Below, piece after piece: positions 1 through 41,791 of a stretch of DNA of 41,791 nt; the stretch's first letter is position 1; each line of letters opens with the position of its first letter. The translations under genes and the position numbers were made by a program. Source of the stretch: a virus. Lineage: Duplodnaviria; Caudoviricetes. The notes under the pieces were generated by a model, which saw only the letters and a list, made by a program, of their open reading frames with translations, made no database searches and had not been told where the DNA came from. Location of the stretch: IMG/VR virus record IMGVR_UViG_3300037420_000858, positions 1 through 41,791 of that record; one strand, 5' to 3'.

Positions 1-127
1 GCCCTGCTCAAGGATGCGATAAACGCCGTCGATCTCCGGCTTCAGCGCGTCACCGATGACCTTCCACTCGCCCGACGCGGCCAGCTCGGCAGCTTCCTTC
101 GGGCTGACCATGTGCGCGTACCCGAGC
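1..127. repeat. Terminal direct repeat (left copy); circularisation overlap
   Basis: Identical to 41665-41791; the 127-nt length is typical of an assembler k-mer overlap; a reading frame continues across the join. Confidence 0.95.
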
Positions 128-1500
128 ATGGATTCGAAGCGGTCAAGACGAGCGCGGTACTCGAACACCTGACGGGCCGAGTGCATGAACATCGCCGGGT
201 TCGTCGAGTCCTTGGCGTTCCAGAAGTTGTAGCCCGAGTTGCGCTGCGCCTCGTCGAGCTTGCCGCCCGGATTCCACTTCGACCGCCCACGCCCCGACGA
301 CACATCCAGCTTCTCGGGACGCACCGCAATATGCGAACGGATCGCACCCGCGTAGTTGTCGCCCCGCACCCCAGCCACCTTCAGCAGCTCGGATTCAAGA
401 CTGGCACGGCGAACGGCGAGTTCCGGGTCGAGGCCCTCGTCGATCAGACGCTTCGTGGTGAGAGCCGACAGGTCACGAGCAGCCTGCGCCGCCTCGACGA
501 TATGCGGGTCGTTGAGATCCACCTTCTCGCGGATCTGCTCAAGCTCCCCGAGGCGTGACTTCACGCGGGCCAGGTTGCGCTGGTTGACCTTGATGCTCTC
601 GGCGCGGTCAGCATCCCGCAGGCTGTCGAAGCCCCGCTCCTCGTACGCCATCTCCTCGTCGAGGTCTGCGCGCTTGGCCTTCCCGCCCTTCACAACGAGC
701 GTGGCGTCGCCCTTGCGGATGCCCCCGCTGGCCTTGCGCTGGATCTCCTGCTCGAGCGCGTGGTGACGCGTCGTGTAGAACTCCACGAGGTCATCGATGT
801 CGTGACCGCCAGCCACGATCCACACAGCCTTGCGCTTCAGGCCACGCACCTTTGCCAGTGCCTCGCGGAGTGGGCGCAGGTTCGCCGCGTTCTCCCGAGC
901 GGTCGCGCGAGCATCGAGCCGCTTGACGTGGCGGGCGACACGGGACCGGGCGCCGATGATCGGAGCCTCGTCGAAGCGATTGCTGACGCGATCAACGAGC
1001 GCCTGTCTGCCAGCAATGACGGGGTTCTCGGACAGCTCGCGTTCGAAGCCCTTGGCGAGGTCGGCGGATTCGATACGGCTGAACTTCTTGGCATCGTCCA
1101 CGACGCCGAGCAGCTTGCCACCCTTCGCCGCAGCGCCAGCCCCGCCTGTAAATACCGCCAACACATCGAGCGCCGGGCTGAGTGGGTGCTTCGTGAACGC
1201 GTGACCCGCAGCGCCGAAGTGACCGCGCCCCAGTTCGCCCCAGAACGTGCCGGGATCCGTGTACGAGTGTCGGATCGCACCGAGGATGTCATCCGTCTGG
1301 TACGGCCCATGCGCCAAGCCGACCGCATGCCCCGCGTCATGGACGATCGACGACCCCATGTGGGCCAGTCCGGGGATGAACCCGGTCGCCGTGTCCTGCA
1401 CGTCATCAACGAGATTGCCGAGGAATCCGAGGAACGCGTTGTGATGCTTCGGCTTGCCGCCGCCGTGGCTTGCGCCACTCGATGATCCGTACTTGCCCAT
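1..1500 (-). CDS. Large internal virion/DNA-ejection protein, N-terminal part (about 930 aa in total, continues at 41664-40372)
   Basis: ATG at 1500 overlaps the upstream stop (TGATG); reads MGKYGSSSGASHGGGKPKHHNAFLGFLGNLVDD...; same frame as ORF 40372-41775 across the circular join; missed by the ORF track. Confidence 0.75.
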   Translation of the reverse strand, partial: MGKYGSSSGASHGGGKPKHHNAFLGFLGNLVDDVQDTATGFIPGLAHMGSSIVHDAGHAVGLAHGPYQTDDILGAIRHSYTDPGTFWGELGRGHFGAAGHAFTKHPLSPALDVLAVFTGGAGAAAKGGKLLGVVDDAKKFSRIESADLAKGFERELSENPVIAGRQALVDRVSNRFDEAPIIGARSRVARHVKRLDARATARENAANLRPLREALAKVRGLKRKAVWIVAGGHDIDDLVEFYTTRHHALEQEIQRKASGGIRKGDATLVVKGGKAKRADLDEEMAYEERGFDSLRDADRAESIKVNQRNLARVKSRLGELEQIREKVDLNDPHIVEAAQAARDLSALTTKRLIDEGLDPELAVRRASLESELLKVAGVRGDNYAGAIRSHIAVRPEKLDVSSGRGRSKWNPGGKLDEAQRNSGYNFWNAKDSTNPAMFMHSARQVFEYRARLDRFESMLGYAHMVSPKEAAELAASGEWKVIGDALKPEIDGVYRILEQG

Positions 1501-3050
1501 CAGTGGTTCGGCAGGGTGTCGATCGCCTGGCCGGCGAAATCAATAGCGCCAAGAACCCCGTGTCGTCGGTGCGCGGCAGCCCACCCGCCTGGGCCGAAGT
1601 ATTGCGTGATGATGCGCCGCTGAGCCGGCGTGCTCACACCTCGATTAGCCAGCAGCGCGAGGATGTGGCGGGGGTCCGACGAGTTGATGCTGTCGGGGAA
1701 CCACTTCGATGCGAGCAACGCCGCCGTCGTCGGGTTCAACCCGGCTCTGTCAGTGAGCAGATTCCACGCGGTTCGCCACGGCTGCGCGACCGGGATGCGG
1801 TTTCCGGTTGGCTTTCCGTCCGGCCCCTTCTCCTGCGTGAATACGTGGTCGTATGCTTCCTTCACGGCCGCCTGATACTTCTTCGGAATGTTGCCGTAGA
1901 TCGACGGGTCGGCGTGATCGTCTGCAGCGTGTCCTGCCGCCTGCGGATCGAGGCGTGCCGCGCCGAGTGCGAGCTGGCCCTGTCGGTAGTTGTCCTCCGA
2001 CTGGAGCTTCGCCATGTCCACGCCGAGCTTCTGCTGCGCGATCGCCTGATCGAGAGCGGCCGCCTGCTGCGCCTGCTGCATCTGGTACAGCATCTCCGGG
2101 CGCTTGCCCTTGTTCTCCGCCATCGCACGATCAAGGTCGCGGATACCAGCCGACGCCCGCAGCGCCTCCTGCTGATTCATCTCCCGCTGAGCCGCGCGAC
2201 CACTGGCCTGAAGCTGCGCCATCGTCGTACCGAGCGACTGACCCTCACCCTCAAGGTCGTGGATCATGTTGTCAGCCGATGCCGCGACCGCGCCCTGCGT
2301 CTGGGCTGCCTCTGTTGCCGCCTGCTGCTGGCCAGTGCCGCCGTTGCTCGGCCCCATCAGGGATCGCAGGTAGTCCTGATTCTTCGCGATCGTGTCCGCC
2401 GAGATGCCCTTCAGCTCTGCCGCGCGAGCAACCATCCGGCCGAAGTCATCGGTCGCGTCGTCACGGATCGCGCCGACCTGCTGATCGTAGAAATCAGACA
2501 GGCGATTGGTCTGGTTCACGTTGCCGGCGGACTGCTCGATGATCGCCTTCTTGTCACCTTCGAGCCCGACGTTCTGGCCAGCGATGATCTCGTCCACCAG
2601 CTTCGACAGGGGATCAACCTTCGGGCCCGCAGGGGCGCTCGTCGCGCCACTGACACGGCTGGTCCGAACGCGATGCACATTGCCGTGAGCGTCGGTGAAC
2701 GTCAACGGTCGGCGCACGACACGATGGTTGCCCCCAACACCACTATCAGACATGCCCGCAGAGGCCCCTGAGACGCCCTGAGAGGCGCTCCCAGAGCTGG
2801 CCGGTGTCCTAGTACCACTCGACGGTCGAGGGGCGCGAATCGGGCGCGGGCGAGACGCCGGAGCGGGGCGATGGTGCGCGGGACGATTCACCTGCAGGCC
2901 AGCGAGGAGGTGCCCGATCGGGGCCAGCGGATTAGCACCGCTACCAGCCTGAGGTCCGACGACCTCGACATGCGGTGTGAAATGGGACGCGACGCCATGC
3001 GCGATCGGCCTCGCCAGATGATGAACGCCAAACGGATCGTACCAACTCAT
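1500..3050 (-). CDS. Putative internal virion/ejection protein (516 aa)
   Basis: Gln/Ala-rich helical core; lies between tail genes and the large internal protein. Confidence 0.6.
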   Translation of the reverse strand: MSWYDPFGVHHLARPIAHGVASHFTPHVEVVGPQAGSGANPLAPIGHLLAGLQVNRPAHHRPAPASRPRPIRAPRPSSGTRTPASSGSASQGVSGASAGMSDSGVGGNHRVVRRPLTFTDAHGNVHRVRTSRVSGATSAPAGPKVDPLSKLVDEIIAGQNVGLEGDKKAIIEQSAGNVNQTNRLSDFYDQQVGAIRDDATDDFGRMVARAAELKGISADTIAKNQDYLRSLMGPSNGGTGQQQAATEAAQTQGAVAASADNMIHDLEGEGQSLGTTMAQLQASGRAAQREMNQQEALRASAGIRDLDRAMAENKGKRPEMLYQMQQAQQAAALDQAIAQQKLGVDMAKLQSEDNYRQGQLALGAARLDPQAAGHAADDHADPSIYGNIPKKYQAAVKEAYDHVFTQEKGPDGKPTGNRIPVAQPWRTAWNLLTDRAGLNPTTAALLASKWFPDSINSSDPRHILALLANRGVSTPAQRRIITQYFGPGGWAAAHRRHGVLGAIDFAGQAIDTLPNH

Positions 3051-3052
3051 AT

Positions 3053-4063
3053 CTAGCGCCCTCGTCGAAGCGGGACCGGAGCGGGAGTGCCCGGCCGAAC
3101 AGAACCAATCCCCGTACCCACCGGGCCAGCAGCGCGGATCAGCCGACCCGTACCAACCTCGCGGATATTGCCGTGGCCATCCATGAACGTCTTACCGCGC
3201 GGCGGGCGAGGAGCGTTGTTCTCCTGCGGGCGCAGGGCGAGCGGCTTCGCGGGCGACGGGCTGGCAGGAGCAGGCTCATCGGGAACAGCAATCGGCGCAG
3301 CGGGATACAACTCGCCCCACTGATCGCGGTACTGGCCATCGATGCCCTCGCTCTGGATGGCCTGCTGCCGCTCAAGCTCCGCAAGCGCAGCATTCAAACG
3401 AGCCGTCGCCGCCGAGCCATACTGCTGCTCAATGTCGGCCATGTGCCGATCGAACTCCTTGAAGCGATCCGCGTCAGCAACCTCGCGTGTACCCGACCGC
3501 AGCAGGCCAGCGCGGGCAAGATTGTCCTCGCCGCTCTCGACCTGACGCGCGTAACCCTGCTTCGAATCGCCAAGCTCACGCTCGTAGTCGATCTTGTTCT
3601 GCGCAAGCTGCGACGCAATCTCCCGACGCTGGCCATCAAGATCATCACCCAGCATCGCCATGTCGCGGATATAGCCGGACTGACTGCGATAGTCGAGTGG
3701 GTCGTGCGGGATCTCAGGAGCGGCAGTCGCGACGGCGGCGGGCACCTGGGCTGTGGCACCAGACTGACTAGCAGGGCGAGACGCAGGCAGCGGACGACGA
3801 CCCGAATCGAAACCCGGCTGGCCCTTCAACGGGCGAGGCTTCGCATGGAACCCACCGGGGATGACCGGCTTCGCAGTCGCAGGCTTCGCGAACGGGTTGC
3901 GTGGCGGCTTCGTACCAGATCCGTGCGCGTTGAACCCACCCGGCTTCACGCCCGACAGGCCCATGTGCAGCGTCGACATGCGACCATGCGAGCCACCCAT
4001 GTTCACGCCGAGATGACCCTGCCGGATCTGATTCGCGACAGACATTGCGGGGGAAGCAATCAT
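3053..4063 (-). CDS. Putative internal virion/ejection protein (about 336 aa)
   Basis: TAATG coupling at 4063; coiled-coil core with LARAGLLRSG motif; Pro/Gly-rich ends. Confidence 0.6.
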   Translation of the reverse strand: MIASPAMSVANQIRQGHLGVNMGGSHGRMSTLHMGLSGVKPGGFNAHGSGTKPPRNPFAKPATAKPVIPGGFHAKPRPLKGQPGFDSGRRPLPASRPASQSGATAQVPAAVATAAPEIPHDPLDYRSQSGYIRDMAMLGDDLDGQRREIASQLAQNKIDYERELGDSKQGYARQVESGEDNLARAGLLRSGTREVADADRFKEFDRHMADIEQQYGSAATARLNAALAELERQQAIQSEGIDGQYRDQWGELYPAAPIAVPDEPAPASPSPAKPLALRPQENNAPRPPRGKTFMDGHGNIREVGTGRLIRAAGPVGTGIGSVRPGTPAPVPLRRGR

Positions 4064-4530
4064 TAGCCGATGATTTCCCATTCGAGGTAGCCCGCCACGA
4101 TCGTCACCGCAGCCGCAGCCTCCGGGCCAACCTCAAGCTGCACGACCTGCGTAGCGGCTGGGACGATGATGCCCTCGATAGTCGCAATGACAGACGTGCC
4201 AACGAGATCGGTCGGTGCGGTGTAGCCACCCGTCGTCGAGCCCGTCGTGACGTAACCCGCAGCCGTGCCGCCGTCAATGGCAGGAGTGCCGTCGCCGCCG
4301 ATCAGGCCGAAGTAGGTGTTGTACGTCGCGGCCGTTGTCGGGCTGGCGGAGGGACCGAAGCGGATGCCGGTGGTGCCCGCCGCAACGGTGCAGAGGAGGA
4401 CGGCTTTCCAGTGGTACTTCTTGCCGAGCTGTGCGGCCCAGTTGAGGCCAGTGACAGGCGTGTAGTTGGTCGACGCTCCGGTGGTTACGCCGGATGAGCC
4501 GAGCAGGATGCGATCGCGCGAGAGCGCCAT
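4063..4530 (-). CDS. Structural protein, beta-rich (155 aa)
   Basis: AAGGAG RBS; Thr/Gly/Ala-rich; located in the tail module. Confidence 0.55.
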   Translation of the reverse strand: MALSRDRILLGSSGVTTGASTNYTPVTGLNWAAQLGKKYHWKAVLLCTVAAGTTGIRFGPSASPTTAATYNTYFGLIGGDGTPAIDGGTAAGYVTTGSTTGGYTAPTDLVGTSVIATIEGIIVPAATQVVQLEVGPEAAAAVTIVAGYLEWEIIG

Positions 4531-4581
4531 GCGTGTCTCCTTGAGGGTTATCTAACGGGGTAGAAAAGGATCGGTCGTATC

Positions 4582-4782
4582 TCACAGCGGGGTTTCGATG
4601 CCGACCGCCGCGCGGGCCTCAGCGTCGAGCCATAGAAACTCAAGCCGTGGGATCTCTCGCATGGGTCCGTGCTTGCGACAGTTGGGCGGTTCGTCGCCGA
4701 CCGTTCCGGCGTGCATGTGCGCGAGCCCGTCGCCGGGGTCGCACACGTCGCAAAGGAAGTAGTGGTCATCGTCCGCGTACAT
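4582..4782 (-). CDS. Small Cys/His protein (possible fibre chaperone or zinc binder)
   Basis: CDVC...CRKH; directly after the tail fibre gene. Confidence 0.5.
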   Translation of the reverse strand: MYADDDHYFLCDVCDPGDGLAHMHAGTVGDEPPNCRKHGPMREIPRLEFLWLDAEARAAVGIETPL

Positions 4783-4784
4783 CG

Positions 4785-6737
4785 TCAGTCCCAACGCGCT
4801 AGGAGGTAGGTGGGATAAGTCGTGCCCGACACGGTTCGAATCGTCGTCGAGGTGGCGTCAGAGTTCAGAATCGCGAAACTGAACGTCTTGCTGCCCGAGA
4901 ACGGCGCAACGCGCGCTGACATCGTGAACGGCCACGGGCGACCGACCGCCGACGTGATGCAGTCAGCAAGGCAGATGCGGGTTCCCGACCCCACCGTGCC
5001 GTCCCACAACTCCGGGTTCATTTCGGTGTCCGGCGTGCCACCCGACATGTAGAGGCCCGCGCACCAGAAGTCGACCCACATGTAGTTCACGTTGTCGCCG
5101 GTGACGGTGATGCTCATGATGGCCGACGTTCGAACGCCGCTCGACAGGGAGCCGCTGTCGAAGTCCGTCGTGCGCGTGGTGAAGCCACCAGAGACGGTGC
5201 CGCGAGGCACCCACTTTGCTCCGCCAACGGATGCGGTATCGCTGGTTATGACACTTCCGTCAGAAGTACCAGCAGGAGGAGACGCCACATACAGCGTGCC
5301 GTGATCGTGAATACGATCCGCCTTCTCCTCCAACTCGAAGTCGATGCGACGATCGATCTCGTCCGCGAGCGTCGTCGCCTCCTTCTGAGCGTCCTGCGCG
5401 AGATCCTGAGCGAGCCACGCCTCACTCCGCGCGATCTCATCCGTGATCCCCGACCCCGGCGCGCCATCCGCGCCGGCCGCTACAAGGAACGTCCAGCCGT
5501 TCGCGCCGGCCCAGACGGTCCCGTCCCACGTCGCGTAATCCCACACCCCGCCCAACGCGTTACCAACCGGCGTAGCGCCCAGCGTCGGCGTGCTCGTCGC
5601 GATGATCGAGTTGCCATCGTAGATCACGATGTCGCCCGTCGCATACTGCGTCGAAGCGTTCCACGCGCCACGGTACTTCGCCGCGATCGTGTTGCCAAGC
5701 TGCGCCAGATACACCTCTTGCAGCGCACCCTCAACCTGCGTCGAGGTGTAATAGCCCGCCGCATCCACAATCGGAATCGACGACGCGTCATGCGCGCTCG
5801 AGCTGGCCAAGTGGATACCGAGATCAAGCCGATCCGCTTTCTCGTCCAACTCGAAATCAAGACGCCGATTCGTCGCGTCATCCAGCGCCGTCGCTTCGTA
5901 GATCGCGTCCTGCGCCAAGTCCTGCGCAAGCATGATCTCCGACATCAACGGATCAATGCGATTGCTTAGATCGGTGTCGGCCGCAGCGCGAGCCGTGGCC
6001 TCGTTCGTGATGTTGGTCTGAAGCGTCGTATCAGCAGCAGCGCGAGCAGCCGCCTCCGCGTCCACGTTGGCCTGTACCGTCGTGACGCTGCCCGTCGTCG
6101 CCTTCTCCGAGTCCAGCTCGTTGATAGCACCTTGCACGGTTGTAGCCGCGACATTGCCAGCAGGGGTATTGGTGATCGCACTCGCCGCGTGCGCGTCCGT
6201 GGTGTCCGCAAGATGCGCGTCTATGTTGGCCTGCACCGCCGCGTCACCAATCGCAACGTCAAGACGGTCGGCCTTCTCGTCAAGCTCGAAGTCGATGCGG
6301 CGGTTCGTGGCATCGTCGAGATTAGTGGCTTCAGTGATCGCGTCCTGCGCGAGATCCTGGGCCAGCATGATCTCGGAGACGAGCGGGTCGATCCGATTGT
6401 CGAGCGCGGTATCAGCAGCCGCCCTTGCGGTTGCCTCGGCCGTGTCCGCAGACGCCCGGGTGGACGCCTCCGCGTCAAGCTCCGCCTGTGTCGCGAGGTC
6501 AGTCGAGAGTTGCCAGTAGCGGAGGTCGCCGCGCGCATCGTTGTGATACTGCGGGTGGTCGTCGTCCGAGAGGCCAGTGAGTGCGCCGTGGTCGGTGACG
6601 GTGCCGGCAACCACGCCCGCGATCTGCTCGTCGAGCTCTGCCTTCGTGACAGCCTTCTCGAAGTTCTGCGCGAGGGCGCTATCGAGCTTCGGGTCATTCG
6701 AGACGCGACTGCGAAAACTGAAGGGGAACTTGCCCAT
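4785..6737 (-). CDS. Tail fibre / receptor-binding protein (650 aa) with internal repeats
   Basis: HGALTGLSDDDHPQY and AHLADTTDAHAASAI fibre motifs; YRGAWNASTQYATGDIVIY carbohydrate-binding-like motif; three LAQDLAQDA...RRIDFELDEKADR repeats. Confidence 0.8.
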   Translation of the reverse strand: MGKFPFSFRSRVSNDPKLDSALAQNFEKAVTKAELDEQIAGVVAGTVTDHGALTGLSDDDHPQYHNDARGDLRYWQLSTDLATQAELDAEASTRASADTAEATARAAADTALDNRIDPLVSEIMLAQDLAQDAITEATNLDDATNRRIDFELDEKADRLDVAIGDAAVQANIDAHLADTTDAHAASAITNTPAGNVAATTVQGAINELDSEKATTGSVTTVQANVDAEAAARAAADTTLQTNITNEATARAAADTDLSNRIDPLMSEIMLAQDLAQDAIYEATALDDATNRRLDFELDEKADRLDLGIHLASSSAHDASSIPIVDAAGYYTSTQVEGALQEVYLAQLGNTIAAKYRGAWNASTQYATGDIVIYDGNSIIATSTPTLGATPVGNALGGVWDYATWDGTVWAGANGWTFLVAAGADGAPGSGITDEIARSEAWLAQDLAQDAQKEATTLADEIDRRIDFELEEKADRIHDHGTLYVASPPAGTSDGSVITSDTASVGGAKWVPRGTVSGGFTTRTTDFDSGSLSSGVRTSAIMSITVTGDNVNYMWVDFWCAGLYMSGGTPDTEMNPELWDGTVGSGTRICLADCITSAVGRPWPFTMSARVAPFSGSKTFSFAILNSDATSTTIRTVSGTTYPTYLLARWD

Positions 6738-6740
6738 CGA

Positions 6741-7370
6741 CTACGAGGCCGGGCCGACGTACTCCACGGTCAGTCCGACCACGAGCGTCGTGGACGAAGC
6801 CGACGTGTTCGCAATGTACGGCTGGATGTAATCGTTCGCGGTAAGCGATGCGTACAGGGTGACGCCCGGCACAAACCCCATCGAGATCGCGGTCGTCGTA
6901 TTCGGATTGACCACGCTGCCCGCCGCCCCAGTGGCAACGCCATTGACCGCATAACCGAAAGTTGCAGACGCGCTCGCGGGGAGGGTCGCTCCGAACGACA
7001 GGCTCGACACGATGCTGTACCACCCCGTCCGCTTGACCGTGAGCTTCGACGCGGTCGCGTCCACATCGATGCCGTTCGTCGGATCAGTCTCGATGAGCTG
7101 AGTGCCAGCGCCCGTCACGATCTTGTTGCCGTCACTGGAGACAACAGCCGTCGATGCGCCCGACAGCTTGCCGATGTACGGCATCCCCAGCTTCGGGGGC
7201 GTCACGACCCCATCGGTGATCTTTGCGGCGGCAGACACCGCCCCGTCCTGAAGCTTCGGAACCCCAGTCGTGTTGATGAGCGTCTCGATGTCATCGAAGT
7301 TCTGGTTCATGTCAGCGGCGACAATGCTCGTGCCGGAGACGAATGTGTTGGTGACGTTCAAGTCGCTCAT
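6741..7370 (-). CDS. Short tail fibre/spike protein
   Basis: N-terminal NTFVSGTSIVAADMNQNFDDI attachment-like segment; KITDGVVTPPKL repeat; beta-rich C1q-like tip. Confidence 0.7.
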   Translation of the reverse strand: MSDLNVTNTFVSGTSIVAADMNQNFDDIETLINTTGVPKLQDGAVSAAAKITDGVVTPPKLGMPYIGKLSGASTAVVSSDGNKIVTGAGTQLIETDPTNGIDVDATASKLTVKRTGWYSIVSSLSFGATLPASASATFGYAVNGVATGAAGSVVNPNTTTAISMGFVPGVTLYASLTANDYIQPYIANTSASSTTLVVGLTVEYVGPAS

Positions 7371-8869
7371 CAGAGTTGCCTTCGCTTAGAGGTACGGGAG
7401 AAGCTGGCCTCGATCAGGTACGCGCCGGCACCGCCAATCGAACCGCTGATGGTCTGGTCAAGTGCGTCGCGAGCGGGGGCGGTATCACTGGACGTTTCGG
7501 ACAGGCGCAGGGAGAAGCGGCGTCCAACCGCAGACAGGTGCGCCCATCCCTCAAACACCTGGTAGCCCGCCCACTCGGCCGAGTTCCAGTTCGACGTGTT
7601 CCACACACCGCCACCAGCAGCAGGGAACTCCATCGCGTCCGTGTCGAGATCGACCGAGGAGTAGTCGACTCGCACCGCAACGATCAAGTCGCCACGGCCA
7701 ACGATCCGCACGCGACGCAGGCGCTTGAAGTTCACCTCATCGCCCAGTGGGTCAAGCGGCGTCTCATACCAACACGAGATGTCAGAGCCGACGAACGACC
7801 CGCCATCGAACGCCTTGCGAACCTTCGTGCGATCGCTGGCATCAACGAAGAACGCAAGCTTCTCCGCACTCGTCAGTTCGCCCGTGGCCCACGCGTAGGC
7901 CGGGTAGTCGATCGCCATGAACGACCCCGACTGCGTGACAAGCTCAAGGCTCACATCATTGGTAGCGGCATCGAGGGCCATGCTGTGCCAGTACGACCCG
8001 AACCACGACAGGCCGGCCGAGTTCGTCAGATCGGGATCAGCCTTCTCATACAGCGGCGAGATGCGATCCGAGATGATCTGCAAGCCCTGTCCGTTCGCAG
8101 CGAACACGCCATCGCGGCACACGCCGAACACCGTATCGCCCACGCGGGCCAACGACTTGCGGCTGGCACAGCCCCGCTCAGCATCGAGCAGTCGGTTCGC
8201 GCCGGTCGTCTCGTCGTAGATCAGGTACGTCGAGCGGTTCGTGAACACCAGCAGGCCATCAGCGGTCGGCATCCCGCCAACGATCTTGTCGCTCGTGCCC
8301 GGGCCACCCAGCTCCACGTACTGGTCCGCAGGCCAGCTACCCGTACCCGTGAACGTCTCCGGGTCTGAGAACTCCACCCGCATGCCAGTCGACGGCGCGA
8401 CCCACATCCGGTTCGCCCAGATACCGAGGATGATCCCAAGCTTCGGGCCACTATCCACGCCGGGCGCGTACGTCGTCAGAGTCGTGCCGTCCCACCGGCC
8501 GAGGTTGTTCGCGCGATCCAGCCCGTACAGGTAGTCCTCGTGCTGCACGAACGTCGTCTCGGTCGCCGTGCTCATGCCGGTGCGGATATTCGTCACCGTG
8601 CCGTCACTGGCCATCTTCTGCCACGCCGTGGGCTCCGCCGCGACGAGGCACCGGGGCGAACCGTCGCGCTGCTCGTAGTACGTCAGCTCGTGCGCGTTGG
8701 CACCAAGCGTCGCGAACGCCGAGTAGCCGGTCGCCTTGTCGATCCCGCCGCGATCGTTGCAGCGGAAGTTGCGGGCGCTGGGCGTGAACCCCGGCTCGAT
8801 CGTCGACAAGCTCGACACCAGATCCAGTCCGCCATCGAACTGCGAAATGTGGACGACGTCGAACGCCAT
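7370..8869 (-). CDS. Tail nozzle / tail tubular protein B-like (499 aa)
   Basis: FDGGL N-terminus; NRMWV..RVEFSDP and GC(ASRKSL) propeller-like motifs; follows the adaptor. Confidence 0.7.
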   Translation of the reverse strand: MAFDVVHISQFDGGLDLVSSLSTIEPGFTPSARNFRCNDRGGIDKATGYSAFATLGANAHELTYYEQRDGSPRCLVAAEPTAWQKMASDGTVTNIRTGMSTATETTFVQHEDYLYGLDRANNLGRWDGTTLTTYAPGVDSGPKLGIILGIWANRMWVAPSTGMRVEFSDPETFTGTGSWPADQYVELGGPGTSDKIVGGMPTADGLLVFTNRSTYLIYDETTGANRLLDAERGCASRKSLARVGDTVFGVCRDGVFAANGQGLQIISDRISPLYEKADPDLTNSAGLSWFGSYWHSMALDAATNDVSLELVTQSGSFMAIDYPAYAWATGELTSAEKLAFFVDASDRTKVRKAFDGGSFVGSDISCWYETPLDPLGDEVNFKRLRRVRIVGRGDLIVAVRVDYSSVDLDTDAMEFPAAGGGVWNTSNWNSAEWAGYQVFEGWAHLSAVGRRFSLRLSETSSDTAPARDALDQTISGSIGGAGAYLIEASFSRTSKRRQL

Positions 8870-9567
8870 CAGATGCGGTCCATATCGCGCGGACCCTCAT
8901 ACCCGAGGTTGTCCAGCGATTCAGTCTGAGGCCCGCCAAAGCGATTCGCCCACGCCATCAGACGATCAACCGCGTTCGACCACTTCTGATCGTACAGGCC
9001 CGCCTCCTCGAAACGATTGTCGTACTCCATCGCGAGCGCAATCGCACGGTTCGCGATCACGTCGTAATGGAACGCTGCAGGGATCGCAGTCGGCGTCGCC
9101 TCCTGGCCAGTGGTCGCTCCGCTCTCGACAAGCTCCGGCGCAGCAGCGAGGTAGCTGCCCTCCAGCGTCGTCCCTGACGCCGGGTTCGGGTACAGCAATA
9201 GCTCCCGCGTCCCACGCATCGCGTAGAACAACGGGGTCGACGACGGAACCGTAGTGGCCTGCCGGAGCTGAATCAACTCCGCCTCACTGATCTGGCGCAG
9301 CGGACGATCCGTGACCGCACCATCCGTCACCCACAGCCGACGAAGCTCGATGATGTCCGTTACGTCAAGCGGCGACGTGCCGATTGTGTAGTCGCCGTCA
9401 TCGGCCGTGAGGCTCTTGCTGAACGTCGAGGTGTAGCTACCAACCTCGAGCACGGTCAGGGCATACGCCTGATTGGCATAGCTCAGCACGTTCGCTCGGT
9501 CGGTGCCTGATTCGGACAGGCCCGTGATGCTGCAAACCCGGTCGCATATCTGCTCGACAGTCGCCAA
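8869..9567 (-). CDS. Head-to-tail adaptor
   Basis: TTG start; ...LLLYPNP...PTAIPAAFHYDVI pattern typical of podoviral adaptors. Confidence 0.7.
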   Translation of the reverse strand: MATVEQICDRVCSITGLSESGTDRANVLSYANQAYALTVLEVGSYTSTFSKSLTADDGDYTIGTSPLDVTDIIELRRLWVTDGAVTDRPLRQISEAELIQLRQATTVPSSTPLFYAMRGTRELLLYPNPASGTTLEGSYLAAAPELVESGATTGQEATPTAIPAAFHYDVIANRAIALAMEYDNRFEEAGLYDQKWSNAVDRLMAWANRFGGPQTESLDNLGYEGPRDMDRI

Positions 9568-9569
9568 GA

Positions 9570-9890
9570 TCAGTCCTCGTAGGCCACGACGTACTTCGTG
9601 GTGTACGTGCCGTCAGTACGCGCCGACAGGTTCGATCGCACGTACGGATGGCAAGCACTCACCACGACATGCTGCGTACCGTTCGCAGACACGGTGACCG
9701 TGCTGATCGTGTAGTAGTTCGTGCCATCCAGCGAGCCCTGAATGAGCACCGTGCCGCCCGTCGTGACGCTCGAGGCGGTGACGGCCCATACCGAGTACCG
9801 AGCCTGCGGCGCATTCACGCCCGAGCCCGCACCCGTCGAAGTCACCGCACTCAGATCAGTCGTGACAGCACCTACAGCGAAGCGAGCCAT
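9570..9890 (-). CDS. Virion structural protein (106 aa)
   Basis: GTVLIQGSLDGTNY motif seen in phage virion beta-sandwich proteins; TGATG coupling. Confidence 0.6.
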   Translation of the reverse strand: MARFAVGAVTTDLSAVTSTGAGSGVNAPQARYSVWAVTASSVTTGGTVLIQGSLDGTNYYTISTVTVSANGTQHVVVSACHPYVRSNLSARTDGTYTTKYVVAYED

Positions 9891-10516
9891 CAGTTCTCGT
9901 CTCCAACGCCGACGTACTCCCACGCGACGATCACAAGGCCGCCGAACGTGACGCTCTCCGCCGCCGTCTGATCCCACGTCGAAGCGATGTTCAGGTGTAG
10001 CGATGCCGCCGAGCTTGCGCCGTTGAAGTGTGCCGTGCCGAACGCCGCGCTGGCATTCGCAACAGCGTTGTTCGACTTGCGGCTCGTGAGCGCCGTAGCC
10101 GCGACGTGGTTGGAGATCGTCGTGCCCTCCATCACGTTCTCCATCGCAGCGGAGCCAGCGCCCAGCGTCGCGATGGCACCCGACGCGATCGTGGTACCAA
10201 GACCGATCTCGCCCGCCGTAGCGGACAGGCCCGAAGCGCAGGTGCTCGTCAGCGCGATGTAACCCCACACAGGCCGGATGATGCCGACCGGGAAGTCCGC
10301 GATCTTCTCACCGAAACCGAGTGCCGCGTCCGCGCTGATCGCCTTCTTCAGGTTGTTCACGCGAATCTTCGTGAGGTACCGAACGCCATCAGCGCTGGTC
10401 TGCTCGAGGATCTGCGCGATCGGAAGCGACGGGTCCGACTTCGTGATGCCAGAGGTCAGCGTGTCGTTCGCAACCAGCCAGCGATCAACGGGCGCGCGAC
10501 GAGAAGAACTTGCCAT
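9890..10516 (-). CDS. Virion structural/decoration protein (208 aa)
   Basis: GGAGGG RBS, ATG at 10516; beta-rich; lies in the head-tail region. Confidence 0.55.
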   Translation of the reverse strand: MASSSRRAPVDRWLVANDTLTSGITKSDPSLPIAQILEQTSADGVRYLTKIRVNNLKKAISADAALGFGEKIADFPVGIIRPVWGYIALTSTCASGLSATAGEIGLGTTIASGAIATLGAGSAAMENVMEGTTISNHVAATALTSRKSNNAVANASAAFGTAHFNGASSAASLHLNIASTWDQTAAESVTFGGLVIVAWEYVGVGDEN

Positions 10517-10535
10517 GAGATGAACCCCTCCAGGG

Positions 10536-10955
10536 TTAGTTGAGAACGTCGCGGTCAGCGCCGCAAACGGGACAGGCCGGACGCCACACGCCGTCGTACG
10601 TACACAGGCAATAGCCACAGGCGTAGCCCGCTTGCACGAGTTCGTAATCCGCGTCCGAGAGAATCCAGTGGAAGCCACCGGGATACTGCGCGCCGACCTG
10701 AACGGCCAGCGGAATGATCGACTTCTTGTCGCCCGACGCATACGCGGACTGTTCAGCCAATCGGTCGTACGTCGTGGTGTACTGCTGATGCGGAGCGATC
10801 AGCTTCGGAGCCGGCAACTGGCCCTTCTGCTTGTCAATCGCATCCTGAATCCGACCATCGTTCCGGTCGTCGATCTCCTTCAGCGCGCGCTGCTGTGGCG
10901 TCAGGCTGGAATCGACGTTCGACGTGATCGAGGACTTCTTGACACCCTTCGCCAT
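10536..10955 (-). CDS. Hypothetical protein with C-terminal zinc ribbon
   Basis: CGYC...CPVC; TAATG coupling. Confidence 0.6.
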   Translation of the reverse strand: MAKGVKKSSITSNVDSSLTPQQRALKEIDDRNDGRIQDAIDKQKGQLPAPKLIAPHQQYTTTYDRLAEQSAYASGDKKSIIPLAVQVGAQYPGGFHWILSDADYELVQAGYACGYCLCTYDGVWRPACPVCGADRDVLN

Positions 10956-11455
10956 TACAGCGTCGGCTCAGCGACCGGGTCCTCGGCGGGCGGGGCATCC
11001 ACCATGATCTCGAGCTTCTTCACGAGCGTCGAACGCGCGTCCTTGCCCTTCTGAAGCTCGTAGCGTAGACAATGCAGCGCATCGAGTCCGAGATTCTCGA
11101 CAGCCTCGAGGCACGCCTCAGGCTTCACCGTGTCCCACTTCGGGAACGGCGGCACGAGCGCATCCTTCTCGACGACCATCACGCCTAGTTCCGCGATACG
11201 CGGGTCCGTGCCCTCGGCAAACCACTCGTCGAACACCTCGATCTCGCGCGCGTTGCGGATCGGGTGCAGCTCGCACAGGCCATTGTCGCCAAACTCGAGC
11301 ACGACGCCCGGAATCTTGCGCGGCGGGATGCCCGGCCCGATGTACTCCTCGCTATCGCTGATGATCGGCAGTCGACCCGTTCGGGCCACGATCTGAACCA
11401 GCGAAAGATCCTCGCGGACCTTCTGCGATCGCGTCTTGCTTGCGGTGCTTGCCAC
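10955..11455 (-). CDS. Hypothetical protein downstream of the capsid gene (166 aa)
   Basis: AAGGGG RBS and GTG at 11455; C-terminal YELQKGKDARSTLVKKLE helical motif. Confidence 0.6.
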   Translation of the reverse strand: MASTASKTRSQKVREDLSLVQIVARTGRLPIISDSEEYIGPGIPPRKIPGVVLEFGDNGLCELHPIRNAREIEVFDEWFAEGTDPRIAELGVMVVEKDALVPPFPKWDTVKPEACLEAVENLGLDALHCLRYELQKGKDARSTLVKKLEIMVDAPPAEDPVAEPTL

Positions 11456-11473
11456 TTGCTTCCCCCTTAAATG

Positions 11474-11510
11474 CGAGGGGGCCGAGCCCGCTATGGACCC
11501 GACCCCCTCG
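11474..11510 (-). terminator. Strong hairpin after the capsid gene (terminator or stabiliser)
   Basis: CGAGGGGGTCGGGTCC-ATAGC-GGGCTCGGCCCCCTCG on the minus strand; only a short U tail. Confidence 0.55.
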
Positions 11511-11529
11511 ATGGTTGCGTTCAGCCCAA

Positions 11530-12663
11530 CTACGATGCGATGCTGTTGAACAGCCCGTGCGTAGAGCCGTTGCCCCACACGAACGTCGCCTCGGTCAGGT
11601 ACTCCTCGACCTCCGCATCCTCGTCCGGCGTCTGGCGGCCAGTGAGAAGCTCGGTGTCGCGGAGCGTGCGGTACTTGCAGCCCTCCTCGTCCATGAGGAC
11701 CGCATACTTGTCAAACGACCCGCCTTCGAGCGCGTGGTCCGCAACGATCTTCACGAGGCCATGAGTGCTCTGGTAGCTCGTGAAGTTGTTGCCACCCGTC
11801 TTGTCGCCCGGCTGGTAGCGCAGGCGATCACGCAGGAGCCCGTCGATGATGCCTGCAACCTGGCGGGAGCAGTACAGCGTCTTGGTGCCCGAGCCGTAGC
11901 GGAACATCGTCTTGAGCGCCGAGTTGAACGCCGTCTCCGTCAGCGAAGCCGTGGAGTCGATGTTGCCGCTCGGGATGCGCTCGGTGATGCCACCCGCAAG
12001 GCCGGTGCCGCTGGTCAGGTCCTTCTCGCCGTGATAGGCGGTCAGGTTGATGTCACGAGCATGCTCGAGCATCTTCTTGCGGCGCTGCGTCGCGGTGTCA
12101 TCCTCGACGTAGTGACCACCCTTGCTGCCGACAGCCTTGTGGGTGCCAGTCACCTTGAACGGGTGACGCCAGATCTGCATGTAGTTGACGTTGTCGACTT
12201 CGACGGTCGTTCGCGCAGCCTGAAGCGTCGCGCCCTGTGCGTACGCCGGTCCGAGGATGATGAGCGGATCGTTGTCGACGAGCGCCGCAGCAGCCGTGCC
12301 ACCAGCAGAGCGCGTCACCGTGAGGTCGTTCGACGACACGGCGGTAACGAGCATCACCTCGCCCGTGCGCGGAACCTTCACGAGGTCGCGAGCGCGGAAG
12401 TAGCCGCCGTTGTCGACGGTGACGGTGGTCGCACCGGACGCGTAGCCCGCGCCGTTGTTGACCGCGTCAGCCTTCGGGTTCAGTTCGTCGCTCATCCAGT
12501 GGACGCTCTGCGCGAACGCGCTGTCCTTGTCGAGCTGGGCAACGCGAGTGGAGAGCTTCGCCTTGTCGTTCTCGAGCTGGAAGATCACATCGCCCATGTC
12601 GATGCGCTGTCGTCCCGCAAGACCGTTCGTGGTATCGCGGGCACCGCTTGCCATGCTTGGCAT
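11530..12663 (-). CDS. Major capsid protein (SU10/DUF5309-like, 377 aa)
   Basis: VHWMSDEL, NYMQIWRHPFKVTGT and EHARDINLTAYHG motifs; follows the scaffold gene. Confidence 0.85.
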   Translation of the reverse strand: MPSMASGARDTTNGLAGRQRIDMGDVIFQLENDKAKLSTRVAQLDKDSAFAQSVHWMSDELNPKADAVNNGAGYASGATTVTVDNGGYFRARDLVKVPRTGEVMLVTAVSSNDLTVTRSAGGTAAAALVDNDPLIILGPAYAQGATLQAARTTVEVDNVNYMQIWRHPFKVTGTHKAVGSKGGHYVEDDTATQRRKKMLEHARDINLTAYHGEKDLTSGTGLAGGITERIPSGNIDSTASLTETAFNSALKTMFRYGSGTKTLYCSRQVAGIIDGLLRDRLRYQPGDKTGGNNFTSYQSTHGLVKIVADHALEGGSFDKYAVLMDEEGCKYRTLRDTELLTGRQTPDEDAEVEEYLTEATFVWGNGSTHGLFNSIAS

Positions 12664-12669
12664 GGTTGG

Positions 12670-12928
12670 TCCCTTCGTAAGAGTGAGTGATTGGGGGTCG
12701 TCGCCGTGTCCGCGAGATGGCGGGGGCGGTATGGGTGGCGCTTGTCACTCGAGGGGCGGAGTGCGGCGGGTGTCCCGATGGGGCCGCTCGGCTGCTCCTA
12801 GAAAATGGTGGTGCCAGTTGCGCGTTTCAGGCCGCCCGCATGGGGTCGACGCGCGCTTGAACCGGGGACTGGCTCCAGCTCCCTGCGCCGGGTGATCGGG
12901 GGGCTCACCTGGCAAGGCCCACGCCCGC
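12670..12928 (-). ncRNA. Candidate structured leader RNA of the capsid gene
   Basis: About 265-nt intergenic region with several hairpins, three of them carrying a GACA(C/A) bulge. Confidence 0.4.
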
Positions 12929-12930
12929 GA

Positions 12931-13875
12931 CTAATGTGCCGCGCGGCGTCGCTTATCGGATTCGAGGATCGCGTTGCGAATCGCGTCGTGCTCCGAGACT
13001 TCCTCCACCACCGGGGCGGCAGCAGGCGTGCCTGTCTCCACCACGGCGGCCTGGCGCTGCTGTGCGCGCTCTACGGCATCCTTCGCCGCGACGTGCTGAG
13101 CCTGCGCCTCGCGGGCCTGTCGTGCCATGCGGGTTGCCCATCGAAGGCCGCGCTCGATCTCCTGCGCCGAGCCTGAGCCGACGAGATCGGGCTCCTCCTC
13201 GATGATCTTCGCGACCTCGTCCTTGATGTCCGCCCAGTCCGCGACCTGCTGGCCGTAGGTGGCGACGACGTTCTCGGCTTCCTGCTCGGCCTGCGACTTG
13301 CTGTAATGATCCTGAACGGGCGCGACGGTCGACTGGATCATCGCCTGGTACAGCTCGATCTCGAACCGCTTGGCAAGGCCGGGATCGTGCGCCTGGATCT
13401 CCGCGAGCACGTCGGGGATCAGCCCGGGCGCGTTCTGCGCTGCGTAGTAGAACGCGTCGCTGGCCTGCTCGGGCGTTGCCGCCGCGTCGAGGATCTGGTT
13501 CGTCAGCGCATGGTCGACGCCGAAGCTCTGCGGCTGCGGTTCCTGCGCGGGCTGGTTGGCCTGCTGCTGGATCTGCTCCACCATCTTGCGAAGCTCGCCA
13601 AGCTCTTGCCCCTGCCGACCGATGACCTTCTGTGCCTCGTCGTAACGAACCTGCCACTCGTTCGGCGTCTCGACATCCGGCTGCGGACCATCGACGGGCT
13701 CCGCTGCGGGATCCTCGGCGGGCGACTCCTCAACCGGGGACTCGCCCTCGGCTTCAAGCTCCGGCTTGTCCTCCACGGGCTCATCCTCAACCCCTGGCGT
13801 GACCTCCGGCTCCGGCTCCACGCCGACAACACGCTCAGCAAGACCCTCATTGCTGAAGTCGATCTCGTCACTCAT
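12931..13875 (-). CDS. Capsid scaffolding protein
   Basis: Acidic N-terminus; RYDEAQKVIGRQGQELGELRK coiled coil; sits between portal and capsid genes. Confidence 0.8.
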   Translation of the reverse strand: MSDEIDFSNEGLAERVVGVEPEPEVTPGVEDEPVEDKPELEAEGESPVEESPAEDPAAEPVDGPQPDVETPNEWQVRYDEAQKVIGRQGQELGELRKMVEQIQQQANQPAQEPQPQSFGVDHALTNQILDAAATPEQASDAFYYAAQNAPGLIPDVLAEIQAHDPGLAKRFEIELYQAMIQSTVAPVQDHYSKSQAEQEAENVVATYGQQVADWADIKDEVAKIIEEEPDLVGSGSAQEIERGLRWATRMARQAREAQAQHVAAKDAVERAQQRQAAVVETGTPAAAPVVEEVSEHDAIRNAILESDKRRRAAH

Positions 13876-14137
13876 CGTCTATCCCCCCGAACTCGAGACG
13901 ATCCCCCGCCTCAATCAACTCGTCTGGTCGTGCCAGCACCTTGCGGAACGCCTCCAGCCGACCCACTCGCCGCTGGTACTCGTCCCAACTTCCAGCCCCG
14001 CGCTCGATCGCGTCGCGGTCGATCTGCGCCTGCTCCAGCACCCAAGCCGCCAGTGCCTCCCAGCCGGGCACGGAGATCAGCCCCTTCGCCCGATCGCGTT
14101 CGCGAAGGGCGCGGAGTTCGTCATCCGTCCAGCTCAC
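13868..14137 (-). CDS. Small head-region protein (89 aa)
   Basis: Overlapping start/stop with portal and scaffold; PGWEAL...GRLEAF pattern. Confidence 0.65.
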   Translation of the reverse strand: MSWTDDELRALRERDRAKGLISVPGWEALAAWVLEQAQIDRDAIERGAGSWDEYQRRVGRLEAFRKVLARPDELIEAGDRLEFGGIDDE

Positions 14138-15882
14138 GCTTGGGTGAGGGCGTCGGGCGCGTAGCCGTTGTCATCCATCCCGTCCGGGTTGGACATCTGC
14201 TGCATCTGCTGCTCGGCCATCTGCTGTTCCGGCGCGAGAGCCCCTTCGAGTGTCGGCTGCGACGGGGCCAGTGTGGGGTCAGGACGCAGGCTGGCCGGGT
14301 CGATGTCGTGCGCCTCAGCGGCCTTCTCCAAGAGCGGCCAGATGTTGACGCCAAGCCCCGCGAACTGCGCGAACGTGTTGAGCAGATTGAGGCTCTGCTC
14401 GCGCGCCAGCTCCTTGAGATTCCGCTCGCTGCTGTTGCGCGGCTTCACGTCGAACGCACCAGCGATGTCTGCCGGCGACACGTTCTGCCAGACAGCGTCC
14501 TCACCAACGATCCGCACGACACGATCCGCGTCCACGAACTGCTGGTCGAGCTGAATGAACATCTCCGCAGCCTTCGCAAAGGCCCGGTCCACACTGGCCA
14601 CCTTCAGGCCGATACGCGACTTGCCCTGCCGCAGGTTCATCGCGGCTTCGGTCGCGGTGCCCTCGTTGCTGGATCCCGCGACACTGGCGTTGATGCCGGT
14701 GACCATCTCCATGTAGCCGCGCAGGCGATCCGCTTCGCCGCCGCTGGCATACGCGTTGGCCTGACCGATGTCGATCGGCTTGATGGCCTGCGGGTTGTCC
14801 ATGATTGCGCGCGCGCCTGGCTGAAATACCAGCTCCTTAAGGCGCGGATCATTAGCTGCGATCGCGAGAACCGGATCGAGCGTCAACTTCAATGCATCGA
14901 GCTGCGCGTTCTGGATCGTCCAGATCGCATCCTGCAGCGCCTCGATGCTCCACACCTCGGACAGGCCGACCATCTTGTCCACGTCCGGCTGCGTGACCGC
15001 CATCACGAACGGGATCTTGCCGTGCCAATACGGGTTCGGCTCGTCGCGGACGATCACCTTGCGGTCGACGATCACCGTCAGCCGATCACGAGTCCACTTC
15101 TCGATGACCTCGTGCCGATCCTGACGCCGCGCCTGAGCTTCTTCCTCGCGCTCACCCAGCAGGCGCTTCATCGCTCCGAACGCGCTGCTGCCCGACTTGT
15201 CCTCGAGGTGCTTACTGACACCTGTGTAGAGGCCAGCCTGCTCCTTCGCCTTGAGCTGCTCGTCAGTCAGCCACGAGCGATGCAGCACGTAGGTCGCGTC
15301 CTCGATGCAGGTCGCGGCGGGGTCCCACATGAAATCGAACGGGTCGACCACGATCATCGTCGGGTCGTCACGCAGCGTCACGTCCTGCTCGATCACGGAC
15401 GGGACTTCCTCACCGGCCATCAGGCGCGACAGGCGCTCCTCGGCGGGCATGGGGTTGCGCACCTTCATGCGGCGCTGCTCGAAACCCCACGTCACCTTGA
15501 TCGGACACGCACCGAAGATGATCGCCTTCTTCACAGCGGCCATCCGCTTCTCGGCGTAGCGATCACGGTCGAGCTGGTAGTCGAGGAGCTTCTGGACGAC
15601 CGCTGCTTGCGCCTGATCCGACCGCTCGCGCGGCACGACCTCGAAGTTCGGGTCCTCGACGAGGAACTCCGGCAGCAGCGTCTCGACCTGCTGGAAGGCG
15701 TGCTTCACGTACAGGGCGCTGCGCCACTCGGAGCGTCGCGCGCGAGCCAGCTTCTTGTCCTGCGGCTTGCCGAGATAGACCTCGTAGGCACGCTTCCATT
15801 CGAGCGCGATGCTCTGGTGGACCTTCTCGGCGGCCTCGATGCACTTCAGCGCATGAGAGAGCTTGTCACTAGGCTTCGACAC
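14134..15882 (-). CDS. Portal protein (582 aa)
   Basis: VVDPFDFMWDPAAT, NPYWHGKIPFV and TATEA motifs of P22-like portals; follows the terminase. Confidence 0.85.
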   Translation of the reverse strand: MSKPSDKLSHALKCIEAAEKVHQSIALEWKRAYEVYLGKPQDKKLARARRSEWRSALYVKHAFQQVETLLPEFLVEDPNFEVVPRERSDQAQAAVVQKLLDYQLDRDRYAEKRMAAVKKAIIFGACPIKVTWGFEQRRMKVRNPMPAEERLSRLMAGEEVPSVIEQDVTLRDDPTMIVVDPFDFMWDPAATCIEDATYVLHRSWLTDEQLKAKEQAGLYTGVSKHLEDKSGSSAFGAMKRLLGEREEEAQARRQDRHEVIEKWTRDRLTVIVDRKVIVRDEPNPYWHGKIPFVMAVTQPDVDKMVGLSEVWSIEALQDAIWTIQNAQLDALKLTLDPVLAIAANDPRLKELVFQPGARAIMDNPQAIKPIDIGQANAYASGGEADRLRGYMEMVTGINASVAGSSNEGTATEAAMNLRQGKSRIGLKVASVDRAFAKAAEMFIQLDQQFVDADRVVRIVGEDAVWQNVSPADIAGAFDVKPRNSSERNLKELAREQSLNLLNTFAQFAGLGVNIWPLLEKAAEAHDIDPASLRPDPTLAPSQPTLEGALAPEQQMAEQQMQQMSNPDGMDDNGYAPDALTQA

Positions 15883-16164
15883 CTAGTACGCGCCCATCTC
15901 CGGGCCAGCACCGGGCACTTCCATCGGCGCACCCTCGGTCACGCCACCAAGCCCGCTCGGCATGCCCTGCGTCGCCGCCATCACGGCCGCGAGCACCGCA
16001 TCATTCTCGCCCTGGCGCTCGGCCTGCATCGCCTGAAGCGCCGCGATCACCATGTCCGCAGGCTTCGGCGCGGGCGGTGCCGGCATCGCAGCTTCGGGTG
16101 GCATCGGAGCGCCCATCTGGCCCGGTCCCATCATTGTGTTCAACCCAACTTTCTCAGTAGTCAT
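15883..16164 (-). CDS. Pro/Met-rich hypothetical protein (93 aa)
   Basis: Fills the gap between terL and portal exactly. Confidence 0.6.
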   Translation of the reverse strand: MTTEKVGLNTMMGPGQMGAPMPPEAAMPAPPAPKPADMVIAALQAMQAERQGENDAVLAAVMAATQGMPSGLGGVTEGAPMEVPGAGPEMGAY

Positions 16165-17812
16165 TCGGCTGGTACATCACAGCCGGGCCAACGGGCACTC
16201 GCTCGGATACCGCTGCGCCGATCGCGAGCGACATCACCATGTCGTCCCACCCACCACGCGGAGCGGTCGGCTTCTCCTCGCCCCCATCGCGGGTCGGCGG
16301 GGCGTAGATCATCGTCTCCATCTCCTCGAACGTCCTCGCGCAAGGAATGGAGATCGCGGCCTCACGGGCCAGTTCCTTCAGGTGCTCGAGCGCGTGCCGG
16401 CGAGCCTTCGGCGTTGTCAGCCAGCCGTACTCGCGGCTCTCTCGGTAATCCACCGTGTCGGTGTGGCGATGCGTGTAGATGTTCGGGTAGCGCAGAACAT
16501 CCCGCAGCTTGCCAATGGTGCTCATCCCGATCACGTTGCGCTCGGGAGCCACCAGCGCCCACTGGCGCATATCGCCCTTGCCGGGGCTGTAGACCCTAGC
16601 CACGCGGTCGATCAGAACCGCAGCTTCGTCCGGGTCGCACTTGCCACGGTAAGCGGCCACCAGCTCGAGGACGACCTCGCCCACCTTGAGGACGTGTAGC
16701 GCGGTGTAGTCGCGACCCCCACCGGAGGCGATGTCGGCGGAAACGACGTAGCGTGCGCCATTCTTCGGTGCCTCCCAGATCCACAGCGGACCATTCGGAT
16801 CGTCGATGAACTTCGGCCGGCCATCCTTGACCCGGAACTCGCCCTTGCGCTCAGGGTCCGTCACCCGCGCTCGGTAGTAGTCGAGCGTCTTGGGCGTGAA
16901 GAACCCGGAGCCGCTGGTCAGGAACGCACGCAGCGCCGTATCCGGGTACTCCTGGTTGAACTTGTCCTCGCCAAGCGTCTGGATCATGGAGCGGCGCCAA
17001 AGCATCTGCTCCTCGTCCAGCTTGAACTCTCGCGCGTACGCCTTCTCGTCGGCGCTCAGGTCGCGGTCGAGCGGGTTCCGCGCGCGGCGGTACTCCGGCA
17101 TCTCGAACCACGGCGCGAAGAAAGCGTGCCAGCCGTTCCAATCGGGCGAACCTTCGCCCTGCTCGGCGGCCTTCCACATCGCGTAGAAGTGGTTGCCCAT
17201 GCCGTTCGCGGTGGATTCCCCGAAGATCACCTTCGCTCGCTCGAGCGTCGGCGTCATGGAGGTCAGCACCTCCTCGGCATCCACCCAGAAGGCCACCTCC
17301 GAGAGGTGAGCGTTCTGGAAGGTCTGCGATCGGCCCGCGTCCTTGTTCATCGCGTGGTCGACGTACAGCAGCGCCTCGTTATGCGTCGGCCCAAGCTGGA
17401 GGCGCTTGCCGGTCGTCTTGCCTCGACGCGGCGGCTGGAACCAATCGGGCAGCCTCTCCCAGCCGTCCTCGATCTTCTTGAACAGCTCCCCCGACGGCTC
17501 CTCTTTGTGAGCGACCGTGAGGCCCGACTGGCCCTTGAAGCAGAACGCTTGCCATGCCAGGTACGCCTGACAGACGGTGCTGAAGCCCATCTGTCGCGCC
17601 TTGAGGATGAGCACCTTGACCTGTTGGCCCTGCGCGCCCTTCTCCTCGATCAGGCGGATCAGTCGCGCCTGCGGGGGGTTCGGTGTGAACTTGACGAACT
17701 CGCCGTCCTTGTTCTTCACCATCCAGACCGAGCGGCAGTAGTAGCTGAAGCTACCCCTGCACCGCCGTAGAAACTCAATCCGCTGTTCCGTTGTCGGAAC
17801 CGCGTTGGTCAC
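16154..17812 (-). CDS. terL: Terminase large subunit
   Basis: ILKARQMGFST Walker A, HLSEVAFW Walker B, ESTANG motif C; nuclease acidic residues in SADIASGGGRDY and DDMVMS. Confidence 0.95.
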   Translation of the reverse strand: MTNAVPTTEQRIEFLRRCRGSFSYYCRSVWMVKNKDGEFVKFTPNPPQARLIRLIEEKGAQGQQVKVLILKARQMGFSTVCQAYLAWQAFCFKGQSGLTVAHKEEPSGELFKKIEDGWERLPDWFQPPRRGKTTGKRLQLGPTHNEALLYVDHAMNKDAGRSQTFQNAHLSEVAFWVDAEEVLTSMTPTLERAKVIFGESTANGMGNHFYAMWKAAEQGEGSPDWNGWHAFFAPWFEMPEYRRARNPLDRDLSADEKAYAREFKLDEEQMLWRRSMIQTLGEDKFNQEYPDTALRAFLTSGSGFFTPKTLDYYRARVTDPERKGEFRVKDGRPKFIDDPNGPLWIWEAPKNGARYVVSADIASGGGRDYTALHVLKVGEVVLELVAAYRGKCDPDEAAVLIDRVARVYSPGKGDMRQWALVAPERNVIGMSTIGKLRDVLRYPNIYTHRHTDTVDYRESREYGWLTTPKARRHALEHLKELAREAAISIPCARTFEEMETMIYAPPTRDGGEEKPTAPRGGWDDMVMSLAIGAAVSERVPVGPAVMYQPNDY

Positions 17813-18330
17813 GACGCTTCTTCAACTTCCGCTTCGACGACATCCAGAAGTTCGAACGTGCCCCCGCCTGTGACTTCAACGTCGATCTTGGGCGGTGTGA
17901 GCGCGCCCGTGACCTTGAGAATCTTCTCGGCTGCACTCAGCGCGACCTTCGCGTCCTTGTCGTTGATGAGCGTCGGATCGAGCGTGATCTCGCCCGTCTC
18001 CGGGTCCTTGACCATCGCCTTTGCGATCGGCAGGTCGACGAGTACCTCGAGAAGGGCGGCCACCTTGGCGTGCGTCTCCTGCATCGCCTCGCGGAACTTC
18101 TCTACGTCGTGCAGCTCCTCGAGCCGGGCCTTGCGGAGGGCGACCTGCTCGCGGCGGTGAGCGGCGTAATCCTCTGCCACTCGCTTTTCGACTTCCTCCG
18201 CCACATCGCTCCTGCACGCCCGTACGATCCCGAGGAGCTGGTCTGTGTGTCGCGGCTGCCAAACCCGATCGTCCAAGAGCACTTTCATCAAGTCTCGGAT
18301 CTCTCGACGATGCTTGGGCTTTAGCGCCAC
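17809..18330 (-). CDS. Putative terminase small subunit
   Basis: Helical 173-aa ORF overlapping the terL start; KVALSAAEKILKVTG pattern. Confidence 0.6.
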   Translation of the reverse strand: MALKPKHRREIRDLMKVLLDDRVWQPRHTDQLLGIVRACRSDVAEEVEKRVAEDYAAHRREQVALRKARLEELHDVEKFREAMQETHAKVAALLEVLVDLPIAKAMVKDPETGEITLDPTLINDKDAKVALSAAEKILKVTGALTPPKIDVEVTGGGTFELLDVVEAEVEEAS

Positions 18331-18372
18331 TCACTCCCCCTACTTACTACTGGGGGACAGGCAGAACCCGCA

Positions 18373-18645
18373 TTAGACCGTGGGCGTCTTGCCTTCGAGG
18401 AGTTCGGTCGTAATCCGAAGTCGCAGCTTCAGTTCCTCGTTCTCGCGACGCACGCGCTCAGTCACCATCGACTTCTCGGAGCGATACATGCGGTTGGCCT
18501 TCGCAATGACGTTCACGAGCAGGTTTCGGCACTCGCAAAGTTCGCACCGACCGGCGTTCTCGTGCGCGGCCTGGATGTGTTCGTGTGTCAGGTGGTCGCG
18601 CAGGTAGTTGATCGCGCCCGACACATTCATCTGATCCCAACTCAT
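18373..18645 (-). CDS. Hypothetical protein (CELCEC plus coiled coil)
   Basis: Coupled chain of ORFs upstream of terS. Confidence 0.55.
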   Translation of the reverse strand: MSWDQMNVSGAINYLRDHLTHEHIQAAHENAGRCELCECRNLLVNVIAKANRMYRSEKSMVTERVRRENEELKLRLRITTELLEGKTPTV

Positions 18646-18896
18646 GTGAACTCGTCCCTCAGTCGTTGCCATTCCGCATACTGCGCGGCGTCCAGTTCGC
18701 GAACCACCGTGCCAGTAAGGCCCACCTCGTAGCCCTCTGCCGCCCAGCTATTCGGGTCCTGCCGGCGTAGGCGATCGTGCGCCTTCCACTTCAGCTTGTA
18801 GCACGCGCGACAGTCGTTGCCTCGCGCACGCTTCGGGTTGCCGCAGCCCTCCTCGATGCAGGTCGAGCCGAGACCGGACGGGATGCCGGGCCACAT
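18642..18896 (-). CDS. Zinc-finger hypothetical protein
   Basis: CIEEGC...CRACY; TGATG coupling. Confidence 0.55.
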   Translation of the reverse strand: MWPGIPSGLGSTCIEEGCGNPKRARGNDCRACYKLKWKAHDRLRRQDPNSWAAEGYEVGLTGTVVRELDAAQYAEWQRLRDEFT

Positions 18897-19201
18897 CAGT
18901 CCACGTCCCACATGATCGCCGCCCGGATCGCCTCTGGCGTGTTCGCGGCGGCGCGCCGAGCATCGCGACATCGCCAGCACTCCTCTCCGGGGGCATTGCA
19001 TCGCTCGCCGCCGCAGTAGTGGCACGGGAACCGAACCGGGTTCGCGGCCGGACCGCCGATGTCACCTGGAGTGCAGTAGTAGTTGTTCCCCGACGACGCA
19101 CGGACATGGAGAAAGACCGCGTCTGGCGCGGAATAGAACACAAGCTGGCCGCAGTTCTTGCAGGGGGCCGCCTCGCGCGCATAACGGGACAGGTCGCTCA
19201 C
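18896..19201 (-). CDS. Cys-rich hypothetical protein
   Basis: CKNC, CHYC and CWRC motifs. Confidence 0.55.
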   Translation of the reverse strand: MSDLSRYAREAAPCKNCGQLVFYSAPDAVFLHVRASSGNNYYCTPGDIGGPAANPVRFPCHYCGGERCNAPGEECWRCRDARRAAANTPEAIRAAIMWDVD

Positions 19202-19566
19202 TTCGCCCTCCGACGCTCATGCCTTACCACAGCCTTGATCCCGCTCTCAACGAGCTGCGCCCCCGTCCTGCGACGCCGATCGCGAATGACCGCCCCAAGG
19301 TTGGCCTCATCCCAACCAGCGAGCTTGAGCTGAAGCGCCGCCTTCGCCGCCATGTCCGTCATCCGGTCGATCGCCATGTCGAGCTGGATCGCGTCGAGCA
19401 TCAGCGTCGGATCGCCCTTGTCGTAGGCCACTTGCTTCTGCTCCCAGTACGTCGGCTTGACGCTCTTCTTGAAAACCCATTCGTCCGTGCCGGGCTTCCG
19501 TCGCCATTCACCACCCTCGACAAGTTCGAGCACGAAGGAATCGGTCCACACGCGGTCATCCCACAT
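19198..19566 (-). CDS. Putative transcriptional activator with a sigma70 region-4-like HTH
   Basis: C-terminal LDMAIDRM...LKLAGWDEANLGAVI...GAQLVESGIKAV resembles a region-4 HTH. Confidence 0.45.
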   Translation of the reverse strand: MWDDRVWTDSFVLELVEGGEWRRKPGTDEWVFKKSVKPTYWEQKQVAYDKGDPTLMLDAIQLDMAIDRMTDMAAKAALQLKLAGWDEANLGAVIRDRRRRTGAQLVESGIKAVVRHERRRAK

Positions 19567-19720
19567 GCCGCGCCTCCACAAATGACCGCGCCTCGCGAAT
19601 CGAATCGAACAGGCCCAGCAGCACGAGGAGGTACGGCACGAACACGAGGCCGCCCTCATTTAGAGGCAGGTCGCGAGGATCGAACTGCATCCCGTCGAAA
19701 CTCGTTGCGACCGTCCTCAT
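19556..19720 (-). CDS. Small protein (54 aa), not in the ORF track
   Basis: MRTVATSFDG...YLLVLLGLFDSIREARSFVEARHVG; overlaps both neighbours in typical phage fashion. Confidence 0.5.
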   Translation of the reverse strand: MRTVATSFDGMQFDPRDLPLNEGGLVFVPYLLVLLGLFDSIREARSFVEARHVG

Positions 19721-19953
19721 CGCCGCACCCGCGCGATCGCCTCGCGGTACTCCCCCAGGAGCGCCTCGGTTGCCGTCACGTCCGCATCGACCTTCTCGAT
19801 CAACGCCGCAAGCTCCGAGTCGACACGATCCACCAGCGCCACCACGCGATCCCGCTCCTCACGCTCGAGCTTCAGCCGCGCCTTCAGGTGGTCACGTTCG
19901 CGCCGCAGGATCTCCACTGGCGGGCGGTACAGATCTTGGTCCAAGCTCGTCAT
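19717..19953 (-). CDS. Coiled-coil hypothetical protein
   Basis: GAGGGG RBS; heptad pattern. Confidence 0.6.
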   Translation of the reverse strand: MTSLDQDLYRPPVEILRRERDHLKARLKLEREERDRVVALVDRVDSELAALIEKVDADVTATEALLGEYREAIARVRR

Positions 19954-19985
19954 CAGCCCCCCCTCGGCTGGTTGTCTTGGACACA

Positions 19986-20019
19986 ACTATAGCCACCGAT
20001 CCCTCACGTACGCGAGCGC
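19986..20019 (-). promoter_or_regulatory. Putative late promoter, copy 1
   Basis: CGCTCGCGTACGTGAGGGA-N6-GC-TATAGT-T; near-identical element at 40170-40203. Confidence 0.55.
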
Positions 20020-20997
20020 GCTCGGGCGGGACTATTCCAGCTAAGAGATCACTGGTAGCTCATAGCTATAGAGCCCATACTTGGTTGATCTCTTAGCAAC
20101 CCCCAGAAAAGAACTAGAGCTAAAGCTCTAGTCAGAAAAGAGGGGTCACGCCGAAGTCAGCCGATGCCGTGCCAGTGGTCAGAGGAACCGCACCGACCAG
20201 GGCTCGCTGCCCAGCCCACCACGCCCTCACCTCACGACACTGGCAGGGCTCACCCCGCCGTACCGTTGCACGGCACATCCACCACGCCGACAGCCCCGAA
20301 ATAGCCATCACTCGCTCAGGGCCATTCCCAGCTCAAAACCGCCCTCCAAGCACATACCCTAGCGGCCCAGCCCTAGCGTGGCCTCTCCGCGGCTCTCAGG
20401 GGCCTCAGAATCGGTATCAGATCGGTAGAGCACACTACCGACCGACCAGACGCCCCCAGGCGCGAATCTCGACAGGCCAGCAATCCCCGAGGCTCCCTAC
20501 GCGTACGCGTGAATGACGCAGCAGCGAAACAGGGGCTCAGAGGGCTCGGTTTGGCGTACAGGCAAAAAATAGCTTGTGCCAATAGCAGTTCATATACACA
20601 CCCCACGCGCGGGGGTAGGGGTGGCCTGGCCCGCGATCGCGTCGTCCTTCCCTGTCATAGCAGGACCAGCCCACGGCACAGCGCGGGATTCGATGCGCTG
20701 GCCTCGCTACGTGGACTTGTAGCGCCCGGCGGGGCGTATCGAGCTGGCACGGCAGGGGATTCTGCGGCGTGGCGGTTTCCTCGGCGCGAGGGTTGGTAGC
20801 GATTCACCACGTCATCCCGCCCATCCCGCATTCACCATCCCGATCCGTGGACGACGGCCCCCGCTATCCACGCTTAGCCAGCTTGGGGTTGATCGTGCCG
20901 CTCGCGGGGCTCGCTTATCCCTTGCGCCAGTGGCGTGTGGGTGCACGGCGCTCGCACTGATTCTACTTGAATCTACGCTCGTATCGGTAATGATCCG

Positions 20998-21025
20998 TTG
21001 CACACTACCGATAGATGGGTAGACT
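20998..21025 (+). promoter_or_regulatory. Early rightward sigma70-type promoter with a CTACCGA box in the spacer
   Basis: TTGCAC-N16-TAGACT upstream of the first plus-strand gene. Confidence 0.6.
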
Positions 21026-21058
21026 GAAGGCAGCAATCACCACCGAAGGGCAACCACC

Positions 21059-21400
21059 ATGATGCATTCCACTCGCGCCCACTCGATCCGCGACGTGAGC
21101 ACCGCCGACGAGCTGGCCGATCTGCTCGCTGACCACGCCTGGACCACCTGCACCGGCTTTCGGCTCGGCGGCTGGCTGTGGCTGAACGATTCAACTAGCG
21201 AGAACGGCGCGCAGGAGTTCGCCGTGGTCCACGAGGGCGAAGGGATGCAGCACGATAGCTGGACCTGCTCGTGGATGACGCGCGATCGCTGCGAGGAGTT
21301 GATTCTTGCCACCGTTGCAAACCCGTCCCCCGAGTGGCACTTCGGCCGCGTGCAAGTGAATCTTGCTGGTCCCGCTCACCGCTGCGGTGCCTGCGCCTAG
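21059..21400 (+). CDS. Early hypothetical protein (113 aa)
   Basis: GAAGGG RBS; first gene after the promoter. Confidence 0.7.
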   Translation: MMHSTRAHSIRDVSTADELADLLADHAWTTCTGFRLGGWLWLNDSTSENGAQEFAVVHEGEGMQHDSWTCSWMTRDRCEELILATVANPSPEWHFGRVQVNLAGPAHRCGACA

Positions 21401-21419
21401 TTGCCATGAACCCAACTAT

Positions 21420-21460
21420 CGCCCGGTATGCGAGAGCAGGGGATCGGATCCCCACGGGCG
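21420..21460 (+). ncRNA. Mini tRNA-like element 1
   Basis: CGCCCG/CGGGCG closing stem, TGC-GAGA-GCA GNRA hairpin, GGGG-ATCGGAT-CCCC T-arm-like hairpin. Confidence 0.45.
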
Positions 21461-21494
21461 GTTTGCCTCAGGGGTTGCAGCCTGAGGTTCTAGA

Positions 21495-21533
21495 CCCGGA
21501 GTGCTCACCGTACCGGGAGCAAGAAACGGTGAG
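21495..21533 (+). ncRNA. H-type pseudoknot
   Basis: S1 CCCGG/CCGGG, S2 CTCACCGT/ACGGTGAG, A-rich loop 3. Confidence 0.5.
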
Positions 21534-21630
21534 TGGAGGCGCGACAGGGGCGGCCCGGTCGTTCGGTTCACGGCCAGTGGCCGGGTCGTCCCGCCTCCAT
21601 ATTACCCAACCACCACGGAGGTTCAACCCC

Positions 21631-21807
21631 ATGTCACCTGCAACCACCACCCTGGCCCGGCTTGACCGCGCTATCGACGACGCAACTCGACACGGCCGGT
21701 ACGAGCTGGCGAACATGCTGCGATGCGAGCGTGCAGACCTGCGACTAATGATGCTGGAGCCTGCGGGTACGGCGCGGCTGCTGGGCGTGATCGGGGGCCG
21801 GTCGTGA
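21631..21807 (+). CDS. Early hypothetical protein (58 aa)
   Basis: GGAGG RBS, ATG at 21631. Confidence 0.65.
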   Translation: MSPATTTLARLDRAIDDATRHGRYELANMLRCERADLRLMMLEPAGTARLLGVIGGRS

Positions 21808-21989
21808 GGCGCATCGAGCAGGGCGAGTTCGTTCGCCACTACCTGACCGGCTTTGAGTACGTCGTGACGGAACTCCTGCCGTGCCGACTTGCGCGGGTGG
21901 CCGACGCTGACAACGAGCGTGTGTATCCAGTCGTGGAGTTGTCGGCGTGCGCGCCGTGGCCAGAGCGTGAGGGTGTGTCCCGTGCCTAG
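21804..21989 (+). CDS. Early hypothetical protein (61 aa)
   Basis: GTGA overlap with the upstream stop. Confidence 0.55.
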   Translation: MRRIEQGEFVRHYLTGFEYVVTELLPCRLARVADADNERVYPVVELSACAPWPEREGVSRA

Positions 21990-22128
21990 CCATATCGAAG
22001 TCCGCCGCCACCCGTGGGCACCCGGCCTCACCTACCGCGTTGTCGGTGGCCGCGAGAACGGGCGGTCGCTCACGATCGCGGAGTATGACCGGCTCGTTGC
22101 GGCTGGCGTGCCAGTGATCCGACGCTAG
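21982..22128 (+). CDS. Early hypothetical protein (48 aa)
   Basis: GAGGG RBS, GTG start, overlaps the previous gene. Confidence 0.5.
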   Translation: MPSHIEVRRHPWAPGLTYRVVGGRENGRSLTIAEYDRLVAAGVPVIRR

Positions 22129-22149
22129 TTGACCCGGACACAACCTACG

Positions 22150-22190
22150 GCCGCGAACGGTTATCCCCCGGTTCGATTCCGGGGCGCGGC
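22150..22190 (+). ncRNA. Mini tRNA-like element 2
   Basis: GCCGCG/CGCGGC stem stacked on CCCCGG-TTCGATT-CCGGGG, a canonical T-loop. Confidence 0.55.
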
Positions 22191-22224
22191 GATGCAAGTG
22201 CAACCACCAACGAGAGGAACCACC

Positions 22225-22482
22225 ATGCAGCACACACCAGGACCGTGGGAGGTCTACGGAGAGCGCAATATTCGCCCCGTCGCCAACTCGGGAAGCGTGT
22301 TCGACGACATCGCGCAGGTAGACCGCGAGCCGCGAGCCGCAAACGCGACCCTCATGGCGGCATCCCCGGATCTTCTCGCTGCCCTAATCGCTGCTCGCCC
22401 GCTGATCGACGTGACGCACCCGCGAGCCGCAGAGGTCCACCGGATCGTCGAGCGAGCCTTGGCCAAGGCCACCGGCAACTAG
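22225..22482 (+). CDS. Phage early protein of the HTPGPW...ANAxLIAAAPDLL type
   Basis: MQHTPGPWEV...ANATLMAASPDLLAAL; GAGAGG RBS. Confidence 0.75.
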   Translation: MQHTPGPWEVYGERNIRPVANSGSVFDDIAQVDREPRAANATLMAASPDLLAALIAARPLIDVTHPRAAEVHRIVERALAKATGN

Positions 22483-22489
22483 CCACCCC

Positions 22490-22533
22490 TCTCCCGCACG
22501 GCGCGAGCTGCCCGATCAAATCGGGCCGGGAGA
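22490..22533 (+). ncRNA. Mini tRNA-like element 3
   Basis: 7-bp TCTCCCG/CGGGAGA stem, CGGC-GCGA-GCTG GNRA hairpin, GCCCG-ATCAAAT-CGGGC 5-bp stem with 7-nt loop. Confidence 0.55.
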
Positions 22534-22566
22534 CTTAGCACCACCCACGGAGTAAGGGAGCGGCAC

Positions 22567-22785
22567 ATGACCGCGAAATGGCGCGTATGGCTGTTAGCCA
22601 ATGAGTACGTGAACGGGCAGATCCCCGCAGACCTGGCCAGCGACGTGTTCGTAGCCGAGTTCGACAAGCGATCCGAAGCACTCGCCTACGTCAAGGGATC
22701 AGGGTACGTGGCGAACGTCGCCGCATGGTCGATGGGCAAGGCGAAGTGGCAGACCTGCTACCGGATCGAGCAGGTGCCCGCATGA
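22567..22785 (+). CDS. Early hypothetical protein (72 aa)
   Basis: AAGGGAG RBS. Confidence 0.7.
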   Translation: MTAKWRVWLLANEYVNGQIPADLASDVFVAEFDKRSEALAYVKGSGYVANVAAWSMGKAKWQTCYRIEQVPA

Positions 22786-22883
22786 TCGTCCCGGATTGGC
22801 TTTACGAGTTGACGTACAACCCGATTGGCTGGTGGGTCGCGACCTGGCTGGCCTTCCGTTTCGTCGCCCGACGCATCGCGTAA
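22782..22883 (+). CDS. Small hydrophobic peptide (33 aa)
   Basis: ATGA overlap; MIVPDWLYELTYNPIGWWVATWLAFRFVARRIA. Confidence 0.5.
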   Translation: MIVPDWLYELTYNPIGWWVATWLAFRFVARRIA

Positions 22884-22893
22884 GTGGCTGACG

Positions 22894-22946
22894 CGCCCCC
22901 CTGCCTGTGCTTCTTGGTGGTTGCCACGGGCGGGGGGCGAATCTTT
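22894..22946 (+). terminator. Long GC hairpin whose loop is antisense to the early-gene leader boxes
   Basis: About 15-bp stem with G-U pairs that favour the + strand; loop CTTCTTGGTGGTTGC; followed by AATCTTT. Confidence 0.55.
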
Positions 22947-23011
22947 GGAATCGAAGGAGTAAGCGAATGGCAGAGAACGCCCATTACAAGCCAACGAATG
23001 AGGTAACGTAA

Positions 23012-23458
23012 ATGCACAAGGAAGCTGGACAGAGCACGGGCGGGGGCATCCTGCTGGGCGGTATCGGCGTGGTCCTGATCTGCGGCGCGCTGTTCGGCTC
23101 GTGCGCTGGCATCAAGTCGTTCACGCGCTACCAGCGAGTCGCTGACAACAAGGTTGAGCGACAGGTCGCACGCGCTAATGCGAAGAACAAGGTGCTGATC
23201 AACGAGACGCGGATCAAGCAGACGCATCAGTTGATCCAGGTCGAGAACCAGAAGGCCGCGATCCGCGTGGCCGAAGCGCAGGGCATCCAGAAGGCGCAGC
23301 GCATCATCAACGCGAGCCTCACGCCGCTGTACCTGCAGCACGAGGCGATCAAGGCGCAGCTCGCAATGGCGAAGGGCGAGAACCACACCGTGGTCTACGT
23401 GCCGTCCGGTGACGTTGGCGTGCCGCTCGTGTCGCAGATCCCCGGAGCAGTCAAGTGA
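23012..23458 (+). CDS. Membrane protein with a band-7/SPFH-like C-terminal coiled coil
   Basis: N-terminal TM helix; IRVAEAQGIQKAQRIINASLTPLYLQHEAI...VVYVPSG. Confidence 0.65.
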   Translation: MHKEAGQSTGGGILLGGIGVVLICGALFGSCAGIKSFTRYQRVADNKVERQVARANAKNKVLINETRIKQTHQLIQVENQKAAIRVAEAQGIQKAQRIINASLTPLYLQHEAIKAQLAMAKGENHTVVYVPSGDVGVPLVSQIPGAVK

Positions 23459-23706
23459 CCGGGGTATCCGACACGCTGCGACAGTCGCCCACGAACATCA
23501 CACGCCGCCCGCGCTCGAAGTGGGATGCGCTGGCACCCCTATTCCGGTGGCTCGGCGGGACAGCGATCCTGTTCGCGTCGGTGCGGGCTGGTGCCCCCGG
23601 CTGGCTGCCGTGGGCCGTGCTCGGCTCGGTCGGCATCTTGAGCGCGTTCATCCCAGATGTGGGCGAGGCCGTGGCCGACGCCATCGAGCGAGGTGAGCAC
23701 CGATGA
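23455..23706 (+). CDS. Two-TM membrane protein
   Basis: Two hydrophobic segments; GTGA overlap. Confidence 0.6.
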   Translation: MTGVSDTLRQSPTNITRRPRSKWDALAPLFRWLGGTAILFASVRAGAPGWLPWAVLGSVGILSAFIPDVGEAVADAIERGEHR

Positions 23707-24359
23707 TCGGAGACTGCGACCACGGCTACCAGCTCGACGAGCGATGCCCGGTGTGCGACCCCGCGCCCCAGGTATCCAACAGCGAGCGAGAAATGAAGCC
23801 TGATCCCACATGCCCGACCGTCGGCCTCTGCATGGGCGACCACGAGTGCCACGGTGGATGCAAGGACACGAAGCCTTATGCCGCCAACGGACGGGACCGT
23901 GGCCACGTCTGGAAGACGTACGAGGGAACCGACGACGTGGACATCTTTGGGTTCAACCCGTACGACCCGCACAACGGGCCGATCTGCGTGCGGTGTGGCT
24001 ACGGCTACTGCCACCATTGCCAGCGAGGTCCCGACGAGGACTGTCCCGGCGAGAGGGTATCCGACAGCGAACCGGATCAGACGACTGATCTCTCAGGAAG
24101 TCTAGGGCCGTCTAAGGCCCAGCCTTATACGACGACGAACATCGCCGTCCGCGACGGGGCGCTACTCACCGAGCGTGCCCACGCCAAACTCGCGCACGCC
24201 GGCAACCTGCCACGACAGCGCGACTACGAACAGGTCGCGGCAGACGAGCGCGCGCGGATCGAGCGGATCATCGAGGCAATGGCGCACGGTCCTGCCGACG
24301 AGACGCACGTGCCGCTACGCAAACTGCTCGCCGCGATTCGAGGGGGCGACGATGCCTGA
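23703..24359 (+). CDS. Cys/His-rich mosaic protein (218 aa)
   Basis: Several CxxC/H clusters; C-terminal module shared with 32464-32676. Confidence 0.6.
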   Translation: MIGDCDHGYQLDERCPVCDPAPQVSNSEREMKPDPTCPTVGLCMGDHECHGGCKDTKPYAANGRDRGHVWKTYEGTDDVDIFGFNPYDPHNGPICVRCGYGYCHHCQRGPDEDCPGERVSDSEPDQTTDLSGSLGPSKAQPYTTTNIAVRDGALLTERAHAKLAHAGNLPRQRDYEQVAADERARIERIIEAMAHGPADETHVPLRKLLAAIRGGDDA

Positions 24360-24786
24360 GTGCATGGCATGCGAGGACAAGCCGAGTGGCGACAACGTGC
24401 CCTGTGCCGTGTGTGGCAACGACAGGAACATGCCAGGCGATCAGGTAACCGGGACGCAACATCCATTGCCGACCATCGACGCGTGCATCGGCAGCGAGGG
24501 AACCATCATCCTCTCGCCGCAGGTGTGGCTCAGGCACCTCAAGGACGGCGAGAGCATCACGTCGCCCGTGCCGATGCCCGACGACCTACTCACCACCGAC
24601 GAGTTCAAGCTCGCGGTCCTCGAACTGCAGCGGCAGCACGGCGACATGGTCCGATACCTGCAGGACTGGGCGACGGACGTCACCGAGCAGCACGAGCACT
24701 CGAATTGGGACGAGGTCCACAGCGACTGCACGGCGTGCGCCTATCAGGCGATGCTCGACCGTTGGGAGGCGAAGCGTGTCGACTGA
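24352..24786 (+). CDS. Hypothetical protein (144 aa)
   Basis: MPECMAC...CAVC; coupled to the previous gene. Confidence 0.6.
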   Translation: MPECMACEDKPSGDNVPCAVCGNDRNMPGDQVTGTQHPLPTIDACIGSEGTIILSPQVWLRHLKDGESITSPVPMPDDLLTTDEFKLAVLELQRQHGDMVRYLQDWATDVTEQHEHSNWDEVHSDCTACAYQAMLDRWEAKRVD

Positions 24787-24988
24787 CCAGCGGCAACAAC
24801 GGTTCGAGCCCCGTTCCGGCGACGAGGCCATCGCATACGAGGCGGGCCGCCGCGAAGAGCGAGAGGCGATCATCACCTACGGCGCGGGATGGATCGAGGG
24901 CTACACCGGCGACGACCTGCCGGAAGTGGCGATGGCGCTCGATGGGTTCCTGACCGACCTGAGGGAGCGGCAGCACGATGTCGACTGA
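24776..24988 (+). CDS. Hypothetical protein
   Basis: GGAGG RBS, GTG start, chained overlap. Confidence 0.6.
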   Translation: MSTDQRQQRFEPRSGDEAIAYEAGRREEREAIITYGAGWIEGYTGDDLPEVAMALDGFLTDLRERQHDVD

Positions 24989-25190
24989 CCACGAAGCAAG
25001 GTTCGAGGACAAAGCGACCGCGTCGCGGCTCGTGTTCGACATCGACGACATCGGCGACCGGATGATGGGCGTGCGCTTCTCGCCGGCCGACACCGAGCGC
25101 ATCAACGACGCCATCCTGCGCCTCTCGCGGGTGGTGGTGAAGTGCGGCCTCTACGCCACGTCGCATGGAGGGCCGAGCGATGCAATCTGA
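24978..25190 (+). CDS. Hypothetical protein
   Basis: GGGAG RBS, chained overlap. Confidence 0.6.
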   Translation: MSTDHEARFEDKATASRLVFDIDDIGDRMMGVRFSPADTERINDAILRLSRVVVKCGLYATSHGGPSDAI

Positions 25191-25503
25191 CGACTGCTTC
25201 ACCGGCACGTGTGGGCGATGCCGCTCGTGCGCCGCGAAGGCGACTGACCGCCAAGACGACTTGCCGCCCGATACGCGCCGGTGTCCGAGCCATGACGGTT
25301 CAACGCTGCACGGCTGCGAGCACTGTCGCGCCGAGGGCGAGAAGGCCGCGACCGAACGCATCGCTGCGCTGCTCGAATCGCCGTGGTGGAAGGCCGTCGA
25401 GGACGAATGGATGCAGTCGAGCGGCACGACGCGCGGAGAGATCGCGGCCGAGTGGTTGCGCGGCAAGGTGCCGCAAGGCGAGTTGGAGCCCAACGATGCG
25501 TGA
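25180..25503 (+). CDS. Cys-rich hypothetical protein
   Basis: GGAGG RBS; CGRCRSC and CEHC. Confidence 0.6.
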   Translation: MQSDDCFTGTCGRCRSCAAKATDRQDDLPPDTRRCPSHDGSTLHGCEHCRAEGEKAATERIAALLESPWWKAVEDEWMQSSGTTRGEIAAEWLRGKVPQGELEPNDA

Positions 25504-25810
25504 TACCACCGGTAGTCCGACCATCCACCCCGAGGGCGACGGCGTGACGATCTGCCCGGGATGCGGCAACGAGGTCCAATACCCCGAATCGTCGTTCCTC
25601 GGCGCGTTCGATGGGAAATCGCGATGGGGCCACAAGGCGTGCGTCGAGGGCATCCCGAACGACGTGCAGCGAACCAGGGCGATCCGTCGCGCGAAGCTCG
25701 ACGCGCTCGTGGCACTCGCGAAGCGGAAGGTGGGCCCGCGTGACTTCGACGACCTGCACACCATCGACGCAGCCGAGGGAGTGATCGAGCGTGTCTTCCG
25801 TGTCGAATAG
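25496..25810 (+). CDS. Zinc-finger hypothetical protein
   Basis: GGAG RBS; CPGC...HKAC. Confidence 0.6.
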   Translation: MRDTTGSPTIHPEGDGVTICPGCGNEVQYPESSFLGAFDGKSRWGHKACVEGIPNDVQRTRAIRRAKLDALVALAKRKVGPRDFDDLHTIDAAEGVIERVFRVE

Positions 25811-26147
25811 CAACGACTGCCTTGCAGCGCCCTGGACGCCCGGCCCGTGGGACTGGATGGACGATGGTGGACTCGACTTTGACGTGCGCCACGACTGCCC
25901 AGACGACGAGTACGACCGCCACGTCGCGACCGTCTCGTGTCAGGAGGTCGGCGTCCGCGAGGCGCTCGCGAACACGGAACTGATCTGCCTTGCGCCGGCG
26001 ATGGCCGAGGCGATCCAGTACGCCGCGACGCAGCACCGCGACGGCAACGCTGTGTGTGTGGCCGAGCACTCGCGTCCCTGTGTCGTGTGTGACACCGCCG
26101 CGAAGCTGCGTGCCCTGTCCCGACCCGCCGAGGAGGCAACCCCGTGA
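25791..26147 (+). CDS. Second TPGPW-type phage protein
   Basis: WTPGPWDW...ANTELICLAPAMAEAI; paralogue of 22225-22482. Confidence 0.65.
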   Translation: MSSVSNSNDCLAAPWTPGPWDWMDDGGLDFDVRHDCPDDEYDRHVATVSCQEVGVREALANTELICLAPAMAEAIQYAATQHRDGNAVCVAEHSRPCVVCDTAAKLRALSRPAEEATP

Positions 26148-26314
26148 GGATCCCGCCCCGACTATCCGACGACCAGGCCCGCAAGGCCATCGCCATCGTC
26201 GAGAAGTGCATGGCCGACCTGCGGGCGATCGGCGCGAACGACCTCGCATGGAAGATCCGCATGCTCCCCGAGTTCATCAAGCTCGACGATCGCGTGAAGG
26301 GGAAGTGGTCGTGA
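26144..26314 (+). CDS. Hypothetical protein (56 aa), not in the ORF track
   Basis: AGGAGG RBS, GTGA overlap; MRIPPRLSDDQARKAIAIVEK... Confidence 0.55.
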   Translation: MRIPPRLSDDQARKAIAIVEKCMADLRAIGANDLAWKIRMLPEFIKLDDRVKGKWS

Positions 26315-26352
26315 CCGGGTTGCCTGACAGCGCATCGCAGAAGCGCAAGTAT

Positions 26353-26577
26353 CTAGTGGCGCGCGTCCATGACCATCGCGATCTCTGCCATCGCCTCCGC
26401 GAGATCGGCATACGACACGCGTAGATGTAGCTGGTGCCACTCGGCCCCGACGATCACATGCTGCGGATCCTGCGGGTCGAACGTGAGGGTCAGCGGATCA
26501 TCCTTGCCGATGTACGGCGTGCTGGGATCGGGATGATGCTGCGGGATGGTGACGGTGGTGAGCGAGATGATGGCCAT
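26353..26577 (-). CDS. Hypothetical protein divergent from the excisionase (74 aa)
   Basis: ATG at 26577; fills an otherwise empty gap. Confidence 0.5.
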   Translation of the reverse strand: MAIISLTTVTIPQHHPDPSTPYIGKDDPLTLTFDPQDPQHVIVGAEWHQLHLRVSYADLAEAMAEIAMVMDARH

Positions 26578-26632
26578 GCGGGAGATCCTACCGGGCTCGC
26601 ATGATGGACTCAGCGACGCTATAGTTGGGGCC

Positions 26633-26884
26633 ATGCCTACCAGACAACAACTCGAGTACGCCGCCTCCCTCATGGATACCCTGCCCGCGATCGCGGATCG
26701 CCTGGGAATCACCGACGAAGCGTTGTTCAAGCTCGAGCGCACGCAGGAGAGCTTCCCTCTGCCGATCGCGGTATGGGGCAGGGCCAGGGTGTACTGGGTT
26801 GAGGAGGTGTTGGAGTTCCATCTGCATGTCGGACGCATCTATGGCCGGGGTAGGACAATCAGCGAGCGGAGGGCAAGTCGATGA
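26633..26884 (+). CDS. Putative excisionase / AlpA-like HTH protein
   Basis: LPAIADRLGITDEALFKL...FPLPIAVWGRARVYWVEEV winged-HTH pattern; next to attP. Confidence 0.7.
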   Translation: MPTRQQLEYAASLMDTLPAIADRLGITDEALFKLERTQESFPLPIAVWGRARVYWVEEVLEFHLHVGRIYGRGRTISERRASR

Positions 26885-27039
26885 TCGATGGGGGCTGCGC
26901 CCTGGTTGTTGAGCGCGGGCGGCTCGAGGGATTTGTGGTGATCGACGGCCGGACGTGGTACGTGTTTTGGGACGGATTTCTCCCCTCGGACGGCGATCGG
27001 GGGGATCTCCGGACCCTCTTCCGCTACCAAGAGGTGTAG
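26881..27039 (+). CDS. Small protein (52 aa), not in the ORF track
   Basis: ATGA overlap with xis; ends just before a terminator. Confidence 0.45.
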   Translation: MIDGGCALVVERGRLEGFVVIDGRTWYVFWDGFLPSDGDRGDLRTLFRYQEV

Positions 27040-27064
27040 CGCCGCACACTGTAATGGGTCCGGC

Positions 27065-27093
27065 AGGGCCGCCTTCGGGCGGCCTTTGTTTTG
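27065..27093 (+). terminator. Rho-independent terminator
   Basis: AGGGCCGCC-TTCG-GGCGGCCTTT followed by GTTTT. Confidence 0.8.
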
Positions 27094-27147
27094 CCGCCAG
27101 CGAGACCAAAACAAGTCCACGAGCCTGAGTACCGGCCCGATCGAGAG

Positions 27148-27179
27148 CAAAGAAAAACCCCCGAGTTCCGGGGGCTTTC
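27148..27179 (-). terminator. Terminator downstream of the attP tRNA fragment
   Basis: GAAAGCCCCCG-GAACT-CGGGGGTTTTTCTTT on the minus strand. Confidence 0.8.
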
Positions 27180-27181
27180 CG

Positions 27182-27228
27182 TAGTGCGCGATGCTGGGAT
27201 TGAACCAGCGACCCCTGCCATGTCAAGG
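27182..27228 (-). mobile_element. attP core: 3' half of tRNA-Val(GAC)
   Basis: CC-TTGACAT-GGCAG-GGGTC-GCTGG-TTCAATC-CCAGC-ATCGCGC-A gives anticodon loop, T-arm and 3' acceptor strand; no 5' half; directly downstream of the integrase. Confidence 0.85.
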
Positions 27229-27264
27229 AAGCACGGTACCGAATATCCTACCGACTAGGTAGCG

Positions 27265-28425
27265 TCACTTCGAAGCAAATGCCGATTCGATCGTCGCCAC
27301 CTGTACCGCTTTCGCTACCGAGTAGGTAGTGCTAGGTTCAAGTCCACGAGCTGGCAAGACCACAGGCAAGTCCACCGGCTTCGCTACCGGCATGCTGGCC
27401 AGGTCGTACGCATCCAGCAGCGCCCGCTCATGGTCCTCGCCGTCACGCGCGAAGTGGCCGTACGTCTTGTCGATCATCTTCAGGCTGGTGCCCATGCGCT
27501 TCGCGAGCATGAACGTGTTGAGCCCCGCCCGCAGGCCCCACGTCGCGTAGGTGTGGCGCGTGTCGTACGGACGCATGTGCGGCAACGGCTCACGCCCCTG
27601 CTTGGCACGATCCTCGTTCACGCTGTCGATCGCCGCCTGCCACACCCGACGCCGCCAGTTGCGGATGTCCACCGGGTAGCCGTCCGGCGTTTGGAACACC
27701 AGCCCCGACTTGCGCTGGCCGATGATCTGCTCGAACGCCTGAGCGGCGCTTGCACGCAGCGGGACGATACGAGCGGGCGTCTTGGGCTTCACGATCTGCA
27801 CCGGCAGGCGTAGTGCGTGGCTGGCCAGGTCCACATGCTCGACCCGCAGCTTCGGCCACTCCTGCGGACGTAGCCCGGTCCCGACCTGCGCGACGAGCCA
27901 GCCCTTGTAGTGCTCCTCCATCTCGGCTTCGAGTTCCAGCACCGTCTCCCAGTCGGGGATCGGGTACATCTCACTGGCCTGCGGTGCCGGATTCTTGATG
28001 CCCTTCGCCGGGTTCTCCGGAATCAGCTTCCAGAGGACCGCCTTCTCGAGCGCCTGCTTGAGGGCCGCGAACGCATCGTGCCTGGTGTTCTCTGTCGGCA
28101 GGCTGGAGCGCCATACTTCGAGGTCGTGTGGCTTGAGGCTGGCGATGCGCTTGTCGTCGAGTGGCGCGGCGTGCGCGAGGCGGAACCGCAGGCTGGTGAC
28201 GCGCTCCTCGCTGGCGTGATGGGTGTCGAGGAACCGGTCGACGAGCTGGCCCACCGTCATGCGATCGTCGTGCGTGACGCCGCTGTCCTGTTCACGCATG
28301 CGCTGGCGATACCACTTCTCGGCGTCGCCTCGGGTTCGGAATCCGCCTTTGCGTCGTTGGGTGCCGGTGGCGTCGTAGTAGCGGACGCTCCAGGTCTTGC
28401 CGCGCTGGGTGTAGCTACCGGCCAT
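27265..28425 (-). CDS. int: Tyrosine integrase (386 aa)
   Basis: Arm-binding N-terminus WSVRYYDATGTQRRKGGFRT; GLRPQE, YDTRHTYAT, MGTS and TYGH catalytic boxes. Confidence 0.92.
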   Translation of the reverse strand: MAGSYTQRGKTWSVRYYDATGTQRRKGGFRTRGDAEKWYRQRMREQDSGVTHDDRMTVGQLVDRFLDTHHASEERVTSLRFRLAHAAPLDDKRIASLKPHDLEVWRSSLPTENTRHDAFAALKQALEKAVLWKLIPENPAKGIKNPAPQASEMYPIPDWETVLELEAEMEEHYKGWLVAQVGTGLRPQEWPKLRVEHVDLASHALRLPVQIVKPKTPARIVPLRASAAQAFEQIIGQRKSGLVFQTPDGYPVDIRNWRRRVWQAAIDSVNEDRAKQGREPLPHMRPYDTRHTYATWGLRAGLNTFMLAKRMGTSLKMIDKTYGHFARDGEDHERALLDAYDLASMPVAKPVDLPVVLPARGLEPSTTYSVAKAVQVATIESAFASK

Positions 28426-28460
28426 AGCGGGCGTCCTTTTCTGGTGGCGATCGACGAGCC

Positions 28461-28601
28461 TCAGGCATGCGCCAGCACCACTGACGCGAACAGAAGCGCG
28501 CCCCCTAGCCAATACCCCTCATCGCAATTTGGGTGGTTGATGGCTGCGATGATGATGCCTCCGATTCCCAGGCCAACAAGCCCACCAATGATTTGCTGCA
28601 T
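28461..28601 (-). CDS. Small two-TM membrane protein (46 aa)
   Basis: GGAGG RBS, TGATG coupling, hydrophobic. Confidence 0.55.
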   Translation of the reverse strand: MQQIIGGLVGLGIGGIIIAAINHPNCDEGYWLGGALLFASVVLAHA

Positions 28602-28756
28602 CAGTCGATCCTCCACTTCCAACCGTTCTCCGCCGTCACCCACGCCATCAAACGCATCGCTTCAGCATTCGGCCCCTCACCATCCAGCCGGTACGTGCAA
28701 CGCGGCACCGGCCCATACAGGTAGTAGCTCGCGAGCATCTGGACAGTCGCAGTCAA
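28601..28756 (-). CDS. Small hypothetical protein (51 aa)
   Basis: TTGA overlap with the dnaB stop; fills the gap exactly. Confidence 0.45.
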   Translation of the reverse strand: MTATVQMLASYYLYGPVPRCTYRLDGEGPNAEAMRLMAWVTAENGWKWRID

Positions 28757-30090
28757 GCCGCGCTCCCTTCACGTCGAGCCAGCACCGACGGGCCACTGGC
28801 ATGATTCGGATCGTATTCGTAGAACCGCAGGACACGCGGCTCGAACTTGATCGGCACCGACTTGTCAGGCGCACCGTCACGCATCTTCGCGATCAGCAGC
28901 GAGCCATACCCCGTCCGTCGATCCACGCTATCGCGCGTCTGGTACACGAGCAGCACGTCGTCCGCGTCCTCCTCCATCGACCCCGACCCACGCAGATCAG
29001 CGATCGTCGGCTCCAGCTTCCGCGTCCTACCATCCCGATCCCGCTGCGGCTTCTTGAACTGCACGAGACAGACCACCGAGCAGTCAAGGTCACGGGTGAT
29101 GCGATGAAGCTGGCCCGAGTAGCGCGTGAGATCCACGTACTCCCCCGCCGAGGTGCGTTCGAACTTGTGGAGGTGATCGACCGCGATCACGTCGAAGCGC
29201 TCGCGAGCCTGGTCCGCCCGGATCTGCTGCGGCGTCGTCGGACCACACTTCACGGTCAGGTTCCACGCGGCGATCTGCTTGCGCCGCTCCTCATACCGCG
29301 CCTGATCATCGATCGTCAGCTCGTCGATGCCCTTCGCCTGCTTCTGCGTGATGCACCCACCCTGAAGCGCGAGCGTACGAGCAACCTGTGCCGGCGTCAT
29401 CTCGAGCTGGTACACGCCGACCTTCGCTCCGGCCTCGCACATCTCCTCGATCCACTGGAACATGACGGTGCTCTTGCCATCCCCGGAATACCCACCGAGA
29501 TACGCCAGCCGGCCCTTCTCCCACGGGCCGTACTCATCCCGCATCGAGGGGAAGGGATACGGATACCCTCCGGCCGACTCGGATGCGCTCAGAATGGCGT
29601 CTAGAGGGCTCAGAATGGACGTGGAAGTCAGCGCCTTCATCCCCTCCGTCGAGTGCAGCCTGGAGCGTGCATCGAACACCGCCGTCTCCACCGCCGCGAC
29701 GATCTCCTCAACCCCGCCACGCACCCGCAGCGCATGGTCCACGCCACCCGTCAGGTCACGCCGGATCGCCTCCTCGCGGATCGCCTGCGCATACTCCTCG
29801 GCCAAGTCCACACTGGCCAGTTGTGCCGCGATCCCGTACAGCGCCGTCGCGGTATCCACCACCCGCTCGGTCGCACCGAACGACCGCAGCTCCGCGCTCA
29901 ACGTCAGCTCGTCGACTCGCTGGCCATCATCCAGCATGTCCTGCATCACGTCATAGATCGTCTGATGCGTCCGATCCACGAAGTCATCGCACCGCAGGAT
30001 CGCCGCGACCTTCGGTGCCACACGCGGACTGCTCACCATGCACGCGAGCACGGCCTGTTCAAGTTCGTGCTGTCCCTTGTTCTCGCTCAC
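28753..30090 (-). CDS. dnaB: DnaB-like replicative helicase
   Basis: N-terminal LEQAVLACM...DDFVDRTHQTIY; Walker A GYSGDGKST; VIAVDHL; DLRGSGSMEEDADDVL; IAKMRDG. Confidence 0.92.
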   Translation of the reverse strand: MSENKGQHELEQAVLACMVSSPRVAPKVAAILRCDDFVDRTHQTIYDVMQDMLDDGQRVDELTLSAELRSFGATERVVDTATALYGIAAQLASVDLAEEYAQAIREEAIRRDLTGGVDHALRVRGGVEEIVAAVETAVFDARSRLHSTEGMKALTSTSILSPLDAILSASESAGGYPYPFPSMRDEYGPWEKGRLAYLGGYSGDGKSTVMFQWIEEMCEAGAKVGVYQLEMTPAQVARTLALQGGCITQKQAKGIDELTIDDQARYEERRKQIAAWNLTVKCGPTTPQQIRADQARERFDVIAVDHLHKFERTSAGEYVDLTRYSGQLHRITRDLDCSVVCLVQFKKPQRDRDGRTRKLEPTIADLRGSGSMEEDADDVLLVYQTRDSVDRRTGYGSLLIAKMRDGAPDKSVPIKFEPRVLRFYEYDPNHASGPSVLARREGSAA

Positions 30091-30557
30091 TGACCCCTCC
30101 CCAGGATGTCGTACCGTGTTGATGTGTTAGTTGAGTTGGGGCCAACCATCGCTGGCGCTTCCTCCGCATAACTCTGTGCGGCCTTCTTCGCATAGTTCAC
30201 ATTCGGTATGCCCTTCGCGATCGCAGCCTCCGCACCGAACGCCAGGGCGTCGTCGCCATGAGCGTTACGCGCGGCGGTAAATGGCTGGTAAATCTCGTTC
30301 ACTACGCGACGTAGCGATACCTTCTTGGTCTTGTTCTGCTCCGCGAGCAGCTCCGCCATCGACCTCGCGAGACTGGAAAGCCTCGGCCCAAGCTGGCTAG
30401 CAAGGTCGTCGACCTGCCGCTGAAGCTCCTCGTCCGTACTTGCGCCCACCGTCACGCCCTTAGGTCGACTGGCCCGGTCACTCTCCGCAACCAGATCGAC
30501 CTCGAAGCCGCCGCCATCCTGCGGAACGATGCGCCCCGTGATTCTCCAACTGGCCAA
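30087..30557 (-). CDS. Putative replication initiator / helicase loader (DnaD-like C-terminus)
   Basis: AEAAIAKGIPNVNYAKKAAQSY resembles DnaD-domain helices; immediately upstream of dnaB. Confidence 0.45.
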   Translation of the reverse strand: MASWRITGRIVPQDGGGFEVDLVAESDRASRPKGVTVGASTDEELQRQVDDLASQLGPRLSSLARSMAELLAEQNKTKKVSLRRVVNEIYQPFTAARNAHGDDALAFGAEAAIAKGIPNVNYAKKAAQSYAEEAPAMVGPNSTNTSTRYDILGRGQ

Positions 30558-30593
30558 CAGTACCCTCCCCGTCGTCGGTAGTCAGCAACACGC

Positions 30594-30621
30594 ACTCTAC
30601 CGAATCGGCAGCGCCGCGCAA
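30594..30621 (-). promoter_or_regulatory. Leftward promoter for the initiator-dnaB-int operon, with overlapping operator
   Basis: TTGCGC-N16-TAGAGT; CTACC-GAATC-GGCAG overlaps the -10 element and spacer. Confidence 0.55.
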
Positions 30622-30799
30622 GGGCGGACTTACGGATTCACGAAGCTACTCGTACGTAGATCAGAAGTATCACCCCGCTAGATACCGAGTAAATCCCCGT
30701 CCTGAAGCCAGAAAGGGGGCCACGCGGCCCCCGATCCCCCATAAACTACGTCATTCCCTATTCACTTCCTAACAGGTACCATTGCCGATACCGATAGGC

Positions 30800-30828
30800 T
30801 TGACGACCCACCAAAGCGGACATACGGT
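30800..30828 (+). promoter_or_regulatory. Repressor promoter (probably leaderless mRNA)
   Basis: TTGACG-N17-TACGGT, 7 nt before ATG 30836. Confidence 0.6.
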
Positions 30829-30835
30829 AGGAACC

Positions 30836-31237
30836 ATGACAAGCGCCCCACAGATTGCACCCATCCCCGAACCAATCGGTAACATCGCGACGGTGACTGA
30901 CCTGCCGCCGCTGAACCCAGGCAAGCTCCTCACCGGAGCCAACATCCGAGCCGCCCGCAAGGCGCAACGCTTCACCAAGCGACGCTTCGCGGAGGAACTG
31001 GGTGTTACCGAAAAAACGGTCTACAACTGGGAACACGAAGTATCAGAACCCGAGGGCGAGAACCGCATCAAGGTACTCGAACTTCTCGGCCTAGAGGACC
31101 CGCGCATCGTGGGTACCGGCCGCGTGCTCTCGCTCGATTCCGGAACCGATCAGGTCGCAGCGATCAAGAACCAGATCGCTTCCCTGCGGGCCGCGCTCGA
31201 GACACTGGCATGGCAGGTCGATCAACTAGAGCGATGA
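30836..31237 (+). CDS. XRE-family HTH repressor (immunity regulator candidate)
   Basis: NIRAARKAQRFTKRRFAEELGVTEKTVYNWEHEVSEP HTH_3 pattern; C-terminal coiled coil; no S24 peptidase. Confidence 0.85.
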   Translation: MTSAPQIAPIPEPIGNIATVTDLPPLNPGKLLTGANIRAARKAQRFTKRRFAEELGVTEKTVYNWEHEVSEPEGENRIKVLELLGLEDPRIVGTGRVLSLDSGTDQVAAIKNQIASLRAALETLAWQVDQLER

Positions 31238-31954
31238 CCGGCGACGCTGCTCGCGCTCATTGATCGAACGCACAACCTGCCGAACCTCGCCATCACTCAT
31301 CGGCGGGCGAACCCTGCGCTCATTCCAGCCAAGCAATAGCTCGAACGCGATCGCAGGATCAACACTCTTCCGTAGCAGGTGACCGGCCAACTCGGCGCAC
31401 CGCTGGTTCCTCTCGCCCTTGCCAACCACGCTGCTGAACGCGTCGACCCACGCCCCGGTCGGGCGTCCATTCTGTGGGGCCTGAGACGCCTCCAGAAGCC
31501 ACGCGGGACACTCGGCGGGTGGTAGATCCTCTAGCGATAGGCCATCCACCCAGCGGTACTCAGCGCCGCTCGGATGCACGCTCGGCGGAACAACCACGAA
31601 GCCGCCATCACCACGCACGTCAAGATCCGGGGCGAGGCGCACAGCGTTCTTGACTGGCTGGCCAGGGTGCCGCAGGAAATAGTGCTTGCCATTCCCTGTT
31701 GTCGCAGTCGGCGTGACGGGCAGGCCCAGCTTGTTCGCTTCCAGCACGCCCTGCTCGCTGTCGCAATCCACGACGACGACACCAGACAACTCGCCCGTCA
31801 CGAGCCCGAGGTTATGCCCCTCGTGCAACCACAGCTCAACATCGGCGCGACTGGCCCGCTCGGACTGAGCATGCGCCCACTTGCCAACCGGCATCTTGCC
31901 GCGCGGCTCGACGGGGATCAGCGAAAAACCGTGTTCCAGATACGACTGGATCAC
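31226..31954 (-). CDS. Bifunctional primase-polymerase with PriCT-1 domain
   Basis: NLGLVTG, VVVDCD, TGNGKHYFL, DVRGDGGFVVVPPSVHPSG and GERNQ...PPMSDGEV. Confidence 0.92.
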   Translation of the reverse strand: MIQSYLEHGFSLIPVEPRGKMPVGKWAHAQSERASRADVELWLHEGHNLGLVTGELSGVVVVDCDSEQGVLEANKLGLPVTPTATTGNGKHYFLRHPGQPVKNAVRLAPDLDVRGDGGFVVVPPSVHPSGAEYRWVDGLSLEDLPPAECPAWLLEASQAPQNGRPTGAWVDAFSSVVGKGERNQRCAELAGHLLRKSVDPAIAFELLLGWNERRVRPPMSDGEVRQVVRSINEREQRRRSSL

Positions 31955-32205
31955 TTGGCGTCCAGATCAAACTCGACGCCCACGTAGAAGATCAGGTCCG
32001 CGATCTCCTGAAATCCCTCCACCTGGATCTCATCCTTCGACAGTGACCACGCGCGATCGCCGTACTCAGCAGCGCCGATACCCGTAGCGCGCTCGACAGC
32101 CATCTCCACGAGATACGCCCAGATGGCCGGATCAAGTATGCGGCTCACGATGCGATACCGCGCCGCCTCGGCGTGGGCACGGATGGTCTGCTCGGCATCA
32201 CGCAT
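31951..32205 (-). CDS. Small MazG/dUTPase-like helical protein
   Basis: ERATGIGAAEYG...EGFQEIADLIFY resembles all-alpha NTP-pyrophosphatase motifs. Confidence 0.4.
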   Translation of the reverse strand: MRDAEQTIRAHAEAARYRIVSRILDPAIWAYLVEMAVERATGIGAAEYGDRAWSLSKDEIQVEGFQEIADLIFYVGVEFDLDAK

Positions 32206-32467
32206 CGAGCACCACCAGCACGTCATCGACCTTGATGATCCGCGCATGCTCGTCATCAGGAACCGAGTGACCTGCATACCCGGACACGACCACCCGCTGG
32301 CCAGCCTCGAGATCCTTCACCTCGCGCCCGATTGCCTCGACCACACCGCGTCGAATCTTCTCCCGCTCGACAGCCTGGCCGGGGAGCACCACGCCACCCG
32401 CGCTGACCTTCTCCTCGGGAGTGTCGAGACGCACCAGCACGCGATCGCCCAACGGTCGCCACATCAT
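32198..32467 (-). CDS. groES: GroES-like co-chaperonin
   Basis: RPLGDRVLV...EEKVSAGGVVLP...GVVEAIG...YAG...DDVLVVL; GAGGAG RBS. Confidence 0.9.
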   Translation of the reverse strand: MMWRPLGDRVLVRLDTPEEKVSAGGVVLPGQAVEREKIRRGVVEAIGREVKDLEAGQRVVVSGYAGHSVPDDEHARIIKVDDVLVVLDA

Positions 32468-32676
32468 CGGTCGTCTCCTCGAATCGAGGTGAGCAGGTCG
32501 GCCACGTCGCCAGCCTTCGGGTTCTCGGCCCACACCTCGATGATCCGCTCGATCCGCGTGCGCTCGGCGTCGACTGCCGCGTGGATTTCCGCGCACCGCT
32601 GCTCCGCACTAGGGCACACGCACTCGTCGGGGGCGCAATGGCCGTCGCAAACGGTGTAGTCGTGAGCACTACTCAT
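32464..32676 (-). CDS. Cys-rich hypothetical protein
   Basis: ATGA overlaps; shares its C-terminal module with 23703-24359. Confidence 0.6.
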   Translation of the reverse strand: MSSAHDYTVCDGHCAPDECVCPSAEQRCAEIHAAVDAERTRIERIIEVWAENPKAGDVADLLTSIRGDDR

Positions 32677-32876
32677 CGCACGCCCTCCCGAACACCCGCA
32701 TACACCGTCGGCCACACACCACCACGCGGACGCGGCTCAGTCTCATACCGATGCCACGCGCCCTCCGCGTCCTGATGCAAGTACGACTCCCGCACCTTCG
32801 CCACCGGGTACCGACGACCATCAGCCGGACCCCACATGAACTCCAGCTTGTGCAACTCCTGCGTCTCGAAGTTCAC
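32673..32876 (-). CDS. Hypothetical protein (GPADG motif)
   Basis: GGAGG RBS, GTGA overlap. Confidence 0.6.
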   Translation of the reverse strand: MNFETQELHKLEFMWGPADGRRYPVAKVRESYLHQDAEGAWHRYETEPRPRGGVWPTVYAGVREGVR

Positions 32877-33427
32877 GCCTCCACCTCCTCCCGCTCCCTC
32901 GTGAAACGCACATCGCGCGTGTCCTGACCCGACAGGCCCAACGCGATCGCGCAACACTCCACACACAACCCATACAGCGACGACGAGTGGAACCAACTTC
33001 CGCAACCCCCATGACCGATAGGGCACCCATCGCCGCAATAACGCCCGTACTCCGACCACCCCTCAACCCCCGTATCCGGCAGAGCCAGCGCCAGCTCCAC
33101 CATGCGCCCCGTCGCCACAGCCAGATCCTCCGCCGTGAGTGCCGTGACGTTCTTCGCAACGCCCTTCAAGATCCGACGCAGTACCTCGGAATCAACCCCG
33201 GTGACACGACCCGCTGCCTCGCAACTACCGTCGACTCCCGGCATGGCCAGCACGATCTCAACCCACGGACGGACCAGCTCGGCCGACACCCTCGGCGTAC
33301 TGAACAGCCACCGTCGATACGCTTTGTCCGCACGCGTGCCGGGGTTGTACTTCTGGTCGTAGTGCTTGCGGCAGAGGTCGCGCTTGTAGATGACACGAGG
33401 GCAGTCTTGCTCGTCGCACGTATTCAT
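32873..33427 (-). CDS. Zinc-finger plus HTH-like DNA-binding protein
   Basis: CDEQDC...LCRKHY; AAGRVTGVDSEVLRRILKG; C-terminal Cys cluster. Confidence 0.6.
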   Translation of the reverse strand: MNTCDEQDCPRVIYKRDLCRKHYDQKYNPGTRADKAYRRWLFSTPRVSAELVRPWVEIVLAMPGVDGSCEAAGRVTGVDSEVLRRILKGVAKNVTALTAEDLAVATGRMVELALALPDTGVEGWSEYGRYCGDGCPIGHGGCGSWFHSSSLYGLCVECCAIALGLSGQDTRDVRFTREREEVEA

Positions 33428-33543
33428 CGCTTCGCCTCCTTCCACGCCTTGAAGCACGCCTTACACACCAGCCGCTTGTCGTGATCGCGGTAGTGATCCT
33501 CGGTCGGGCTGATCTTGTTCGGGCAGAACGCGCACTTCTTCAC
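33424..33543 (-). CDS. C4 zinc-finger microprotein (39 aa)
   Basis: MKKCAFC...VCKACF; GTGA/ATGA overlaps. Confidence 0.55.
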   Translation of the reverse strand: MKKCAFCPNKISPTEDHYRDHDKRLVCKACFKAWKEAKR

Positions 33544-33863
33544 CGCGCCGCCTCCACCAGATCAAGAAGAGCATCGAGGCCCAGCACTACACGCCACGGC
33601 TCCCGGCTGCGACGGAACACGACGAGCGGTACGCACCCATCGGGACAGTCGCCCTCGGCCTGCTCAACCCACGAGGGGATGGACAGGCGTTCTTGCCGCT
33701 TGACCTCGACGTGCATGCCGTCCCAGCCCTGGATGTCGCCCTTCCAGTCCATGCCGCCTGACAGTGGCGTGCGGCGCATCTCGATCCCGAGTCGGGTCTT
33801 GATGATGCCGGCCACCTCACGCTCGGCGCTGGCCCCCTTATTGCGGCTGGCTCGCCCGCCCAT
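33540..33863 (-). CDS. Holliday junction resolvase (Hjc-like PD-(D/E)XK)
   Basis: SRNKGASAEREVA...GDI...HVEVKRQE. Confidence 0.8.
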   Translation of the reverse strand: MGGRASRNKGASAEREVAGIIKTRLGIEMRRTPLSGGMDWKGDIQGWDGMHVEVKRQERLSIPSWVEQAEGDCPDGCVPLVVFRRSREPWRVVLGLDALLDLVEAAR

Positions 33864-33925
33864 CCCCTCACCCCTCCACGATCACCGCGTCGAACACACG
33901 CACCAACAGGTCGATCACCTGCTGG

Positions 33926-34225
33926 TCAGAATCCACCGTCGTCAGCAGCCGGCCCGCCCGGACGAAAGTTGGGATCGTCGGCGTACACGTCGAGGTAGCC
34001 GCGCTCGTTCTCCTTGACCGTGACCTCGTACGGGCCAGCGTTCTTCAGGAGATTCGCGAGCTGGATCGACGCGAACTTCTGCTGCCCCTCGGTGCCGCCC
34101 GCGACGACGTAGCGCATGTACGTCAGCTTCTCCTCGCCCAGATCGAACCCGATGCTGATGCACGTCTGATCGTCGTTGAACTTGTTGGGGCCAACGCCCA
34201 CGAACTTGATGCCTGCCTTCGCCAT
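33926..34225 (-). CDS. Putative ssDNA-binding protein
   Basis: Beta-rich with acidic C-terminal tail ADDGGF; in the recombination cluster. Confidence 0.45.
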   Translation of the reverse strand: MAKAGIKFVGVGPNKFNDDQTCISIGFDLGEEKLTYMRYVVAGGTEGQQKFASIQLANLLKNAGPYEVTVKENERGYLDVYADDPNFRPGGPAADDGGF

Positions 34226-34545
34226 TACTTGCCTCCGATAGTTGTGTTGGTTCCAACCTGCCAGCGAGCTTCGTGCTCGTGTACCGCGACATTGAGCGCG
34301 TCGAGAACAGCCTCGAAGCTCCCGTCGTCGTATCCGTCCACGCGCGTCAGTTCGATGGCCAGTGTCACGATCTTGTCGATCGCGTTGAACCGCTGACGCT
34401 GCGCGTCGGGCTTCGTGATCTCTTCGAGCACGTCGGGTGCTACCGCCGAGAGGGCAATGGCCAGCTCGCCGTTGCGCTTACGGAGCGCCAGGTTCTCAAC
34501 CTCGGTACGCCTGATCTGATCGAGGTATCCCTGCGGCGCGCTCAC
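34225..34545 (-). CDS. Hypothetical protein
   Basis: GTGA and TAATG coupling. Confidence 0.55.
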   Translation of the reverse strand: MSAPQGYLDQIRRTEVENLALRKRNGELAIALSAVAPDVLEEITKPDAQRQRFNAIDKIVTLAIELTRVDGYDDGSFEAVLDALNVAVHEHEARWQVGTNTTIGGK

Positions 34546-34706
34546 TTGATCGCCTCCCGCATCCGGTCGATCCACAACTCGCGAGCGAACCGCTCACGCA
34601 TCGCGTCGATGGCCGCCCGATCCGACTTGTATAGGTCGTGCTCGACGGGTCGCGCGATGACGTGCTTCGACTCCATCTCCCGCATAGCCGTGGCGTATGT
34701 CCTCAT
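34542..34706 (-). CDS. Hypothetical protein (54 aa), not in the ORF track
   Basis: MRTYATAMREMESKH...; ATGA overlap. Confidence 0.5.
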   Translation of the reverse strand: MRTYATAMREMESKHVIARPVEHDLYKSDRAAIDAMRERFARELWIDRMREAIK

Positions 34707-34855
34707 GTCAGCACCGCCACTCCGGCAGCGACGAGCGCCATGCCAATGATCGCCCGAGGGGTCTGACCCCTAGCCCCCTTGAGCACACTGAGCGACGCCG
34801 CCATGACAAGGAGCGCCCCGTACCCGAACATGAATATCCCGAGTGCCGTGCTCAC
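34703..34855 (-). CDS. Two-TM membrane protein (50 aa), not in the ORF track
   Basis: MSTALGIFMFGYGALLVMAA...IIGMALVAAGVAVLT; GTGA overlap with erf. Confidence 0.5.
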   Translation of the reverse strand: MSTALGIFMFGYGALLVMAASLSVLKGARGQTPRAIIGMALVAAGVAVLT

Positions 34856-35502
34856 GCCTTCGCCGCCTTCGCCTTCAGGGCCGTCAGGGCCTCGGTGAAT
34901 CGCGAGGCTAGCGTGACCTCTGCCTGACGCTTGGCCAGCGCGGGGTCCGTACCAGCCGCGACTGCTGCTGCGAACAGCTCGTCAGCCTGCGCCTTCGTGA
35001 CGTACTCCGGGCCGGGGTTGTCCTTCTTGGCGGCGGGCTTCTTCGCGGCTGCCTTCAGTGCGGGCTTGCCTTTGCTGTCGTCCTCGGGGTCGTCGCCCGT
35101 GGGGATCAGCAGGGACTTCATCAGCGCGTACTTCACCGCCCCGGTGATCGCCTTGTAGATGCCCTTGTCGGACCCATCCTCGCCCGTGCCAGCAGCGGCC
35201 ACGGTCCAGGTCGCACCCGTCTCGCCACACGCGAACGTCATCTCCACGGCCACATCAGTCAAGATCGTTGGCCGCCCCTTCGACGATTCGATCTTGCGCG
35301 CCTCGATCATGTGGCTGGATACGAACACGGCGATGTCGCGCTTGGCCAGCTCGCGGCGTACGGCGTCACTGACATCGGCCTCGGTCGCGTACTGATAGCC
35401 GTGAAACGAGTTCTTGCCTCGCTTCGGGATGCGATCCACGGCATCCATGACTTCGGCCATGCGCTTGAACAGGCTGGCCGGGTTGGGTGTGTCAGTCGAC
35501 AC
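34852..35502 (-). CDS. erf: ERF-family ssDNA annealing protein
   Basis: IPKRGKNSFHGYQYATEADV and GEDGSDKGIYKAITGAVKYALMKSLLIPTGDDPE. Confidence 0.9.
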   Translation of the reverse strand: MSTDTPNPASLFKRMAEVMDAVDRIPKRGKNSFHGYQYATEADVSDAVRRELAKRDIAVFVSSHMIEARKIESSKGRPTILTDVAVEMTFACGETGATWTVAAAGTGEDGSDKGIYKAITGAVKYALMKSLLIPTGDDPEDDSKGKPALKAAAKKPAAKKDNPGPEYVTKAQADELFAAAVAAGTDPALAKRQAEVTLASRFTEALTALKAKAAKA

Positions 35503-36265
35503 TGATCTTCTCCCCTCGCTTGGACTTGTCATTGAGAACGCGGTACAGATCGAGCACGGCGTTGAAGTCGTCGATCGTGAACGGGCTGCGCTGCACCTCG
35601 GAGTCGCCGTCCTCGCCCAGCCGCACGACGTGGCCCTCGACTGGCGAACCCTCGGGGATGTATCCGCACTCCACCGCCGCGTCGATATACGCAGCCGTCT
35701 GGATCAGGTGGCTCGGGTGGATGCCCTTTGAGGTCTTGTAGTCTGCTACGACGTACACCCCGTCAGGACGCTTCGCGATCAGGTCGCACGTGCCAGCGAA
35801 CAGATGCTTCGTGGAGAACAGCCGCGCCTCGACTGCGACGATCTCCCACTCGGCCACGTCGAATGCCGTGTACCACTTGACCAGCGCGTCGACATACCCC
35901 CGACTGGCATTGGTGCCCGAGGGCAGATCCTCCAGCTTGCCATCGCGCAGCAGGACTTCCGCGACGTTGTGAACGTCCGTGCCTCGAGCGCCAGCCGCCT
36001 TGAGGAACTTGTGCGGTGCGTGGTTGGTCTGCTTCGCGGCCTCGTACAGCGCGTCGAAGTTCTCGGGCAGCTTGCCGTCGTACCGCTCGACGAGGTACTG
36101 CGCGGCCTTGAGCCCGAGCTTGAAGCCGTGCCAGTCAAGACCTGGCTTGGGGAGTGCGCCCCCGAGGATGGTCGTGACACTAGGCACGGTGGTTTCGGTG
36201 CCGTCGTCCGCGACGTGGACGTACTTGCGGCCCCTGCCCGTGGTGACTTGCTTGATCTCCGCCAT
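35492..36265 (-). CDS. PD-(D/E)XK (Cas4/RecB-like) exonuclease
   Basis: VPSVTTIL, RGTDVH, FAGTCDLI, DYKTS and QTAAY. Confidence 0.88.
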   Translation of the reverse strand: MAEIKQVTTGRGRKYVHVADDGTETTVPSVTTILGGALPKPGLDWHGFKLGLKAAQYLVERYDGKLPENFDALYEAAKQTNHAPHKFLKAAGARGTDVHNVAEVLLRDGKLEDLPSGTNASRGYVDALVKWYTAFDVAEWEIVAVEARLFSTKHLFAGTCDLIAKRPDGVYVVADYKTSKGIHPSHLIQTAAYIDAAVECGYIPEGSPVEGHVVRLGEDGDSEVQRSPFTIDDFNAVLDLYRVLNDKSKRGEKISVD

Positions 36266-36375
36266 CAGCCGCACACCAGCCCGTCAGGCGAGTACAGCGC
36301 GTTGGCAGCCGTGACGAGCGACGCGGCCACGATGATGACGTACATGACGACGACAGCGGTTTCGAGGCGATTCAC
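36265..36375 (-). CDS. Single-TM peptide (36 aa)
   Basis: GTGA and TGATG coupling; hydrophobic. Confidence 0.45.
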   Translation of the reverse strand: MNRLETAVVVMYVIIVAASLVTAANALYSPDGLVCG

Positions 36376-36611
36376 GATGCCGCCCCCGAAGCGAAGCGAA
36401 CCCGCTTAGCCAGATCCGACACAATCTCCTCGTACGCGTCAGCGTTGCCCGAGTAGAAATCGATGTCACTGTTGGCAAGCTTCTCGGCTGCCGCGTCGAG
36501 CAGGATCGCCGCCGCATCGAGTTCGGTGGCCGCCCTAGCCATCAAGTCCTTCGCCTCAGACACGGCATCCTTGCCGGACCCTTCTCCCTTGCATGTACCG
36601 CAGCACCCCAC
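36372..36611 (-). CDS. Hypothetical protein, first gene of the recombination/replication arm
   Basis: GGAGGGG RBS before GTG 36611 (an alternative start at 36563 is possible). Confidence 0.55.
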   Translation of the reverse strand: MGCCGTCKGEGSGKDAVSEAKDLMARAATELDAAAILLDAAAEKLANSDIDFYSGNADAYEEIVSDLAKRVRFASGAAS

Positions 36612-36645
36612 CGGATCTCCCCTCCGATTACTTGCAACAGGGAGC

Positions 36646-36762
36646 ACTCTACCCACCGCGCTACCGACTTACTACCTACTCGATGTGGTATTCGGTAGAT
36701 TCAGTGGAGAACAGGTAGCGATGGACGGTTCGCCTACTACCGACCCGTAGACATACACGCGG
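36646..36762 (-). promoter_or_regulatory. Control region of the leftward early arm
   Basis: TAGAGT -10 at 36646-36651; three CTACCGA boxes; CGCGTGTATGT element. Confidence 0.5.
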
Positions 36763-36892
36763 GCGTGAATTCTAGCGCGCGCTCAGAGGGGCCTGAGAGC
36801 CATTCTCCGGGCACGCGAGGCCAAATAGGTATCGACCTACCAGCAAGGGCTCACATGCGAGACGCTCACGCCCGAGACTCTCCCTCAACGAC

Positions 36893-36920
36893 GAAAGAAC
36901 CCCCGCCGAAGCAGGGGCTC
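36893..36920 (-). terminator. Terminator ending the late/lysis transcript
   Basis: GAGCCCCTGC-TTCG-GCGGGGGTTC-TTTC. Confidence 0.75.
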
Positions 36921-36953
36921 AATCGCGCGTAAAAGTATCCGTTATGACTCGTT

Positions 36954-37154
36954 CTAGTATCTGCCCGGCGTGCCCCGGTATGTACTTACTCGCCCGAGCT
37001 GCTCGATCTCCTCAGGCGCGTTCGCCGGTTGCATGGGGACCCAGCGGACCTCAGTACACCTCGACGGACCATGCGGCGCATTCGCCGGGTATCCGATCGC
37101 CAACCACGTCTCATACCCACACGCCTTGCAACGCGAATACACAGCATCAATCAC
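36954..37154 (-). CDS. Hypothetical protein (CKAC)
   Basis: GTGA overlap; ends before the terminator. Confidence 0.5.
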   Translation of the reverse strand: MIDAVYSRCKACGYETWLAIGYPANAPHGPSRCTEVRWVPMQPANAPEEIEQLGRVSTYRGTPGRY

Positions 37155-37942
37155 GCCGAACCCCCCGCCGCTGACCACTCCATCTTCGACCCCTTCGACC
37201 AGCCCCCACAGGCCCGACAACGGAATCGCTGATACGCACGCGTCGCCGTATACGCGAACCCACGACGCTCCAGCTCCTCATGCTCCGCGCCACACTTGCC
37301 ACAGCCAGGCTCGTCGCGCGGCCCGCCGATCAGCGCCATGTTCACCTTCGCAGGAACCCACGGCTCCAGCTTCTCGTGCAGCGGCTCGAGCAGATCCACG
37401 TCCTGCCGGCAGTAGCGGCTCATCATCGCCCACGCCTTGCGCCGCACCTCGGGCTCCACGTTATCGTCGAGGCATCGACGCCACAGTGAATGCCCGCCGT
37501 TCTGGACCTTCGTGTCCCCGATCAGCACGTCCGCCACGTACGCGAGCTTCTTGCTGGGGAAGCGGAAGTTCTGCTTGACGATCTTGAACAGATCCAGCGA
37601 CACGCACGGGCTCGGCGGGGCCATGCCAGCCATCGCGAACTCCCCTTGCAGGATCTTGAGATCGAAGCCGTCGCCGTTGTACGTGACCACGACATCCGCC
37701 TCGTCGAGCAGGGCGTGGACCCTGGCCAGCATCGCCTCGTACTGATCCAGCTCGCCGCTCGCTCCGTTGTAGATCCCGACCCACTTGGCCTTAGCGCCGT
37801 GTCGCCACTTGTAGCCGAAGCCAATCGTCTTACTGGCCTGCCGGAGCTGCGCGAGCCCGACGTTCTGATTCCAGAGGCTCCACACGTCCGCCACGTTGGG
37901 AGACGTTTCTATATCGAGGTAGAGCACCTTCACGTCAGTCAT
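37151..37942 (-). CDS. RNase H-fold 3'-5' exonuclease (YprB/PolB-exo-like) with zinc ribbon
   Basis: YLDIET, VVTYNGDGFDL and YCRQDV; C-terminal CGKC...CRAC. Confidence 0.85.
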   Translation of the reverse strand: MTDVKVLYLDIETSPNVADVWSLWNQNVGLAQLRQASKTIGFGYKWRHGAKAKWVGIYNGASGELDQYEAMLARVHALLDEADVVVTYNGDGFDLKILQGEFAMAGMAPPSPCVSLDLFKIVKQNFRFPSKKLAYVADVLIGDTKVQNGGHSLWRRCLDDNVEPEVRRKAWAMMSRYCRQDVDLLEPLHEKLEPWVPAKVNMALIGGPRDEPGCGKCGAEHEELERRGFAYTATRAYQRFRCRACGGWSKGSKMEWSAAGGSA

Positions 37943-38123
37943 CGTCGCCCCCGTACCACGTCATCTCGTACTGCGTAGGCAGGAACCGCTCCGGCCCGAA
38001 CTGCACATCTGGTCGAGGTCGACTGCGAATGTGAATGCCCTCGCGGCTCGCGCGGGTCACGATCACCAACTCGCCAGTCTCGCCCAGACTGAGCCGATCA
38101 CCCGGCCTGAAATAGTCACCCAC
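37935..38123 (-). CDS. Small SH3-like hypothetical protein
   Basis: GGGAG RBS; FRPGDRL pattern. Confidence 0.5.
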   Translation of the reverse strand: MGDYFRPGDRLSLGETGELVIVTRASREGIHIRSRPRPDVQFGPERFLPTQYEMTWYGGDDD

Positions 38124-38307
38124 GCTTGCTCCCCCCGAAGCGACCCGGACTGCCGCCGCCACCCGGCACCGGATTCAGATTCACCGCCCACACACGACGA
38201 AGCACGCCCTCGCAGCAAGGATTGGCACAAGCCTCGCCATCCTCGAAAGGAAGCTCGACCTCGACCACCTCGCCGCAGAGGGCGCACCTAGCATCGACTA
38301 CAGCCAT
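38116..38307 (-). CDS. FmdB-like zinc-ribbon protein
   Basis: RCALCGEVVEV...C..CCEGVLRRVW. Confidence 0.6.
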   Translation of the reverse strand: MAVVDARCALCGEVVEVELPFEDGEACANPCCEGVLRRVWAVNLNPVPGGGGSPGRFGGSKRG

Positions 38308-38308
38308 G

Positions 38309-38455
38309 TCACGCAGCCTTGTCGCCGCGACCGACCACCGTGCCCGCCAGTACGACCAGCGCAGCCGGCAGATCCTTGTCACCCGTCGCGATGTTCACGA
38401 CCACCGCCGCGACGATCGCAAGACAGGCCAGCACGTTGTATCCATTCCTCGACAT
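38309..38455 (-). CDS. Putative holin (2 TM, 48 aa)
   Basis: Two hydrophobic helices directly after the endolysin; GAGGGG RBS. Confidence 0.6.
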   Translation of the reverse strand: MSRNGYNVLACLAIVAAVVVNIATGDKDLPAALVVLAGTVVGRGDKAA

Positions 38456-38490
38456 CGGTTCCCCCTCAGTTGTGTTCGACCCAACTATCA

Positions 38491-39024
38491 CTACAGCTTG
38501 TCACCGTCATGGCAGGTGAAGATCGGACCATGCGCCGCGATCTCCTCCGAGTGACGAATCAGGAACGGCCCGCGCTCCTGACCGTGGCTCCACACCAGCG
38601 GGTCCTTGCCGGCCTTGTAGACCACGACGACGTGAACACCTGACCCGCGCCCGTAGATGATGAAGTCGCCGGGCTTCACGTCCTCCAGCCGAGTGCTGGG
38701 CGTGGCCAGCCGCAGCGTCCCCGTGTATCCCGAGCCGTCGTAGTCGCGACCGTTCGGGTCGGGTCGGCCAGCCGCGCGGTAGAGCTGCGTCGTGGTAGCC
38801 GAGCAGTCAGCACTCAGCGGCAGCTTGCGATCGCGGATCGCATTCGGGTTGAACGGACGCTCCTGGAGGTAGTGGATCTGTGGCTCGTTCGCGAGTCCCC
38901 AGTCCATCGCCTCGACGATACGCACGCGCCACGTCGGCAGCTTCTTCCAGCCACGCCGCCACCGCTTCGGATGCGAATGCTTGATACGCACCCACACGCG
39001 CTTGTACTTCGGTTCCTTCATCAC
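38491..39024 (-). CDS. NlpC/P60 peptidoglycan endopeptidase (endolysin)
   Basis: ADCSA catalytic Cys; PGDFIIYG; HVVVV; SHG. Confidence 0.8.
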   Translation of the reverse strand: MMKEPKYKRVWVRIKHSHPKRWRRGWKKLPTWRVRIVEAMDWGLANEPQIHYLQERPFNPNAIRDRKLPLSADCSATTTQLYRAAGRPDPNGRDYDGSGYTGTLRLATPSTRLEDVKPGDFIIYGRGSGVHVVVVYKAGKDPLVWSHGQERGPFLIRHSEEIAAHGPIFTCHDGDKL

Positions 39025-39224
39025 TTCCCCCCGTAGTAGTCGATCAGTGTGTTCACGCCGCCAGTCAGGATCGCGGTAGCCACCGCCGTCTTGACCATGA
39101 AAACGTTGAGCCGTTCAGCCAGGTTCTTGACCTCTGCGACGAGATCGCGGTGACCGTCCTTGAGGTTGGCGACTTCCACTTCAAGCCTCGCGATGCGGAC
39201 CTCGGGTGACTCCTCGGGGCTCAT
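39021..39224 (-). CDS. Lysis-cassette membrane protein (coiled coil plus TM)
   Basis: RIARLEVEVANLK coiled coil with a hydrophobic C-terminus. Confidence 0.6.
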   Translation of the reverse strand: MSPEESPEVRIARLEVEVANLKDGHRDLVAEVKNLAERLNVFMVKTAVATAILTGGVNTLIDYYGGK

Positions 39225-40150
39225 GCGAACCGCCCCTTTCGCTTAGGGGCTCGCAATGATCGTGCTGCATGGAGGTGGTCGTCGTGACCAGCCACAGTCA
39301 TGCCTTCGATGAGCTTGCCGTCTTTGATGCCGAAACCGGCCGGGTTATAGAAGAACTCCGAGAACTCGCCCGGATGCTGCCGCGCGTACTCCGCAAACCG
39401 CTGCAACGCCGCCGGGCTATTGGTCGCATCCCCGAAGTCGACCGCCTCTCCGCGATAGTGGTACGAGCCCGGCGCGTGGTGGCCGCCCGTGGTCTGCTCG
39501 ACACCCTGCACGTTCAGCCCGAACTGCTTGCCGAGCCGCATCACATCCTTATACGACCCGGCCTGCCCGCGCTTGTGCGTCCAGTTGAATCCACCAGCGG
39601 GAGCCGTCGTGCGTCCGCTAATCGGAGCCCGTGTGTCCGATCCCTGCATCAGCAGCATCCGCACCATCGGGCTACGACGCTCAAGGAATCCGGGCGGCAG
39701 ATCCAACCCCGGCGCAGGCATGGCCGGTGAGGACCCTGAGGGGGCTTGAGGCGCGACGCGAGCAGGCTTGGCATGGTTGATGCCCCCGAGCATCCCCTTC
39801 GCCTTGCCGTACGTGGACCACGCCGAGCCCTTGCCATTCGCGAACGCCCACGAAGCGGCCAGCGCCTGAGCGCGAGGATCGCGCCAGTCCATCGGGATCC
39901 CCTGCCACGCCTGCGGGTTCGCTTCCCGAGCATGACGAGCATACGCGGTGAACGTGTCCTTGATGAACTGGAACGGGCCGCCCGAGGGATGACCCGCCGC
40001 CGCATTCGAATCCCACGTATTCACATCAAACGTGGTGCGTCCCGAGTTCTCGAGCTGATTCACCGCACGAAGCAGGCGATCATCCGTCCCGTAAGCCTGA
40101 GCCGCGAATGCAAGGAAGTTGTCGTAAGCCGAGGCCATAGTTGGGTTCAC
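39221..40150 (-). CDS. Virion-associated muralytic enzyme: lytic transglycosylase plus M15-like zinc peptidase
   Basis: ENSG...NTWDSNAAAGHPSGGPFQFI (SLT-like); SYHYRGEAVDF...HDDHLH (H-x6-D...HxH). Confidence 0.8.
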   Translation of the reverse strand: MNPTMASAYDNFLAFAAQAYGTDDRLLRAVNQLENSGRTTFDVNTWDSNAAAGHPSGGPFQFIKDTFTAYARHAREANPQAWQGIPMDWRDPRAQALAASWAFANGKGSAWSTYGKAKGMLGGINHAKPARVAPQAPSGSSPAMPAPGLDLPPGFLERRSPMVRMLLMQGSDTRAPISGRTTAPAGGFNWTHKRGQAGSYKDVMRLGKQFGLNVQGVEQTTGGHHAPGSYHYRGEAVDFGDATNSPAALQRFAEYARQHPGEFSEFFYNPAGFGIKDGKLIEGMTVAGHDDHLHAARSLRAPKRKGRFA

Positions 40151-40169
40151 CCAAACCTAAGGGTTGCTG

Positions 40170-40203
40170 AAACAGTAGCGGCGGGTCCCTCACATACACG
40201 CGC
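40170..40203 (-). promoter_or_regulatory. Putative late promoter, copy 2
   Basis: CGCGCGTGTATGTGAGGGA-N6-GC-TACTGT-T; matches 19986-20019. Confidence 0.55.
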
Positions 40204-40219
40204 GAGGTAGCATTAGGGC

Positions 40220-40375
40220 ATGGATCCGCTCGTCGCTTTCACCAAGTACCGACACGCCACGACCTGTCACGGCTGGTGGGCCTGCCTCGGCGGAGGCGAA
40301 CAGGTCGCGCTCATCGTCGGCGGGCTGGTATGCGTCGCCGCGATCATCGTGGCGCTCATCATCAAGAAGGGCTAG
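40220..40375 (+). CDS. Counter-oriented small membrane protein (51 aa), superinfection-exclusion candidate
   Basis: MDPLVAF...VALIVGGLVCVAAIIVALIIKKG; TAGCAT -10 six nt before the ATG; not in the ORF track. Confidence 0.55.
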   Translation: MDPLVAFTKYRHATTCHGWWACLGGGEQVALIVGGLVCVAAIIVALIIKKG

Positions 40376-41664
40376 GCACCCCTCGCCGCACGAGCCCGAG
40401 CCGCATTCACATCAAGCGTGCGCAGCGGCACACCGAAATACGATGCGAGCGCATTCCTGAACGACGGCTCAAACAACGGGTCGTAATCCAGGCCCTCACG
40501 CTGCGCCTTGCGCTGTTGCAGCCACTCATCAAGCAGGCGCTTCTGCGCGAACGAGTTGCCGCCCTGCTTCGCGAGCCGCTGCACGAACGACATCTCACCC
40601 TTCGGGTCAACCTCGCCGCCATAGAAGAAGTCCCGGTTGGCCAGCGCCTCGAGCGGAGCCTTCAGCAGCGGGTTGAACTGGGCCAGCGGGTTCTGCGCTC
40701 CCTGCTGGCGGCCGGGCAGTACCGCGCCCGACATCATGCCCGTCAGATCCGCAGGCGTCATAAACGGGTTGAGACCCTGCGTGACCAGCGCGGTATCGCC
40801 CTTCAGGCCAACCATGCCCTGGAGGAATCGCGGCAGATCGCCGTAGCGTTCCTCCACAGCATTGAGCCCCTGCTGGCCAATGTTCGCACCAATCGCAGCC
40901 TTCACCGGCTCATCAGCAACGAGCCGCGCCGTGCGCCTCGAGATGCCCTTCATCCACGCATAGAACGGGATGGCTCGCTTGACGACGCTGCGCTCGAAGT
41001 TCGACAGATCGGAGAAGTCGATCATGTCCGCAAGCACGCGCTCGGTCACGGTATCCGCGAACTGCTCGTTGTTCCAGAGCGCCCTAGCCGCGTCCCCCCA
41101 GCTCGTACCGGGATGCGCCTTGCGGTAGCTCGCGACATGCGGCTTCATCTCCGCAATCCACGCAGCCTTACGCGTGTGATCGTCAGTCAGCTTCGCGTTC
41201 AGGTTGCCGAGGAAATCCGAGACGCGACGCATGCCACGGGTGACGACGTTGCCGCCCATGCCCGCCAAGTCCGCGAGGGATTCATGCGCCCACGAGAAGT
41301 CCGTCAGCTCCGGCACGAGTTCATCGACGACCTTGCCCTTGCGGCCGAACTGCTCGACGTACGCCTTCACGCCGCGAGCGCCATGCGCGACCGCGAGCAG
41401 GAGCATCTGGCCGACGAAGTTGTTGACGATCCACGCCGGACGCAGGTTGAGCGTCAGCGACCGCCACACGCGCGTCGGAGCATCGATCCACTTGCGCACG
41501 AAGTTGCTGGCCCGCTGGAACTCGCCCGCGACCTCGGAGTAGAACTTCACCGGCACCACAGGCACGAGATCGGTCTTGCCCGCGAACGTGCTCGGCGCGA
41601 CAAAGGATTCCTCGAGCGCCCGCAGGAACGACTCGTATCCGGGTGTACCCTCCAGCACCGAGCG
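40372..41664 (-). CDS. Large internal virion/DNA-ejection protein, C-terminal part
   Basis: Contains DFSDLSNFERSVVKRAIPFYAW and NPLLKAPLEALANRDFFYG, motifs typical of large podoviral internal proteins; last of three ejection-type genes. Confidence 0.7.
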   Translation of the reverse strand, partial: RSVLEGTPGYESFLRALEESFVAPSTFAGKTDLVPVVPVKFYSEVAGEFQRASNFVRKWIDAPTRVWRSLTLNLRPAWIVNNFVGQMLLLAVAHGARGVKAYVEQFGRKGKVVDELVPELTDFSWAHESLADLAGMGGNVVTRGMRRVSDFLGNLNAKLTDDHTRKAAWIAEMKPHVASYRKAHPGTSWGDAARALWNNEQFADTVTERVLADMIDFSDLSNFERSVVKRAIPFYAWMKGISRRTARLVADEPVKAAIGANIGQQGLNAVEERYGDLPRFLQGMVGLKGDTALVTQGLNPFMTPADLTGMMSGAVLPGRQQGAQNPLAQFNPLLKAPLEALANRDFFYGGEVDPKGEMSFVQRLAKQGGNSFAQKRLLDEWLQQRKAQREGLDYDPLFEPSFRNALASYFGVPLRTLDVNAARARAARGA

Positions 41665-41791
41665 GCCCTGCTCAAGGATGCGATAAACGCCGTCGATCTC
41701 CGGCTTCAGCGCGTCACCGATGACCTTCCACTCGCCCGACGCGGCCAGCTCGGCAGCTTCCTTCGGGCTGACCATGTGCGCGTACCCGAGC
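41665..41791. repeat. Terminal direct repeat (right copy)
   Basis: Identical to 1-127. Confidence 0.95.

What the first reader, a model, noticed from the sequence alone, without database searches (positions are those of the whole stretch)
21033..22946. Candidate antisense-loop RNA switch over the early operon
Seen in sequence: three early genes each have two (G)CAACCACCA-type boxes flanking the RBS or start. Gene 21059 has boxes at 21033-42 and 21050-59; gene 21631 at 21607-15 and 21640-49; gene 22225 at 22200-10 and 22218-25. Downstream, an approximately 15-bp hairpin (22894-22939) displays the 15-nt loop CTTCTTGGTGGTTGC, which contains the exact reverse complement of GCAACCACCAA and can pair at 14 of 15 positions (one G-U) with 22200-22214. 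G-U pairs in the stem indicate it folds on the + strand, so the loop is antisense to the boxes rather than another copy. Established knowledge: P1/P7 C4 and P4 CI are processed small RNAs that silence early genes by loop pairing to paired target boxes. Inference: this is an analogous but unrelated RNA timer or immunity circuit that shuts down early translation once the operon has been transcribed.
Basis: partly seen in the sequence, partly recalled or inferred. Interest (0 to 1): 0.85.

Follow-up and report, generated by a model that had tools for sequence, protein, structure and literature searches.

The report
Phage hairpin loop mirrors early-gene leaders
In an uncultured temperate phage, the most stable predicted RNA hairpin in the genome has a 15-base loop complementary to the ribosome-loading regions of three upstream small genes, so it likely acts as an RNA brake on their translation, although no such RNA and no conservation in relatives has been shown.

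Summary
All six boxes and the hairpin (22894-22939) are where stated. The hairpin gives the lowest-energy 50-nt window of the genome, and its loop ranks the starts at 22225, 21059 and 21631 first among 54 starts (0 of 150 loop shuffles did as well). The loop also pairs with the Shine-Dalgarno bases after the box.

The boxes alone are ordinary: the same double C/A-rich start layout occurs in 40 other viral loci, none with a displayed antisense loop nearby. There is no Rfam match, no promoter or U-tract terminator defining a discrete RNA, no RNA data, and no DNA from relatives, so covariation is untested. The phage has its own Xre repressor gene, so a timer or feedback role fits better than immunity.

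Best reading (0.55): a stable 3' or processed piece of the early transcript damps translation of its own upstream genes. It works like C4/CI or GcvB but is not a member. The closest published parallel is the cluster K mycobacteriophage SAS; I confirmed its lone reversed copy sits in a conserved hairpin loop. This scan has noted the same architecture in other phage genomes before.

The parts
20998..21025 (+). Putative promoter of the + strand small-gene operon (TTGCAC-16-TAGACT); start site would fall near 21032, i.e. at the first box
   Evidence: pattern scan (6 such matches genome-wide, so the pattern alone is weak; position after a ~1 kb gene-poor gap supports it); the sigma-70 scan found none
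20983..21012 (.). Inverted repeat ATCGGTA...TACCGAT over the promoter; same TACCGA motif at the repressor/replication divergent region and attP (candidate repressor or integrase sites)
   Evidence: (I1); function inferred
21033..21047 (+). Leader box 1a, 26 nt before the start; 12 of 15 pairs with the loop
21050..21064 (+). Start-overlapping box 1b; 13 of 15 pairs
21059..21400 (+). 113-aa gene of unknown function; start confirmed by alignment with 12 homologues
   Evidence: no informative fold match
21398..21418 (.). TAGTTG-N9-CAACTA palindrome (second motif family, genome-wide)
21606..21620 (+). Leader box 2a plus SD (GGAGG 21617-21), 25 nt before the start; 13 of 15 pairs
21640..21649 (+). 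Box 2b inside the first codons of the 21631 gene; 10-nt perfect core
21631..21807 (+). 58-aa ORF of unknown function
   Evidence: no family
22126..22146 (.). TAGTTG-N9-CAACCT palindrome (second motif family)
22150..22191 (+). tRNA-like minihelix (6-bp acceptor-like stem on a 6-bp T-arm with loop UUCGAUU) just 5' of box 3a; candidate processing site
   Evidence: predicted fold; ARAGORN and Rfam call nothing
22200..22214 (+). Leader box 3a plus start of SD, 25 nt before the start; best target, 14 of 15 pairs
22216..22230 (+). Start-overlapping box 3b (core 22218-25); 12 of 15 Watson-Crick pairs
22225..22482 (+). 85-aa gene, PHROG 1273 (unknown function)
22538..22552 (+). Weaker fourth leader box, 29 nt before the 22567 start; 11 of 15 pairs, predicted only -6.5 kcal/mol
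22782..22883 (+). 33-aa hydrophobic ORF whose stop lies 10 nt before the hairpin
22894..22939 (+). The hairpin: 15-bp GC-rich stem, one bulge, one G-U; no strong U-tract after it
22910..22924 (+). 15-nt loop CUUCU-UGGUGGUUGC: anti-SD-like 5' part plus anti-box 3' part
27265..28425 (-). Tyrosine integrase (temperate lifestyle); tRNA-Val-like attP candidate at about 27180-27230
30836..31237 (+). Xre-family HTH protein, likely the immunity repressor

Best explanation
The hairpin at 22894-22939 carries a loop complementary to the leaders of three upstream genes of its own operon, and it likely acts as an antisense RNA that damps their translation. Shown: the operon's first genes have C/A-rich boxes 25-26 nt before the start and again over the start, and the loop is complementary to box plus SD in one register. 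Inferred: the boxes are translation-enhancing, unstructured ribosome-loading tracts; transcription from the promoter at 20998 makes the leaders first and the hairpin about 1.9 kb later; the very stable hairpin survives as the 3' end or as a processed fragment of that transcript and accumulates; its G/U loop then nucleates on the boxes (probably 8-10 bp, since a closed loop cannot wrap a full 15-bp helix), masks the enhancer, SD or start codon, and cuts translation of these genes in trans or on the same molecule. The result would be a delayed negative feedback that limits the earliest genes to a short burst, while genes downstream of the hairpin, which lack the box, are spared.
For: Loop-only interaction energies with accessibility rank 22225 (-13.4), 21059 (-12.5) and 21631 (-12.4) first among 54 hand-called starts; next is -10.3. 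0 of 150 composition-preserving loop shuffles matched either the third-best score or the three-target mean; a cruder ungapped count gave 3 of 1000. Of the 8 non-self sites in the genome with at least 12 of 15 Watson-Crick pairs, 4 are these leaders, 3 lie on the non-coding strand of - strand genes and 1 lies within a coding sequence. The hairpin is the lowest-energy 50-nt window scanned and holds the only reverse copy of the 9-mer; analytic chance is about 2e-5 per 15-nt loop. The loop's 5' CUUCU extends pairing into the SD bases at 21606, 22200 and 22538. Other U-tract terminators exist in this genome, so this large-loop, tract-poor hairpin is a different kind of element. Parallel: the single reversed SAS of mycobacteriophage Adephagia lies in a hairpin loop; the stem is kept in 7 of 7 cluster K phages aligned and the anti-SAS loop in 6 of 7 (I chose 6 diverged rows from 20 listed of 131 matches). 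Silencing of ACA-type enhancers by a small RNA is established for GcvB (PMC3879156, abstract).
Against: No covariation or conservation for this phage: no relative's DNA was reachable, and the listed pieces of three other soil runs over the boxes were identical copies, with no piece across the hairpin. No promoter directly feeds the hairpin and no strong terminator bounds it. The boxes need no regulator to be explained: 40 viral loci carry the same double-box start layout, 36 of 40 before an ORF of at least 60 aa and 25 of 40 with an SD-like spacer, and none had a displayed antisense loop within 4 kb. A loose empirical null gave 2 strong loop-displayed reverse copies in 434 kb of high-GC viral DNA, about 0.2 per genome of this size, though both were low-complexity, apparently coding repeats. 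The loop is partly self-paired on the + strand. The same sequence read on the other strand is the ordinary N-terminal start of an unrelated phage gene (L300). One non-leader site (11504-18, - strand, after the capsid gene) scored as well as the best leader in the genome-wide scan.
Confidence: 0.55

Rival explanations
1. The boxes are plain C/A-rich translation-start tracts, and the hairpin is one of a series of intergenic stems (21546-92, 22150-91, 22485-535, 22894-939) that serve as processing, stabilising or weak termination signals in the early transcript; the loop complementarity is incidental or a relic of an inverted start fragment.
For: Every long intergenic gap of this operon folds into a strong structure just 5' of a start. 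The double box is common in other phages without any antisense loop. The reverse strand of the loop region equals a common N-terminal codon run (L300). The loose null is not negligible in high-GC DNA.
Against: The match is a 10-11 nt exact complement of the one repeated leader motif, it extends into the SD register, and it sits in the top-ranked hairpin. Neither strong null hit was a leader motif. A 15-nt loop is large for a terminator (established knowledge).
Confidence: 0.25
2. The 9-10 nt motif is a protein-binding site (on DNA, or on mRNA for a translational repressor); the copy in the hairpin is a further site or, on a minus-strand transcript, a decoy loop displaying the box itself.
For: On the - strand the loop is almost fully open and shows GCAACCACCAAGAAG. 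CAACCA is also a half-site variant of the genome-wide GTTG-N9-CAAC palindromes. For cluster K SAS, the authors leave RNA or protein binding open (PMC3203893 passages).
Against: No convincing - strand promoter leads into the hairpin: only a lone -10-like hexamer at 23010. The - strand fold is weaker (-26.7 vs -33.0). The boxes lack the partner half-site of the palindromes. A protein site would not explain wobble-tolerant pairing into the SD.
Confidence: 0.12
3. A C4/CI-type immunity RNA: made constitutively in the lysogen by processing of a short early transcript, it blocks or prematurely terminates the early operon of the prophage and of superinfecting kin.
For: The phage is temperate. A tRNA-like minihelix at 22150-91 could be an RNase P-type processing site (predicted fold), and C4 and CI are RNase P substrates (PMC5499578, PMC5320573 passages).
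Against: The hairpin lies about 1.9 kb downstream, behind the genes it would silence, so they must be transcribed first; CI lies in the leader between its targets (PMC4825925 passage). There is a separate Xre repressor with operator-like repeats on the early promoter. No antirepressor family was found among the boxed genes, and the fold is a single stem-loop.
Confidence: 0.08

Closest known systems
Start-associated sequences (SAS/ESAS) of cluster K mycobacteriophages (Pope et al. 2011, PMC3203893)
   Same: Asymmetric repeat at the starts of a subset of non-structural genes, one lone copy in the opposite orientation away from any start, and a second family of inverted repeats. I found the lone reversed SAS displayed in a conserved hairpin loop.
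   Different: Unrelated sequence (SAS is a purine-rich extended SD; here the box is C/A-rich and lies before the SD and over the start). 11-19 SAS per genome versus 3-4 leaders here. The function of SAS is itself unknown, and the passages I read in three SAS papers mention no hairpin.
c4 antisense RNA of phages P1/P7 (Rfam RF01695)
   Same: Phage RNA using loop sequence to occlude ribosome-binding regions of co-transcribed genes.
   Different: C4 is a ~77-nt three-stem RNA with two recognition loops (a', b'), RNase P-processed, targeting the antirepressor message (PMC5320573, PMC12197685 passages). Here: one stem, one loop, located downstream of its targets, and no antirepressor identified.
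CI RNA of satellite phage P4
   Same: Antisense RNA cut from the same transcript as its targets.
   Different: CI lies in the leader between seqA and seqC and causes premature termination (PMC4825925 passage). Here the targets are three translation starts spread over 1.2 kb, all upstream of the hairpin.
GcvB sRNA of enterobacteria
   Same: Small RNA silencing ACA/CA-type translation enhancers just upstream of the SD of several mRNAs (PMC3879156 abstract); the G/U-rich seed is recalled.
   Different: GcvB is a chromosomal stand-alone sRNA with its own promoter and Hfq dependence (recalled). No sequence relation (no Rfam match); here the element is a hairpin loop inside a phage operon.

Membership tests
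C4 antisense RNA (P1/P7, RF01695) | Match to the C4 covariance model | tested here: inconclusive
   No Rfam hit in the window at gathering score, none in 19000-28000 at E<=5 other than one chance match. The dedicated RF01695 search was also silent, but so were all 14 control genomes.
C4 antisense RNA (P1/P7, RF01695) | Three-stem fold with two recognition loops a' and b' | tested here: not met
   Predicted single stem-loop with one 15-nt loop.
C4 antisense RNA (P1/P7, RF01695) | Recognition sequence exposed in a loop and complementary to the RBS region of co-transcribed genes | tested here: met
   (prediction only)
C4 antisense RNA (P1/P7, RF01695) | Target is an antirepressor message | tested here: inconclusive
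   No antirepressor family among the boxed genes in PHROGs, Pfam or NCBIfam; they are of unknown function.
C4 antisense RNA (P1/P7, RF01695) | Released as a discrete RNA by RNase P | not testable with these tools
   No RNA run listed.
P4 CI RNA | Located in the operon leader between two complementary targets, one upstream and one downstream | tested here: not met
   All boxed targets lie upstream; the hairpin is about 1.9 kb into the operon; downstream starts score weakly (22967: -2.5, 23012: -3.2).
P4 CI RNA | Causes premature transcription termination and confers immunity | not testable with these tools
   Needs transcript mapping and infection assays.
Cluster K SAS/ESAS | 13-bp GGGATAGGAGCCC consensus | tested here: not met
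   The leader motif here is a different, C/A-rich sequence.
Cluster K SAS/ESAS | Start-associated asymmetric repeat with a single reversed copy away from starts | tested here: met
   4 forward exact copies at or near starts, 1 reverse copy in the loop.
GcvB-type sRNA | Seed complementary to C/A-rich enhancers upstream of several SD sequences | tested here: met
   (prediction only)
GcvB-type sRNA | GcvB sequence family; stand-alone gene with promoter and terminator | tested here: not met
   No Rfam match; no promoter or U-tract terminator at the hairpin.
Canonical intrinsic terminator | GC stem with 3-8 nt loop followed by a U-tract | tested here: not met
   Not among the 7 terminator-like sites in 19500-28000; loop is 15 nt and the tail reads AAUCUUUG.

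The most novel reading that the evidence does not exclude
The loop is the complement of a generic C/A-rich start signature that many unrelated phages also use (40 loci found), so one short phage RNA could act both as a self-timer and as a broad translational block on co-infecting unrelated phages or on host messages with the same leaders. Together with the cluster K reversed-SAS hairpin, it would be one case of a widespread, convergent 'one loop against a shared leader tag' regulon in phages.
Probability: 0.12. Interest if true: 0.85.

Novelty: new variant of a known kind. Interest (0 to 1): 0.6.

Why it matters
Few phage-encoded RNA regulators of phage genes are known, and how phages switch off their first genes without a dedicated protein is mostly open. 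A single loop matched to a shared leader tag would be a compact multi-gene timer. [quoted passage not shown] The value is limited by the lack of relatives, host and RNA data here, and the architecture has been noted by this scan in other genomes.

Tried and rejected
Relatives: gene 21059 found nothing in viral contigs. Clade-specific terminase and integrase patterns found 0 in viral contigs and 0 in GTDB genomes. blastn of the region and of the hairpin against GenBank phages found nothing useful.

Host: an exact attP pattern found no GTDB genome; Atlas neighbours of the integrase are mixed, with Actinomycetota the commonest phylum in 6 of 10 structure rows; the host is unresolved. Expression: no RNA holder listed, which is no evidence either way.

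Second loop: a hairpin at about 21465-88 with loop GGUUGCAG is complementary to 21638-45, but it is lost in a longer fold and does not rank the boxes in a genome scan; not counted. Nested co-folding cannot model loop-target pairing and its dimer energy column was mis-indexed; ignored. The coarse genome scan (step 4) missed the 22200 site, so searches were used. In some searches, 4 of 54 start coordinates were off by a few bases; none is among the top three. The first null used a threshold that the + strand hairpin itself failed, so it was rerun.

Whole-record check: 28 of the 40 double-box records were searched; 10 had both orientations; 12 short and 5 long stretches were folded and none showed the 9-mer open on a long clean stem. 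gp21059 fold (pLDDT 83): no match at E<=0.001 in BFVD and best Z 3.7 in PDB, uninformative.

Papers: the primary C4 and CI papers (PMC41593, PMC176756) are not held. Literature searches listed no paper describing this motif or a phage loop against a shared leader tag; the library lacks most subscription papers, and I opened no supplements (the SAS site tables in PMC3203893 Fig. S3 and PMC12699233 Table S3 may bear on the parallel).
Full report
Setting. The window is a whole, circularly closed phage genome (127-nt terminal repeat; 64% GC). It has head and packaging genes and a replication module on the minus strand, a tyrosine integrase with a tRNA-Val-like attP candidate, and an Xre-family HTH gene at 30836-31237. 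It is therefore temperate. The finding lies at the start of the only long plus-strand operon (21059 to about 27040), a string of small genes of unknown function behind a putative promoter at 20998-21025. 'Early' is inferred from this layout. The record is held by soil and rhizosphere runs (only the possible source run covers the whole stretch), and the host is unresolved.

Observation. All six boxes are at the stated coordinates. Exact CAACCACCA occurs four times on plus, all at or within 25 nt of three starts, and once on minus, in the loop; with one mismatch there are 15 matches against 6.3 expected. The hairpin 22894-22939 has a 15-bp stem, one bulge and one G-U pair, z = -4.5, and gives the lowest-energy 50-nt window among those scanned at 5-nt steps on both strands. 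The 14-of-15 pairing to 22200-14 is correct. Two refinements: only one G-U pair argues for the strand, and the plus-strand loop is partly self-paired, costing 2.6-4.3 kcal/mol to open.

Specificity. With accessibility-corrected duplex energies, the loop alone ranks 22225, 21059 and 21631 first among 54 hand-called starts (-13.4, -12.5, -12.4; next -10.3). None of 150 shuffled loops reached the third-best score or the three-target mean; a cruder count gave 3 of 1000. Of eight non-self sites with at least 12 of 15 Watson-Crick pairs, four are these leaders, three lie on non-coding strands and one is within a coding sequence. The upstream boxes sit 25-26 nt before their starts (29 for the fourth), and the loop's 5' CUUCU reaches into the SD bases that follow. 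So the loop reads as 'anti-box plus anti-SD'. One non-leader site after the capsid gene scored equally well in a coarse genome scan.

What counts against. The boxes are not special. The pattern box-N6-12-AACCACC-ATG occurs in 40 viral loci, 36 of 40 before an ORF of at least 60 aa and 25 of 40 with an SD-like spacer. None had a displayed antisense copy within 4 kb. In 28 of those 40 records searched whole, 10 had both orientations, and none of the 12 short and 5 long stretches folded showed the 9-mer open on a long clean stem. This cuts both ways: paired boxes are ordinary C/A-rich start tracts and no sign of a C4-type target, but the hairpin is not an automatic by-product of having them. An empirical null (repeated 9-mer with its reverse complement displayed in a nearby hairpin) gave 6 cases in 2.75 Mb, 2 of them strong, both in the 434 kb high-GC subset and both low-complexity, apparently coding repeats; the loci are partly redundant. 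The reverse strand of the loop region also equals the first codons of an unrelated phage gene (L300), so the sequence is a generic 5'-end signature. No promoter feeds the hairpin directly, and it is not a canonical terminator, although such terminators exist elsewhere in the genome. Rfam finds nothing.

The missing test. Relatives exist as proteins (terminase 61-86%, integrase up to 74%), but every route to their DNA failed. The listed pieces of three other soil runs over the boxes were identical copies, and none crossed the hairpin. Covariation is untested, and no RNA run is listed.

Mechanism. Shown: complementarity, its ranking, the hairpin's predicted stability and its position 10 nt after the stop of the last small ORF in the boxed block. 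Inferred: the boxes enhance translation, as ACA motifs do in GcvB targets (PMC3879156, abstract); the hairpin persists as a transcript 3' end or processed fragment; the loop nucleates on the boxes, probably over 8-10 bp for topological reasons (established knowledge of loop-target pairing), and masks enhancer, SD or start. Because the hairpin is made about 1.9 kb after the first leader and would accumulate, the circuit is a delayed negative feedback on the earliest genes; downstream starts score weakly and would be spared. Pairing could be in trans or on the same molecule. An immunity role is less likely: the targets must be transcribed before the hairpin, and an Xre repressor with TACCGA inverted repeats over the early promoter is available. 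The functions of the target genes stay unknown.

Comparison. C4 is a three-stem, two-loop, RNase P-processed RNA against an antirepressor message (PMC5320573 passages; PMC12197685 section 7; PMC5499578 passages). CI lies in a leader between its targets and causes termination (PMC4825925 passage). This element works like them in using a loop against co-transcribed targets but fails their structural and positional criteria. The nearest parallel is the cluster K SAS: a start-associated repeat with a single reversed copy, plus inverted repeats, function unknown (PMC3203893 passages; PMC11373665 and PMC12699233 passages). Following a lead from this scan's notes (e1-6457251), I checked it: Adephagia has 16 forward SAS matches and one reversed copy at 58682, displayed in a hairpin loop. 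The stretch matches 131 phage records; among Adephagia and 6 diverged records I chose, all 7 fold the stem and 6 keep the anti-SAS loop. This supports the architecture as a recurring one but is not evidence about this phage. The present genome likewise has a second, palindromic motif family. The scan's earlier notes list similar candidates in other phages (8 shown of 45 word matches); they are unchecked leads, not support, and none matched this DNA.

Verdict. Observation confirmed; interpretation partly supported. A likely antisense-loop brake on the first genes of an early operon (0.55), against a structural hairpin with incidental complementarity (0.25), a protein site or decoy (0.12), and a C4/CI-type immunity RNA (0.08). 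New variant of a known kind; interest 0.6.

Noticed in passing
window 11514, 19300, 19971, 20084, 21400, 22128, 30130, 34241, 38469 (plus degenerate copies at 2727, 16133, 26624, 40140): Palindrome family WRGTTG-N9-CAACYA: 9 exact GTTG-N9-CAAC against 0.5 expected, and sharply specific for a 9-nt spacer (0 for 6-8 and 10-12). Several sit at gene boundaries, overlapping a TAG stop or just before an SD, and most have a spacer biased in the direction of transcription. Likely sites for a dimeric DNA-binding protein (stoperator- or ESAS-like).
   Followed up: partly
window 20411-20441, 20984-21011, 27237-27321, 30575-30603, 30683, 30789, 36662-36743: TACCGA/TCGGTA repeats cluster at putative promoters, at the repressor divergent region and around attP; candidate repressor operators or integrase arm sites.
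   Followed up: no
window 22150-22191 +: tRNA-like minihelix (12-bp coaxial acceptor/T stack with a canonical T-loop and a D-loop-like linker AACGGUUA) immediately before the best target box; possible RNase P site or 5' stabiliser.
   Followed up: partly
window 21546-21592 + and 21590-21621 +: Second most stable hairpin of the genome (about 20 bp, RNase III-like), followed by GCCUCC that can sequester the GGAGG SD of gene 21631 with the box in the loop.
   Followed up: no
window 21626-21599 -: A minus-strand promoter-like match (TTGAAC-16-TAATAT) straddles box 21607; it could drive an antisense transcript over the structured intergenic region, or be chance.
   Followed up: no
window 22967-23011 +: 14-codon ORF with its own SD right after the hairpin, its stop abutting the ATG of the 23012 gene (leader peptide or coupling ORF).
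   Followed up: no
window 27180-27230 -: 3' half of a tRNA-Val(GAC)-like sequence beside the integrase and two U-tract terminators: likely attP; no exact match in GTDB genomes.
   Followed up: partly
window 1-127 and 41665-41791: 127-nt terminal repeat: the record is a circularly closed phage genome of about 41.66 kb, with head, portal and internal virion protein genes, and no long tape-measure-sized ORF.
   Followed up: yes
window 19990-21030: About 1 kb gene-poor region between divergent operons with several AGCT-rich inverted repeats (20040-20135); possible packaging site or origin.
   Followed up: no
L359:28660-28715 (Adephagia 58660-58715); L360-L365: The lone reversed SAS of cluster K mycobacteriophages is displayed in a conserved hairpin loop; SirPhilip keeps the stem but has a different loop.
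   Followed up: yes
L353/L354 (G020), L355 (G014), L356 (G008): Unrelated phages with 7-15 copies of CAACCACCA on one strand and few or no reverse copies: strong strand-specific C/A-rich tracts without an antisense hairpin.
   Followed up: partly
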